Source: Oligoflexales bacterium
GTDB lineage: Bacteria > Bdellovibrionota_B > Oligoflexia > Oligoflexales > RGVZ01
Direction of reading: 5' to 3'
Assembly (NCBI GenBank): GCA_044236265.1
Contig: JBIIGV010000006.1
Span: forward strand, 1-48,037
Length of the DNA stretch: 48,037 nt
Within the stretch, counting starts at the first letter, position 1, and each line of letters starts with the position of its first letter. The translations under genes and the position numbers were made by a program. Under the pieces are notes generated by a model that was not told the origin of the DNA, did not search any database, and saw nothing but the letters and a program-made list of their open reading frames with translations. Positions 1 to 48,037 of the stretch are shown here, piece after piece.

Positions 1-1
1 G

Positions 2-130
2 GATGCTGGATATGGAACCATTGGAGATCTCGTCGCAGATGCCGCGGAAGAGGTTGCATCCAAATCTGGATTATCGATAGGAGTTGCGCGCACTGTACAG
101 CTTGCTGCAGACCGTTACTTGCAGCGCTAA
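2..130 (+). CDS. nusA: 3' end of transcription factor NusA (partial; C-terminal helix-hairpin-helix repeat)
   Basis: Frame 2 reads DAGYGTIGDLVADAAEEVASKSGLSIGVARTVQLAADRYLQR-stop. This resembles a NusA C-terminal HhH repeat, and it lies directly upstream of infB, the usual synteny. Confidence 0.7.
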   Translation, partial: DAGYGTIGDLVADAAEEVASKSGLSIGVARTVQLAADRYLQR

Positions 131-232
131 GTCGAGAGACAGCGCTCAAGCCTAACCGAGTCAAGTATTGTTGAGCAATATCCTGACGAAAACCGGGACC
201 ATCGAAATCGAATTGAAAAGGACAAATGACGA

Positions 233-2992
233 ATGTCAAAAAAGAGAGTCCATGAACTTGCAAAAGAACTTGGTGTTGAGTGGAAAGTTCTTCAATCCAA
301 AGGGAAGGCCTTGGGCATTGATATTACAACTGCCCAAAACACTTTGAGTGAAGAAGAGGCTGTTAAGCTGAAGAATGCCGTAAAAGGTGTAGCAGCTGCT
401 GCAGAAGCACCCTCGGCTACGCCTAAAACCGTAGTTATCCGTCGCCGCGCTTCATCTGCGCCTGCTGCGGAAGCTGCACCGGAGAAGCCGGTGGAAGTTG
501 CGGCCCCTGTGATGCCGCCTCCGGTTGAAGAAAAACCTGAGGCCCCCGCTCCAGTTGTGGCAAAGGCGCCGGTTGCAGTAGCGGCACCAGCTCCAAGCGA
601 GCCAGTTGTCGAGATACCTCAGCCACCCAAGCCAGCTCCCGCAAAAACTGAAACTGTTGTCGAGCGCGCCGCTCCAGAGGAAGCTCCAAAGCGTGTTGCA
701 AGACCCTTATCGAGTGGCGGTGCGACCATCGTCCGTCGGGCATCACCGGAAGAGATTGAAGCGCAGAAACGCAAGGAACAAGAGGCGGCTGAAGCTGCTC
801 AAGGAAATCGTACGGTTCGCAGAGAGGATAACCGAGGCGTTCGCGTAAGCGGCATGGGCCTCCTATCTTCAAGATCACGCGGAGAGCAGGAGGCTGCTGC
901 CCGCGGTCAAGGATTTGGCGGAGCCCCCAGCGCAGTACCAGATGTTCCAATGCCAGGGGATGAATGGGGCACACGTCGCGATCGCGGACGTACTGAGACC
1001 TTCCAGGAAGACGAAGAGCAGGCCGCGAAAACTGCTGCGAAGTTTACGAAACAAAAACGCGCTAGCCTTAACATGCGTACGCTATTAAGCCAATTCGATG
1101 AGTCAGATGAGACCGTTGAAGAGTCTCCAGAAGAGGTTCAGTCTCGCGTCTTCACGCCAGCAGCGCAGCGTAACAGGCGGGATCACAAACGCAGGAAAGA
1201 CCTGAAAAAAACCCAAATCACGACGCCGCGTGCTCAATATAGGGTCGTGGAAATGGAAGGCTCCATTACGGTCGCAGAACTCGGACGACAGCTTTCTGTC
1301 AAAGGCGGCGATGTTATCAAGAAGCTGATGGGCATGGGACTGATGGTTACCATGAACCAAGAGTTGGATGTCGACACAGCTACTTTGATTGCCAGTGAGT
1401 ACGGATTTGAGTTGAAAAACAAAGAGAAGACTGCCGAAGATGTGCTATCGCAGGTCATCTCAACTGGCACTGTTGGTGGCACCGAAGAGCGTCCGCCTAT
1501 TGTGACAATCATGGGACACGTTGACCACGGAAAAACATCCCTATTGGATGCCATCCGATCGGCAAAAGTTGCGGCTGGTGAAGCTGGTGGCATTACCCAA
1601 CACATTGGCGCCTATACTGTCGACTACAACAAAAAGAAGATCGCCTTTCTCGACACGCCTGGCCACGAGGCATTCTCGGCCATGCGGTCGCGCGGCGCAA
1701 GTTTAACCGACATCGTTGTTCTGGTTGTCGCTGCCGACGACGGTGTCATGCCGCAAACTGTGGAAGCGATCAACCACGCCAAGGCTGCTGGTGTGCCCAT
1801 CATTGTCGCCGTCAACAAGATTGATAAACCGTCGACCAACCTTGATCGACTTTTCAGTCAGCTCGCCGAACACGGAATCCAATCCGAGGAGTGGGGCGGA
1901 GAAAACCAATTCGTAAAAACATCTGCTCTTCAAAAGATTGGTATCGATGAACTACTAGACGCCATTCTTCTACAATCCGAGGTTTTGGACCTTAAAGCTA
2001 ACCACAGCGGCCCAGCAACTGGCGCTGTCGTGGAAGCCCATCTTGATAAAGGTCGCGGTCCGGTTGCGACAATTATGGTTCAGACTGGCACACTTGAAGT
2101 TGGTCAGTACGTGGTTGCGGGCAGAGAGTTTGGCCGGGTTAGGGCGATGATCGATCACCGCGGAGAAAAAATCACCTCGGCAGGTCCATCAACGCCGGTA
2201 GAAGTTGTCGGCTTAGGAGGCGTTCCGGGCGCTGGAGACCGCGTCAACATGGTCGCCGACGAACGCACCGCACGAGAAGTTGTAAGTATTCGCGATGAGC
2301 AGGAACGTAAAAAACACGTCGGCAAATCAAGCGCTGCTAGCCTTGCCGATCTCCTTGCGAAAGTTCAAACAAGTGATCGCCCAGAGCTTGCAGTCATTGT
2401 TAAAGCAGACGTTCAAGGATCTCTTGAGGCCGTGTGTGAGGCCGTTTCTAAATTGTCCAGTGACAAAGTTTCTAACCGCATTGTGCACCGCGCAGTGGGG
2501 GGGATTTCCGAGAGTGATTTGACTCTGGCAATGACCACCGGCGCCGTGCTTGTTGGATTCAATGTTCGTGCAGCTCGTGGCCTTGACGATATTGCGGACA
2601 AAAATGGGGTTGTCATCCGCTACTTCTCGATTATTTACGAGTTGGTCGACGCTGTGAAAGCCATCATGGCCGGTAAACTTCCTCCGATTGTTACCGAGAA
2701 CATTCTCGGTCATGCGGAAGTCCGTCAAACAATCAACGTACCAAAAATTGGAACGATCGCTGGATCGGCTGTACTAGATGGTAAAATCACTCGTCAATCG
2801 AAGCTACGCCTCATCAGGGACAGCGTTGTTATTTACAATGGAAGAATTTCTTCGCTTCGTCGCTTCAAGGATGACGTCCGTGAAGTTGCCCAAGGGTATG
2901 AATGCGGTATTGGCATCGATGGATATGCTGACATTCGAGTGGGCGACGTAATTGAGGCATACGAACTTCAAGAAACGGCTCCAACTCTATAA
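233..2992 (+). CDS. infB: Translation initiation factor IF-2
   Basis: N-terminal [10 protein letters not shown], GTPase motifs [14 protein letters not shown] and NKID, and C-terminal GYECGI. Confidence 0.99.
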
Positions 2993-3013
2993 GAGTGAAG
3001 TAAAGGATCGGGT

Positions 3014-3367
3014 ATGGGTCTTCGCAAAGAAAGAATGGGTGACGAAATCAGAGACATTATTGCGTCTTGCCTGACAGGTGGGCAGCTTAATGACCCTCGC
3101 CTGCAGTTTGTCACAATCACAGCTGTGAAGCTCAGCCCCGATCTCCAACTTGCCTCAGTCCAGTTCAGGGTGATTGATGAAGCGACCAAAGATGATACGA
3201 AAAAAGCTCTAGATCGAGCTGCTGGTGTATTTAGATCAAAGCTAGCCAAAGCTTTGGATGTTCGGCGCGTTCCAGAGTTGCGATTCTTTTTTGACACCTC
3301 GGTTGAAAGAGGTGCTTCGGTTGATGCGATGCTGGATTTAATCCGCAAAGAGAAAAACGAGAACTGA
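3014..3367 (+). CDS. rbfA: Ribosome-binding factor A
   Basis: DPRL..VTITAVKLSPDL and RRVPELRFFFD motifs; follows infB. Confidence 0.97.
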   Translation: MGLRKERMGDEIRDIIASCLTGGQLNDPRLQFVTITAVKLSPDLQLASVQFRVIDEATKDDTKKALDRAAGVFRSKLAKALDVRRVPELRFFFDTSVERGASVDAMLDLIRKEKNEN

Positions 3368-3388
3368 CTGAACTTGGCGGTTCGCCTC

Positions 3389-4336
3389 ATGAGCTCGCAA
3401 ATAAACGTAAATGATATTTCTGGACTAATTCCGGTGCGTAAACCTGCCGGGATCACGTCTAAAGACGTCAGCCGGGTTATCACCAAACGTTTTGGCAAAA
3501 TCAAGCTTGGACACGTGGGAACTTTGGACCCGGATGCTGATGGCGTCCTGCCGGTACTAGTGGGGCGTGGCACCAAGCTTCAAGACTACTTACTTGATTT
3601 ACCGAAGGCGTACTCTTTTGAAGTCACCTTGGGACGCTCAACTGACACTATGGATGCGTCTGGAACAACGCTTAGAGAGTACCCATGGCACCACGTCAAC
3701 ATCCAAGAAACATCTAAAATCATTGAAAAATTCAAGGGCCCGATGAGTCAAACTCCTCCTGCTTATTCGGCCGTTAAGTATCAAGGAAAGGAGCTCTACA
3801 AGTATGCACGAGCCGGAAAAAACGCAGAGGACTTGCCTCTGTCAGAGCTAAAGCGCGATGTCGTTATTTATGACCTGCAACTTGAGTATTTCGACTTGCC
3901 GCGAATTGGCCTGACCGTCGAATGCAGCAAGGGAACTTACGTTCGGGTGCTGGCGACCGACATGGCCACAGCACTAAACACAGGGGGGCACGTGACTCGG
4001 CTTACGCGAACAAAAAGTGCCGGTTTTTCCCTGGAATCCTGTGTAAGTCTTGAACAGATCAACGACCTCAACGCGACTTTAGATTCCTTGGTTATCCCGA
4101 TGGATCAGTTATCTATTGGTTTGCCGACTTGGATATCCAGTGATATGTTGGCGCTCCAACGGATCGTCGATGGGCAATTTGTCGTTCTTGATGCGGCCAG
4201 TTTCAAGGCCGAACCAGGCTCCAGCAACAGGAACGAAGTCCTTGCCAAGTCATCAACTGGTCGGTGTATTGGAATTGTCGAGGCCACCCCGATTGAGAAT
4301 GGTCGCATGAAATTGCATATGAAGAGAGGTCTTTAA
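3389..4336 (+). CDS. truB: tRNA pseudouridine(55) synthase (ATG 3389; alternative TTG 3374)
   Basis: KPAGITS, GHVGTLDP, QTPPAYSAVK and CSKGTYVR motifs. Confidence 0.97.
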   Translation: MSSQINVNDISGLIPVRKPAGITSKDVSRVITKRFGKIKLGHVGTLDPDADGVLPVLVGRGTKLQDYLLDLPKAYSFEVTLGRSTDTMDASGTTLREYPWHHVNIQETSKIIEKFKGPMSQTPPAYSAVKYQGKELYKYARAGKNAEDLPLSELKRDVVIYDLQLEYFDLPRIGLTVECSKGTYVRVLATDMATALNTGGHVTRLTRTKSAGFSLESCVSLEQINDLNATLDSLVIPMDQLSIGLPTWISSDMLALQRIVDGQFVVLDAASFKAEPGSSNRNEVLAKSSTGRCIGIVEATPIENGRMKLHMKRGL

Positions 4337-5506
4337 ATGTCGTCTAGCATGAATCACTCCGATTATTTGTTCACATCTGAATCCGTCAGCGAAGGTCATC
4401 CAGATAAAGTTGCCGATCAAGTTTCCGACGGCATCCTTGATGCACTGCTTGCCCAAGACAAATATAGCCGTGTTGCCTGTGAGACCCTGGTTAAGACTGG
4501 ACTCGTTGTCATCGCTGGAGAAATCACGACAAAAGCGCGCGTTGATTATGCAAAGATTGCCCGTGAAGTCATTGCTGACATTGGCTACACAGACGGCGAT
4601 CTTGGCTTTGATGCAAAAAGCTGCGGTGTTGTTTGCGCCATTGAAGAGCAATCACCTGATATCGCTATGGGTGTAACCGAAGGTGAAGGTCTTCACAAAG
4701 AGCAGGGTGCCGGTGATCAAGGCATGATGTTTGGTTTTGCTTGCAATGAAACCAAGGAGTTCATGCCTGCAACGATTAGTTACTCCCACCAGCTTTTGAA
4801 GCGACTGAGTCAACTACGCCGCGCCAAAGATGTAAACTTTCTTCGTCCCGATGCAAAAAGCCAGGTGACAGCAGAATACAAGGCAGGAAAACTATCTCGT
4901 ATTGAAACCGTTGTTATCTCTACGCAGCACGGTCCTGACGTACCTCACAATAAACTTGAAGAGTACGTGATCGAAAACTGCATCAAAAAAACGATCCCTT
5001 CCGAACTTCTGAAAAACACCAAATATTACATTAACCCAACAGGACGATTTGTTATTGGTGGTCCTCAAGGAGATTGCGGATTGACCGGAAGAAAGATCAT
5101 TGTTGACACTTACGGTGGGCATGGAGCTCACGGCGGTGGCGCATTCTCTGGTAAAGACCCTACCAAAGTTGATCGCTCGGCGGCCTACATGGCACGCTAC
5201 ATCGCCAAGAACATGGTCGCTGCTGGAATCGCTGAGAAATGTCTGGTGCAGCTTGCTTACGCCATTGGCGTTGCAGAGCCGGTTTCAATCTTTGTTGACG
5301 CCTACGGGACCAGCAAGTATTCGCCAGCGCAGTTAGCTGAAGCCGCTCGTAAAGTATTCAACTGTAAACCCCGCGGAATCGTTGAAACCTTTGACCTGCT
5401 GCGTCCAATCTATCGTCCAACTGCCGCCTATGGTCACTTTGGTCGTGATGAGTTCCCATGGGAGCGGATGGATAAAGTTGAGGCAATCAAGGCCGCTTTG
5501 AAGTGA
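4337..5506 (+). CDS. metK: S-adenosylmethionine synthetase
   Basis: [19 protein letters not shown] and [16 protein letters not shown] signatures. Confidence 0.99.
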
Positions 5507-5533
5507 TTTAAAGCTTCTTTACTGGAGAACAAT

Positions 5534-5565
5534 AGGGAGTCCCATATTTGGGACTCTCTTTTTTT
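5534..5565 (+). terminator. Intrinsic terminator after metK
   Basis: AGGGAGTCCCA-TATT-TGGGACTCTCT hairpin followed by a T-run. Confidence 0.85.
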
Positions 5566-5591
5566 CGATCAAATCTGATTGTCCTTTGCGC

Positions 5592-5620
5592 TTGGGACTA
5601 TCGGCTCAAATGGCTATACT
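5592..5620 (+). promoter_or_regulatory. Putative sigma70 promoter giving a leaderless transcript
   Basis: TTGGGA-17 nt-TATACT ends 6 nt before the ATG at 5627; no Shine-Dalgarno sequence. Confidence 0.4.
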
Positions 5621-5626
5621 TTGCAT

Positions 5627-6193
5627 ATGATCACTCGACCAGTAAAAAAGAAGCTCATTCTCATCAATCGAGATTTTCAATTCCGCATCGCTGGTGCTGG
5701 TCTTGCCGCTAGTATGATTGCCTCAATGATCATGGCGGTGTTGATTATCTATCCACTTTTTCAATTCAAAATACTGACATCTATTTACTTTCTCCCCTGG
5801 CCAATCGTTGCCGGAGTTGTTTTAGCGGTTGTGATCAATATGATCGTACAGCTAATTTTTGGAATATTTTTGACCCACCGTATCGCTGGACCCATGTATG
5901 GAATGATTCGTACCATCAGACAAATTGGGGCCGGGCAGTGGAATGCTCAAGTCCGCTTAAGGGATAGCGATGAATTACAAATGATTGGCAGACACCTTAA
6001 TGAGATGAGTGAACAGTTAATTCGGGTAAGCTTGGAAGACCTTACAAAACTGGAACAGATTTCATCGACCATTGCCAACCTGGAGATGGACGCCAACGGA
6101 AAAGAGGCTCTAAACGCCAAAGTTGCTTCGCTTAAATCAGATATCACCAAACGCATTGGACCGATGAAGGACAGGAGTGAAAATCATGATTGA
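5627..6193 (+). CDS. Two-TM membrane protein with a HAMP domain and no output domain
   Basis: Two hydrophobic segments, then the HAMP signature THRIAGP...LRDSDELQMIGRHLNEM and a short coiled coil. Confidence 0.75.
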   Translation: MITRPVKKKLILINRDFQFRIAGAGLAASMIASMIMAVLIIYPLFQFKILTSIYFLPWPIVAGVVLAVVINMIVQLIFGIFLTHRIAGPMYGMIRTIRQIGAGQWNAQVRLRDSDELQMIGRHLNEMSEQLIRVSLEDLTKLEQISSTIANLEMDANGKEALNAKVASLKSDITKRIGPMKDRSENHD

Positions 6194-6872
6194 GTATCTC
6201 TCGGGTAAAGTTCTCTCCAGATTACCGCATTCTGTGATCGTCGATGTGAACGGCGTTGGCTACGGTGTTGAGATGCCTCTGAGCGCAATCTGTGACATGC
6301 CCCCACCAGGAGGGCCGGTTCAACTTTGGATAGATACATATGTCAGAGAGGATAGCCTGCGCCTTTTCGGGTTCTTAAACTTTGATGACAAGCAGGCGTT
6401 TCTCATGTTGCGATCTGTATCTGGAATTGGGCCAAAAATAGCGTTGGCCATTCTTTCCACCCTTGACGCCAGATCACTTCGTCAAACAGTTCTCAACAAT
6501 AAAGTAGGCCTTCTGGAGTCAGTGCCGGGAATAGGGCGTAGAACAGCTGAGAAACTGATCCTGGAACTTCGTCCCAAAATGGAAAAACAAAGTTTTGTGA
6601 ACCCCATGGGAGGTGCAAGCTCTCCAAATAAAAATCAAAAAAGCAGGTCAGCTGCATCCATGGCTTCGATTGACGGACTAGAGGACGATGGAGAGAAGCT
6701 GGATGCTGTACTTGGAGATGTCCGTAGTGCTCTTGAGAATCTTGGTTACAAAGAAAAAGAAATTAATCCAATCATCCACGAGATATTGCGAAATCCCGAA
6801 GCAGACACTCAACCTGAGTTCCAGGGCTTACTGAAAAGTGCGCTTAGATCTCTTCGCGCAAGCGTTTCCTAA
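6186..6872 (+). CDS. ruvA: Holliday junction branch migration protein RuvA
   Basis: MIEYLSGK, DVNGVGY, VREDSLRLFGF, and HhH motifs VSGIGPK and VPGIGRRTA; AGGAG RBS. Confidence 0.98.
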   Translation: MIEYLSGKVLSRLPHSVIVDVNGVGYGVEMPLSAICDMPPPGGPVQLWIDTYVREDSLRLFGFLNFDDKQAFLMLRSVSGIGPKIALAILSTLDARSLRQTVLNNKVGLLESVPGIGRRTAEKLILELRPKMEKQSFVNPMGGASSPNKNQKSRSAASMASIDGLEDDGEKLDAVLGDVRSALENLGYKEKEINPIIHEILRNPEADTQPEFQGLLKSALRSLRASVS

Positions 6873-6882
6873 GGAATGTTAA

Positions 6883-7911
6883 ATGGATTCCAGCAACTCA
6901 AAAAACGTGAAAATAGAACGTCTTTCAATCGCACAAGAGTTGATTGAAGATCAGCAATTACAAGAAAAACAGCCTTCCATTCGCCCAAGCTCGTTTAAAG
7001 ATTACCCAGGACAAGAAGACGTCAAAAAAAATCTGGAAGTATACGTCGGAGCTTCTCGTAAACGTGAGCGGCCTTTGGATCACGTGATTTTACATGGAGC
7101 GCCAGGCCTTGGAAAAACCACTCTTGCTAACATTATTGCCAATGAACTAGGTGTTCCGTTTATTGCCACGAGTGGACCAGCCATCGATAAACCTGGAGAT
7201 CTCGCTGGAATACTGACTGGAATCGAACCAGGTACCCTAGTATTTATTGACGAAATTCATAGACTCTCCATTAAGGTGGAGGAAGTTCTATATAGCGCGA
7301 TGGAAGACTTTGCTATCGACATCATCATTGGCCAAGGAGCCTCGGCACGCAGCGTACGGATGGACGTCGCGCCCTTCACGCTTGTTGGCGCAACGACAAG
7401 GCTTTCCTTGCTATCGAGACCATTACTTGGACGATTTGGGATTCAGGAGCGTTTAGAATTTTATGATGCAAACGCCCTTAAGCAAATTCTGTTCCGGTCA
7501 GCGAAAATTCTCGGCTTCCAACTTTCTGATGAGGCTTCCCACGAAATCGCCACACGTAGTCGCGGGACCCCCCGACTTGCAAATCGTTTGTTGCGTCGCG
7601 TTGCCGATTTTGCAGACATGGAAGGACTCGTCGAGATTGATAGAAAAGTCGCTGATTTGGCTTTAACCCGGCAAGGAATTGACTCCGCGGGCCTGGACAA
7701 GGTCGATCGACGAATTCTTCAAATCATGCAGGAGCAGTATGAGGGCGGGCCCGTTGGTATTGATACGCTTGCAGTGACTTTGAATGAAGATCGGGACACC
7801 TTGGAGGATGTTTATGAGCCATATTTGGTTTATCGTGGCTACATCGCACGCACACCAAGAGGCCGCGTTCTGACAAACAGCGCTATCGCTTATCTTCGCT
7901 CAACTAATTGA
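6883..7911 (+). CDS. ruvB: Holliday junction branch migration helicase RuvB
   Basis: GAPGLGKTT, FIDEIHR, FTLVGATTR, SRGTPR and GGPVG motifs. Confidence 0.99.
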   Translation: MDSSNSKNVKIERLSIAQELIEDQQLQEKQPSIRPSSFKDYPGQEDVKKNLEVYVGASRKRERPLDHVILHGAPGLGKTTLANIIANELGVPFIATSGPAIDKPGDLAGILTGIEPGTLVFIDEIHRLSIKVEEVLYSAMEDFAIDIIIGQGASARSVRMDVAPFTLVGATTRLSLLSRPLLGRFGIQERLEFYDANALKQILFRSAKILGFQLSDEASHEIATRSRGTPRLANRLLRRVADFADMEGLVEIDRKVADLALTRQGIDSAGLDKVDRRILQIMQEQYEGGPVGIDTLAVTLNEDRDTLEDVYEPYLVYRGYIARTPRGRVLTNSAIAYLRSTN

Positions 7912-8815
7912 GCATTTGTGAAGTCACGGTGAAACCTTGTACTAGTTTTTGAATATGCACCCCGCAAAGCTTGGGAAAGCAGTTCAAATCCATACCAGCC
8001 AGAGTTACAAGCCTATTGCGCGCATCATCAAAGTTACCAGCATGAAGCGTTGTTATCACGCCACCATGACCGGTTCTAGCTATGTCAGCAAAAGCCCTGC
8101 ACTCGTCTCCTCGCAATTCGCCAACGACTAAAAGCTTTGGTGATAGCCTCATCATTTCAGAGAGAACTTTCGACATTGGCACCCCTCCTCGACCTGATGA
8201 GTCGGGGGAGATCTCCAAAATGCGAAACCAATATTTTGATAAAAGAGGTATTTCTTCCACGGACTCTGCAATTCCGATACGAACTTCTGAAAAATAGGAT
8301 TTGAGCATTGATGTTAAAAAGCTAGTTTTACCAGATCCAGTTGCGCCAAAAATAACTAACGATATCTGACGATTTATTGCGTCATTTAGCTCGGAAGGCG
8401 TCACCTGATTAAATTGAAAGGCATCCAGGTTTAATGTCTCAAATCTCTGCCGACGAAAGACGACCATCGGCCCATCAGAAGCCATGGGTGCGATAACAGC
8501 GTGCCATCGCCACGTCTGACCTGGAATGACACCCCCACCATAAGGGCGATACGGGTCAATCCGAACCCGACACTCCCAAGATAGCTCAGCTATCAGATCG
8601 GCAACCTTATCGACCGACCAAAAAATATTGATTGTATCAATACACAGAGCGTCGTTTTCCAAACTCCGCTGAGTACTGCTATGAAGATAAATCTCTGACA
8701 GCGATTCATCCAATAAATAGGAATGAAGCTCCATCACGTAAACATCCAGTCGACGAAACTCCTGGCTCCCCAAAGAGACGTCCGAGAACTTTTTTTGGCC
8801 TATCAGTTTAAACAT
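7904..8815 (-). CDS. CpaF/TadA/VirB11-family secretion ATPase (short)
   Basis: Walker A GATGSGKTS, Asp-box AESVEEI, Walker B VVGELRG and His-box TGHGGVITTLHA. Confidence 0.85.
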   Translation of the reverse strand: MFKLIGQKKFSDVSLGSQEFRRLDVYVMELHSYLLDESLSEIYLHSSTQRSLENDALCIDTINIFWSVDKVADLIAELSWECRVRIDPYRPYGGGVIPGQTWRWHAVIAPMASDGPMVVFRRQRFETLNLDAFQFNQVTPSELNDAINRQISLVIFGATGSGKTSFLTSMLKSYFSEVRIGIAESVEEIPLLSKYWFRILEISPDSSGRGGVPMSKVLSEMMRLSPKLLVVGELRGDECRAFADIARTGHGGVITTLHAGNFDDARNRLVTLAGMDLNCFPKLCGVHIQKLVQGFTVTSQMLN

Positions 8816-8884
8816 ATCCCACGCTCCCTGATTTAGTTGATCAGACAGTATGGAGACTTAATTGTGCAGCCTAACGAGCGAGAT

Positions 8885-9379
8885 TTAGCAGTAGTAATCT
8901 TTGAAGTTGCCGGTTAAGGCGCGTTCTAGCTTAGTTTGAGCCTCTGGAGATATATTTTGTGCGCAGGCATCGACGAAAAATGCTCGCACATCATCATCGT
9001 CCCAGTCTCTGGTATCCAATGCTCGAGAACCTTCCAAAAGTCTTTCAGCCATGTCCACCGAGATAATTCCACGGTCACGGCACTGTTCTATGGCGGAGAG
9101 CATCTGATCAGAAACGGCGATTCGCTCAAGAGGGTTGGAAACTCTAGTGCCTATGGCACTCGGAACAAACATGCTCAAAAGATCAACTATGGATCCTGAA
9201 GACTGCGACTTTTCGCACCAATCTTCGGCCTGACGAATTAGCTCGAGTTCAAATCCGCGAGCCAAAAGATGGCTACGAATGAGTCCTTCTTCCTCGGGTG
9301 AGAACCCGTGGCAACACATTAAATCTGCCATGGCTTCGACAACGGGGCGAATTTTCTCAAATGCTTTCGAAGCGTTCAT
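8885..9379 (-). CDS. smg: Smg/DUF494-family protein
   Basis: Directly downstream of dprA; the L..RGF..ELIRQAEDW and RV...ER pattern and the 164-aa size fit DUF494. Confidence 0.65.
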   Translation of the reverse strand: MNASKAFEKIRPVVEAMADLMCCHGFSPEEEGLIRSHLLARGFELELIRQAEDWCEKSQSSGSIVDLLSMFVPSAIGTRVSNPLERIAVSDQMLSAIEQCRDRGIISVDMAERLLEGSRALDTRDWDDDDVRAFFVDACAQNISPEAQTKLERALTGNFKDYYC

Positions 9380-9409
9380 GGCATCCCCTGACGTCTGAAA
9401 ATAATTTAA

Positions 9410-10468
9410 TTAAAGTTGCTCTCTTTCAAAGGTACCAAGTGTCGGTCGAACTTGGCAAGCATCGCTTATAAGTGGCCAATCACTGCAAAAGAATTCAGCA
9501 CCACTATATAACTGTTCAATTAATTCAGTGGGTTCAGAAAACCAAACCGCTCCATCTGCTATTAAATTCATCGAACCGTCGTAGCGGACATCCCACTGAT
9601 GGTCCGCGGGAAGATAGACGTAAACATCCCGTCCCTGCTCAAGCGCCTCATGGGCTGTGATCAAGGAACCTGAGCGTTTTGCCGCGGCCATCACTGCTAC
9701 GACATCGCTCATTCCACTTACGATACGATTTCTAGCTGGGAAGTCTTTCGGTCGTACACCCTGATACCACAATCGTTCAGATATGATGGCACCGCCACGT
9801 TCCAATATATTATTAAACGAACCTGAGTTACATCGTGGAAAAAAACTACATAAACCTCCAGCCAATACGACAATCGCCCTAACTTGAGCTTGATCACTTG
9901 TCAGCATTCCCTCATGTACGGCGATATCACAGCCGATAGCTCCTCCACTTACAACCCCGATATCGATTGATGCGAGAGATCGACCGACGTCGACTGACAT
10001 CCGTAGAGAATCATAACTAGCTTTACGTGATCCAATAACGGCGATGTGACGGAGGGTTAAGATCCGCGAATCGCCTAAAACAGTCAGCATAAGTGGGGGA
10101 CGCGCAATTTGCCGTAGACGTTCTGGATATCCATCTGAATTAATAAAAATGACGGAGGCCCCATATTCTCGCACTGCACAAAAATGGCGAGACGCGACCT
10201 GTGCAACGGCGCGCAGATCAAGCTGTCCAGCACTGATAAATCCTCTTAACCAGGGCAGTCTAGATCGCTCTTCTGAAAGCTCTCCCTCAAGTAAAAAAAG
10301 CCAATCATCGGCCGCAAGCGAGGATAGGCCGCCTACCTGAGATTTAGATATAATCGTCTTAAAGCGTTCAAATTCAACTTCAGAATCTAAAACTTTTGGA
10401 ACCTCAAGCCACTTTCCGGTTACTTGAGTTATAACGTGTGTGATGGCAACTAAAAGCTGAGAAAACAT
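9410..10468 (-). CDS. dprA: DNA-processing protein DprA
   Basis: YPERL, IAVIGSRKAS, VVSGGAIGCD, FPARNRIVSG and SGSLITA motifs; AGGAGG RBS before ATG 10468. Confidence 0.95.
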   Translation of the reverse strand: MFSQLLVAITHVITQVTGKWLEVPKVLDSEVEFERFKTIISKSQVGGLSSLAADDWLFLLEGELSEERSRLPWLRGFISAGQLDLRAVAQVASRHFCAVREYGASVIFINSDGYPERLRQIARPPLMLTVLGDSRILTLRHIAVIGSRKASYDSLRMSVDVGRSLASIDIGVVSGGAIGCDIAVHEGMLTSDQAQVRAIVVLAGGLCSFFPRCNSGSFNNILERGGAIISERLWYQGVRPKDFPARNRIVSGMSDVVAVMAAAKRSGSLITAHEALEQGRDVYVYLPADHQWDVRYDGSMNLIADGAVWFSEPTELIEQLYSGAEFFCSDWPLISDACQVRPTLGTFEREQL

Positions 10469-10536
10469 GCGAGACCTCCTGCGAAATTTATTCGAAGGAA
10501 GACTCGCACAATCTAGCACTCACGAAATTTAAATTC

Positions 10537-12132
10537 TTACGGCGCTAATGTGTCGCCGACTCTCGTTTCCGAGTTACTACTTACAATGTAGCCCAAGGCA
10601 CCTTGTCCATTTATTTCAAGGACTTTCACCACGGCGACCCCAAATCCGTCACCTGATAAATCCTTATTACGAATGTGGCGAATGTCTCTGGTATTGTCCT
10701 TACGATAAATTGCATAACTAGCACCAACGGACAAACCTTCCTTTTCAAGGAAAACAAAGTCTCCCATTGCTCCTACTTGTTTGTAAGCTTCTTCAAATCC
10801 AATCACACTTGAATTTGCAGTATTTATCTGACCAATCACCATCTGTTCTGGTAGAGATCTCTTTGTAGCTAGAAACTCAACCACAATATCACCGTAAGCT
10901 ACGCCACCACGGGCTCCAAAAACATCGCCCTCAAATAAGCCGCTGCGGTTTTGCTTAGTAATTTTCAGGTTCCCCGAAAAATCATAGCGATATCCAACTT
11001 TATCCCCAGTCGCACGGCTATACACCGGACCACGCGGGCGTAACACCGTATACGTTCCGATACCAACATTTTCCTCGGGCTCGACTACAATTTTATCGCC
11101 ATCACCACGCATGTATTCGCCAGAAACACCACTGACAATTTTTCCAAGTGCTGAGCGTTCCTCTTCAAAGTAGAAAGCAGGAATCGAGTAATGAATGGTT
11201 TTGGAAGAATAGGTCCTCCCTGCAAAAATAAAACCATCCAGGGAGTCACTCTCAGATCCAATTTCACTTGGGCCAACTACTGGGACCGGTGCGTCATAGA
11301 CAAGAGCCGTTACAGCCTCTTCGCTTGCCCCAGGTTTTCCAACCTCGGCAACGACCTCACTGACCAGTTCAACTTCTTTTACTGGCCCCTTTTCGACTGG
11401 AACCACTTCATCTTCAGTTACAACTTCAAGATACGGAGGATTCTCCTGATCACCCGAATAAAAAGCCAGTTTTGCACCCGGATATATGAAGTGTGGGTTT
11501 CTAACGTCAGGATTCAAAGACCATAGCTTCGGCCAATAGTTGCCGTCGTCGATCAATTGACTACAAACGTCAAACATGGTGTCACCCTCTTCAACGCTGT
11601 AAAACTCTGGCGCCTCACCCGGAGCCATCTCCCGGCGAGTGCCAGGAAGTGGGGGAACACCACCAAAATCATTTGGAGTCACCGCCTGCTCCAATTTGAC
11701 CGGAGCGAGGCTTCCGTCTCCAAGAAGTGGCGCATTCTGCTCATTTGCTGTGGGTGTTGCAAGAGGATCGGTAAGTCCAGTTGATACTGGAGACAACTCA
11801 CTACTTCCCGAACTCGGCTGCGTCGATGGCGATTGGAGACCCAACCCGGATGGAGGTGGCGATACTGCTGGTTGATTTATTCCTGAAGGATCTGCAGACT
11901 GCCCGCCGCTTACCGGGATCCCCGTAGTTTTATTATTCTCAGGCGGCGTCTCAACCGGTACATCACCAAACAGATCAGATGAATCTCCAAGATTGTTGAT
12001 CGGTGCGCTAGGTGAGTTTCCATTTAGCGGCTCATCGCCCAGCGAAAAATCATCTTCTTGGGCTGATGCCACTTGAAACCAGCACATAGCTGTCACCAGG
12101 ACAAAAAGATTTCTAATTTTATGAGTCTTCAT
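10537..12132 (-). CDS. Secreted LysM peptidoglycan-binding protein (TsaP-like) with a long Pro/Ser-rich N-terminal region
   Basis: Signal peptide; LysM YSVEEGDTM...WPKLWSLNPDVRNPHFIYPG; LysM-dprA synteny. Confidence 0.85.
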   Translation of the reverse strand: MKTHKIRNLFVLVTAMCWFQVASAQEDDFSLGDEPLNGNSPSAPINNLGDSSDLFGDVPVETPPENNKTTGIPVSGGQSADPSGINQPAVSPPPSGLGLQSPSTQPSSGSSELSPVSTGLTDPLATPTANEQNAPLLGDGSLAPVKLEQAVTPNDFGGVPPLPGTRREMAPGEAPEFYSVEEGDTMFDVCSQLIDDGNYWPKLWSLNPDVRNPHFIYPGAKLAFYSGDQENPPYLEVVTEDEVVPVEKGPVKEVELVSEVVAEVGKPGASEEAVTALVYDAPVPVVGPSEIGSESDSLDGFIFAGRTYSSKTIHYSIPAFYFEEERSALGKIVSGVSGEYMRGDGDKIVVEPEENVGIGTYTVLRPRGPVYSRATGDKVGYRYDFSGNLKITKQNRSGLFEGDVFGARGGVAYGDIVVEFLATKRSLPEQMVIGQINTANSSVIGFEEAYKQVGAMGDFVFLEKEGLSVGASYAIYRKDNTRDIRHIRNKDLSGDGFGVAVVKVLEINGQGALGYIVSSNSETRVGDTLAP

Positions 12133-12998
12133 CAAAGACCACCCTGCATTTTGCTAAATTCTGCCGAGGCAATGTCAGACGACTCCTGTCCGGGGAAATC
12201 TTTCATGACTTGACGAAGTTCACCTCTAGCCCTCTCTTTAAGTCCGAGACCGGCATAGACCTTTGCAAGTTCAAGACGAACGTCCGCTACGTCTGACCCC
12301 GAAGGCCATCCTTTCAAATATGCCTCTAGCTCCACACGAGCTGTAGAAAACTCGCGCAGTCTGGCGTAGGATTTGCCAAGCCAGACACGTAACTTTCCTT
12401 CACCTGCATTCTCACCAAATTGACGGCTGATCGCAGCAAGCTCAGAAATCGCGACTCCAAACCGACTAGCTTGGTAAAGATCCTGTACCAATCTGAACTT
12501 GTCATTTAGGCGCGAGTGATTCACATCCGAATTAGAGTCATCGGTATTAGAGTCCGCCGAATGTGACTCGGCTACCTTCAGATTCAACTCATCGATAATA
12601 GGTGCAGACAAGACCTGCCCTTCGACATCATCAAGATGAGCTGATTTTTCAGTTTTCAATTTCTGACCATGATCGTGACTACTTTTTTTCAAACCATCTG
12701 GGGCAATACCGGTTAAAAGTCCTTGCTCAAGAAGTCTGATTTTTTCACGTTGACGTTTTAATTCATCCTCAATTTCACCCATACGACTCATAAGACGAGC
12801 CTGCTGCAGAAAGACTTCATCACTGACCTTTAGTGCATCCTTCGCTTTCTGACCATCCATAGGCACATCAGCGGAGGCAGCAACTGATGCCTCAGAATTT
12901 TTTGCTACGGGCTCTTCTAAAGTTTTTGGCGATTCACCAGAACAGCTGTAAATCGAACCCGTTACGAGCATGATCAAAACGACATAGAAGAAATTCAT
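12132..12998 (-). CDS. Coiled-coil plus TPR lipoprotein (CpoB/YbgF-like)
   Basis: Lipobox-like IYSC, a coiled coil, and C-terminal TPRs ending KDFPGQESSDIA. Confidence 0.7.
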   Translation of the reverse strand: MNFFYVVLIMLVTGSIYSCSGESPKTLEEPVAKNSEASVAASADVPMDGQKAKDALKVSDEVFLQQARLMSRMGEIEDELKRQREKIRLLEQGLLTGIAPDGLKKSSHDHGQKLKTEKSAHLDDVEGQVLSAPIIDELNLKVAESHSADSNTDDSNSDVNHSRLNDKFRLVQDLYQASRFGVAISELAAISRQFGENAGEGKLRVWLGKSYARLREFSTARVELEAYLKGWPSGSDVADVRLELAKVYAGLGLKERARGELRQVMKDFPGQESSDIASAEFSKMQGGL

Positions 12999-13011
12999 AT
13001 CGTCCTCCTTA

Positions 13012-13821
13012 TTAAATAGCGTCTGCCTGACTTAAGCGCTGAATGAAGATTTGAATATTATTTAACTGTAACTCTGAAGGATTTAAAAACTGGATACCAA
13101 GTCTGACGCTTTTGACTACGCGCGACACTCCGTCTTCATCAACCAGCGATTCAGAAACCGGACGACTCCAACGAATCGAAACGTCAACATCACTACTTGC
13201 CATCATGGGCAACCATAACGTGGTCGACTCGAGCGGCTTTGCAGAATCAATGATTTTTTTTAGAACTGGAAACCTAAACTGAACGCCTACGCCGCCTATA
13301 CTGATATCAGAGACCGGAATCATCGAAGCCATATCCCAGGCAGAGTCGAAGGCAGGCTGACTTGCAAGATCAAGTGGGTCCGTCTCTAATCTTTTAAATG
13401 ATAAGAACGCTTTTAAACTATCTCCCACCGGATACCGTGCATTTCGTCGTCGTTCCAAACTCTCGATAAAGCTCGGCAGTGAAAAGACACAAAATTGACG
13501 ATTAATAATTTCTAAATTGGATTGAAATTGGACCTTTTCTGATTTCAAAATGAATTCGATCATAAACGGACGAGTACCGAACTGCATCAAGTGACTCATT
13601 CCTCGATCACTAATATTGCCAACTTTAAATCCAGTGAATTTTTCTCCGTCTGGTATAGCCATCGCTCTGGCTTTAAGAGCAACTCCCGGAGCATCAACAG
13701 ACCGGATAATCAGGGGTAACCCGGACTGCGAGACTATGCTAATTAGTCGCAGCACCTTTTCTTGCGAGGTGATTTTGATTTTCGACTGTGCGGATGGAGC
13801 GTTCACGAGTCCCAACCTCAA
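13012..13821 (-). CDS. PilZ-domain (YcgR-like) c-di-GMP receptor; true start may be GTG 13806
   Basis: RxxxR motif (RRNAR) and DxSxxG motif (DISIGG). Confidence 0.85.
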   Translation of the reverse strand: MRLGLVNAPSAQSKIKITSQEKVLRLISIVSQSGLPLIIRSVDAPGVALKARAMAIPDGEKFTGFKVGNISDRGMSHLMQFGTRPFMIEFILKSEKVQFQSNLEIINRQFCVFSLPSFIESLERRRNARYPVGDSLKAFLSFKRLETDPLDLASQPAFDSAWDMASMIPVSDISIGGVGVQFRFPVLKKIIDSAKPLESTTLWLPMMASSDVDVSIRWSRPVSESLVDEDGVSRVVKSVRLGIQFLNPSELQLNNIQIFIQRLSQADAI

Positions 13822-15034
13822 TTGACGTAATAATCATCGTCCAAGTCGTCAAACCCAAAACATAAGCACTTTCCTGCAAATTATTTTGTGTCAGACCACC
13901 TAGAGCGGACAAAACAAACAAAACAATGAGCACTCTCTTTGCGTCTGACATCCGCGTTGCGACCCTGATCCAGGCGGTCAGCCAGACAATCAATCCCGAG
14001 AACCCTACGAGCCCAAAATCAGCTGCACACTGCAAGAAGGCATTGTGGGCTAACTTAATGTTATCATTCGCTTGTATCGCAGAATAATAGGTTGAAATTG
14101 CCGACTTCGGCGCTCCCGGGCCAAGACCAAACCAGACGTGGTCCATGAAAACTCGCCAGTGGACTGTCCAGTGCGCAAGCCTCATATCGCCTCCAAAACC
14201 AGATTTAAAAAGCTCCAAAAATCGCTCAAAAACTCCAAGACCCATGCCCAGGATCAAGAAAATCAACATAGACAGTGAAATAAGCGCGCCACGTTTCCGC
14301 CACAGATCTACCGGAATCATCAGTAGAACACCTGCGAGCGCGATAACCTGAGGCCCCCTTGAACCAGAGATGAACAACACGAAAAAAGAACATATAGCGG
14401 AAATCGACCATGAAAATTTTACCCAGTTTGACGTTGATCGCTGAATAAAGTGCACAGCACCAATCAAAGCCAGGATCTGGCAGTATGCAAGACTCAAAGG
14501 ATGCCCCATAAAGCCACTCACTCGGTACACACCATACGCAAGTCGATTTTCTCCGAGCATTGATCCAAAACCATGTGCCCAATCGATACCTAGTTGGCGT
14601 TGCATTAGACAGTAAGACGCGTTGATGAAAGATACGATTGCATACGCAAATGAAAACACGGACCAATGTCGATCTGATCCACCCAGGCGCCACCAAAAGG
14701 AGAGATATGCAAACCAAAGCAGAATATACTTCACAAAAAAATTACCAAGACTACGCCGCGCCTCTCGCAGATCAAAGCTATCAGAGATCAGTGCTGCTCC
14801 GATCGAAGCCAGAACCAGACTCAACCAGAAAATTACAGCACTCCGCGACACCGGTAGCAACGCCTCGAAGAATCTCATAAACTGGGAGTTCTGTTTGTTG
14901 AATTGACCAGACCTCCAAGTCACTATTGCGATTAAAATCATGACTAAACCGAGGACATAACCAGAAAAGACTGGCACAAACAGCGCGATGGCCGATAAAC
15001 TAAGTAATATGACCATGAAAGCGTCCAAAATCAC
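13739..15034 (-). CDS. O-antigen ligase/Wzy_C-family membrane protein
   Basis: Many TM helices; RVSGFMGHP, SGSRG, FGLGPG and LAHNAFLQ motifs. Confidence 0.9.
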   Translation of the reverse strand: MILDAFMVILLSLSAIALFVPVFSGYVLGLVMILIAIVTWRSGQFNKQNSQFMRFFEALLPVSRSAVIFWLSLVLASIGAALISDSFDLREARRSLGNFFVKYILLWFAYLSFWWRLGGSDRHWSVFSFAYAIVSFINASYCLMQRQLGIDWAHGFGSMLGENRLAYGVYRVSGFMGHPLSLAYCQILALIGAVHFIQRSTSNWVKFSWSISAICSFFVLFISGSRGPQVIALAGVLLMIPVDLWRKRGALISLSMLIFLILGMGLGVFERFLELFKSGFGGDMRLAHWTVHWRVFMDHVWFGLGPGAPKSAISTYYSAIQANDNIKLAHNAFLQCAADFGLVGFSGLIVWLTAWIRVATRMSDAKRVLIVLFVLSALGGLTQNNLQESAYVLGLTTWTMIITSIEVGTRERSIRTVENQNHLARKGAATN

Positions 15035-15650
15035 CTCTTGTAACTTTCAATTCAGGATTAAAACTCCCGTTTTGATCGCAGTGCTTTATTGTCTCACAGG
15101 AATCCTGCTGGAGACCACGGGTTTGTGTGCTGAGATCGGCTCTGAACAAATGAGCGAGAGCACACCAATTTTATTTCCGTCGTCTTATTTTGGAATCTTG
15201 TTAAATCAAAATCACCCCTATAGCTATGGGCAGAGCGAGTATACGAGTGGAGGCCCCTCATGGGGCGCTGAATATCGATTTTTCTACAAAGATAACTGGA
15301 CACTTGCGATATCAGGATCATTCAAACAGCTAAATGATCTGCAACTAAAAAGCTCACCTAATTTCGCACTGTCGCAAGAGACGTTGAGATTGGTTAGACT
15401 CTATCATCCGTGGTATTTTGCTGCAGGAGCCAGACTCCAGTATTTTGTTCCGGTCCGAAGAATTATGCTCCCCTATGAAAGAGATCAGACTCGGGCAATT
15501 GATAATGGAGCGGCAATTAGCATGGCCGCTATCTGGAAATCGTCAAAAAATACCGCAATGATTTTTGGAGTCAATCGCTGGCGTTCTCTATCGACAAGCC
15601 GCAAACAGGGCGTGGAGATTTCGGCCTCTACTCTATTCACAATTCAGTAA
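14988..15650 (+). CDS. Hypothetical exported beta-strand-rich protein (possible small OM barrel); true start probably downstream of 14988
   Basis: N-terminal hydrophobic segment and alternating aromatic beta-strand patterns; the longest ORF overlaps the start of the divergent gene. Confidence 0.55.
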   Translation: MADKLSNMTMKASKITSCNFQFRIKTPVLIAVLYCLTGILLETTGLCAEIGSEQMSESTPILFPSSYFGILLNQNHPYSYGQSEYTSGGPSWGAEYRFFYKDNWTLAISGSFKQLNDLQLKSSPNFALSQETLRLVRLYHPWYFAAGARLQYFVPVRRIMLPYERDQTRAIDNGAAISMAAIWKSSKNTAMIFGVNRWRSLSTSRKQGVEISASTLFTIQ

Positions 15651-15654
15651 GTGT

Positions 15655-16623
15655 TCATCGCGAGGGACACAGCGGAAGACGGACGCGCGCAATCCATCCA
15701 TAGCGCTGAGACGGCCACACTCGCGACAAACCGTAGGACTCCTTATATTCGGAGGTGTCCATGACGCGATTGAAATTTGCACCAGCACTCAAAACAAGTG
15801 CGTGTCTGTGAGTCATAATTCTATCCATTTGTGATGGACTTTCGTCTCCTCTGGTCATTAAGAAAATCCCATTTTCTGGACTGGCAGTTTGACATCGTTC
15901 GGCACTCTGACAAAATCCAGTGCCTGTATCCTTAATGCCAAGACCAGATAAAAAATCTTTGAAACGGCGAGACTCCTGCTCAAACGGCAAATATCCGGCT
16001 AAAACAACACGCTCAATGCAACTATTCACATCTTTGGCAGCAGCCCTTATTTTTTCCTCAAGCAACGAGTACCATAGACCAGACTGATCAATTCTTGAGG
16101 GCATCAATACATCCACCACAAGAATCGTGCCGCCCTCAGCTTCGATCGGGTAAAAAACCATGTGGCCATCGACACCGAATTGGCTGTAGTTCTTAACGCC
16201 CTCTGGAATATTCATGTGCCTAAGAGGCTTCGAAACTGCGACCGCCAGTAATCTTTCTTCACCCGATTCATTCATTGACTCAAGCTTCACATCCCGCCAA
16301 TCGTATCGATTGAGGGCACCAGATTTCAGAATCATCTCATCTGATTCAGAAACGCTTCCCGCCCGTCGCATAGCGTTTTGCATGATCAAAATATCGGGCC
16401 GCTGATCTCTGAGCGTCGCATCAATTAACTCAAGACGATCGCGACGAAACTGCCAATCTCCACTCCAGGATTTCCCCGTTCGCGGAGTTTCCTGTTGGCT
16501 AAACATGTCTATAGAAGCCAGAGTCAATACGCGCTCACTAAAACCAGATGGACCATCGACCGTAAAACACGACGATAGAAGCACCAAGCTCGTTATGAGA
16601 ACGTGGCGTGACAACACCGACAT
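15655..16623 (-). CDS. Endonuclease/exonuclease/phosphatase-fold lipoprotein with degenerate catalytic motifs
   Basis: Lipobox LLSSC; EEP-like segments PDILIMQN, VVLAGYLP, MDRIM and WPSQRYG; ATG 16623 lies just after the upstream stop codon. Confidence 0.65.
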   Translation of the reverse strand: MSVLSRHVLITSLVLLSSCFTVDGPSGFSERVLTLASIDMFSQQETPRTGKSWSGDWQFRRDRLELIDATLRDQRPDILIMQNAMRRAGSVSESDEMILKSGALNRYDWRDVKLESMNESGEERLLAVAVSKPLRHMNIPEGVKNYSQFGVDGHMVFYPIEAEGGTILVVDVLMPSRIDQSGLWYSLLEEKIRAAAKDVNSCIERVVLAGYLPFEQESRRFKDFLSGLGIKDTGTGFCQSAERCQTASPENGIFLMTRGDESPSQMDRIMTHRHALVLSAGANFNRVMDTSEYKESYGLSRVWPSQRYGWIARVRLPLCPSR

Positions 16624-16624
16624 T

Positions 16625-17785
16625 TTAACAACCAATATGTCGACTGATAACCAATCGCTGAATTTCGCTCGTTCCTTCACCGATTCTGAGTAGAGCAGCG
16701 TCCCGGTAATGACGCTCAATGGGGTATTCTTTCATGAGCCCGTAGCCTCCGAATGTCTGCTGCCCTTCACGGGCACAATACTCGGCAACTTCAGAGCAAT
16801 AAAGCTTGGCCATCGCAGCCACCTTGCCAAATGGTCGGTTTGTTTGCTTTTGCCAGCAAGCTTTGTATAGAAGTCCCTCTGCAGCTTCCACTCGCATCGC
16901 CATTTCTGCCAACTTGAATGCGACAGCCTGGTGCTTGGAAATGGACTGACCAAATGTTTTTCGCTCATTAGCGTACTTCACAGTCATTTCGAGAGCCCCT
17001 TTTGCTAGCCCAAGTCCCATGGCTGCAATAGAGAGTCGACCATTGTCCAACGTCTCCATCATGATCTTGAAGCCCTGACCAATCTGACCCAAGACAAGAG
17101 ACTCTGGCACCTCAACATTATCGAAATAGAGCTCTCCCGTATTACTCGCGCGCCACATCATTTTATCTTTCATGGCTCGGCGCGTAAGACCTTTCGCATT
17201 AGCGTCAACTAGAAAGCAGCTTAGCTCAGCTCGACCATCGGAACGTCGTCCAGTCACGGCCTGCACGGTGATACCTTTTGTCAGTTCGCTCGCACTATTT
17301 GTAATCCAAATCTTACTACCATTAATCACCCAGCACTTTTTCGTCTCATTCCAGACCGCCGTAGTGCGGCTGGCTTGGGCATCACTACCAGCCTCCGGCT
17401 CTGTAAGTCCAAAACCCCATAGCCCCTTGCCGGTACAAAGATCTGGGAGAAATTTCTTTTTTTGTTCCTCATTACCGTAATAGTAAATGGGAGCAGCTCC
17501 CAGACTATTGTGGGCTGCAATTGTTGCAGCTTGGCTTCCGTCTACCTTAGCGAGTTCCTCAACAACGGCGATATAGGACAAATAGTCCATGCCCTGCCCA
17601 CCATATTTTTGTGGAACAACGGTTCCAAATAGGCCGAGTTCACCCATCTTCTGGGTCAACGAAATGCTGAACTGCTCTTTTTCATCAAGTTCTTTGGCAA
17701 TCGGGGCAATCTCTGTTCTTGCAAAATGACTAACAGAATCGCGCAGCATTTTCAGTTCTTCAGATTCGCTATAATCATATGCCAT
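16625..17785 (-). CDS. Acyl-CoA dehydrogenase
   Basis: FGLTEPEAGSD, INGSKIWITN, QTFGGYG and IGEGTSEIQR motifs. Confidence 0.97.
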   Translation of the reverse strand: MAYDYSESEELKMLRDSVSHFARTEIAPIAKELDEKEQFSISLTQKMGELGLFGTVVPQKYGGQGMDYLSYIAVVEELAKVDGSQAATIAAHNSLGAAPIYYYGNEEQKKKFLPDLCTGKGLWGFGLTEPEAGSDAQASRTTAVWNETKKCWVINGSKIWITNSASELTKGITVQAVTGRRSDGRAELSCFLVDANAKGLTRRAMKDKMMWRASNTGELYFDNVEVPESLVLGQIGQGFKIMMETLDNGRLSIAAMGLGLAKGALEMTVKYANERKTFGQSISKHQAVAFKLAEMAMRVEAAEGLLYKACWQKQTNRPFGKVAAMAKLYCSEVAEYCAREGQQTFGGYGLMKEYPIERHYRDAALLRIGEGTSEIQRLVISRHIGC

Positions 17786-17795
17786 GACTCATTCC

Positions 17796-19007
17796 TTATG
17801 TGTCTTGTTCTTCCAAGTCCAAACCTAGATCCACGTCCAAATCCCTTACGCGTCCTTCACGCCCGGTTGTACCCTGCAAAATTCCCCGATACGACTGATA
17901 ACGTCTCGAAGAAATAGAGCCGTCTTCAACAGCTTGACGCACAGCGCAACCTGGTTCATCTAAATGACGACACCCCTGAAACTTGCAGCGAGATGTAACA
18001 TCACGCATGTCAACAAAGCCAAACGCAAGCTCACGATGAGAAAGCTCCTGCAGAACGAAGCTTCGGATACCCGGAGTGTCAATCACATAGCCACCCGTCC
18101 CAAGCTTGATAAAGCTGGCGTAGGACGTTGTATGCCGACCTTTATAGAAAATATCCTCGTTTTTTTCCACAGCTTGTACCAACTCTGGCTCGAACAGATT
18201 CACCAACGAGCTTTTACCAACACCGGAATGCCCTGACAGCATGGACACCCGGCCCTTAAGCAGCATTTTAAGTTCCTGAATGTCGATATTTTTCCGGGCA
18301 GAGGCCGCGTTTGCCTGAACACTGAAGACCTGGTATCCCAAGGTTCTGTAATTATTGATGTTTTCGTCGCAGCTCGCGCGAAAATCTTCTTTCTCGTCCT
18401 GCAATAAATCTTTTTTGTTCAACACGATGATCGGGCGAATGCCTTGTAATTCAGCCAAGACCAAATACCGATCGATTAGACCCCATTTCACAGTCGGCCC
18501 GACGTAACTCGCGACAATCAATAGCTGGTCAACATTACTCGCCAAAACATGATCCATCCCACGCCGATGGGGGTCGACCCGCTTGATGATATTTTTTCTT
18601 GGAGACAGGAGCTGAATGACACATTGGGGCAAATCGGTAACAAGACCGGCGTGATCCTCAGTTGTGCGCGTACAAAAAACTCTATCACCGACAACAATAA
18701 AATTTCTCTGTTCTCGTTTGGCTTGCAGGAACTTTCGAGCAATTGTCGCTAGCCATACATCTCTCGTTTTGATCTGACCTTCTTCTGGCTCTGGGGATAC
18801 AAAGGCATAACGCTTATGAACCTCCACCACGCGAGCAGCAAAACCGTCAGCAAATTTTTCGGGCCATTTGGATTCCTGAACTTCGAACTCTTCTTCCAGC
18901 TGCGCTGCTTTTGAAGTTTTTTTTTCGCGAGGCTTCATTTTGGATACGCGATCAAAAGACTCGTCGTCATCCTCAAATTTTCGCCAATTTCCGCCTTTGC
19001 GACGCAA
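17796..19007 (-). CDS. rsgA: Ribosome small subunit-dependent GTPase A with an N-terminal extension
   Basis: Circularly permuted GTPase motifs NKKD, GHSGVGKSS, GRHTT and DTPG; zinc finger CKFQGCRHLDEPGC. Confidence 0.96.
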   Translation of the reverse strand: MRRKGGNWRKFEDDDESFDRVSKMKPREKKTSKAAQLEEEFEVQESKWPEKFADGFAARVVEVHKRYAFVSPEPEEGQIKTRDVWLATIARKFLQAKREQRNFIVVGDRVFCTRTTEDHAGLVTDLPQCVIQLLSPRKNIIKRVDPHRRGMDHVLASNVDQLLIVASYVGPTVKWGLIDRYLVLAELQGIRPIIVLNKKDLLQDEKEDFRASCDENINNYRTLGYQVFSVQANAASARKNIDIQELKMLLKGRVSMLSGHSGVGKSSLVNLFEPELVQAVEKNEDIFYKGRHTTSYASFIKLGTGGYVIDTPGIRSFVLQELSHRELAFGFVDMRDVTSRCKFQGCRHLDEPGCAVRQAVEDGSISSRRYQSYRGILQGTTGREGRVRDLDVDLGLDLEEQDT

Positions 19008-19008
19008 A

Positions 19009-21474
19009 TCAAAGACCTTTCACTCGAGATAAATTTTGACGAATGTCGAGACTTAGCAACGCTGACGACACTTCGTAACTTTCGGAAAACTTATCAGTGA
19101 GCTTCCAAGACTTGTCATTAACACGTTCAATCATGCCATGCTCACCAAGCTGCTCCAATATCGCGCCGAAAACCTGACCGCTCGGAAGCTCCAAATCGGA
19201 AGATCCTGTCAGAAGACTAACGCGCTGAGCCATCATCACACACTGGTTTTGGAAGTCCTCAACGCCAAAAGACTCCGTTCCATACTGACATAAAAGCTGC
19301 GCTGCAAGCGCAAACCTCTCGAGAGAGGCGCCCAACACCAACCCTAACGTCCTTAAAATATTAAATTCCGGGGATGTCATTTCCGGCCTTCGCAGGTACG
19401 TGTCGTTGACGCGGCTCAATAGTTTAAGGTCAACCATTGCGTTGATATAGCCCCTTACAACCTGCTCAATATCGGCTTGATCCCACCGAAGGAAAAATTC
19501 CTTCTTTAGAATCGGATAGAACATTTTAACGCCATTGATGACCACAGACTCATTGATGGAGTCATTGTGCTGCAAGAAATACGCGACGACTGAGGGCATT
19601 GCAAAAAGATGGGCGATGTTATTTCGATAGTACATAATGTAACTAGCCTGAGGCTCGACAGCATGAATGACATCGCCACCCGGTCCGCTAAAGCGAACAA
19701 GCTTTCCATAGTCAACCGCGTGTTGAATGATAGTCTTAGCTGGCGCATCTGGCATCTGGGCATCAGCAGAGTAGGGCATGATCTTCAGAAGATTTCTGAA
19801 GGTGTCGATGTGATTTATCAACTCCTCTTCCGGAAGAGCGCGCTGCCTTGTCGCAAGAAGTATCAGGGAAACAAGGGCCACGGATCCAGCCACAGCCGAC
19901 TCATTAATCCGAACCATGATATTTTGAGCCAAACTTTGAACGACGGGAGTAAGCCACGACGGCTTAGAGTCGACATCGTACGTCTGCTCACTCCAGCCGG
20001 GCTGCATACGTTCCAGAAAAGCACCCAATTCAAGTGGTTCCGCAAACGAGATGAAAACATCGCCATAGGACGACCATAACGATTTAACACCCTTTGCGAG
20101 CTGCCCAACGCTCTCGGCCTTCTTCTTCGTTCCTGCTAACTCTTTGCGGTAGGTTCGCACCTCAACGACACGATCATAGTAAAAATACACCGGAACAAAA
20201 TAGATCGGCCGGTCATGATTGCGTAAGAAACTGCTGACGACCATTGCGACCATCCCGGTTTTCGGTTGGAGCAACTTACCAGTTCGACTTCGTCCGCCCT
20301 CAAGAAAAAATTGCAGCGGAAAACCCTTTTGCAGAAGAAACGCCACGTACTCACTAAATGAAACTGAATAAAGCCGGTTGTTGTTAAACGTCCGGCGAAT
20401 ATAAAAAGCCCCCAAGCGGCGTAAAAAGCTTCCTACGGGCCAGAAATTAAGGTTGATACCAGCTGCAACATGGGGCGTTAAAATATGCTGATCGTACAAA
20501 ACATAGTTGATGAGAAGGTAGTCCATGTGCGACCGGTGACAGGGTACATAAACCACTTCAGCATTCGCGGGCAGACTGCGGACGCGATCAATTCGTTGAA
20601 CCTGCACTCCATTATAAATCCTGTTCCAAAGTCGCTTTAGAAGGACTGAGGCGCCGCTGATGACTTCGGGAGATACTTCAGCAGCAATTTCAGAAATATA
20701 CTCCTTCGCAAGCCTCTCCGCCTTTACTCGCGGAATGTTCTTTTTTCGGCACTCATCATCAATTGAAGATCGCAACGCCTTGCCTCGAATCAAAGTCTCT
20801 ATGATTCGATTACGACTTATCAAACCAGGACCAAGAACCGCAGCTCTGAGGGTTTGAAAATGTACGCGCACAACCCTAGTGAGTTTGCGAGCCGTTTGTT
20901 CAACGCCCATTGAAGTCGAGATTTGCTCTCGCAATAGAATCGGCTTCGCAAAATTGACAGCGACAGATTTACCCTGAGCCAAAACTATCAAGAGTTTTTG
21001 AATAAAACCGGCCCGATCATCATCAGGAAAAAATAGTTTAAATACACTTGGCTCGCTGCGATTAGCCGCACGACCCCAGAATATACTAACCGGCACCATC
21101 TGGACGTCGAAGGCGTCCTCGATTTGAGCCCGTCTTAATAGCTTGAAAAAAGGTGATGGCGGTTCATTCCTATAGGCTCCGTACGTGCGAAGAACTCCCA
21201 CGTGACTCAGATAAATGCTGGCAGCTCCCTTTCCTTCGCGCAAGTCATCAACGCTTGCGAGCGGTCGCGGCAGTCCTTTTTTTTCACAAAAAATATCCAG
21301 CACCAGAAAATCAAAAATAGTATTGGATTTGAGGACGTAACAAATTGGTCGCTCAGGATCGATATTGAGCTCGCCTAAAATATTATCTTCTGGCACAAGC
21401 TTAGCTCGCACCCAACCTTCAAGGAAAGATCTGAGCCATCCGAACCATGTAAGCCTAGACTGACCAGTTGACAT
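19009..21474 (-). CDS. plsB: Glycerol-3-phosphate 1-O-acyltransferase
   Basis: CHRSHMDY, GAFYIRR and FLEGGRSRTG motifs; 821 aa. Confidence 0.96.
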   Translation of the reverse strand: MSTGQSRLTWFGWLRSFLEGWVRAKLVPEDNILGELNIDPERPICYVLKSNTIFDFLVLDIFCEKKGLPRPLASVDDLREGKGAASIYLSHVGVLRTYGAYRNEPPSPFFKLLRRAQIEDAFDVQMVPVSIFWGRAANRSEPSVFKLFFPDDDRAGFIQKLLIVLAQGKSVAVNFAKPILLREQISTSMGVEQTARKLTRVVRVHFQTLRAAVLGPGLISRNRIIETLIRGKALRSSIDDECRKKNIPRVKAERLAKEYISEIAAEVSPEVISGASVLLKRLWNRIYNGVQVQRIDRVRSLPANAEVVYVPCHRSHMDYLLINYVLYDQHILTPHVAAGINLNFWPVGSFLRRLGAFYIRRTFNNNRLYSVSFSEYVAFLLQKGFPLQFFLEGGRSRTGKLLQPKTGMVAMVVSSFLRNHDRPIYFVPVYFYYDRVVEVRTYRKELAGTKKKAESVGQLAKGVKSLWSSYGDVFISFAEPLELGAFLERMQPGWSEQTYDVDSKPSWLTPVVQSLAQNIMVRINESAVAGSVALVSLILLATRQRALPEEELINHIDTFRNLLKIMPYSADAQMPDAPAKTIIQHAVDYGKLVRFSGPGGDVIHAVEPQASYIMYYRNNIAHLFAMPSVVAYFLQHNDSINESVVINGVKMFYPILKKEFFLRWDQADIEQVVRGYINAMVDLKLLSRVNDTYLRRPEMTSPEFNILRTLGLVLGASLERFALAAQLLCQYGTESFGVEDFQNQCVMMAQRVSLLTGSSDLELPSGQVFGAILEQLGEHGMIERVNDKSWKLTDKFSESYEVSSALLSLDIRQNLSRVKGL

Positions 21475-21486
21475 CCGCTTCCAACC

Positions 21487-22338
21487 TCAAAACTCTAGAT
21501 TATCAATCAAGCGAACATCACCAAATAAAACTGCAATAATCATCACCAAATTCTTCTCAGCAACCGTTACGCCTGCGGGCTCCAAGCTGAAACGATCCAC
21601 AATTTCGGCGTACTGAATTTTCATCCGTGGACACTGGGCTATTGAATCCTTAAACAGAGCTGTTAATTTCGCCAAAGATCTCTCGCCACGCTCCCATGCT
21701 GCTTTTGCCGCGCTCAAACCTTTGTATATGAGTGCAGACTCTTCGCGCTCTTCAGCACTCATGTAGCGATTTCGACTACTCATAGCGAGCCCGTCTTTTT
21801 CTCGGATGGTGTCGCAGCCGCGAATTTCAATTGGAAGCTCCACGTCCTTGGCCATCCGCTCGATCAGACGCCACTGCTGATAGTCTTTTTTTCCGAACAA
21901 AGCCATGTCTGGGGCTACGATGTTCAGTAGCTTTAGAACGACAGTCAAAACTCCCTCGAAATGACCAGGTCTAAATTTACCACAGAGTCCTTCAGACATC
22001 TTTTTGTTGATTACGGACGTTTGAAATGCCACCGGATAAATTTCCGCCGCTGCAGGAGCAAAAACAACATCTGCACCCACCGTCTGCAACTTCTCAACAT
22101 CCTCTTTCAACGTACGGGGATAACGCGCGAAATCTTCACTTGGTCCGAACTGCATCGGATTCACGAAAATGCTGACAACTACTCGTGCGCCCTCAGCCCT
22201 GGCCTGCAGTACGAGTGACAGATGGCCATCATGCAAGGCACCCATTGTCGGAACAAAAGCGACTTTTTCACCGGCTTGTCGCCATTTGGATACGACCGAT
22301 CTGATCTCAGCAATAGTCAGGACTGTATCAACTGCCAC
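21487..22338 (-). CDS. panC: Pantoate--beta-alanine ligase
   Basis: VPTMGALHDGH, FVNPMQF, RPGHFEG, GKKDYQQ, GLAMSSRN and RLIDN motifs. Confidence 0.99.
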   Translation of the reverse strand: MAVDTVLTIAEIRSVVSKWRQAGEKVAFVPTMGALHDGHLSLVLQARAEGARVVVSIFVNPMQFGPSEDFARYPRTLKEDVEKLQTVGADVVFAPAAAEIYPVAFQTSVINKKMSEGLCGKFRPGHFEGVLTVVLKLLNIVAPDMALFGKKDYQQWRLIERMAKDVELPIEIRGCDTIREKDGLAMSSRNRYMSAEEREESALIYKGLSAAKAAWERGERSLAKLTALFKDSIAQCPRMKIQYAEIVDRFSLEPAGVTVAEKNLVMIIAVLFGDVRLIDNLEF

Positions 22339-22421
22339 CCAAATCCCCCTTGGAACGCTTGATTGCTTCTGAGCACTCTAGCTATGATGGCAAATTTACT
22401 TGATTATTCAACAGAATAGAC

Positions 22422-22452
22422 AAAAAAAATCACCCGCATTTCGCGGGTGATT
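22422..22452 (-). terminator. Intrinsic terminator of the candidate sRNA
   Basis: Minus strand AATCACCCGC-GAAAT-GCGGGTGATT running into a T8 tract. Confidence 0.9.
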
Positions 22453-22635
22453 GAATAGACGAGAGATCCGATAGGTGAGAAGACTATAAACTGCCCTCCT
22501 GGCAATCCGGCCCATCCTAGGCCCACACTCTTGAAGTGAACTCCGTGTTCAACTTCCTCCATCTCCGTAAGGGTCCCGACGCTCGCGGCGCTTGACCCAT
22601 CCCATCTGGATATCTGCGCAAGTCTCACGACTTAC
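22422..22635 (-). ncRNA. Candidate CsrB/RsmZ-like GGA-repeat small RNA (~215 nt)
   Basis: Intergenic, with its own sigma28-type promoter and terminator. 5' hairpin GUAAGUC-GUGA-GACUUGC. Ten GGA on this strand versus none on the other strand in 22467-22602. Hairpin loops ACGGA, AGGAU and AGGAG. Confidence 0.7.
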
Positions 22636-22642
22636 ATTTTTA

Positions 22643-22669
22643 TCTTCGGTGGTCTTCTTTAAAACTTTA
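22643..22669 (-). promoter_or_regulatory. Sigma28 (FliA)-type promoter
   Basis: TAAAGTTT-N11-ACCGAAGA against the consensus TAAAGTTT-N11-GCCGATAA; predicted +1 near 22635. Confidence 0.7.
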
Positions 22670-22697
22670 GCCTCCCTGGCCGGCAGGCTAGGGAGGC
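22670..22697 (-). terminator. Strong hairpin downstream of the rodZ-like gene (terminator-like, weak U-tract)
   Basis: GCCTCCCTGGCC-GGCA-GGCTAGGGAGGC, a near-perfect 12-bp inverted repeat. Confidence 0.6.
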
Positions 22698-22725
22698 ATC
22701 TTATGCACAGATCAAATGCATGAAA

Positions 22726-23877
22726 TTACTGAGGAAAGTCGTCCAGGGAAGCTTTTGCCTGAAGAACAATGCGTCTGCGGCGCCCCTTGCTACCAAGGGA
22801 TCCCAATGACTTTCCATTGTAGATGACATCAACCAAGCTAGCATCGCCGAGGTGAAGATCAGCTCGATCATTAAATGTAAATCGATATGAATTAGGAGCA
22901 AACTTGCTTTGCTCAAGCTTTTTACCATCCATCGTAATTTTTACATCGACATCACCGGATACTCTTAACTCAATGACCTGCTCAAATGCTGCGGCAGACG
23001 TCGATGGCATGAAAAGCGGATTGTCTTCAGCAGCCGAAGCTTGAGGCGTAGCTACTGCCCCGCGGTTTTCAGCCGCTACTGGCGCCGAGTTGAGGTTCGT
23101 ATTGGATGGGTTAGCGATGGCCAAAACAGACTGCTCCTTGTTGGCAGTCATTGGATCAGCAGGTTTTCCAGCATACTTTTCTGTCTCTGAAAGCGGCGCA
23201 TCAACGTTCGAACGCTCATCAATCTGAGTTTTGGCTGTGACCATTGACACTTCTTGCGACTTCGCAACAAGCCTGTTTTTATGCAATGTGCCGGCAGCCC
23301 ATCGGCCAAAAACTAAGCCCACAAATACAGTGGCAATTCCTGTCAGAACCCATAGCCGAATCTGGGGGCTAACAATTGTATGCACAATCCAAGCTGGCAT
23401 CTTTAGAGAAATTTTTGAATCGATTGCTCTCCGCTTCGATGGCATCTTTTGCACAAACGCTGCCGGTGATGCTTCAGACTCCAAACGACGAGACTTCGGG
23501 ACTGCTGCTGTAACCGTAGAAGCCACAATCTCAGCCGGCTTTTCTTCGGCGGCAGTATTTTCGGAAGGTGGCGTAATGACAAGACTGTCCCAGCAAGCGT
23601 CATATAGCCGCAGGCCCTCATTGGTATCAGTTCGAAGGAGTCGAGTAATGTTCTTGATGAAACCACGACCAAAGACCTTACCTGGAAGGCCATCTAAGTT
23701 GCCGGATTCTAAGCTTAAAATATAGTTTTTACTAATTCTTGTCTCTTGGGAGACAGCATCGATTGAAATTCCCGAGCGTTCACGAGCCTGACGCAACCAC
23801 TCTGCAAGCCTCAGTCTAGCCGACTCCTGGTTCGACGGTACCGCAGCCAAGCCCTCATTGGGGGAGACGTTCGTCAT
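22726..23877 (-). CDS. RodZ-like protein (HTH_25, TM, C-terminal DUF4115-like domain)
   Basis: LRQARERSGISIDAVSQETRISKNYILSLESG...FGRGFIKN, one TM helix, and C-terminal LGDASLVDVIYNGK. Confidence 0.85.
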   Translation of the reverse strand: MTNVSPNEGLAAVPSNQESARLRLAEWLRQARERSGISIDAVSQETRISKNYILSLESGNLDGLPGKVFGRGFIKNITRLLRTDTNEGLRLYDACWDSLVITPPSENTAAEEKPAEIVASTVTAAVPKSRRLESEASPAAFVQKMPSKRRAIDSKISLKMPAWIVHTIVSPQIRLWVLTGIATVFVGLVFGRWAAGTLHKNRLVAKSQEVSMVTAKTQIDERSNVDAPLSETEKYAGKPADPMTANKEQSVLAIANPSNTNLNSAPVAAENRGAVATPQASAAEDNPLFMPSTSAAAFEQVIELRVSGDVDVKITMDGKKLEQSKFAPNSYRFTFNDRADLHLGDASLVDVIYNGKSLGSLGSKGRRRRIVLQAKASLDDFPQ

Positions 23878-23970
23878 TATTTTCTACTCCCAGTTTAAGA
23901 TCTCATCGTGTGCCGATTGTGATACACTGGACCATTGAACACGGCCAGTTCACAAAAAGGACCATGACCT

Positions 23971-24804
23971 ATGACAAAAGTTAGGACTTTTACCATCGCC
24001 TTCAGTCTAATACTGGCGACCGCTGGGTGTCAAACTGTGAAAAACAGTCAGGACAAGACCCTCAAGCCGGACTCCGAAACAGATTTATCGGTTGCAGCGG
24101 CCTTTTTGGAGGGCGGTCGCCCAGACAAAGCCATGTATGAATTGCGCGCCGTCATTGAGCGAGAACCTAAAAACACGTCGGCCCTAACTCTGATGGGCCT
24201 AGCTCAATTAGCACTAAAAAACCCGAAGAAAGCAGTGGAGAACCTCGAGAAAGCTTGGAAACTTGAGACCAAAGCAGAACATGCTCTGAATCTTTCTTCC
24301 GCGTATATGGAGAACAACCAGCTTGAATCTGCGCAAAAAATAATCGTCAAAGGGCTCTCTCTCAACGAGAAACCACCCTACCGTCACAAAGAGCGCCTCT
24401 ATCACAATCTCGGACTGCTAGCAGAGCGCAAAAACAAGCTTGTGGCTGCTGAAAAAGCATACAGACAAGCTCTCGTTGAAAATCCTACTTTCTATCTAAG
24501 TCGTGCAAGACTTGCCACCATGATGGAAGAAAAGAAAAAATTTAATGAGGCAAAGGACCACTGGGACATGGCTAGATCAGCCTGTCCGGGTTGTTTTGAA
24601 GCGACCGCGCATCTTTCTAAATATTACAAACAACGGGGCGACCTAAGAACTGCGTTGGGACTAGTTAAAGATTATCGTCGCCTCGAGGGGCTTAATCCGT
24701 CGGAATCAAAAATGGCTGCCGACTTGGAGCAATCACTCAATAACGAATTGACAAAAACAGCAACTAATCACGCAAATCAAGTCCCAAAAACCACTGAAAG
24801 GTAA
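23971..24804 (+). CDS. TPR lipoprotein, PilW/PilF/Tgl-like pilotin
   Basis: Lipobox TAGC; TPRs including NLSSAY and YHNLGL; CPGC motif; adjacent to the rodZ-like gene. Confidence 0.7.
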   Translation: MTKVRTFTIAFSLILATAGCQTVKNSQDKTLKPDSETDLSVAAAFLEGGRPDKAMYELRAVIEREPKNTSALTLMGLAQLALKNPKKAVENLEKAWKLETKAEHALNLSSAYMENNQLESAQKIIVKGLSLNEKPPYRHKERLYHNLGLLAERKNKLVAAEKAYRQALVENPTFYLSRARLATMMEEKKKFNEAKDHWDMARSACPGCFEATAHLSKYYKQRGDLRTALGLVKDYRRLEGLNPSESKMAADLEQSLNNELTKTATNHANQVPKTTER

Positions 24805-24805
24805 T

Positions 24806-26140
24806 TTGAATCTCATGCTCTTTCGTCCATTGCTGCTTTCTGCCCTAGTTTGTTCTTCAGTCCTCCAAAATCTGGCACTCGCTTCGCCTAAGAAAGATCC
24901 CGCTGCAGACGCAGACCAAACAACGGCTCGCTACAAAAATCTTGAGACCTTGGCGCGTGGACTCTTTTACCTCGAAACCATGTATGTGGATCCTGACAAA
25001 GTAAAAGAAAACGACATGGTCCAACATGCTCTGAAGGGTATCGTTGACCACCTGGACCCACACACGATGCTAATGCCGGCCAAAGCCTTTGAGCAAATCA
25101 CTACAGAGACTCAAGGAAAATTTGGCGGCGTAGGCATTATCGTAAGCCAGGAGCGAGGTAAAATTATCGTCGTCAGCCCAATAGAAGACACACCGGCGCA
25201 CCGCGCAGGCGTGAAGGCCGGCGATGAAATCATTGAAATTGACGATCAAGCAGTCGGAAAAATAAAGACGAACGATGCCGTTGATCGCATGCGCGGAAGC
25301 CCGGGCAGCGTCATGAAACTAACTATAATCCGTAAAGGAATTAAAGATCCGCTAAAATTCAAATTAGTGAGAGAAATCGTAAAGGTAAAATCCGTTCGAG
25401 GAATGATGCTAGAAGATACGACGCTCTATGCGAGGATCTCAAGCTTTCAAGAAAACACTGCTGATGAACTCGAGGCGATGATTCAGAAGAACAATCCTTC
25501 ACAAATCAAAGGAATGATCCTCGACATGAGAGATAATCCAGGTGGACTATTGGATCAGGCAGTTGCAGTAGCGGACATATTCATCGAAAGCGGAATCATT
25601 GTGAGCACCGTTGGTCGTGACAAAGATAAGGTTGAGCGTGAGTTCGCGCGCAAGAGAGGTACACTTGCGACCTTCCCTGTTGTCGTCCTTATTAACGGCG
25701 GATCCGCTTCAGCATCGGAAATTGTGGCGGGAGCCCTCCAAGATCACGAACGCGCTCTTCTTGTTGGAACAACCTCATTTGGCAAGGGAAGTGTCCAGAC
25801 TCTTCTCTCATTACCGGATGGCAGCGGCCTCAAGCTAACCGTCGCTCGATACTACACTCCCAAAGATCGCAGCATTCAGGCCAAAGGCATTCGACCTGAC
25901 ATTATCGTTTCAGACAAAAACTCGGTTGAGCGCGAGTCTGGCGAAGCAAAGAAAGAATCTGACTTGAAGGGGCACATTGAAAGTGCTGACCTCAGCGATC
26001 TGGCTACAAACCAAGGCATCACTAAAGCTATAAAGAACTGGCCCGAAACAATGCAGAAAGACGTCCAGCTCACGACGGGATTCACGTACCTTAAAAGCTA
26101 CGCCATGTTCCAAAGAAGGAACATGCATGACCGTCAATAA
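24806..26140 (+). CDS. ctpA: S41 carboxy-terminal processing protease
   Basis: LDPHT, PDZ motif FGGVGI, DMRDNPGG, SASASEI and FGKGSVQ. Confidence 0.95.
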   Translation: MNLMLFRPLLLSALVCSSVLQNLALASPKKDPAADADQTTARYKNLETLARGLFYLETMYVDPDKVKENDMVQHALKGIVDHLDPHTMLMPAKAFEQITTETQGKFGGVGIIVSQERGKIIVVSPIEDTPAHRAGVKAGDEIIEIDDQAVGKIKTNDAVDRMRGSPGSVMKLTIIRKGIKDPLKFKLVREIVKVKSVRGMMLEDTTLYARISSFQENTADELEAMIQKNNPSQIKGMILDMRDNPGGLLDQAVAVADIFIESGIIVSTVGRDKDKVEREFARKRGTLATFPVVVLINGGSASASEIVAGALQDHERALLVGTTSFGKGSVQTLLSLPDGSGLKLTVARYYTPKDRSIQAKGIRPDIIVSDKNSVERESGEAKKESDLKGHIESADLSDLATNQGITKAIKNWPETMQKDVQLTTGFTYLKSYAMFQRRNMHDRQ

Positions 26141-26149
26141 ATTTAGGGA

Positions 26150-26473
26150 TTAGCCGCCGGACCCAATCGACATAGGGTACGTGTTATACATTGCGAAATA
26201 AAAGCCAGATTCAACGACCGTTTTCACACGTCGCCCTCTGGTTCTACAAAAAGTCAGGTAGTTGTTGAAGGATTTCTCATCCGAGAAACACTTGATCATG
26301 ATCTTGCAGTCTGGACAAACCATCATCGGATTATGAGTCACGTGGCTACGCACGGTATCGCGACAGCAAGGACGAAGCCCCTGCAATGCCGAGGGGACCA
26401 TCAGAACATCAAACTCTGGCTGAGGAGAACCCGACGCAGCTGGGGTCTGATTTGTGGAGTTTGACTGGGACAT
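26150..26473 (-). CDS. Hypothetical Cys-rich protein (possible Zn-binding)
   Basis: CC...H..H...CPDC...C pattern; fills the gap between ctpA and the divergent promoter. Confidence 0.55.
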   Translation of the reverse strand: MSQSNSTNQTPAASGSPQPEFDVLMVPSALQGLRPCCRDTVRSHVTHNPMMVCPDCKIMIKCFSDEKSFNNYLTFCRTRGRRVKTVVESGFYFAMYNTYPMSIGSGG

Positions 26474-26604
26474 CCTGAGCCTCAAAAGACAACGAAAGTT
26501 CTAATCTTGCTGGGAACGATGGATACTAACCACTGCACAACGTAAAAACAACGTTTTATCGCTATTCGCATTAATTACAGGCCATTACAGGACGTTAACT
26601 CACC

Positions 26605-26631
26605 TCAAGTTCAAGGGTCTTGCGCCGATAA
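26605..26631 (+). promoter_or_regulatory. Sigma28 (FliA)-type promoter
   Basis: TCAAGTTC-N11-GCCGATAA, with a perfect -10 element. Confidence 0.75.
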
Positions 26632-26668
26632 GACCTCACAGCCCAGACAAACCAGGACTACGAGGACT

Positions 26669-26944
26669 ATGTCAAAAGCAAGCACCCTGATCACACTGGA
26701 GTCGATTGAACTTGGAATTAAAAATTCACACTCCATTGACGAAGATCTAAAATCACAAGTGACACATGACATTAAGGCCGCGCTCCTCTCCTACGCCATG
26801 ATGATTGAGTCCTTATCCGAACAAAACACCAGTTCTAAAATTCAGGATACAAACAGGAAAATTGCTCAACTGCAAAAGCACGAAACGACACTCAGACTCA
26901 TTGCAGAAAAGTTCATGGAAGCACTCACTCAACATAACAACTAG
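26669..26944 (+). CDS. Small helical protein with a HisKA H-box-like motif
   Basis: VTHDIKAALLS resembles a histidine kinase H-box; GAGGA RBS; no HATPase domain. Confidence 0.6.
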   Translation: MSKASTLITLESIELGIKNSHSIDEDLKSQVTHDIKAALLSYAMMIESLSEQNTSSKIQDTNRKIAQLQKHETTLRLIAEKFMEALTQHNN

Positions 26945-26955
26945 CGAGAACCGTC

Positions 26956-28413
26956 GTGAGAATTAATATCGTACATTTAGATGACGACTTGCTGACGCTT
27001 GAGCGGTTTTCAAAAATCCTCTCAAAGGAAAATTCGACGGTCGATATTCATTTGATGCAATTTCAAAACACTGAGTCCATGTTTGCCAAGCTGAACCGTG
27101 ATGCGAATGTCGATGTTTTTGTGCTTGATGTAAGCTTATCTGAAGGCGACAAAAACGGCATCGAGGTGGCGAAAATCTGTCGCAATCTCTGTCCAGAGTC
27201 AGCAATACTCATGTGTTCGGCTTCGAAAAATTTGAATTTTGTCAGAGAGAGTCTTGCCTCAGGCGCCGACGACTTTATTACCAAAGAGTGGGACAGCGCT
27301 AGCACGTTAAAGCGCATTGAGTTCGCCATAAACCTCCGGAAAATAAAGTTAAAGCAGTCGAAAACAAGCGTAGACATCGCTGGATCCACCATGAAATCCA
27401 TCGAACAACGCATACCGCAGCTAATTCAATCGGCGATCAACTGCATCTACATTGAAGGAGAGAGCGGCACAGGCAAAGAGGTCGTCGTCGAATTATTTCA
27501 ATTTCACAGCCCAAAAGACACGCCTTTTATCAAAGTCAACTGCGCTACCATCCCGCCCACATTGATTCAAAGCGAACTTTTTGGCCATACCAAGGGCGCC
27601 TTTACCGGAGCCAATTCAGATAAAAAAGGGCTGCTCGAATCCGCCCATGGTGGATGGATTTTCCTCGATGAGATCGCTACGCTGACGCTCGAAGCACAGG
27701 CGGGACTTCTACGCGCAATTGAAAATCAGACGATTAGAAGAGTCGGAGCGAATCAAGAACTGAAACTGTCGTTCAGAGTGATTTCAGCCACGAATGAACC
27801 ACTCAGCAATCTTGTTGAGCAGGGAAAATTTCGGAAAGACCTTTGGCAGAGACTTTGTGAAACGCAAATCCAATTGCCGCCACTACGCGCCCGCAAAGAC
27901 GAAATAACCGAGTTGGCGCAATTTTTTTGTGGGAGCATGCGAGGTGGGCCGTATTCTCTCGCGCCACTCGTACTTGAAGCCTTAAAATCCTACGACTGGG
28001 TGAACGGGAATATTCGCGAGCTAAGAAACTGTTTAAGAGCGATGACTGAAAACGCGTCTGACGGGATCTTGACCCCAAGCTCTATACCCGCAAACATTTG
28101 GCAGCGAATGTCAGACAATGGCAAGCAAACTGACGACGAAAACACTGACAACCAAGCCATCACAGTCAGGTGGAGCGAAGATCAACGCCCCAGCTTTGAT
28201 GGGCTCTCTGCGCGCCTTCTTCTTGAAATCATACGCGCTGAATATCGAAAAAACGGCACCATGTCGATGCGGGCTGCAGCCAAAGCTGCAGGAATTCCGA
28301 AGTCCACGATGGCGTCAAAGATTGAACAAATTTTAAATCTGAATCTTATTTCTCGTAAAGAGCTTCATCTACTAATTAAATCGATGGATAGTGGAGATAT
28401 CGGCGCGGACTAG
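26956..28413 (+). CDS. NtrC-family sigma54-dependent response regulator
   Basis: Receiver (HLDDD, VLDV, FITK), GESGTGKE, GAFTGA, FLDEI, GNIREL and a C-terminal HTH. Confidence 0.95.
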   Translation: MRINIVHLDDDLLTLERFSKILSKENSTVDIHLMQFQNTESMFAKLNRDANVDVFVLDVSLSEGDKNGIEVAKICRNLCPESAILMCSASKNLNFVRESLASGADDFITKEWDSASTLKRIEFAINLRKIKLKQSKTSVDIAGSTMKSIEQRIPQLIQSAINCIYIEGESGTGKEVVVELFQFHSPKDTPFIKVNCATIPPTLIQSELFGHTKGAFTGANSDKKGLLESAHGGWIFLDEIATLTLEAQAGLLRAIENQTIRRVGANQELKLSFRVISATNEPLSNLVEQGKFRKDLWQRLCETQIQLPPLRARKDEITELAQFFCGSMRGGPYSLAPLVLEALKSYDWVNGNIRELRNCLRAMTENASDGILTPSSIPANIWQRMSDNGKQTDDENTDNQAITVRWSEDQRPSFDGLSARLLLEIIRAEYRKNGTMSMRAAAKAAGIPKSTMASKIEQILNLNLISRKELHLLIKSMDSGDIGAD

Positions 28414-29040
28414 GCGCGATGTGATGTGGTTAATCAATTGGCCTTTAACTACTGACATATCCACTTTGGATCCAAGTTGTCTCTCCATACTTGTAACACC
28501 ACGGAATTTGATGCCGCAGGGTATAATTTTACCGAAGAGAGAAAGATCATTACTAACATTCAAAGCCAGACCGTGCATCGACACACGAGACCGCACTCGA
28601 ACGCCAAGAGCACATATTTTTTCGTGTCCAATCCACACGCCGGGATGCTCTTGATCACGATGAGCGCTGAGCCCAAAGTGCGCCAGAGTTTGAATGACCG
28701 ACTCCTCTAAAATATTCACATAGTCTCGAATGGAAAGTTTAAGCTCAGCCATATTCAATATCGGATAGATCACAATCTGTCCCGGCATATGCGCTGTTAC
28801 CTGTCCGCCACGTTCTGTATCGAAAATTTCGACACCTTGGCGGATATAAAAATCACGAGGAAACAGCAGATTTGACGCGTCAGAGTTTTTTCCCATAGTT
28901 AAAACGGGCTGGTGCTCAACGCAAAAAATGACATGATGCGACGGCTGACTCATCACATCTGCATGTGCCTGCTCTTGACGCGCCAGCGCATCGGCATAAC
29001 GCATGACACCAAGGTCAACCACATTAAACGTGTTCATCAT
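28372..29040 (-). CDS. lipB: Lipoyl(octanoyl) transferase
   Basis: VEHQPVLTMG, RGGQVTAHMPGQ, KICALG, HGLALN and PCG motifs. Confidence 0.96.
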   Translation of the reverse strand: MMNTFNVVDLGVMRYADALARQEQAHADVMSQPSHHVIFCVEHQPVLTMGKNSDASNLLFPRDFYIRQGVEIFDTERGGQVTAHMPGQIVIYPILNMAELKLSIRDYVNILEESVIQTLAHFGLSAHRDQEHPGVWIGHEKICALGVRVRSRVSMHGLALNVSNDLSLFGKIIPCGIKFRGVTSMERQLGSKVDMSVVKGQLINHITSRLVRADISTIHRFN

Positions 29041-29045
29041 CGGAT

Positions 29046-29669
29046 TTACGGTCTCGGAGTGCATAGAAACTCAAGAGCCTCCAAATAAGCGAGAGCTTCC
29101 ATGGGCGTTTTCCCCCAAGCCCAAACACCGTGACCCTCCAAAATAAGCACCTTAGCAACTGAGCCAAGACCATCCTTAACTTTTACAGAATAATTCAGCA
29201 TCTGCTCTGGAGTACCGTTTGGAAGAATTGGGATGGATAGCGTATCTGTGTGACTGCGAAGACCCAGCGCTTTCGCCATTTCTTCATCTTTAAAGACCAA
29301 CGACTGCTTACCCCGACTGGCTTTAACGGCCTGCGGAGGGTGAGTGTGCACCACACAACGCGCTTCTGGAACAGATTTATAGATCCCCGCGTGTACTGGC
29401 ATCTCAGCTGATGGTTTCTGAGTCCATGGTTCAACAGCTTTTTCTGCTGACAAGTCGACAGCAATAAACAAATCAGGATTCAGCTCCCCCTTGCAGAGAC
29501 CAGTTGCACTTTGCCAGATCAGTGAGCCTTTACCGCGAATGCTGAAGTTACCAGCCGTGCCCCATGACCATCCCCGCTCATAGCAGCGCGCAGCAACTCT
29601 GACCAACTCCTTAAGCAGGACTTTTTCAAGTGGTGACGGGACAGGAAATGGATTAACGCCAGCTGACAT
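29046..29669 (-). CDS. mtnB: Methylthioribulose-1-phosphate dehydratase
   Basis: Class II aldolase fold: GWSWGTAGNFS, KPSAE, HTH, GHGVWAWG and EALEFL. Confidence 0.9.
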   Translation of the reverse strand: MSAGVNPFPVPSPLEKVLLKELVRVAARCYERGWSWGTAGNFSIRGKGSLIWQSATGLCKGELNPDLFIAVDLSAEKAVEPWTQKPSAEMPVHAGIYKSVPEARCVVHTHPPQAVKASRGKQSLVFKDEEMAKALGLRSHTDTLSIPILPNGTPEQMLNYSVKVKDGLGSVAKVLILEGHGVWAWGKTPMEALAYLEALEFLCTPRP

Positions 29670-29680
29670 CTTTTAAATCC

Positions 29681-30835
29681 CTAGGAGAAATGAATATCTA
29701 TTTCACGCTGGAAGGCTTTTGCACCCTCCTCAACACCAGAACCTGTGCGCGCCATCCCAGTCCCCGCATTCACAACAACATCACTGCCAAAATCCTCGCG
29801 AATACGCGAAACGAATTCAGGCATAATGCCAGCCGAAGGTACCGATGCTACAGCTTTCAATTGGCCCTCAGGACGAACGAGGCTCTCATGAACCTGAATA
29901 GCTTCAGATTTGGGTAGCGAAATTGAACCATAAGGACTTGGAAATAATACCGCGTCACAGCCACTCCAACGCATCAATGTTCCGAGCAAAACCGACGGAC
30001 TAACTGCACTCGACCCATGACTCATCACGCCAGTAAAAGCAGGATGAGCAAATAACGGCACCTTAATTTCCGGATCTGAGCACAACGATTGGAGTAGCGA
30101 TAATCCATAGGTATACGGGCAAAATAAAAAAGCCTGTGCGCCAGAGGACTGTAGCTTGAGAGCGCGCTGCTTCAATTCAAAGGCTGGACCGGACAAGTGG
30201 GTGACGTAGACACCTTTGCCCTTGCCGGACGATAGCACTTTCTCAAGTCTTACCAACGCTTGATCCAACGTTAAATCGATGCGGGTTTCATCATCTTTCA
30301 CCAGGTCTGTACCTGCTTGAACCAATTTCCCAAATTGCTCAGCAAGCTTGTCGTCAGACGGACCAAGACCAGGTTTTAATATAGCCATTAGGAGTGGCTT
30401 TTTTGAGTTCTGTTTCCCAACGATGGTGCGAATACCAGACAACCCGTGCCTCGGGCCCTTGATCAAATTCAAGAAGTTGCTGTCAGCATCCACTGATTCT
30501 AATCTAAGACCGGGAGCAAAAGAGATTTTGCCAAATAATACGGTCAGCATTCCGGAGATATCGTTTCCAAATAGCTGCGCTGGAAACACGATAGTAGTAC
30601 GACCACGATCACCCAAAAATTCAATGTTTACAACCCGACCAACGTGGAGCTCATATATCGGCAAGTCATCTGGCAAAAAGCCGATTGTCTGACCGGTGGC
30701 TATTTGAATGGCCATCTTGCGCACAGCAGCCTCATCCTTCGCCGGGAATGAGTAACAAGCCTTAACCAAACCGCCGACGCGATGACTGAGCGCTTCGAGC
30801 TCGTTCTTTGCCGGAAATAGAATACTGTCGACCAT
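29681..30835 (-). CDS. mtnW: RuBisCO-like protein (form IV), probable DK-MTP-1-P enolase
   Basis: IATGQTIG, FGKIS, ILKPGLG, carbamate motif DLVKDDE, HPAFTG, PSAGI and NAG; adjacent to mtnB; GAGGG RBS before ATG 30835. Confidence 0.85.
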   Translation of the reverse strand: MVDSILFPAKNELEALSHRVGGLVKACYSFPAKDEAAVRKMAIQIATGQTIGFLPDDLPIYELHVGRVVNIEFLGDRGRTTIVFPAQLFGNDISGMLTVLFGKISFAPGLRLESVDADSNFLNLIKGPRHGLSGIRTIVGKQNSKKPLLMAILKPGLGPSDDKLAEQFGKLVQAGTDLVKDDETRIDLTLDQALVRLEKVLSSGKGKGVYVTHLSGPAFELKQRALKLQSSGAQAFLFCPYTYGLSLLQSLCSDPEIKVPLFAHPAFTGVMSHGSSAVSPSVLLGTLMRWSGCDAVLFPSPYGSISLPKSEAIQVHESLVRPEGQLKAVASVPSAGIMPEFVSRIREDFGSDVVVNAGTGMARTGSGVEEGAKAFQREIDIHFS

Positions 30836-30905
30836 CGGGAGTCCCTCAATCCAATGAAACCCTCTGATATGACGAGACTTGAGGAAGGTCAACCCCTGAG
30901 CTGAC

Positions 30906-31547
30906 CTACGGAGAAATCCCAAATAAACCAGGGTCTCCGGCACCAAGACGAACAAGCTCCGGCACGCCACCTTTTAAGTCAATGATTGTAGTCTCTTGCC
31001 TAGGACTTTCATCCCCGAGATCGACCACCAAATCGATGGCATGACCCCATGAATCCATAACCTCGGTCCCAAACCCAGGATGACCATTTCCGAATTCACC
31101 CTGTGCCACAGGAATGGTTGAGGCGGCCAATGGGTGACCCAGCCTCTCAACGATTGCCCACACCAGGGGATCATCTGGAATTCTAAGTCCCACCTCACGT
31201 CGCTTGTCATGGATTTGCCGAGGAAGACTTGCGTGACGGTCAAGAATCACGGTGAATGGCCCCGGAAGAGATTTCTTCAGCCAGCGGTAAGCACTATCAT
31301 CAATCGCACAGACACGCGACGCCATGGAAATAGAGCTGCAAATTAAACTAAAAGGACGATTTTTAGGATGCTCTGGCTTTAACCGATGAATTCTGTCCAA
31401 AGCCTTACTGCTGGCAGCATCACAAACAAAAGCCCACGCCACATCAAGCGCAAGAGCTACGACTCCATCATCTCGTAGTACGGAGCAAATCTGCTCGATA
31501 TGAGACTCGCGCACTGGTTTTATCCATGTGTAAAGATGACTTGCCAA
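30906..31547 (-). CDS. Sua5/YciO/YrdC-family protein (YciO-like)
   Basis: RPFSLIC, LPGPFTVIL, VGLRIPD and TTIIDL..GVPELVRLGAG motifs. Confidence 0.9.
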   Translation of the reverse strand: MASHLYTWIKPVRESHIEQICSVLRDDGVVALALDVAWAFVCDAASSKALDRIHRLKPEHPKNRPFSLICSSISMASRVCAIDDSAYRWLKKSLPGPFTVILDRHASLPRQIHDKRREVGLRIPDDPLVWAIVERLGHPLAASTIPVAQGEFGNGHPGFGTEVMDSWGHAIDLVVDLGDESPRQETTIIDLKGGVPELVRLGAGDPGLFGISP

Positions 31548-31613
31548 ATAAGTCTCCGAATACCAACATGCCTAGTATATTCGGCAAAACCCTCGAAAGG
31601 AAGAAACCAATTC

Positions 31614-31937
31614 ATGGACGACATTAAACTGCTCTACGTAACATGCAAGGACAGACAAGAGGCCATCGCGATTGGACGAGCAGTCATTGAATCCAGCCTG
31701 GCTGCCTGCGTGAACATCTTACCGGGCATGCAGAGTCTATATCGCTGGAATAACAAGATTGAGTCATCGGAAGAGAGTGTTTTGATCATCAAAACCCGTC
31801 ACACACTGACAGATAGTGTTACAAGACGAATTAAAGAGCTGCACTCTTATGAAACGCCCTGCATTTTAAATATTGCCGTAGAGGGCGGATCTGATGATTA
31901 CATAAAATGGATTTTACAAGAGACGGCAGCCAAATAA
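31614..31937 (+). CDS. cutA: Divalent-cation tolerance protein CutA
   Basis: LAACVNI, SLYRW, IIKT and HSYETPCI motifs. Confidence 0.95.
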   Translation: MDDIKLLYVTCKDRQEAIAIGRAVIESSLAACVNILPGMQSLYRWNNKIESSEESVLIIKTRHTLTDSVTRRIKELHSYETPCILNIAVEGGSDDYIKWILQETAAK

Positions 31938-32002
31938 AACTTGGGGCTGATGAGTTTTTTGGCTAAAATTTCCGAAACCTTATAAAAAAAGGATCTTATC
32001 AG

Positions 32003-32401
32003 ATGAAAAACTTATCCATATTGACCTTCACAGTCGCAGCGTGTGCGTTTTTACCGAGCAGCGCGTGGGCAGATACTAAAACAGCAAAACCAGCGGCTGC
32101 GAGCAGCCAGACCGATAAGATTGAGGTTCAAAAAATAACTGTTACCAACAAGCTGGTTGACGGCAAAAAAACCTGGCTCCCATCTGAAATCAACGTTAAG
32201 GCCGGACAAAAAGTTGAACTTGAGCTTATGAATACTCTTGCAGAGCCCCATGGTTTTAATGTGCCTGGACTTGCTGAAAACATTGTCGTCGGAGGCAAAG
32301 CCACTCAGGTGGTATACTTCACTCCAAGCAAGAAGGAAAAAATAAAATTTAGTTGCCAGCTACATCCGGCGCACGTTGGTGGCCACATCAACGTTGATTG
32401 A
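32003..32401 (+). CDS. Exported cupredoxin-domain protein
   Basis: Signal peptide; PSEINVKAG, HGF and CQLHPAH. Confidence 0.85.
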   Translation: MKNLSILTFTVAACAFLPSSAWADTKTAKPAAASSQTDKIEVQKITVTNKLVDGKKTWLPSEINVKAGQKVELELMNTLAEPHGFNVPGLAENIVVGGKATQVVYFTPSKKEKIKFSCQLHPAHVGGHINVD

Positions 32402-32406
32402 TGGCA

Positions 32407-33669
32407 TCAGACTTTACTTGACTGAATTTCGTCGTGACTAGGCTTACCGTCAACTCCGATTTTGTCATAGAAGAGTTCGTCAATTGTCTTCTTGATCAAA
32501 ATCCAAAGTAACTCTTTATCGGAGACATTGGCAAAGACACCGAGTGGGATCTGAAAACCACCCTTGTCTTTGCGCCCCCCTCCGTAAAACTGTCCATTTT
32601 TATCTTGCCCAAATACATCTTTGATCCATCGATCTGGATCAAGTGTATGTGAGCGCGTTCGCAGTGAACCATCAATCCATTCATTGCCTACAACGCCGTA
32701 AACAATAACGGTGTCAATCCCCTCGCGATGAAGCAGATAATCCGCGCATTGGCCAATACCATCGCGATCTTCTTCCCGCACGTACCCAACTCCAGCGAAC
32801 ATAAACGTACCCTTAATGTCCTTACGCTGTAATGCAATCTGCGTGAGATCCATTGTTTTTGCCGGAATCGACTGTCTCGAGATGAGGTTCAGTAAATCCT
32901 TGTCCATGTGCTTCGCCAAAAACTCACTGGCGCGATAATCCATAGGAGTGGCATTTGCAAAATTATCAGTATCACTTCTGATACCGTGCATCATAGCAGT
33001 AGCAATTTTAGTCTGCTCGTTGGACGAACCATCAAACTTTGTTGGTCCATCGATCAAGTACTCGGCGTAAACTGCTGACGTCGAGCCACTATCCTCTCGG
33101 ATATCAACGAACTCGCCTGAGACAGTTCCTAAGCTTTTATGATGATCGACAAACACGAGTAATCGACACTCGGCCGGTAGCTTGATTGGTAGTTCACAGT
33201 TTTGAGAGTCATTTACTGCAAAATAATCCCAATTAGAAAGGTCCATTGACGGATCATATTGCTCAATTTCGATATCTAATTTTTTGACGAGAGCACGGTT
33301 TTCGTAATGAGAAATTTCTTCAAAATGAAGAATTTTCGTTCTGATGTCGTGGTGCCTAGCTAGCCACTGCAAGCAAAGAGACGCTGCGATGTTATCGGGG
33401 TCCGGATATCCTTTGATACAAATTAACAAACTTTTTCCCCGCGCCTTTTCCAATGCGTGATGAACACGTCGCGCAGGAATCAACTGAAGGCCAGGGTCAC
33501 CTGCCCGTCGACCTACGGAAGAGCCTGAAGCCGCCGCTTGAATTGCGGCACGCTGCTGTGCAGCCAACTGCGAGGAGTCGAGGGAGCCTCGCGAGAAATC
33601 ATTCAAAGCTGTCGCAGCTTTGATTGATGGTGCCATGGCTTTTTCTTTGTCACCTTTTGATTTTTTCAA
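32407..33669 (-). CDS. DHH-family phosphoesterase (NrnA-like)
   Basis: PDPD, VND, VDHH and IRSDT motifs, plus DHHA1-like GSLR and GGGR. Confidence 0.9.
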   Translation of the reverse strand: MKKSKGDKEKAMAPSIKAATALNDFSRGSLDSSQLAAQQRAAIQAAASGSSVGRRAGDPGLQLIPARRVHHALEKARGKSLLICIKGYPDPDNIAASLCLQWLARHHDIRTKILHFEEISHYENRALVKKLDIEIEQYDPSMDLSNWDYFAVNDSQNCELPIKLPAECRLLVFVDHHKSLGTVSGEFVDIREDSGSTSAVYAEYLIDGPTKFDGSSNEQTKIATAMMHGIRSDTDNFANATPMDYRASEFLAKHMDKDLLNLISRQSIPAKTMDLTQIALQRKDIKGTFMFAGVGYVREEDRDGIGQCADYLLHREGIDTVIVYGVVGNEWIDGSLRTRSHTLDPDRWIKDVFGQDKNGQFYGGGRKDKGGFQIPLGVFANVSDKELLWILIKKTIDELFYDKIGVDGKPSHDEIQSSKV

Positions 33670-33765
33670 ATCTACACTTCCTTTTTAAGGACAACATTGA
33701 AGCCCTAATAAAATTCTACCCGACCTCAAATAGTTTATCGGTGGGCAGAAAAACGCCATTAACTT

Positions 33766-34026
33766 TCAAATTTTGTCATTATCCGAAATATCGTCAGTTT
33801 CATCTTTAATTTCAGGAGGCCAAATCGCAGCGGGTATCATCAATACCCCCCCTGCAAATGCAGCGGCAACAGCTGCACCGAACACCATGACCGACCATTG
33901 AGGAAATGTGCCTCCAGTAAATCTGTAGATCAGCCAAAGGTTTCCTATCAGGATCAAAACAATGAATGCAACGGCTGCAATTTTTTTTCCGAAATTTTTT
34001 AAGCGCGACGTAATGGTGTCTGACAT
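33766..34026 (-). CDS. Small two-TM membrane protein
   Basis: GAGG RBS and two hydrophobic helices. Confidence 0.7.
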   Translation of the reverse strand: MSDTITSRLKNFGKKIAAVAFIVLILIGNLWLIYRFTGGTFPQWSVMVFGAAVAAAFAGGVLMIPAAIWPPEIKDETDDISDNDKI

Positions 34027-34108
34027 TTAAAACCTCAAAGTCTTTGTCGAGGCTCTCGATATACGATAGACTCCTAACAAGTACAAATCCTTTTACGAGG
34101 CTAACCCC

Positions 34109-34642
34109 ATGAATGCGCGTTATTATCTTGCGACCTTAGTGTTTCTATGCGGAAATCTTGCCATGGCACTGCCCCTTACGGTCGGTCAGCCCGCGCCTGA
34201 AGCCAAACTTGAGGGCGACCTTGGCGGCCGCGTATCAGGCGAACCCTGGTCCTCGGAAGAAATTGCTAAATTGGGCAAAGTCATCAGTGTTTTTTACGTT
34301 GATCCAGAAGAAAAAAAGTTAAACGAGCCTCTTGAGCAAGCATACGAACAAGAGAAGCTTCCATTTGAAAAGCACACCAGCATTGCCATTATCAATATGG
34401 CTGCTGCTTGGTACCCCAACAGCATGATCAACAGCATGTTGAAGCAAAAGCAGGAAAAATTCCCGCGCACCACCTACGTGCGCGACATGCGCAAAACAAT
34501 GGTCAAGGCATGGGACCTTCAGGATGACTCAGTCAATGTTGTCATTTTTGACAAGAGCGGGAAGGTTCTTTTTGTAAAAAAAGGCAAAATGAGCCCAGAG
34601 GAAATCTCTGAGCTCATGAAATTAATCCGTGCAAACCTGTGA
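34109..34642 (+). CDS. YtfJ-family exported thioredoxin-like-fold protein
   Basis: Signal peptide; PWSSEE, IAIINM..AW, KFP..TYVRD and VIFDKSGKVLF..KGKM motifs. Confidence 0.75.
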   Translation: MNARYYLATLVFLCGNLAMALPLTVGQPAPEAKLEGDLGGRVSGEPWSSEEIAKLGKVISVFYVDPEEKKLNEPLEQAYEQEKLPFEKHTSIAIINMAAAWYPNSMINSMLKQKQEKFPRTTYVRDMRKTMVKAWDLQDDSVNVVIFDKSGKVLFVKKGKMSPEEISELMKLIRANL

Positions 34643-34644
34643 GA

Positions 34645-35082
34645 TCAGCTTAGCTCAAAATGTCGATCCACGCGGTGCCATCCTACAAGATGGCCCAGCA
34701 TGACAATAGATATGCCCATGAGAATGACTTTCACCTCATGCGTCCACAATCCATAAAAAAAACCAATTAAACCGACAAGCTGAATTAACATGTTAAGCGG
34801 CTGCGCATGTAGCAACGCAATCCGACCCATACCGGACTGCGCTAAAACATCCGGGTTCGCACGAAATGCAATAAAATTGGCAATAACTCTCGAAAAAAGT
34901 AGCACCAACAACGACTCAACCCACAAATGATTCCAGAAAAAATAAACAATCCACGAAGCACCTGCCGCTTCAACAAATAATGACGCGGGATGGGAACGCC
35001 GAACAAAGTAACTTTGAACGAGCGAGAGCCTTGGTCTATCTAGCACTCCTACGACACCCGTCTGAATGACTGTTGTTGCCAT
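34645..35082 (-). CDS. Hypothetical multi-TM membrane protein with two internal HP-like repeats
   Basis: GAGGAGG RBS; about four TM segments; SHPASL...WNH and HAQPLN...WTH repeats. Confidence 0.7.
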   Translation of the reverse strand: MATTVIQTGVVGVLDRPRLSLVQSYFVRRSHPASLFVEAAGASWIVYFFWNHLWVESLLVLLFSRVIANFIAFRANPDVLAQSGMGRIALLHAQPLNMLIQLVGLIGFFYGLWTHEVKVILMGISIVMLGHLVGWHRVDRHFELS

Positions 35083-35131
35083 CGTAAATCCTCCTCGTGC
35101 AAAAAAGTCACAACTGCACACAAGAAGGCAA

Positions 35132-35147
35132 AGCAACACCCGTGCCG
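35132..35147 (-). promoter_or_regulatory. Sigma54 (-24/-12) promoter
   Basis: CGGCACG-GGTG-TTGCT against the consensus TGGCACG-N4-TTGCW; about 50 nt upstream of ATG 35082. Confidence 0.65.
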
Positions 35148-35263
35148 CTTAGAGTGGGGCATAGATCCGTTCGCAATTATCGAAACTTGCGTCGGCAGAT
35201 AGAGAAAAGCCCCCAGCAGCAAAATTCACTTTGCGCAGGAGGCAGGAAAAATCGCCTAAAAAC

Positions 35264-35536
35264 TTACTTTGACCAGGAACTCAACAGCGATCCCAGCAAT
35301 CGGCTAAACCCAATGCCGATGTAGATAGAAAATTTCATCAGAAAGCCGATGAGATACCACACAGCGACTACAGGAAGAACGGCTAACCCTACAAGAGCGG
35401 CAATAGGATCGAAACCAGTGATATCGGACTTCAACCACTTCTTGAATTGACCCTCGCGGTCAATTTGCCTCTCCTGCTCACCAGAGCGCAAGCGACGTTG
35501 CTTCAAGCTATCATCTGTGACCACAACCTGCGACAT
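35264..35536 (-). CDS. Small membrane protein
   Basis: GAGGA RBS; charged N-terminus and hydrophobic C-terminal half. Confidence 0.65.
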   Translation of the reverse strand: MSQVVVTDDSLKQRRLRSGEQERQIDREGQFKKWLKSDITGFDPIAALVGLAVLPVVAVWYLIGFLMKFSIYIGIGFSRLLGSLLSSWSK

Positions 35537-35609
35537 GAGCTATCCTCAACAACTGTTGTTACCGGCAACGGTAAAATTCTATATTCGCCACCCTCAGCTG
35601 TCAAACAGC

Positions 35610-37283
35610 TCATTGGCGCAAACCAAAAAGGGCCTTAAAAATCTTCACGACCCAACCAATGACTCCGATCGGAGTACCCTCGGCGCGGTATACGACGGGT
35701 TTATTGTCGGGTGCGCGTCCAATTTTGCTTCCTGTGGCAGCAACTCTGCGATGAGGAGCCGTAGTCTCGTGGGTGCGAGCTTTTGGTTGAAATTTATCAC
35801 CGTCCTTGCGCAACTGTGACCGGTCTTTATCACCGTGCTTCGCCTTGCCGTGCAATGGCTCCTCGGGCTTGTGATCATGGTCCTTTTCACCGCGCCGTCC
35901 CCGGGGACCTCGTTCATCCTTGGAAAATGCCCCTTTGCGACCCTCTCGCTCCTTAGGTTCACGATAAAGCGCACCACCGGCGGCATAGGGATTACCCGCT
36001 ATGTCTTTGATCTCAAGAAAAGCGGGATCAAACCACTCGCCCTTGAGGTGAACTTGACTCCCAAGCATCTCCTGAATCGCCCGAATATTTTCCCCATAGT
36101 CTTCGCAAACAAGTGTGTACGAGCTTCCCTTGGCGCCAGCTCTAGCCGTACGACCAATTCGATGCACATAGTTGGCTGGATCATCAGGGACGTCGAAATT
36201 ATACACGTGACTGACCTTACTGATATGAAGACCTCGACTTGCTACATCTGTAGCAATGAGTGCTCGCACCTTGCCTTCTTTAATTCTCTGAATCAGCTGA
36301 ATGCGCTTTTTCTGAGGCAGATCACCCGTGATCAAGTCCACATCAATTCCATTCCCGCTCAGCTTATAGTGTAACCACTCAGCCGTCATTTTTGTGTTCG
36401 TAAAGATAATGGCACAAACGGGATTGTGTTCCTTAATAAGCCCAAGCATGACTCGTAACTTGTTAGATGAATCACAAATAATCGCATGCTGCTCGATAGC
36501 TTCGGGAGTAATTGTCTCCGGATTCACCGATATATAAGCAGGATGATTCAGGTATTCAAAGGCGAGTTCTTTGACATTGTCATTTGTCGTTGCTGAAAAC
36601 AGGAGCTTCTGGGATTCCTCTGGGATCTTATCAAGAAAGAACTCCACATCATCGATAAACCCCATATCGAACATTCGATCTGCTTCATCGCAGATGAAAA
36701 TCTTGACTTGAGTGAGATCGACCATCTTTCTCTGGTAAAAGTCTTTCAGGCGCCCTGGCGTTGCCACAATCATGCGCGGACCATCTTTGAACGCAGCCGC
36801 TTGTTTTTCAACGTCGACACCACCAAAAACCGGTACCGACTTAATATTCAGCAAAGACAATACACGCTTGGCGTCATCATCAATCTGCATGGTAAGTTCA
36901 CGAGTCGGCGTTAAAACCACAACTTCTGGAACTGCAACGTCTTGGCGCTTACGTTCTGGCGGAGACTCTTTATGCAACCTTTCTGCTACAGTGATAACGA
37001 AAACCCCAGTTTTTCCAGTTCCTGTCTGCGCAAAGCCAGCGACATCCCTGCCTTTAGTCGTCAAGGGAAGACACATGCCTTGGACAGGGGTGGGAGCCGT
37101 CCAGCCGATTTTTCGCACAGCAGTTGTAACATCCTCAGAGACTCCTGCCTCATCAAAAGTAGCCACTGGCGACGCTATTTCAGTGATCGCAGGCGAGGGT
37201 AGATTGACGTCCTCGATATCAGCTGCGTCTGAGTTAAATTCCTGATTTTCTAGATTCATTTTTGTATTTCTTTCATTATTCAC
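35610..37283 (-). CDS. rhlB: DEAD-box RNA helicase, RhlB-like (alternative start ATG 37259)
   Basis: GRDVAGFAQTGTGKT, PTREL, DEADRMFDMGF, SAT, RGLHI and YVHRIGRTAR motifs. Confidence 0.85.
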   Translation of the reverse strand: MNNERNTKMNLENQEFNSDAADIEDVNLPSPAITEIASPVATFDEAGVSEDVTTAVRKIGWTAPTPVQGMCLPLTTKGRDVAGFAQTGTGKTGVFVITVAERLHKESPPERKRQDVAVPEVVVLTPTRELTMQIDDDAKRVLSLLNIKSVPVFGGVDVEKQAAAFKDGPRMIVATPGRLKDFYQRKMVDLTQVKIFICDEADRMFDMGFIDDVEFFLDKIPEESQKLLFSATTNDNVKELAFEYLNHPAYISVNPETITPEAIEQHAIICDSSNKLRVMLGLIKEHNPVCAIIFTNTKMTAEWLHYKLSGNGIDVDLITGDLPQKKRIQLIQRIKEGKVRALIATDVASRGLHISKVSHVYNFDVPDDPANYVHRIGRTARAGAKGSSYTLVCEDYGENIRAIQEMLGSQVHLKGEWFDPAFLEIKDIAGNPYAAGGALYREPKEREGRKGAFSKDERGPRGRRGEKDHDHKPEEPLHGKAKHGDKDRSQLRKDGDKFQPKARTHETTAPHRRVAATGSKIGRAPDNKPVVYRAEGTPIGVIGWVVKIFKALFGLRQ

Positions 37284-37405
37284 ACAGTCGAAAACAGTGC
37301 GCCTATTTGCGCATTAAGGCCGAATACACTCATAAATTTCAGGAATTTGCCGATCCATCACCCGAAGCAACGAGTGTCGCGAAACGTTTATGTGAGGTCC
37401 TTCAC

Positions 37406-37804
37406 ATGGAAGAGCAAATTAAAACCGAAGATCAAAACTCTAACGAAAGTTCGGACACGCCTAACCCTAGTGAAAGTGCTTCCAGTGACTCGGTTGTAAC
37501 GGCGCCCTTACCGCAAAACCCTGACACTACTCAGGCGCCTCAGGATAGCGGAGAAACCAGCATAAATAAAGCGGAAGCAGCACCTTCCAGCACCCCTTGG
37601 AAGATTGATCTGCAAACATTTGAATCCAAGATGAATGGACTGCTTGCCACCAAAGAGAATATGAGGTTGGTCGCAATCAATGAAAAGATTCATTCTGCCT
37701 ACGCTTTAAGCTGGACAAGGGATTCTAATCACTATTTCCGACTCCTCTCTAACCTGCGTCGTAGACTTAATGATGTTACAGTCGGTGGGAAACACGTCGC
37801 CTAG
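37406..37804 (+). CDS. Hypothetical protein with a disordered N-terminus and helical C-terminus
   Basis: GAGG RBS before ATG 37406. Confidence 0.6.
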   Translation: MEEQIKTEDQNSNESSDTPNPSESASSDSVVTAPLPQNPDTTQAPQDSGETSINKAEAAPSSTPWKIDLQTFESKMNGLLATKENMRLVAINEKIHSAYALSWTRDSNHYFRLLSNLRRRLNDVTVGGKHVA

Positions 37805-37927
37805 ACGTGACTTGCAAATCGTAAACCCTTTAAAAAACTAGATTTTAAGCACTAGCCATGGCAACATAGTGGCTGGTTTCCTAGAATATTAAGACTCGGA
37901 ATTAAACCCCATAGGAGTACTCATTTG

Positions 37928-38755
37928 ATGAGAAATGTTGCACTTGGTTTAACCCTTAACAGTCTTCTTATCGGAGCATTAACGGCCAGTTGCGTTACCC
38001 CACAGCAAAAGCGCCAAATGGATGATGACATCTATCGCCTCCAAACCAAGGTCCTTGAACTTGAGTCTTCAATTAATCAGTCCAAATCAACTGATCAGAA
38101 AGTAGGCGAGGTCAACAACCGAACCATCGCGTCAACCTCATCTGATGTTGAGCGAATCGGAATCGAAGTCAAACGCATGAAGGGCGACATTGATGCTCTA
38201 AAAGTCGGCGTCCAAACCGGCCAAATGCCAGGACAAGAAGCGCCTCAAGAGGGATCCATCGCAGCCCAACTTACCGAAATAAAATCCAGACTGGAAGCGG
38301 TAGAAAGCCAGCAGAAAGAGCTACTTCAGTCTTTAGAAAAGGGCTCCCCCTCAGCCAAGAAAACCGCTGACAAGAAACCTCAGGGGTCAAAGTCAGCGGA
38401 TTTTGAAAGTTTAAAGACTGCATACGACCGCAAGCATTTCAAAGAGGTTGCTGAGGATGCTCCCAATGTCTTAAAAAAGGCGAAAGGTCGTGAGCGTGAG
38501 CAAACTCTCATGATGTACGGTGAGAGCCTGATGAAGCTGCAGCGCCCGAAAGAGGCCGCTCTTCAATTTAACGAACTGGTAGAACTTAAACCCGGAGAAA
38601 AGCAACTTGCTGTTGCAAAACTGCGGCTAGGTGATGCATTCAAAGCCATGGGTGATAAAGATACCTCGCAATTGTTCTATGAAGAGGTAGCCACCAAGTA
38701 CGCAGGAACAGCCGAAGGTGAGAAGGCAAAAAAAGCACTGAAGGCAAAGAAATAG
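37928..38755 (+). CDS. CpoB/YbgF-like coiled-coil plus TPR lipoprotein
   Basis: Lipobox TASC, a coiled coil, and C-terminal TPR LRLGDAF...YEEVATKYAGTAEGEKA. Confidence 0.8.
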   Translation: MRNVALGLTLNSLLIGALTASCVTPQQKRQMDDDIYRLQTKVLELESSINQSKSTDQKVGEVNNRTIASTSSDVERIGIEVKRMKGDIDALKVGVQTGQMPGQEAPQEGSIAAQLTEIKSRLEAVESQQKELLQSLEKGSPSAKKTADKKPQGSKSADFESLKTAYDRKHFKEVAEDAPNVLKKAKGREREQTLMMYGESLMKLQRPKEAALQFNELVELKPGEKQLAVAKLRLGDAFKAMGDKDTSQLFYEEVATKYAGTAEGEKAKKALKAKK

Positions 38756-38782
38756 TAGCCCGGCAAGCGGGCAGGGCCATCC

Positions 38783-39814
38783 ATGTTAATACTCGGGGTC
38801 GAATCAAGTTGTGACGAAACAGCACTTGCGCTGGTACGAGACGGACGTCACGTCGTTACATCTTTGATCGCCTCCCAGGCCGCTGTGCATGCAAAGTGGG
38901 GCGGCGTAATTCCAGAAATCGCGGCTCGCGAGCATCTTATTGCACTCAACAAAATGTACGATCAGCTAATCGACGAATCGGGAGTTTCGGCGAGCAGCAT
39001 TGACGCTATTGCGGTGAGTCAGGGGCCCGGACTTGTAGGGTGCTTACTCGTGGGAGCAGCTTTTGCTAAAGGCTTATCTCAAGCTCTTGGAAAGCTGTTG
39101 ATACCTGTCAATCACGTTCATGCCCACGTTTCTGGAGCGCTTCTTGGGATTGATGAGCCTCTTGAAAATATCTTTCCAACACTCTCTCTGGTTGTGAGCG
39201 GCGGTCACACAAATCTTTACTATATGAAAAATGCAACGCACTTCGAGCTTTTAGCTCACACGATGGATGACGCATGCGGCGAGTCATTCGATAAAGTTGG
39301 TAAAATGCTGGGCCTTCCGTACCCCGGTGGACCGCACGTTGAAGCCCTTGCAAAACAAGGGTTACCAGGCAAGCTGCAGATGCCTCGGATGGTAGAACGA
39401 AAAAGTTTGCTGACCTTTTCATACTCTGGCCTGAAAACCGCTGTGTCTCATGCAGTGAATCGCTCAAGCCAAACAGACACGACAAAAGCTGACATCGCTT
39501 ACTCGTTTCAAGAAGAAGCATTAGGCCAAATCGTTCGCAAACTGAGTTCAGCCATGACTTTAAGACCTGATGCGCGCAGTATCATCGTGGCGGGAGGAGT
39601 TGCGGCTAACAGTCGCTTTCGTTCAATGATGAGTGAAGCGTTCAAGATTCCTGTCTGGTTTCCATCGCTAAATTATTGCTCTGACAATGGCGCAATGATA
39701 GCCGCCATGGCATACTACCAACAGCAAGTTACCAGCGATGACTCAGGAGTCGACTGGGATGTATTCTCAAGATATCCATTCGAGCGTTATCTTGCCAAAG
39801 ACCTGAGTTACTGA
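38783..39814 (+). CDS. tsaD: tRNA t6A37 threonylcarbamoyltransferase
   Basis: ILGVESSCDET, HVHAH, VSGGHT, DDACGESFDK and SDNGAMIA motifs. Confidence 0.98.
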   Translation: MLILGVESSCDETALALVRDGRHVVTSLIASQAAVHAKWGGVIPEIAAREHLIALNKMYDQLIDESGVSASSIDAIAVSQGPGLVGCLLVGAAFAKGLSQALGKLLIPVNHVHAHVSGALLGIDEPLENIFPTLSLVVSGGHTNLYYMKNATHFELLAHTMDDACGESFDKVGKMLGLPYPGGPHVEALAKQGLPGKLQMPRMVERKSLLTFSYSGLKTAVSHAVNRSSQTDTTKADIAYSFQEEALGQIVRKLSSAMTLRPDARSIIVAGGVAANSRFRSMMSEAFKIPVWFPSLNYCSDNGAMIAAMAYYQQQVTSDDSGVDWDVFSRYPFERYLAKDLSY

Positions 39815-39824
39815 GGAGCAAACT

Positions 39825-40673
39825 ATGCGTCGTGGTTATGGCGATTTAAGTCAAGATGCCCACAGCTCCTCGCAAAAAATCTTTCAAAAAAAGAGCCTCG
39901 GCCAAGTGTTTCTGAACACTGATTGGCCCGTTAATCGAGTCGTTGAACAAGCTCAAGACCTAGGAATAAAGAAAGTCCTGGAAATTGGTCCGGGAAATGG
40001 AATTTTGACGACTGCACTTTCAAACGCAGGCATCACTGTCACTGCAATTGAAAAAGACGATCGCTTTGCCGCACGTATCAACGATTTAATTAAAAGTGGC
40101 AGTCTCCCAAATACAGACGTGATCAATGAAGATATTTTACAATTCGATCTAGGAGCTTGGATTTCAAGCAGCGGGAAAACACCTGTCGGGGTCGTTGGGA
40201 ATATTCCCTACAACATTTCAACTCCCATACTGATGTGGCTTCTGCCTCACCTGAAGTCGTTAAAAGGCGCCATATTCATGGTCCAACTAGAGTTTGCGCA
40301 AAGAGTCGTGGCACCGCCAGATAATAAAGATTACGGAAGCTTGAGTGTTTACTGCCAGCTTCGCTCGCACTGTGACTTCAACTTTCGGGTGGAGAAGACC
40401 TGTTTTACTCCGGTCCCAAAAGTTGACAGCGCCGTGATTACACTTCGTCCACGCTCGGATGAGCCGGCCCAAGGGAAACTCCTACAATACACGGAGACGA
40501 TTTGTCGCATCGCCTTCACGCAGCGTAGAAAGAAGCTGAGGAATGCTGTGCGCCCGTTCATGCGAGGTCGTCCAGACGAAGACTGCCCGATTGATCTCAA
40601 TCGAAGAGCCGAAACATTGACGCCTGACGATTTCGTCACTCTCGCAGCATTTCTATTTGCTGATAAAATCTGA
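39825..40673 (+). CDS. rsmA: 16S rRNA dimethyladenosine transferase
   Basis: KSLGQVFL, LEIGPG, GNIPYNIS, PVPKVDSA and QRRKKL motifs. Confidence 0.97.
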   Translation: MRRGYGDLSQDAHSSSQKIFQKKSLGQVFLNTDWPVNRVVEQAQDLGIKKVLEIGPGNGILTTALSNAGITVTAIEKDDRFAARINDLIKSGSLPNTDVINEDILQFDLGAWISSSGKTPVGVVGNIPYNISTPILMWLLPHLKSLKGAIFMVQLEFAQRVVAPPDNKDYGSLSVYCQLRSHCDFNFRVEKTCFTPVPKVDSAVITLRPRSDEPAQGKLLQYTETICRIAFTQRRKKLRNAVRPFMRGRPDEDCPIDLNRRAETLTPDDFVTLAAFLFADKI

Positions 40674-40715
40674 TAAAATTCCTAGGCTACATCTTTACTT
40701 ACAGGGGAGCGCATC

Positions 40716-41642
40716 ATGAGCGTTAAGTTTCTTATTTGCTTGCTTAGTTTTATGTCAGCCTTGGCTTTAGCTGATGACGAGGATGCGAGTGAACAGCAAA
40801 ATTATGACCTGATCCAGGAGTATTTTGAAAGTGCTCTTGATGACGAGGATGACTCTGACACCAATGCTACAGACAATAATCAGCTAGATCGCTTTGCACA
40901 GACTGACGAAAGCGAGAAAGCTACGGACGCGACGACAGCCACTCCGAGCGAAGAAACTCCAGCAGATGGAGCCGAGAAACCCAAGAAAAAAATAAAGAAG
41001 AAAAAGAAGAAGAAAAAATCATCCACCGATGAGCCAAGCGCCGAGCTTGGAGAAGGGCACGGATCGCAAGAAAGCGGTAAACCCTACTTTGCAAATGCAG
41101 ACATAGGACTAACGTATTCATCAAATGCGAAAACACGGAAATACTCCGACAAATCCCTGAAGGACACGGAAACGGAGATTAATCTCGATTTAAAGTATCT
41201 TTTTATCTTGGGAAAAATAGAGCTTGGACCGTTGCTGAAGTACAAGAACAACGCAACTAAAGAGCAATTAAGCGATAATCTTTCAGCGACCAAGGTAGAA
41301 ACAGCCATTGGGTTTGGGGCAGCTTTTTCACTTAATTTAGGCAACATTCACCAAGACAAGTTCGTCCCCTACGCAGGACTAAGTTTCTACCGTCTATCGG
41401 TCGCATCAACAACCAAAACAGATGGCTCCGCCGAATCAAAAGAATCTCAAACTGGCATGTCATCAGGAATCGAGCTAGGAGGCAAATTCTTCGTTGGGGG
41501 GCACGTTGCTCTAAAACCATTTCTTAATTTTGATCTCACCTTTAGTGGCGACGACAAAAGTGACGAAAGCGGGACAGAACTTGTGGCAAGTGTCTCGGGA
41601 ACGAATTTAGCTTTAGGCTTAGGAATGGCTACCTATTTCTGA
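40716..41642 (+). CDS. Outer-membrane beta-barrel protein with an acidic N-terminal region and a poly-Lys tract
   Basis: Signal peptide, amphipathic beta strands (PYAGL, GIELGGKFF) and a terminal Phe. Confidence 0.75.
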   Translation: MSVKFLICLLSFMSALALADDEDASEQQNYDLIQEYFESALDDEDDSDTNATDNNQLDRFAQTDESEKATDATTATPSEETPADGAEKPKKKIKKKKKKKKSSTDEPSAELGEGHGSQESGKPYFANADIGLTYSSNAKTRKYSDKSLKDTETEINLDLKYLFILGKIELGPLLKYKNNATKEQLSDNLSATKVETAIGFGAAFSLNLGNIHQDKFVPYAGLSFYRLSVASTTKTDGSAESKESQTGMSSGIELGGKFFVGGHVALKPFLNFDLTFSGDDKSDESGTELVASVSGTNLALGLGMATYF

Positions 41643-41647
41643 TCGAA

Positions 41648-42130
41648 TTATTTCTTGCCAGCGAACTCGATATACATTCCGTCGATGAAATACTCAGGCT
41701 GACTTCCGACAACAACTTTGCTGTCGGGAGCTCCATTCCAATTAAATTTATAAAAGTTTCGCCGACCGACGACTCGAAATTCTTCGAGCGTAATTTCCTC
41801 TCCCGCACGAGCACTACCGACGGCACTTGGTCTCTCTGTTGTTCCAAAATAAACCACTGGGATATCCTGACTTCCGTTTGAAGTTGCTAAAGGATTTGCT
41901 TTGAGTTTCCAAATGTATTTTTCCGGTTTTTCTGGAATCTCGAATGCCGGAACAAAACGCTCTGGACCTGTCGCCTGCCGTTTTGGAGGCTGCGGATAAG
42001 TATATTTACTTTTCATTCCTGGCATGGGAAGCGATTTACCTGGACCATAACTGGAGGATTGCGCCATCGACAAATTTGGAAGTGTAAAAAAGCCTGTGAG
42101 AGCCAAGACATAATTTGGCAACCTATTCAT
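41648..42130 (-). CDS. Hypothetical exported protein
   Basis: AAGGAGG RBS, signal peptide and Pro-rich linker. Confidence 0.7.
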   Translation of the reverse strand: MNRLPNYVLALTGFFTLPNLSMAQSSSYGPGKSLPMPGMKSKYTYPQPPKRQATGPERFVPAFEIPEKPEKYIWKLKANPLATSNGSQDIPVVYFGTTERPSAVGSARAGEEITLEEFRVVGRRNFYKFNWNGAPDSKVVVGSQPEYFIDGMYIEFAGKK

Positions 42131-42168
42131 GGATCCTCCTTCTTTCCCCAACAGAATCCTGATCGGAT

Positions 42169-42214
42169 AAAAAAAAGGTCCGCTTAACTAGGAAAATTTT
42201 TCCTATTAGCGGAC
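42169..42214 (-). terminator. Intrinsic terminator after the NifU-domain gene
   Basis: GTCCGCT...TAGGAAA/TTTCCTA...AGCGGAC stem followed by T8 on the minus strand. Confidence 0.6.
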
Positions 42215-42241
42215 ATCACTGCTTGATTTAGCAGCTTTGCG

Positions 42242-42463
42242 TTAACCCAGAACGACGTCTTTTACTTCAGGTAGCTTCTCTTTAAAGATAGGCACAATTC
42301 CATTGAACAATGTAATGTGACTCGATGGGCAGCCCGAGCAACCACCGAACAAACGGATCGTAACGACCCCGTCTTCAACGTCAATCAACTCACAACTTCC
42401 GGCGTGGAACGCCAGTTGAGGGTTAATGTCTTTTTCGATGATTTCCTTGATTTGATCAATCAT
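42242..42463 (-). CDS. Stand-alone NifU C-terminal (NfuA-like) Fe-S carrier domain
   Basis: INPQLAFHAG and RLFGGCSGCPSS motifs. Confidence 0.92.
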   Translation of the reverse strand: MIDQIKEIIEKDINPQLAFHAGSCELIDVEDGVVTIRLFGGCSGCPSSHITLFNGIVPIFKEKLPEVKDVVLG

Positions 42464-42763
42464 TGCCTATTGCTCCATTATTTAGCATCGGGGAGCAATT
42501 TAAATTAATTTAATACAAAGTCAATATCCTTTAAAATCAAGGCATTGGACCCACATTATCGTCAAATTCTCTATTTATTCTTTAAAATCAATGGCTTTGA
42601 GATATTTCGAGCGCCCGGACAAGGCAAACCAAACATAAAATCAAACCGATCGAAACTAAATAGAGCCAGAAGCGATCAGTATTGACGGCGCTGGCATCAC
42701 TTCCGAGCCAAAACGACTTGGAAAGGAGGCGAGATCGACCTGTGCCAATGGCGGGCTCTCGCT

Positions 42764-43681
42764 TCATAATCCCACAATCAGGCGATCAAGCATCAACGCT
42801 CCAAATACGCCAAATAAATAGAGACACGAATAATGGAACAACGGCATCGTTAATTTTGCATCTCGGGTGACCATGAGTCTCCAAGCCATCCAAACGAAAT
42901 ACAGCGTAAATGCCATTGCAAAAGTCATATATAAGGAACCGGCTGCTCCGAATACCCAGAGAGATGCCACGACGGGAACCAAGCTGACCGTGTACCAGAA
43001 CATTTGTTTACGGGTTTTTTCCTCACCGAAAACAACAGGCATCATGGGAATACCCGCAGCCGCGTAGTCGTCTTTATACTTTAGAGCTAACGCCCAAAAA
43101 TGCGGAGGCGTCCAAAGAAAGATGACTAGAAACAACATCCACGCTGGCCAACCAATTGAGGCGTCAACAGCGGCCCAACCAATCAGCGGACCGACTGCTC
43201 CTGCGGCACCGCCAATGACAATATTCTGGACTGTCCGACGCTTGAGGTACATCGAGTAAAACAGGACGTAAAAACCATTAGCTAACACAGCAATGACAGC
43301 AGCCAACCAAGTGGTCCACATCGCCAAAATCGCAACAGAAGACAAGCCAAGCACAGCAGCAAATATGATTGCAGTTGTACGATCAATGCGTCCACTAGCC
43401 ACTGGACGACGATAGGTGCGCGTCATACTTCGATCAATATCCGCATCAACCAAGTGATTGAACACTGCCGCTGATGAGGAGGCGAGCCAGGTGCCAACAA
43501 GACTCGCAAGTATTAAGCTCATGTGAGGAATTGTCGCTGGTGATGCAAGCAAAACGCCAGGAAAGACTGTGACGACAACCAACAATGTAATTGTAGGTTT
43601 TGTCATCTGAAAATAGTCGCGCCAGCTCGCCGTCAGTTGAGCTGGCTGAGACGCATCATACAAAACACTTGTCTGAGACAT
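42764..43681 (-). CDS. cyoE: Protoheme IX farnesyltransferase (heme O synthase)
   Basis: TKP, DIDRSMTRTYRRP, LKRRTVQNIVIGGAAGA and WTPPHFWAL motifs. Confidence 0.97.
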   Translation of the reverse strand: MSQTSVLYDASQPAQLTASWRDYFQMTKPTITLLVVVTVFPGVLLASPATIPHMSLILASLVGTWLASSSAAVFNHLVDADIDRSMTRTYRRPVASGRIDRTTAIIFAAVLGLSSVAILAMWTTWLAAVIAVLANGFYVLFYSMYLKRRTVQNIVIGGAAGAVGPLIGWAAVDASIGWPAWMLFLVIFLWTPPHFWALALKYKDDYAAAGIPMMPVVFGEEKTRKQMFWYTVSLVPVVASLWVFGAAGSLYMTFAMAFTLYFVWMAWRLMVTRDAKLTMPLFHYSCLYLFGVFGALMLDRLIVGL

Positions 43682-43696
43682 TCTTTAAACCGTCCA

Positions 43697-43843
43697 TCAC
43701 CAACGAGGGGTCCAGCCCACCCAGATCGGAAAAAATACACACAAAAAGAAAAGAGTAGGGAACATGAACATGATCAGCACCATAGCTAACCATCCTTTAC
43801 CCTCTCTACTGATGTCGCGATGCGGAACATTCTTAGTCGACAT
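43697..43843 (-). CDS. Unannotated 48-aa single-pass membrane microprotein
   Basis: Hand translation MSTKNVPHRDISREGKGWLAMVLIMFMFPTLFFLCVFFPIWVGWTPRW; GGAG upstream; ends 15 nt before the cyoE start codon. Confidence 0.65.
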   Translation of the reverse strand: MSTKNVPHRDISREGKGWLAMVLIMFMFPTLFFLCVFFPIWVGWTPRW

Positions 43844-43974
43844 AGTCTAACCATTCTCCGTCATAGAAGTTTTCACCTGAGCCAGGCTTTTATCATGGCG
43901 GCTTAGGATTAAAAAAGCAATTTCCAATCGGTTAGCTGAAAAATGGCATCGAAACGGCGGGATCGTCCTGGCTA

Positions 43975-46275
43975 TTAATTAGGCAGGCCGGGGACTTTTT
44001 CTAAAAGGAATCTGTAGACCATTTCATTACGCCACACCCCTTTCACATAGTCTCTCGTTTCCTGGTAGGGGATTAATTCAATAAAGACAAGCTGGTCCTC
44101 AAAAAGCCGCCGAGAGACCCAGTTTTCAACGGTCTGTATGCCCGCATTATAGGCTGCAAACACCTTGGAGCGATCTTCAGCATATCGACCATTCAACTGT
44201 TTCACGTAAGTTGAACCTAAGCGTATGTTGGATTCAGGAACAAGAAGGTCCTCGGGAATCTTAATCGCACTTGGACTAGCGAACCCAGCCTCCCCAACCA
44301 AACCTTTGGCCGTTGGCGGTGTTAGTTGCATCAAGCCCCAAGCATTAGCGCCACTTCGAATATCAGATCGAAAGCTCGACTCCTGCCTGGTCAGACCCAT
44401 CAAGACCTCGGGACTGAGGTCTTTCTCTTTTGCCATCGCGATGAACTGGGATGCGTAGGGACGAGGAAAATACACAATCATCTGCTCGGGAAAACGCTGC
44501 CAAAAGGATGAATCCTTTGTGAGCTTTGTTGTCGTGGCAATTGCCCCCAACCAGTTTGAGTTGGCAGCATACAAACGGGAAATATAAAGACCCCATTCCA
44601 TCTCACGTTCATCCATGGACTGAAAGTCAATCGCCTTGATTAAGTCATCAAGACTATAATTTGAAAATTGCTGCATTCCCAACGAAGCAAAAATTTCTGC
44701 CCGTCTCAGAAGAGCTCCTCGTTTTTTTTCAGATCTTAAATCGTCAAGATCACTTTTCTGCCAATCTCGTAAAGATTTGCGAAGTGATTTGACGTCCGTA
44801 AAGATTCGCGACCACTCATCATGATAATCGGATCCTGATTGCCTCAAGGCGACAACGCTATAGAAGCTAAGAGGATGATCTTGGGCTACAGACTTGCGGT
44901 AAAAAGATGCTTCCGATTTATTTCCGAGCTTTGTGTGTGCCTGTGAAACCCAAAAAAGGAGAGCAGGGCGTAATTTATCATCTTTGGAATCTGTGAGCAT
45001 TTCCTCCCAGACCTTCCTAGAGTCCTCATATCGTCCGGCTAAAAACCGATAAAACCCGAGACTAAATCTAAGACGATCTGACCACTCACCGGAAAACGAA
45101 TGTCGCTCAGTGGCTAACTGCGCAATACTTGCAGCTTTATCCCAGTCCCGAGCTTCTACCGCTAGGCGAAACGCCAAAAAATGATAAGTCTCGGCCAAAG
45201 TGGCATTCAAACTTTGCTTCTGTTCACTGGTCAAACTATAAGACTGACTCAAAGCTGCTTCAACATACGCAATCACATCTTCTGCGTAATTTTTTGCTGA
45301 CTCACCATCACCAATTGCTGCACGCGCACGCGCAGCCCACAACGTATCTTCAATTCTCCTTTGCTCGAATTGATTTCTAGTGAGTCCAAGTGATGCTTCC
45401 GAGATTGCAGGACTTTTCCAGAGCCTCATGAAAGGAACATAAAGTGGCGCCACAGACTCGCGCTCACCCTGGTCTCTTCGCATCTTGATAATTCTCGCAT
45501 AAGCTTCAAGAGCTAAGGGCGCTGTTGGTGAATTTGCGGCAAGTCGCGGAACAACTTCCGAAAGAATACTTACAGACTTGGAAATCTGTCCGCTGCACTG
45601 GTTAATGAGGCCTGTAAAATATTGGCGCACGTCCACGTCTAATCGTCGCTGCCAATCTTCCCAACCAGCTCCAAGTTGCGACTTGCTTTTACAAACATTT
45701 GCCGCGAGCCGAATCATCAGTGGATCAGATGGATCGATGCCACTCACCGATGGCACTTCTGCTTTTGCGCCTGATGGCACGTTGTCCGCTGGCAACAAAT
45801 CGGAAAAATCTCGATCAATTAACTGGGAAATTTTCTGCTCCGATGTCAAACCTTTGTCCAGCATCCAGGGAGACGCTGATCCACCATTTAATTCGGCCAT
45901 AATCTGGGATAGCAACTGAGACTTTACAGTCGCCTTAGGTTGTTGCTTCACATAGGAACGAATCCAGCCCGCAAACGCTTTTTCTCCAAAGCTTCCCTTT
46001 GCGCGAGTTAATGCAGCAAACCAAAGCTTTGCTGATTCAGCTGATTCAACCTTGGAATCAGCAATCATCGCATCAAGCATAAAGCCAGCGTCCTCCAGCA
46101 AAGCGGAGTCTGAGGGATTTTTGGCTAAGTAGCCTCGCAACGCATCTCTTTCTTGGAGCAAAGTTTTGGAAGGAGGAGCTGAGGGGTTCAACGGGTCCAA
46201 CGCCAACGGAATAGGCTTTGGGCCCGACGCGCAGGCTGAAAAACATAAAATGGATAACACAGACCATCTTTTCAT
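43975..46275 (-). CDS. Slt-like soluble lytic transglycosylase lipoprotein with TPR/helical repeats
   Basis: Lipobox FSAC; SLT motifs RQES, GLMQL, AYNAG and ETRDYV. Confidence 0.92.
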   Translation of the reverse strand: MKRWSVLSILCFSACASGPKPIPLALDPLNPSAPPSKTLLQERDALRGYLAKNPSDSALLEDAGFMLDAMIADSKVESAESAKLWFAALTRAKGSFGEKAFAGWIRSYVKQQPKATVKSQLLSQIMAELNGGSASPWMLDKGLTSEQKISQLIDRDFSDLLPADNVPSGAKAEVPSVSGIDPSDPLMIRLAANVCKSKSQLGAGWEDWQRRLDVDVRQYFTGLINQCSGQISKSVSILSEVVPRLAANSPTAPLALEAYARIIKMRRDQGERESVAPLYVPFMRLWKSPAISEASLGLTRNQFEQRRIEDTLWAARARAAIGDGESAKNYAEDVIAYVEAALSQSYSLTSEQKQSLNATLAETYHFLAFRLAVEARDWDKAASIAQLATERHSFSGEWSDRLRFSLGFYRFLAGRYEDSRKVWEEMLTDSKDDKLRPALLFWVSQAHTKLGNKSEASFYRKSVAQDHPLSFYSVVALRQSGSDYHDEWSRIFTDVKSLRKSLRDWQKSDLDDLRSEKKRGALLRRAEIFASLGMQQFSNYSLDDLIKAIDFQSMDEREMEWGLYISRLYAANSNWLGAIATTTKLTKDSSFWQRFPEQMIVYFPRPYASQFIAMAKEKDLSPEVLMGLTRQESSFRSDIRSGANAWGLMQLTPPTAKGLVGEAGFASPSAIKIPEDLLVPESNIRLGSTYVKQLNGRYAEDRSKVFAAYNAGIQTVENWVSRRLFEDQLVFIELIPYQETRDYVKGVWRNEMVYRFLLEKVPGLPN

Positions 46276-46292
46276 AAAGAAATCATAGCTTT

Positions 46293-47315
46293 TTATTGAG
46301 CTGGCGTCACACTAATTCCGGCTGAAAGCTTGAATACACGCGGTATTCCGGCGTCCGACGATAAAACAATGAGCTCGCCATCCGGAAAAACATCAATAAA
46401 GTTGGGCGAATACTCTCCCTTGCCGCTAGCCTGTTTTCTTCTAGTCGGAATGTCCATAACCTCAATAGCACCATCAGCAAAGGCCAGGACATGGCGGTCA
46501 ACAGAAGCGCCAAAAGAGTTTATCTTGCGGCTACCCAAGACGGGGATGACCTGCTTTCGCCTTAACTTCTCATCAAAGAAAATCAGCGCTTGAGACGACC
46601 AAGCAACGAAATACTTTCCAGACCGAACAACACCCTTAAGTTTTGATTTCGCCCGATACACCTCGGACTGCCTGACCCGTGGCCCATCCATCAGCAGCTT
46701 TAAGAGCTGATGATCTCTTGTTGTTAACACAGCTCCGTCGTGCTCCAGCCCAGCAAAAAGCTTTGACTGTCCGCCCTGAACCTCCAAGTCACTGCCGGTT
46801 GATTTCACTAATTGGCCAGGATCAACCAAAATAAGAAAAATTCCGCAATTATTCATAAAGTAAACGCGGTGGCTGTTATCGTGAGGCAAAGGCGATGCAC
46901 CCAAAGGAATGCAGGCCGCTGGAAAGCTTCCATCAAGCTTTCGCCACACCTGTTTTTCACCCTTCAATATCCAGGCAGATTTTTTATCAACGCCTATCAA
47001 AACACCAGATTTAACATGGATCAGGTTGAAGGATTCAGTGCGAGCCAAAGGCTGTTCCAGCCGGCTCAATGAACCATCTGCCAAATTCCAGCGCCAAAGA
47101 AAACTTTTCCCCGTTATCCAAATTTCCTTTGAAGTGACATCAACCACGGGACGACCCGTAGGTTCGTCAGCCAGTATGGATTCAGCATGAATGGCTGCTG
47201 GCCTGATTTCTGTCCAATCTAACTTTTCAAACACCTGGCTCTGAGAGCTAGCCGCGTTGGGGGTCAGCAGAAAAATCATCGCCAGAGTCAACTTTAATGA
47301 CCACAACCCCGTCAT
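46293..47315 (-). CDS. Hypothetical exported protein, probably a beta-propeller
   Basis: Signal peptide and repeated short beta strands. Confidence 0.65.
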   Translation of the reverse strand: MTGLWSLKLTLAMIFLLTPNAASSQSQVFEKLDWTEIRPAAIHAESILADEPTGRPVVDVTSKEIWITGKSFLWRWNLADGSLSRLEQPLARTESFNLIHVKSGVLIGVDKKSAWILKGEKQVWRKLDGSFPAACIPLGASPLPHDNSHRVYFMNNCGIFLILVDPGQLVKSTGSDLEVQGGQSKLFAGLEHDGAVLTTRDHQLLKLLMDGPRVRQSEVYRAKSKLKGVVRSGKYFVAWSSQALIFFDEKLRRKQVIPVLGSRKINSFGASVDRHVLAFADGAIEVMDIPTRRKQASGKGEYSPNFIDVFPDGELIVLSSDAGIPRVFKLSAGISVTPAQ

Positions 47316-48037
47316 TACACCACCGCAAACGAGTCAATGATGGACGAAATGATCAATGATTCGTCGACTCGCGACGACTTCAAACGCCGATCGGCTGAAG
47401 CGCAGGCGCTGAGCGGACCCATTCCTTTTCGCGAACCGCCTTTTTCAAGTTGCTCTCGAGCAAATCGCGCAAAAATTCCTGTCAATGCTATGGCGGATTC
47501 ACCACGATCAATGAATGCCTCAGACAGTAAGTGAGCCTCGGCCAGATTATTCCTGCGAAGAGCGTCAAAAAGTTCAAAAACGTCGTCTTCGCGCAGCGTC
47601 CCAATTGATGACGCAACATCGATACGACTGAGAGTTCTGTTAACGCCATGGAACTGTAGCGACAATATATCAATTTGATTTTCGATTTTTGCAAGGTCAT
47701 GTCCCATGGAATCCACGACCAACTTAATAGCATCAGGAGCTAGCGACAAACTTCTGCGCCTACAAAAAGATTCTGCAACTCTCTCAAATTCCTGGGTGGC
47801 AGATGGCTCAACGCAGCTAACCATCACAACTCCAAGTCTCGACAATTGCTTGGCGACATCCGCTGGCAACTTTTCAGAAAATTCGAAGACAAAATTCGAC
47901 TTAATATCTTGAACAGATTTGATCTCAGAGAGCCACGAACCAAAAGCTCGATTTTGCTGGGAGCGCCTGCAAATAAAAAGTGTTTTCGACTCAAAAAGAC
48001 TTACTTGGGACCATAACGAGCGAAATTCAGACTGCTG
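47315..48037 (-). CDS. holA: DNA polymerase III delta subunit (5'-truncated by the window edge)
   Basis: Frame is open to the window end and reads ...SQVSLFESK... (HolA SLF-like motif), GHDLAKIENQIDIL, DVFELFDAL and ADRRLKSS. Confidence 0.8.
   Translation of the reverse strand, partial: QQSEFRSLWSQVSLFESKTLFICRRSQQNRAFGSWLSEIKSVQDIKSNFVFEFSEKLPADVAKQLSRLGVVMVSCVEPSATQEFERVAESFCRRRSLSLAPDAIKLVVDSMGHDLAKIENQIDILSLQFHGVNRTLSRIDVASSIGTLREDDVFELFDALRRNNLAEAHLLSEAFIDRGESAIALTGIFARFAREQLEKGGSRKGMGPLSACASADRRLKSSRVDESLIISSIIDSFAVV

What the first reader, a model, noticed from the sequence alone, without database searches (positions are those of the whole stretch)
22422..22635. Candidate CsrB/Rsm-type protein-sponge sRNA outside Gammaproteobacteria
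Seen: a self-contained minus-strand unit between the rodZ-like gene and panC. It starts with a GNRA hairpin (GUAAGUC-GUGA-GACUUGC) and ends in an intrinsic terminator. It carries 10 GGA motifs in 22467-22602, against 0 on the opposite strand and roughly 2-3 expected by chance. At least three sit in hairpin loops: GAAG-U-UGAAC[ACGGA]GUUCACUUC (22533-22556), GGCCU[AGGAU]GGGCC (22509-22523) and UUGCC[AGGAG]GGCAG (22491-22505). Known: A(N)GGA in short stem-loops is the CsrA/RsmA binding site and the defining architecture of CsrB/CsrC/RsmY/RsmZ. These are characterised mainly in Gammaproteobacteria, while other lineages typically antagonise CsrA with the protein FliW. Inference: an unannotated CsrA-sequestering sRNA of about 215 nt in a probable Oligoflexia/Bdellovibrionota genome.
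Basis: partly seen in the sequence, partly recalled or inferred. Interest (0 to 1): 0.88.

Follow-up and report, generated by a model that had tools for sequence, protein, structure and literature searches.

The report
Flagellin-leader-mimicking small RNA of Oligoflexales
This is a previously undescribed folded RNA, seen here only in flagellated Oligoflexales bacteria, that carries the same two hairpin loops as a flagellin messenger RNA and probably acts as a decoy for the protein, most likely CsrA, that holds back flagellin synthesis.

Summary
The RNA is real; the label needs changing. Window 22636-22420 (minus) is a non-coding RNA with no Rfam match, a sigma-28 promoter and seven covarying helices. 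It occurs once per genome in 78 of 80 flagellated genomes of the order and 0 of 14 without flagellin, although those 14 keep sigma-28 and four keep csrA. A metatranscriptome contig covers the core alone. The 10 GGAs are there, but only 3 are unpaired and GGA is not what is conserved: two hairpins 18 nt apart carry A-N-G-A-N loops, and 22 of 73 homologues have no GGA in either. So it is not a CsrB/Rsm family member. The same C[ANGAN]G hairpin sits in the leader of one flagellin class (51 of 58 leaders; shuffles 1.1), where it alternates with canonical ANGGA CsrA loops, beside an AGGAG Shine-Dalgarno hairpin. The lineage's CsrA lacks the usual Pro37, and fliW is present. Best reading (about 60%): a late-flagellar, one-dimer CsrA decoy that mimics the flagellin leader and works alongside FliW. 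Binding is untested; another leader-binding protein is the main rival.

The parts
22643..22669 (-). sigma-28 (FliA)-type promoter: TAAA 22669-22666, 15 nt, ACCGAAGA 22650-22643
   Evidence: 7 or 8 of 8 consensus letters in 69 of 78 homologues, mostly at one fixed distance; fliA in the genome; Bdellovibrio FliA consensus TTAAG-N16-CCGATA (PMC3627812)
22420..22636 (-). the small RNA, about 215 nt with terminator; predicted start 22636 +/- 2; conserved core 22635-22463
   Evidence: model R2 hit 22458-22639, single copy; RNA-library contig 22468-22620 with no flank cover; ends are predicted, not mapped
22618..22635 (-). P0, 5' hairpin; loop variable; begins with the same word and at the same distance from the -10 box as the 5' hairpin of one flagellin mRNA class
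22463..22614 (-). P1, closing helix (22614-22601 with 22475-22463), base of a three-way junction with P2 and P3
   Evidence: 10 of 10 pairs with a change on both sides, 76% of cells paired
22571..22598 (-). P2, hairpin of variable length
   Evidence: 5 of 5 pairs with two-sided change, 90% paired
22479..22566 (-). P3 (22566-22561 with 22484-22479), closes a four-way junction holding P4, P5, P6; flanked by conserved UAC, G and UYACC
   Evidence: 90% paired; column conservation
22533..22556 (-). P4, dispensable hairpin; holds the ACGGA loop only in this genome; missing in several homologues
   Evidence: GGA at this column in 1 of 73; P4 region 0-4 nt long in 13 of 73
22509..22523 (-). P5 hairpin, loop AGGAU here, A-N-G-A-N in the family; preceded by near-invariant G-N-G
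   Evidence: 99.7% paired; A1 71/73, G3 68/73, A4 73/73, position 2 free
22489..22507 (-). P6 hairpin, loop AGGAG here, A-N-G-A-G in the family; 17-19 nt from the P5 loop
   Evidence: 99.8% paired; A1 73/73, G3 72/73, A4 73/73, position 2 G33 U22 A18; spacing 18 nt in 59 of 73
22420..22452 (-). intrinsic terminator (present here, not a family feature)
   Evidence: 16 of 78 homologues
22726..23877 (-). upstream gene, RodZ-like (weak profile hit only)
   Evidence: NF041534 27 bits, far under cut-off; upstream of 75 of 78 homologues
21487..22338 (-). panC, downstream neighbour; not an obligatory partner
   Evidence: TIGR00018 327 bits; same strand downstream in 66 of 78, not seen in the locus in 11, opposite in 1
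22404..22628 (-). 74-aa ORF overlapping the RNA: not a conserved gene
   Evidence: frame free of stops in 9 of 73 homologues; P3-P6 distance mod 3 is 27/23/23

Best explanation
A sigma-28-transcribed, stand-alone structured RNA that mimics a flagellin mRNA leader and titrates the leader's translational repressor, most likely one CsrA dimer with relaxed (ANGAN) specificity. Shown: the RNA family, its fold, promoter motif, tie to flagellin, and the sharing of C[ANGAN]G hairpins between RNA and flagellin leader. Inferred: (1) the leader's two hairpins are repressor sites like those of B. subtilis hag and C. jejuni flaA; (2) the repressor is CsrA; (3) P5 and P6 fill the two RNA-binding faces of one dimer, the junction scaffold holding and protecting them; (4) once sigma-28 is released at hook completion the RNA is made with the flagellin mRNAs and frees them for translation, a feed-forward input beside the FliW-flagellin switch.
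For: Flagellin leaders: in orthologues found by DNA likeness the Shine-Dalgarno hairpin GAC[AGGAG]GUC is in 17 of 17 and the upstream loop is AUGAU in 11 of 11 genomes of this genus but canonical AUGGA in 6 of 6 of the sister genera. Order-wide, 51 of 58 distinct leader stretches have a C[ANGAN]G or C[ANGGA]G hairpin (shuffled mean 1.1, max 4); 7 of the 51 are canonical ANGGA, 4 AGGAN, 40 A[U/C]GAN; 1 of 36 leaders of another flagellin class has one. One leader carries the P6 stem itself (L375). RNA loops have the same consensus, 18 nt apart, the spacing given as optimal for one CsrA dimer (PMC7652899, PMC4894983; passages). RNA present in 78 of 80 flagellin-positive and 0 of 14 flagellin-negative genomes though all 14 keep fliA. 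csrA-fliW lie behind flgK-flgL. Only 1 of 73 CsrA proteins of the class has Pro37 against 5 of 5 solved homologues shown; Arg44 is kept. csrA leaders hold RCC[ANGGAG]GGY in 52 of 73, P6 being the same word less one G. Some CsrAs tolerate GGA to GAA (PMC13443453 section 35). FlbT not found in the genome.
Against: No binding or genetic data. For RsmE the A(N)GGAX bases are read by the backbone and 'cannot be substituted', and GGA to AGA is used to abolish binding (PMC4005645); 41 of 73 P6 loops lack GGA. The upstream, non-SD hairpin of csrA's own leader keeps the GGA hexaloop in all 10 cases at -33/-34. Non-GGA ANGAN hairpins are not enriched near start codons genome-wide (21 of 238 against 20 of 178 and 20 of 184 for control loops). 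Loss of Pro37 is class-wide, including orders where the RNA was not found, so it does not track the RNA; its role in reading the first G is recalled, and four look-ups did not confirm it. Four genomes keep csrA (two also fliW) without the RNA. A second flagellin class has an AGGGU loop instead (14 of 23 leaders). A two-junction scaffold with about 15 near-invariant bases is more than a simple decoy needs. The SD hairpin of the 58-63 leader set was fixed by my search pattern. Kin are not independent.
Confidence: 0.6

Rival explanations
1. Same mimicry, different protein: an unidentified flagellin-leader-binding protein reads ANGAN loops, and CsrA keeps to ANGGA hexaloops.
For: Most leader and RNA loops lack GGA; csrA's own leader keeps GGA; RNA tracks flagellin better than csrA; structural argument against base substitution.
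Against: Canonical AUGGA, AGGGA and AAGGAU loops replace ANGAN at the same leader position; no FlbT found; no candidate protein identified; two-hairpin leader is the known CsrA-flagellin layout.
Confidence: 0.2
2. Stand-alone ligand-binding RNA (a sink for c-di-GMP or another signal, like Bdellovibrio merRNA), the loops being tertiary contacts.
For: Riboswitch-like fold with conserved junction bases UAC, GNG, ACC; motile-phase promoter; precedent merRNA (PMC3627812); no c-di-GMP-I riboswitch found in this genome.
Against: Does not explain the same loops in flagellin leaders; no Rfam aptamer match in the window or six distant homologues; no covariation support for a pseudoknot.
Confidence: 0.07
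3. Classical CsrB/RsmZ-type multivalent GGA sponge.
For: 10 GGA here, the only intergenic cluster of three GGA hairpins in the genome; weak rsmX hit, 17.4 bits against a cut-off of 56; mean 5.5 GGA against 2.0 on the other strand in homologues.
Against: 3 of 10 GGAs open; homologues hold 1-10 GGA, 22 of 73 none in either loop; fixed multi-junction fold, single copy, sigma-28 promoter.
Confidence: 0.04
4. Cis-acting leader (riboswitch or protein-controlled attenuator) of panC.
For: panC follows on the same strand in 66 of 78, 5-27 nt behind in one genus; most homologues lack a terminator.
Against: Promoter plus RNA are inverted in place between rodZ and panC in G034; panC absent from 11 loci; rodZ abuts panC with the RNA deleted in 8 of 14 flagellin-negative genomes; RNA-library contig stops at the core; no match to the Rfam pan motif.
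Confidence: 0.04
5. Base-pairing sRNA or other scaffold RNA of the flagellar regulon.
For: sigma-28 sRNAs that pair with mRNAs are known in other bacteria (PMC11187230, search listing only).
Against: No conserved single-stranded stretch long enough for a seed; conservation lies in stems and 5-nt loops with a free position. Target prediction was not run.
Confidence: 0.05

Closest known systems
CsrB/CsrC, RsmX/RsmY/RsmZ (Rfam clan CL00106)
   Same: Stand-alone untranslated RNA with short hairpins whose loops resemble A(N)GGA; proposed to titrate CsrA.
   Different: Two conserved sites instead of many; ANGAN not GGA; fixed three-way plus four-way junction fold; sigma-28 promoter; genome has fliW; no Rfam hit (17.4 bits against 56).
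C. jejuni flaA leader and B. subtilis hag leader in the CsrA-FliW-flagellin switch (PMC4894983, PMC7652899)
   Same: sigma-28 transcript, two hairpin sites about 18-21 nt apart, probably one CsrA dimer, FliW present; flaA leader itself titrates CsrA.
   Different: Here the decoy is a separate non-coding gene with its own scaffold, and the loops lack one G.
Bdellovibrio bacteriovorus attack-phase sRNAs, merRNA and APsRNA1-7 (PMC3627812)
   Same: Related predators, motile-phase small RNAs, FliA regulon.
   Different: By eye none of the eight printed sequences shows the P3-P5-P6 core (not tested by a tool); merRNA carries a c-di-GMP-I aptamer, not found here.
6S RNA (RF00013)
   Same: Similar size, single copy, 5' and 3' ends paired.
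   Different: Branched, no long helix with central bubble; the genome's 6S lies elsewhere (73 bits).

Membership tests
CsrB/Rsm sRNAs | Match to an Rfam model of the clan at its cut-off | tested here: not met
CsrB/Rsm sRNAs | Many GGA motifs exposed in loops or single strands | tested here: not met
   3 of 10 open; two conserved loops only
CsrB/Rsm sRNAs | GGA conserved in the loops | tested here: not met
   both loops GGA in 21 of 73, neither in 22 of 73
CsrB/Rsm sRNAs | csrA in the genome | tested here: met
   77 of 78 RNA-bearing genomes, the exception 66% complete
CsrB/Rsm sRNAs | Non-coding, stand-alone transcript | tested here: met
   transcript only hinted by contigs
CsrB/Rsm sRNAs | Transcription by BarA/UvrY (GacS/GacA) | not tested
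   not searched; a sigma-28 motif sits at the start instead
CsrB/Rsm sRNAs | Binds and sequesters CsrA | not testable with these tools
   no protein-RNA prediction offered
CsrA-FliW-flagellin module, leader-type antagonist | csrA and fliW in a flagellar operon; CsrA with C-terminal extension and Arg44 | tested here: met
CsrA-FliW-flagellin module, leader-type antagonist | Flagellin leader with an upstream hairpin site and an SD-overlapping site | tested here: met
   (one flagellin class); loops mostly ANGAN
CsrA-FliW-flagellin module, leader-type antagonist | Sites contain GGA | tested here: inconclusive
   SD site yes; upstream site GGA in 11 of 51
6S RNA | RF00013 match; long helix with central bubble | tested here: not met
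Known riboswitches and the pan motif | Rfam match; fixed position 5' of a regulated gene with an expression platform | tested here: not met

The most novel reading that the evidence does not exclude
Oligoflexales CsrA has shifted its code from ANGGA to ANGAN, and a dedicated sigma-28 RNA gene evolved as a structured copy of the flagellin leader, giving the first case of an sRNA and FliW controlling CsrA in one cell; the invariant junction G-N-G may supply the missing G in a tertiary site, or let a small molecule switch the decoy.
Probability: 0.4. Interest if true: 0.9.

Novelty: new variant of a known kind. Interest (0 to 1): 0.8.

Why it matters
A 2020 review states that fliW and Csr sRNAs are anti-correlated and that whether they act together in any species remains to be determined (PMC7652899, passage). 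This family makes that directly testable with two short RNAs and one 98-residue protein. It would also be a natural change of CsrA's supposedly fixed GGA code, which means GGA-counting searches miss Csr-type RNAs, and it adds an order-wide structured RNA family and a flagellin-leader motif absent from Rfam. Even if the partner is not CsrA, the shared loop points to an unknown flagellin regulator in predatory bacteria.

Tried and rejected
Rfam at cut-off on the window and by E-value on the locus and on six distant homologues: nothing. 6S: elsewhere. Coding by the 74-aa ORF: rejected. Model R1 had P1 and P3 mis-registered by one column and was not used; R2 replaced it. RNAalifold on the MAFFT alignment found only P5 and P6; the other helices rest on pair counts and mutual information; A2 was fitted to the structure and leans towards it. 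Pseudoknot UAC/GUG: 13 A-C mismatches, no compensation. First genome contigs pattern was mistyped, 0 hits; same slip. Phage copies: 0 in viral contigs with one exact pattern. Other orders of the class: 0 of 29 genomes, and 5 re-searched loosely gave two chance-level hits, one inspected and looking like coding sequence. Not found in flagellated G052 and G025 (67% complete). Idea that Pro37 loss tracks the RNA: rejected. Idea that ANGAN hairpins mark a wide regulon: not supported. Runs X3 and X4 gave nothing on the RNA; lack of flank cover in X1 is not proof of silence. Earlier scan findings: four look-ups, none. Ten paper searches found no description of this RNA; the library lacks most subscription papers, bioRxiv supplements were closed, and one .doc supplement of PMC3627812 could not be read. 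No complex or fold job was sent, as RNA cannot be a partner.

Full report
1. Observation. The minus strand between a RodZ-like gene (ends 22726) and panC (starts 22338) holds the hairpins and terminator described. Ten GGAs lie in 22467-22602, none on the other strand; shuffles give 3.9 (bases) or 5.5 (dinucleotides), so the excess is real but smaller than claimed, and marginal for the full 214 nt (p 0.053). Ensemble folding leaves three GGAs fully open, one partly; six are in stems. Rfam has no match at cut-off; the best is rsmX at 17.4 bits against 56. The genome has csrA and fliW behind flgK-flgL, fliA, and a separate 6S RNA.

2. A conserved RNA family. The regions upstream of panC in relatives carry the same element. 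From 22 of them I built model R2. It finds one copy in 71 of 94 genomes of the order and none in 29 genomes of other orders of the class. Record titles of pattern hits place the group in Oligoflexales, with some loosely labelled records. Seven weaker copies lie at the syntenic place, giving 78. Thirteen metagenome loci match too. In the 73-sequence alignment (mean identity 53%) 87% of cells pair and 43 of 44 pairs show a two-sided change; registers slid by one fall to 53% (the alignment was fitted to the structure). The fold is a 5' hairpin P0, a closing helix P1, a three-way junction with P2, helix P3, and a four-way junction with a dispensable P4 and two short hairpins P5 and P6. The overlapping 74-aa frame is open in only 9 of 73.

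3. It is a stand-alone sigma-28 unit. TAAA-N15-nCCGA precedes 69 of 78 copies with 7 or 8 of 8 letters, mostly at one distance, matching the FliA motif mapped in Bdellovibrio (PMC3627812, passages and section 16). In G034 promoter and RNA are inverted in place between rodZ and panC. A contig from an RNA library covers 22468-22620 without a mismatch and nothing else of 2.5 kb; a second study has a 176-nt contig of a homologue. These are contigs, so this is a weak hint of a discrete, stable RNA. Most copies lack a terminator (16 of 78), so the 3' end may usually be set by processing at P1 (inference).

4. It follows flagellin. Flagellin genes are in 80 of 94 genomes. The RNA is in 78 of these and in 0 of the 14 others, which span four families and include two within-genus contrasts. 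All 14 keep fliA; four keep csrA, two of them also fliW. In 8 of the 14, rodZ abuts panC with the module gone. The genomes are drafts and kin, so the counts overstate independence, but loss of the sigma factor cannot explain the pattern.

5. GGA is not the conserved signal. P5 and P6 loops read A-N-G-A-N: A1, G3, A4 are nearly invariant while position 2 is free (P6: G33, U22, A18); 22 of 73 have no GGA in either loop, and the ACGGA loop occurs once. GGA state changes at least 15-17 times on the tree, the flanking A's not at all in P6. For RsmE such changes abolish binding (PMC4005645, passages and section 13). This removes the CsrB/Rsm label. The loops stay 17-19 nt apart.

6. The same loops are in a flagellin leader. 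One flagellin of this genome has a leader with an AUGAU hairpin and an AGGAG hairpin over the Shine-Dalgarno. In its orthologues the SD hairpin is in 17 of 17, and the upstream loop is AUGAU in 11 of 11 genomes of this genus and canonical AUGGA in 6 of 6 of two sister genera (one locus did not parse, two were another paralogue). Across the order 51 of 58 distinct leader stretches have such a hairpin against 1.1 in shuffles and 1 of 36 in another flagellin class; loops include AUGAU, ACGAU, AUGAC, AUGAA, AGGAU and canonical AUGGA, AGGGA, AAGGAU. That set was chosen by its SD word, so only the upstream hairpin is an independent result. An upstream hairpin plus an SD site is the layout of CsrA-repressed hag and flaA leaders, and the flaA leader titrates CsrA, probably one dimer (PMC4894983, PMC7652899, passages). 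The RNA's P0 also starts like the 5' hairpin of a second flagellin class, at the same distance from the -10 box, which may reflect shared ancestry or a shared promoter preference.

7. The partner. CsrA here has the FliW-type extension and Arg44 but Ser at position 37; 1 of 73 CsrAs of the class has the proline that all five solved homologues shown carry. That this region reads the first G is recalled, not confirmed. Natural CsrAs with relaxed specificity exist, and B. bacteriovorus CsrA represses hag (PMC13443453, passages and sections 35, 36). Against: csrA's own leader keeps ANGGAG hexaloops (52 of 73 at the SD, 10 of 10 at the upstream site); ANGAN hairpins are not enriched at gene starts genome-wide; Pro37 loss also covers orders without the RNA. 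FlbT, the other known flagellin-mRNA regulator, was not found in this 89%-complete genome.

8. Mechanism and odds. Most likely the RNA is a late-flagellar decoy: made with flagellin mRNAs, it offers two leader-like loops to one repressor dimer and frees flagellin translation beside FliW. CsrA as partner 0.6, unknown protein 0.2, ligand sink 0.07, pairing sRNA 0.05, classical sponge 0.04, panC leader 0.04. Every functional step is inferred from comparison; the purpose of the conserved junctions is unexplained.

9. Novelty. No Rfam family, no earlier scan finding, and ten searches of the open library found no description (listed under Tried and rejected). It works like a Csr antagonist but is not a member of the CsrB/Rsm families: a new variant of a known kind. 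Papers seen: PMC3627812 (passages, section 16, Fig. S1 text, rows of Table S1), PMC13443453 (passages, sections 35 and 36), PMC4005645 (passages, section 13), PMC7652899 and PMC4894983 (passages), PMC7366521, PMC13287468 and bioRxiv 2025.10.23.684185 (term searches only).

Noticed in passing
G000:C124, about 8340-8415 (L036, L330) and orthologues L331-L398: Conserved two-hairpin flagellin leader, C[ANGAN]G plus GAC[AGGAG]GUC over the Shine-Dalgarno; a cis-element family in its own right.
   Followed up: yes
G000:C8, upstream of 4234 (L034) and L291-L324: A second flagellin class has a conserved 5' hairpin with an AGGGU loop and an AAGGAG SD hairpin (14 of 23 leaders of that N-terminal type, 0 of 50 others).
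   Followed up: partly
G000:C2:11290-11330 (L001) and relatives: csrA leaders across the class carry RCC[ANGGAG]GGY over the SD (52 of 73), often with a second hairpin upstream: likely autorepression.
   Followed up: partly
L001:1357-1653 and L137-L240: CsrA of the whole class lacks Pro37; eight genomes of this genus also share an unusual KEREEI / HRGE signature.
   Followed up: partly
PMC3627812 Fig. S1, APsRNA1 (HD100 499,375-499,581, ending 61 nt before flgJ Bd0536): By eye this published 207-nt attack-phase RNA has seven GGAs, about four in hairpin loops of the canonical type: a better candidate for a classical CsrB-like sponge in Bdellovibrio; only the original paper names it in the library. 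Not folded or tested.
   Followed up: no
14 flagellin-negative genomes (G023, G024, G028, G038, G039, G040, G043, G045, G047, G048, G053, G070, G071, G072): All keep fliA without flagellin; G038 and G070 keep csrA and fliW too: sigma-28 and CsrA-FliW have non-flagellar jobs there.
   Followed up: partly
window 22670-22697, minus: Strong G+C hairpin directly before the -35 box, without a clear U-run; similar hairpins of other sequence in relatives; may stop rodZ read-through.
   Followed up: no
window 22384-22411, minus: By eye a sigma-70-like promoter for panC (TTGAAT, 16 nt, CATCAT), partly kept in the genus; not flagged by the scan.
   Followed up: no
window 26605-26630, plus: Another sigma-28-like promoter before a 91-aa ORF and a response regulator.
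   Followed up: no
L027, L029, L172, L175, L188, L192, L200: The seven most degenerate copies of the RNA all keep GGA in the remaining P6-type loop, as if the scaffold made up for the missing G.
   Followed up: partly
L104:1496-1651: Promoter and RNA inverted in place between rodZ and panC in G034.
   Followed up: yes
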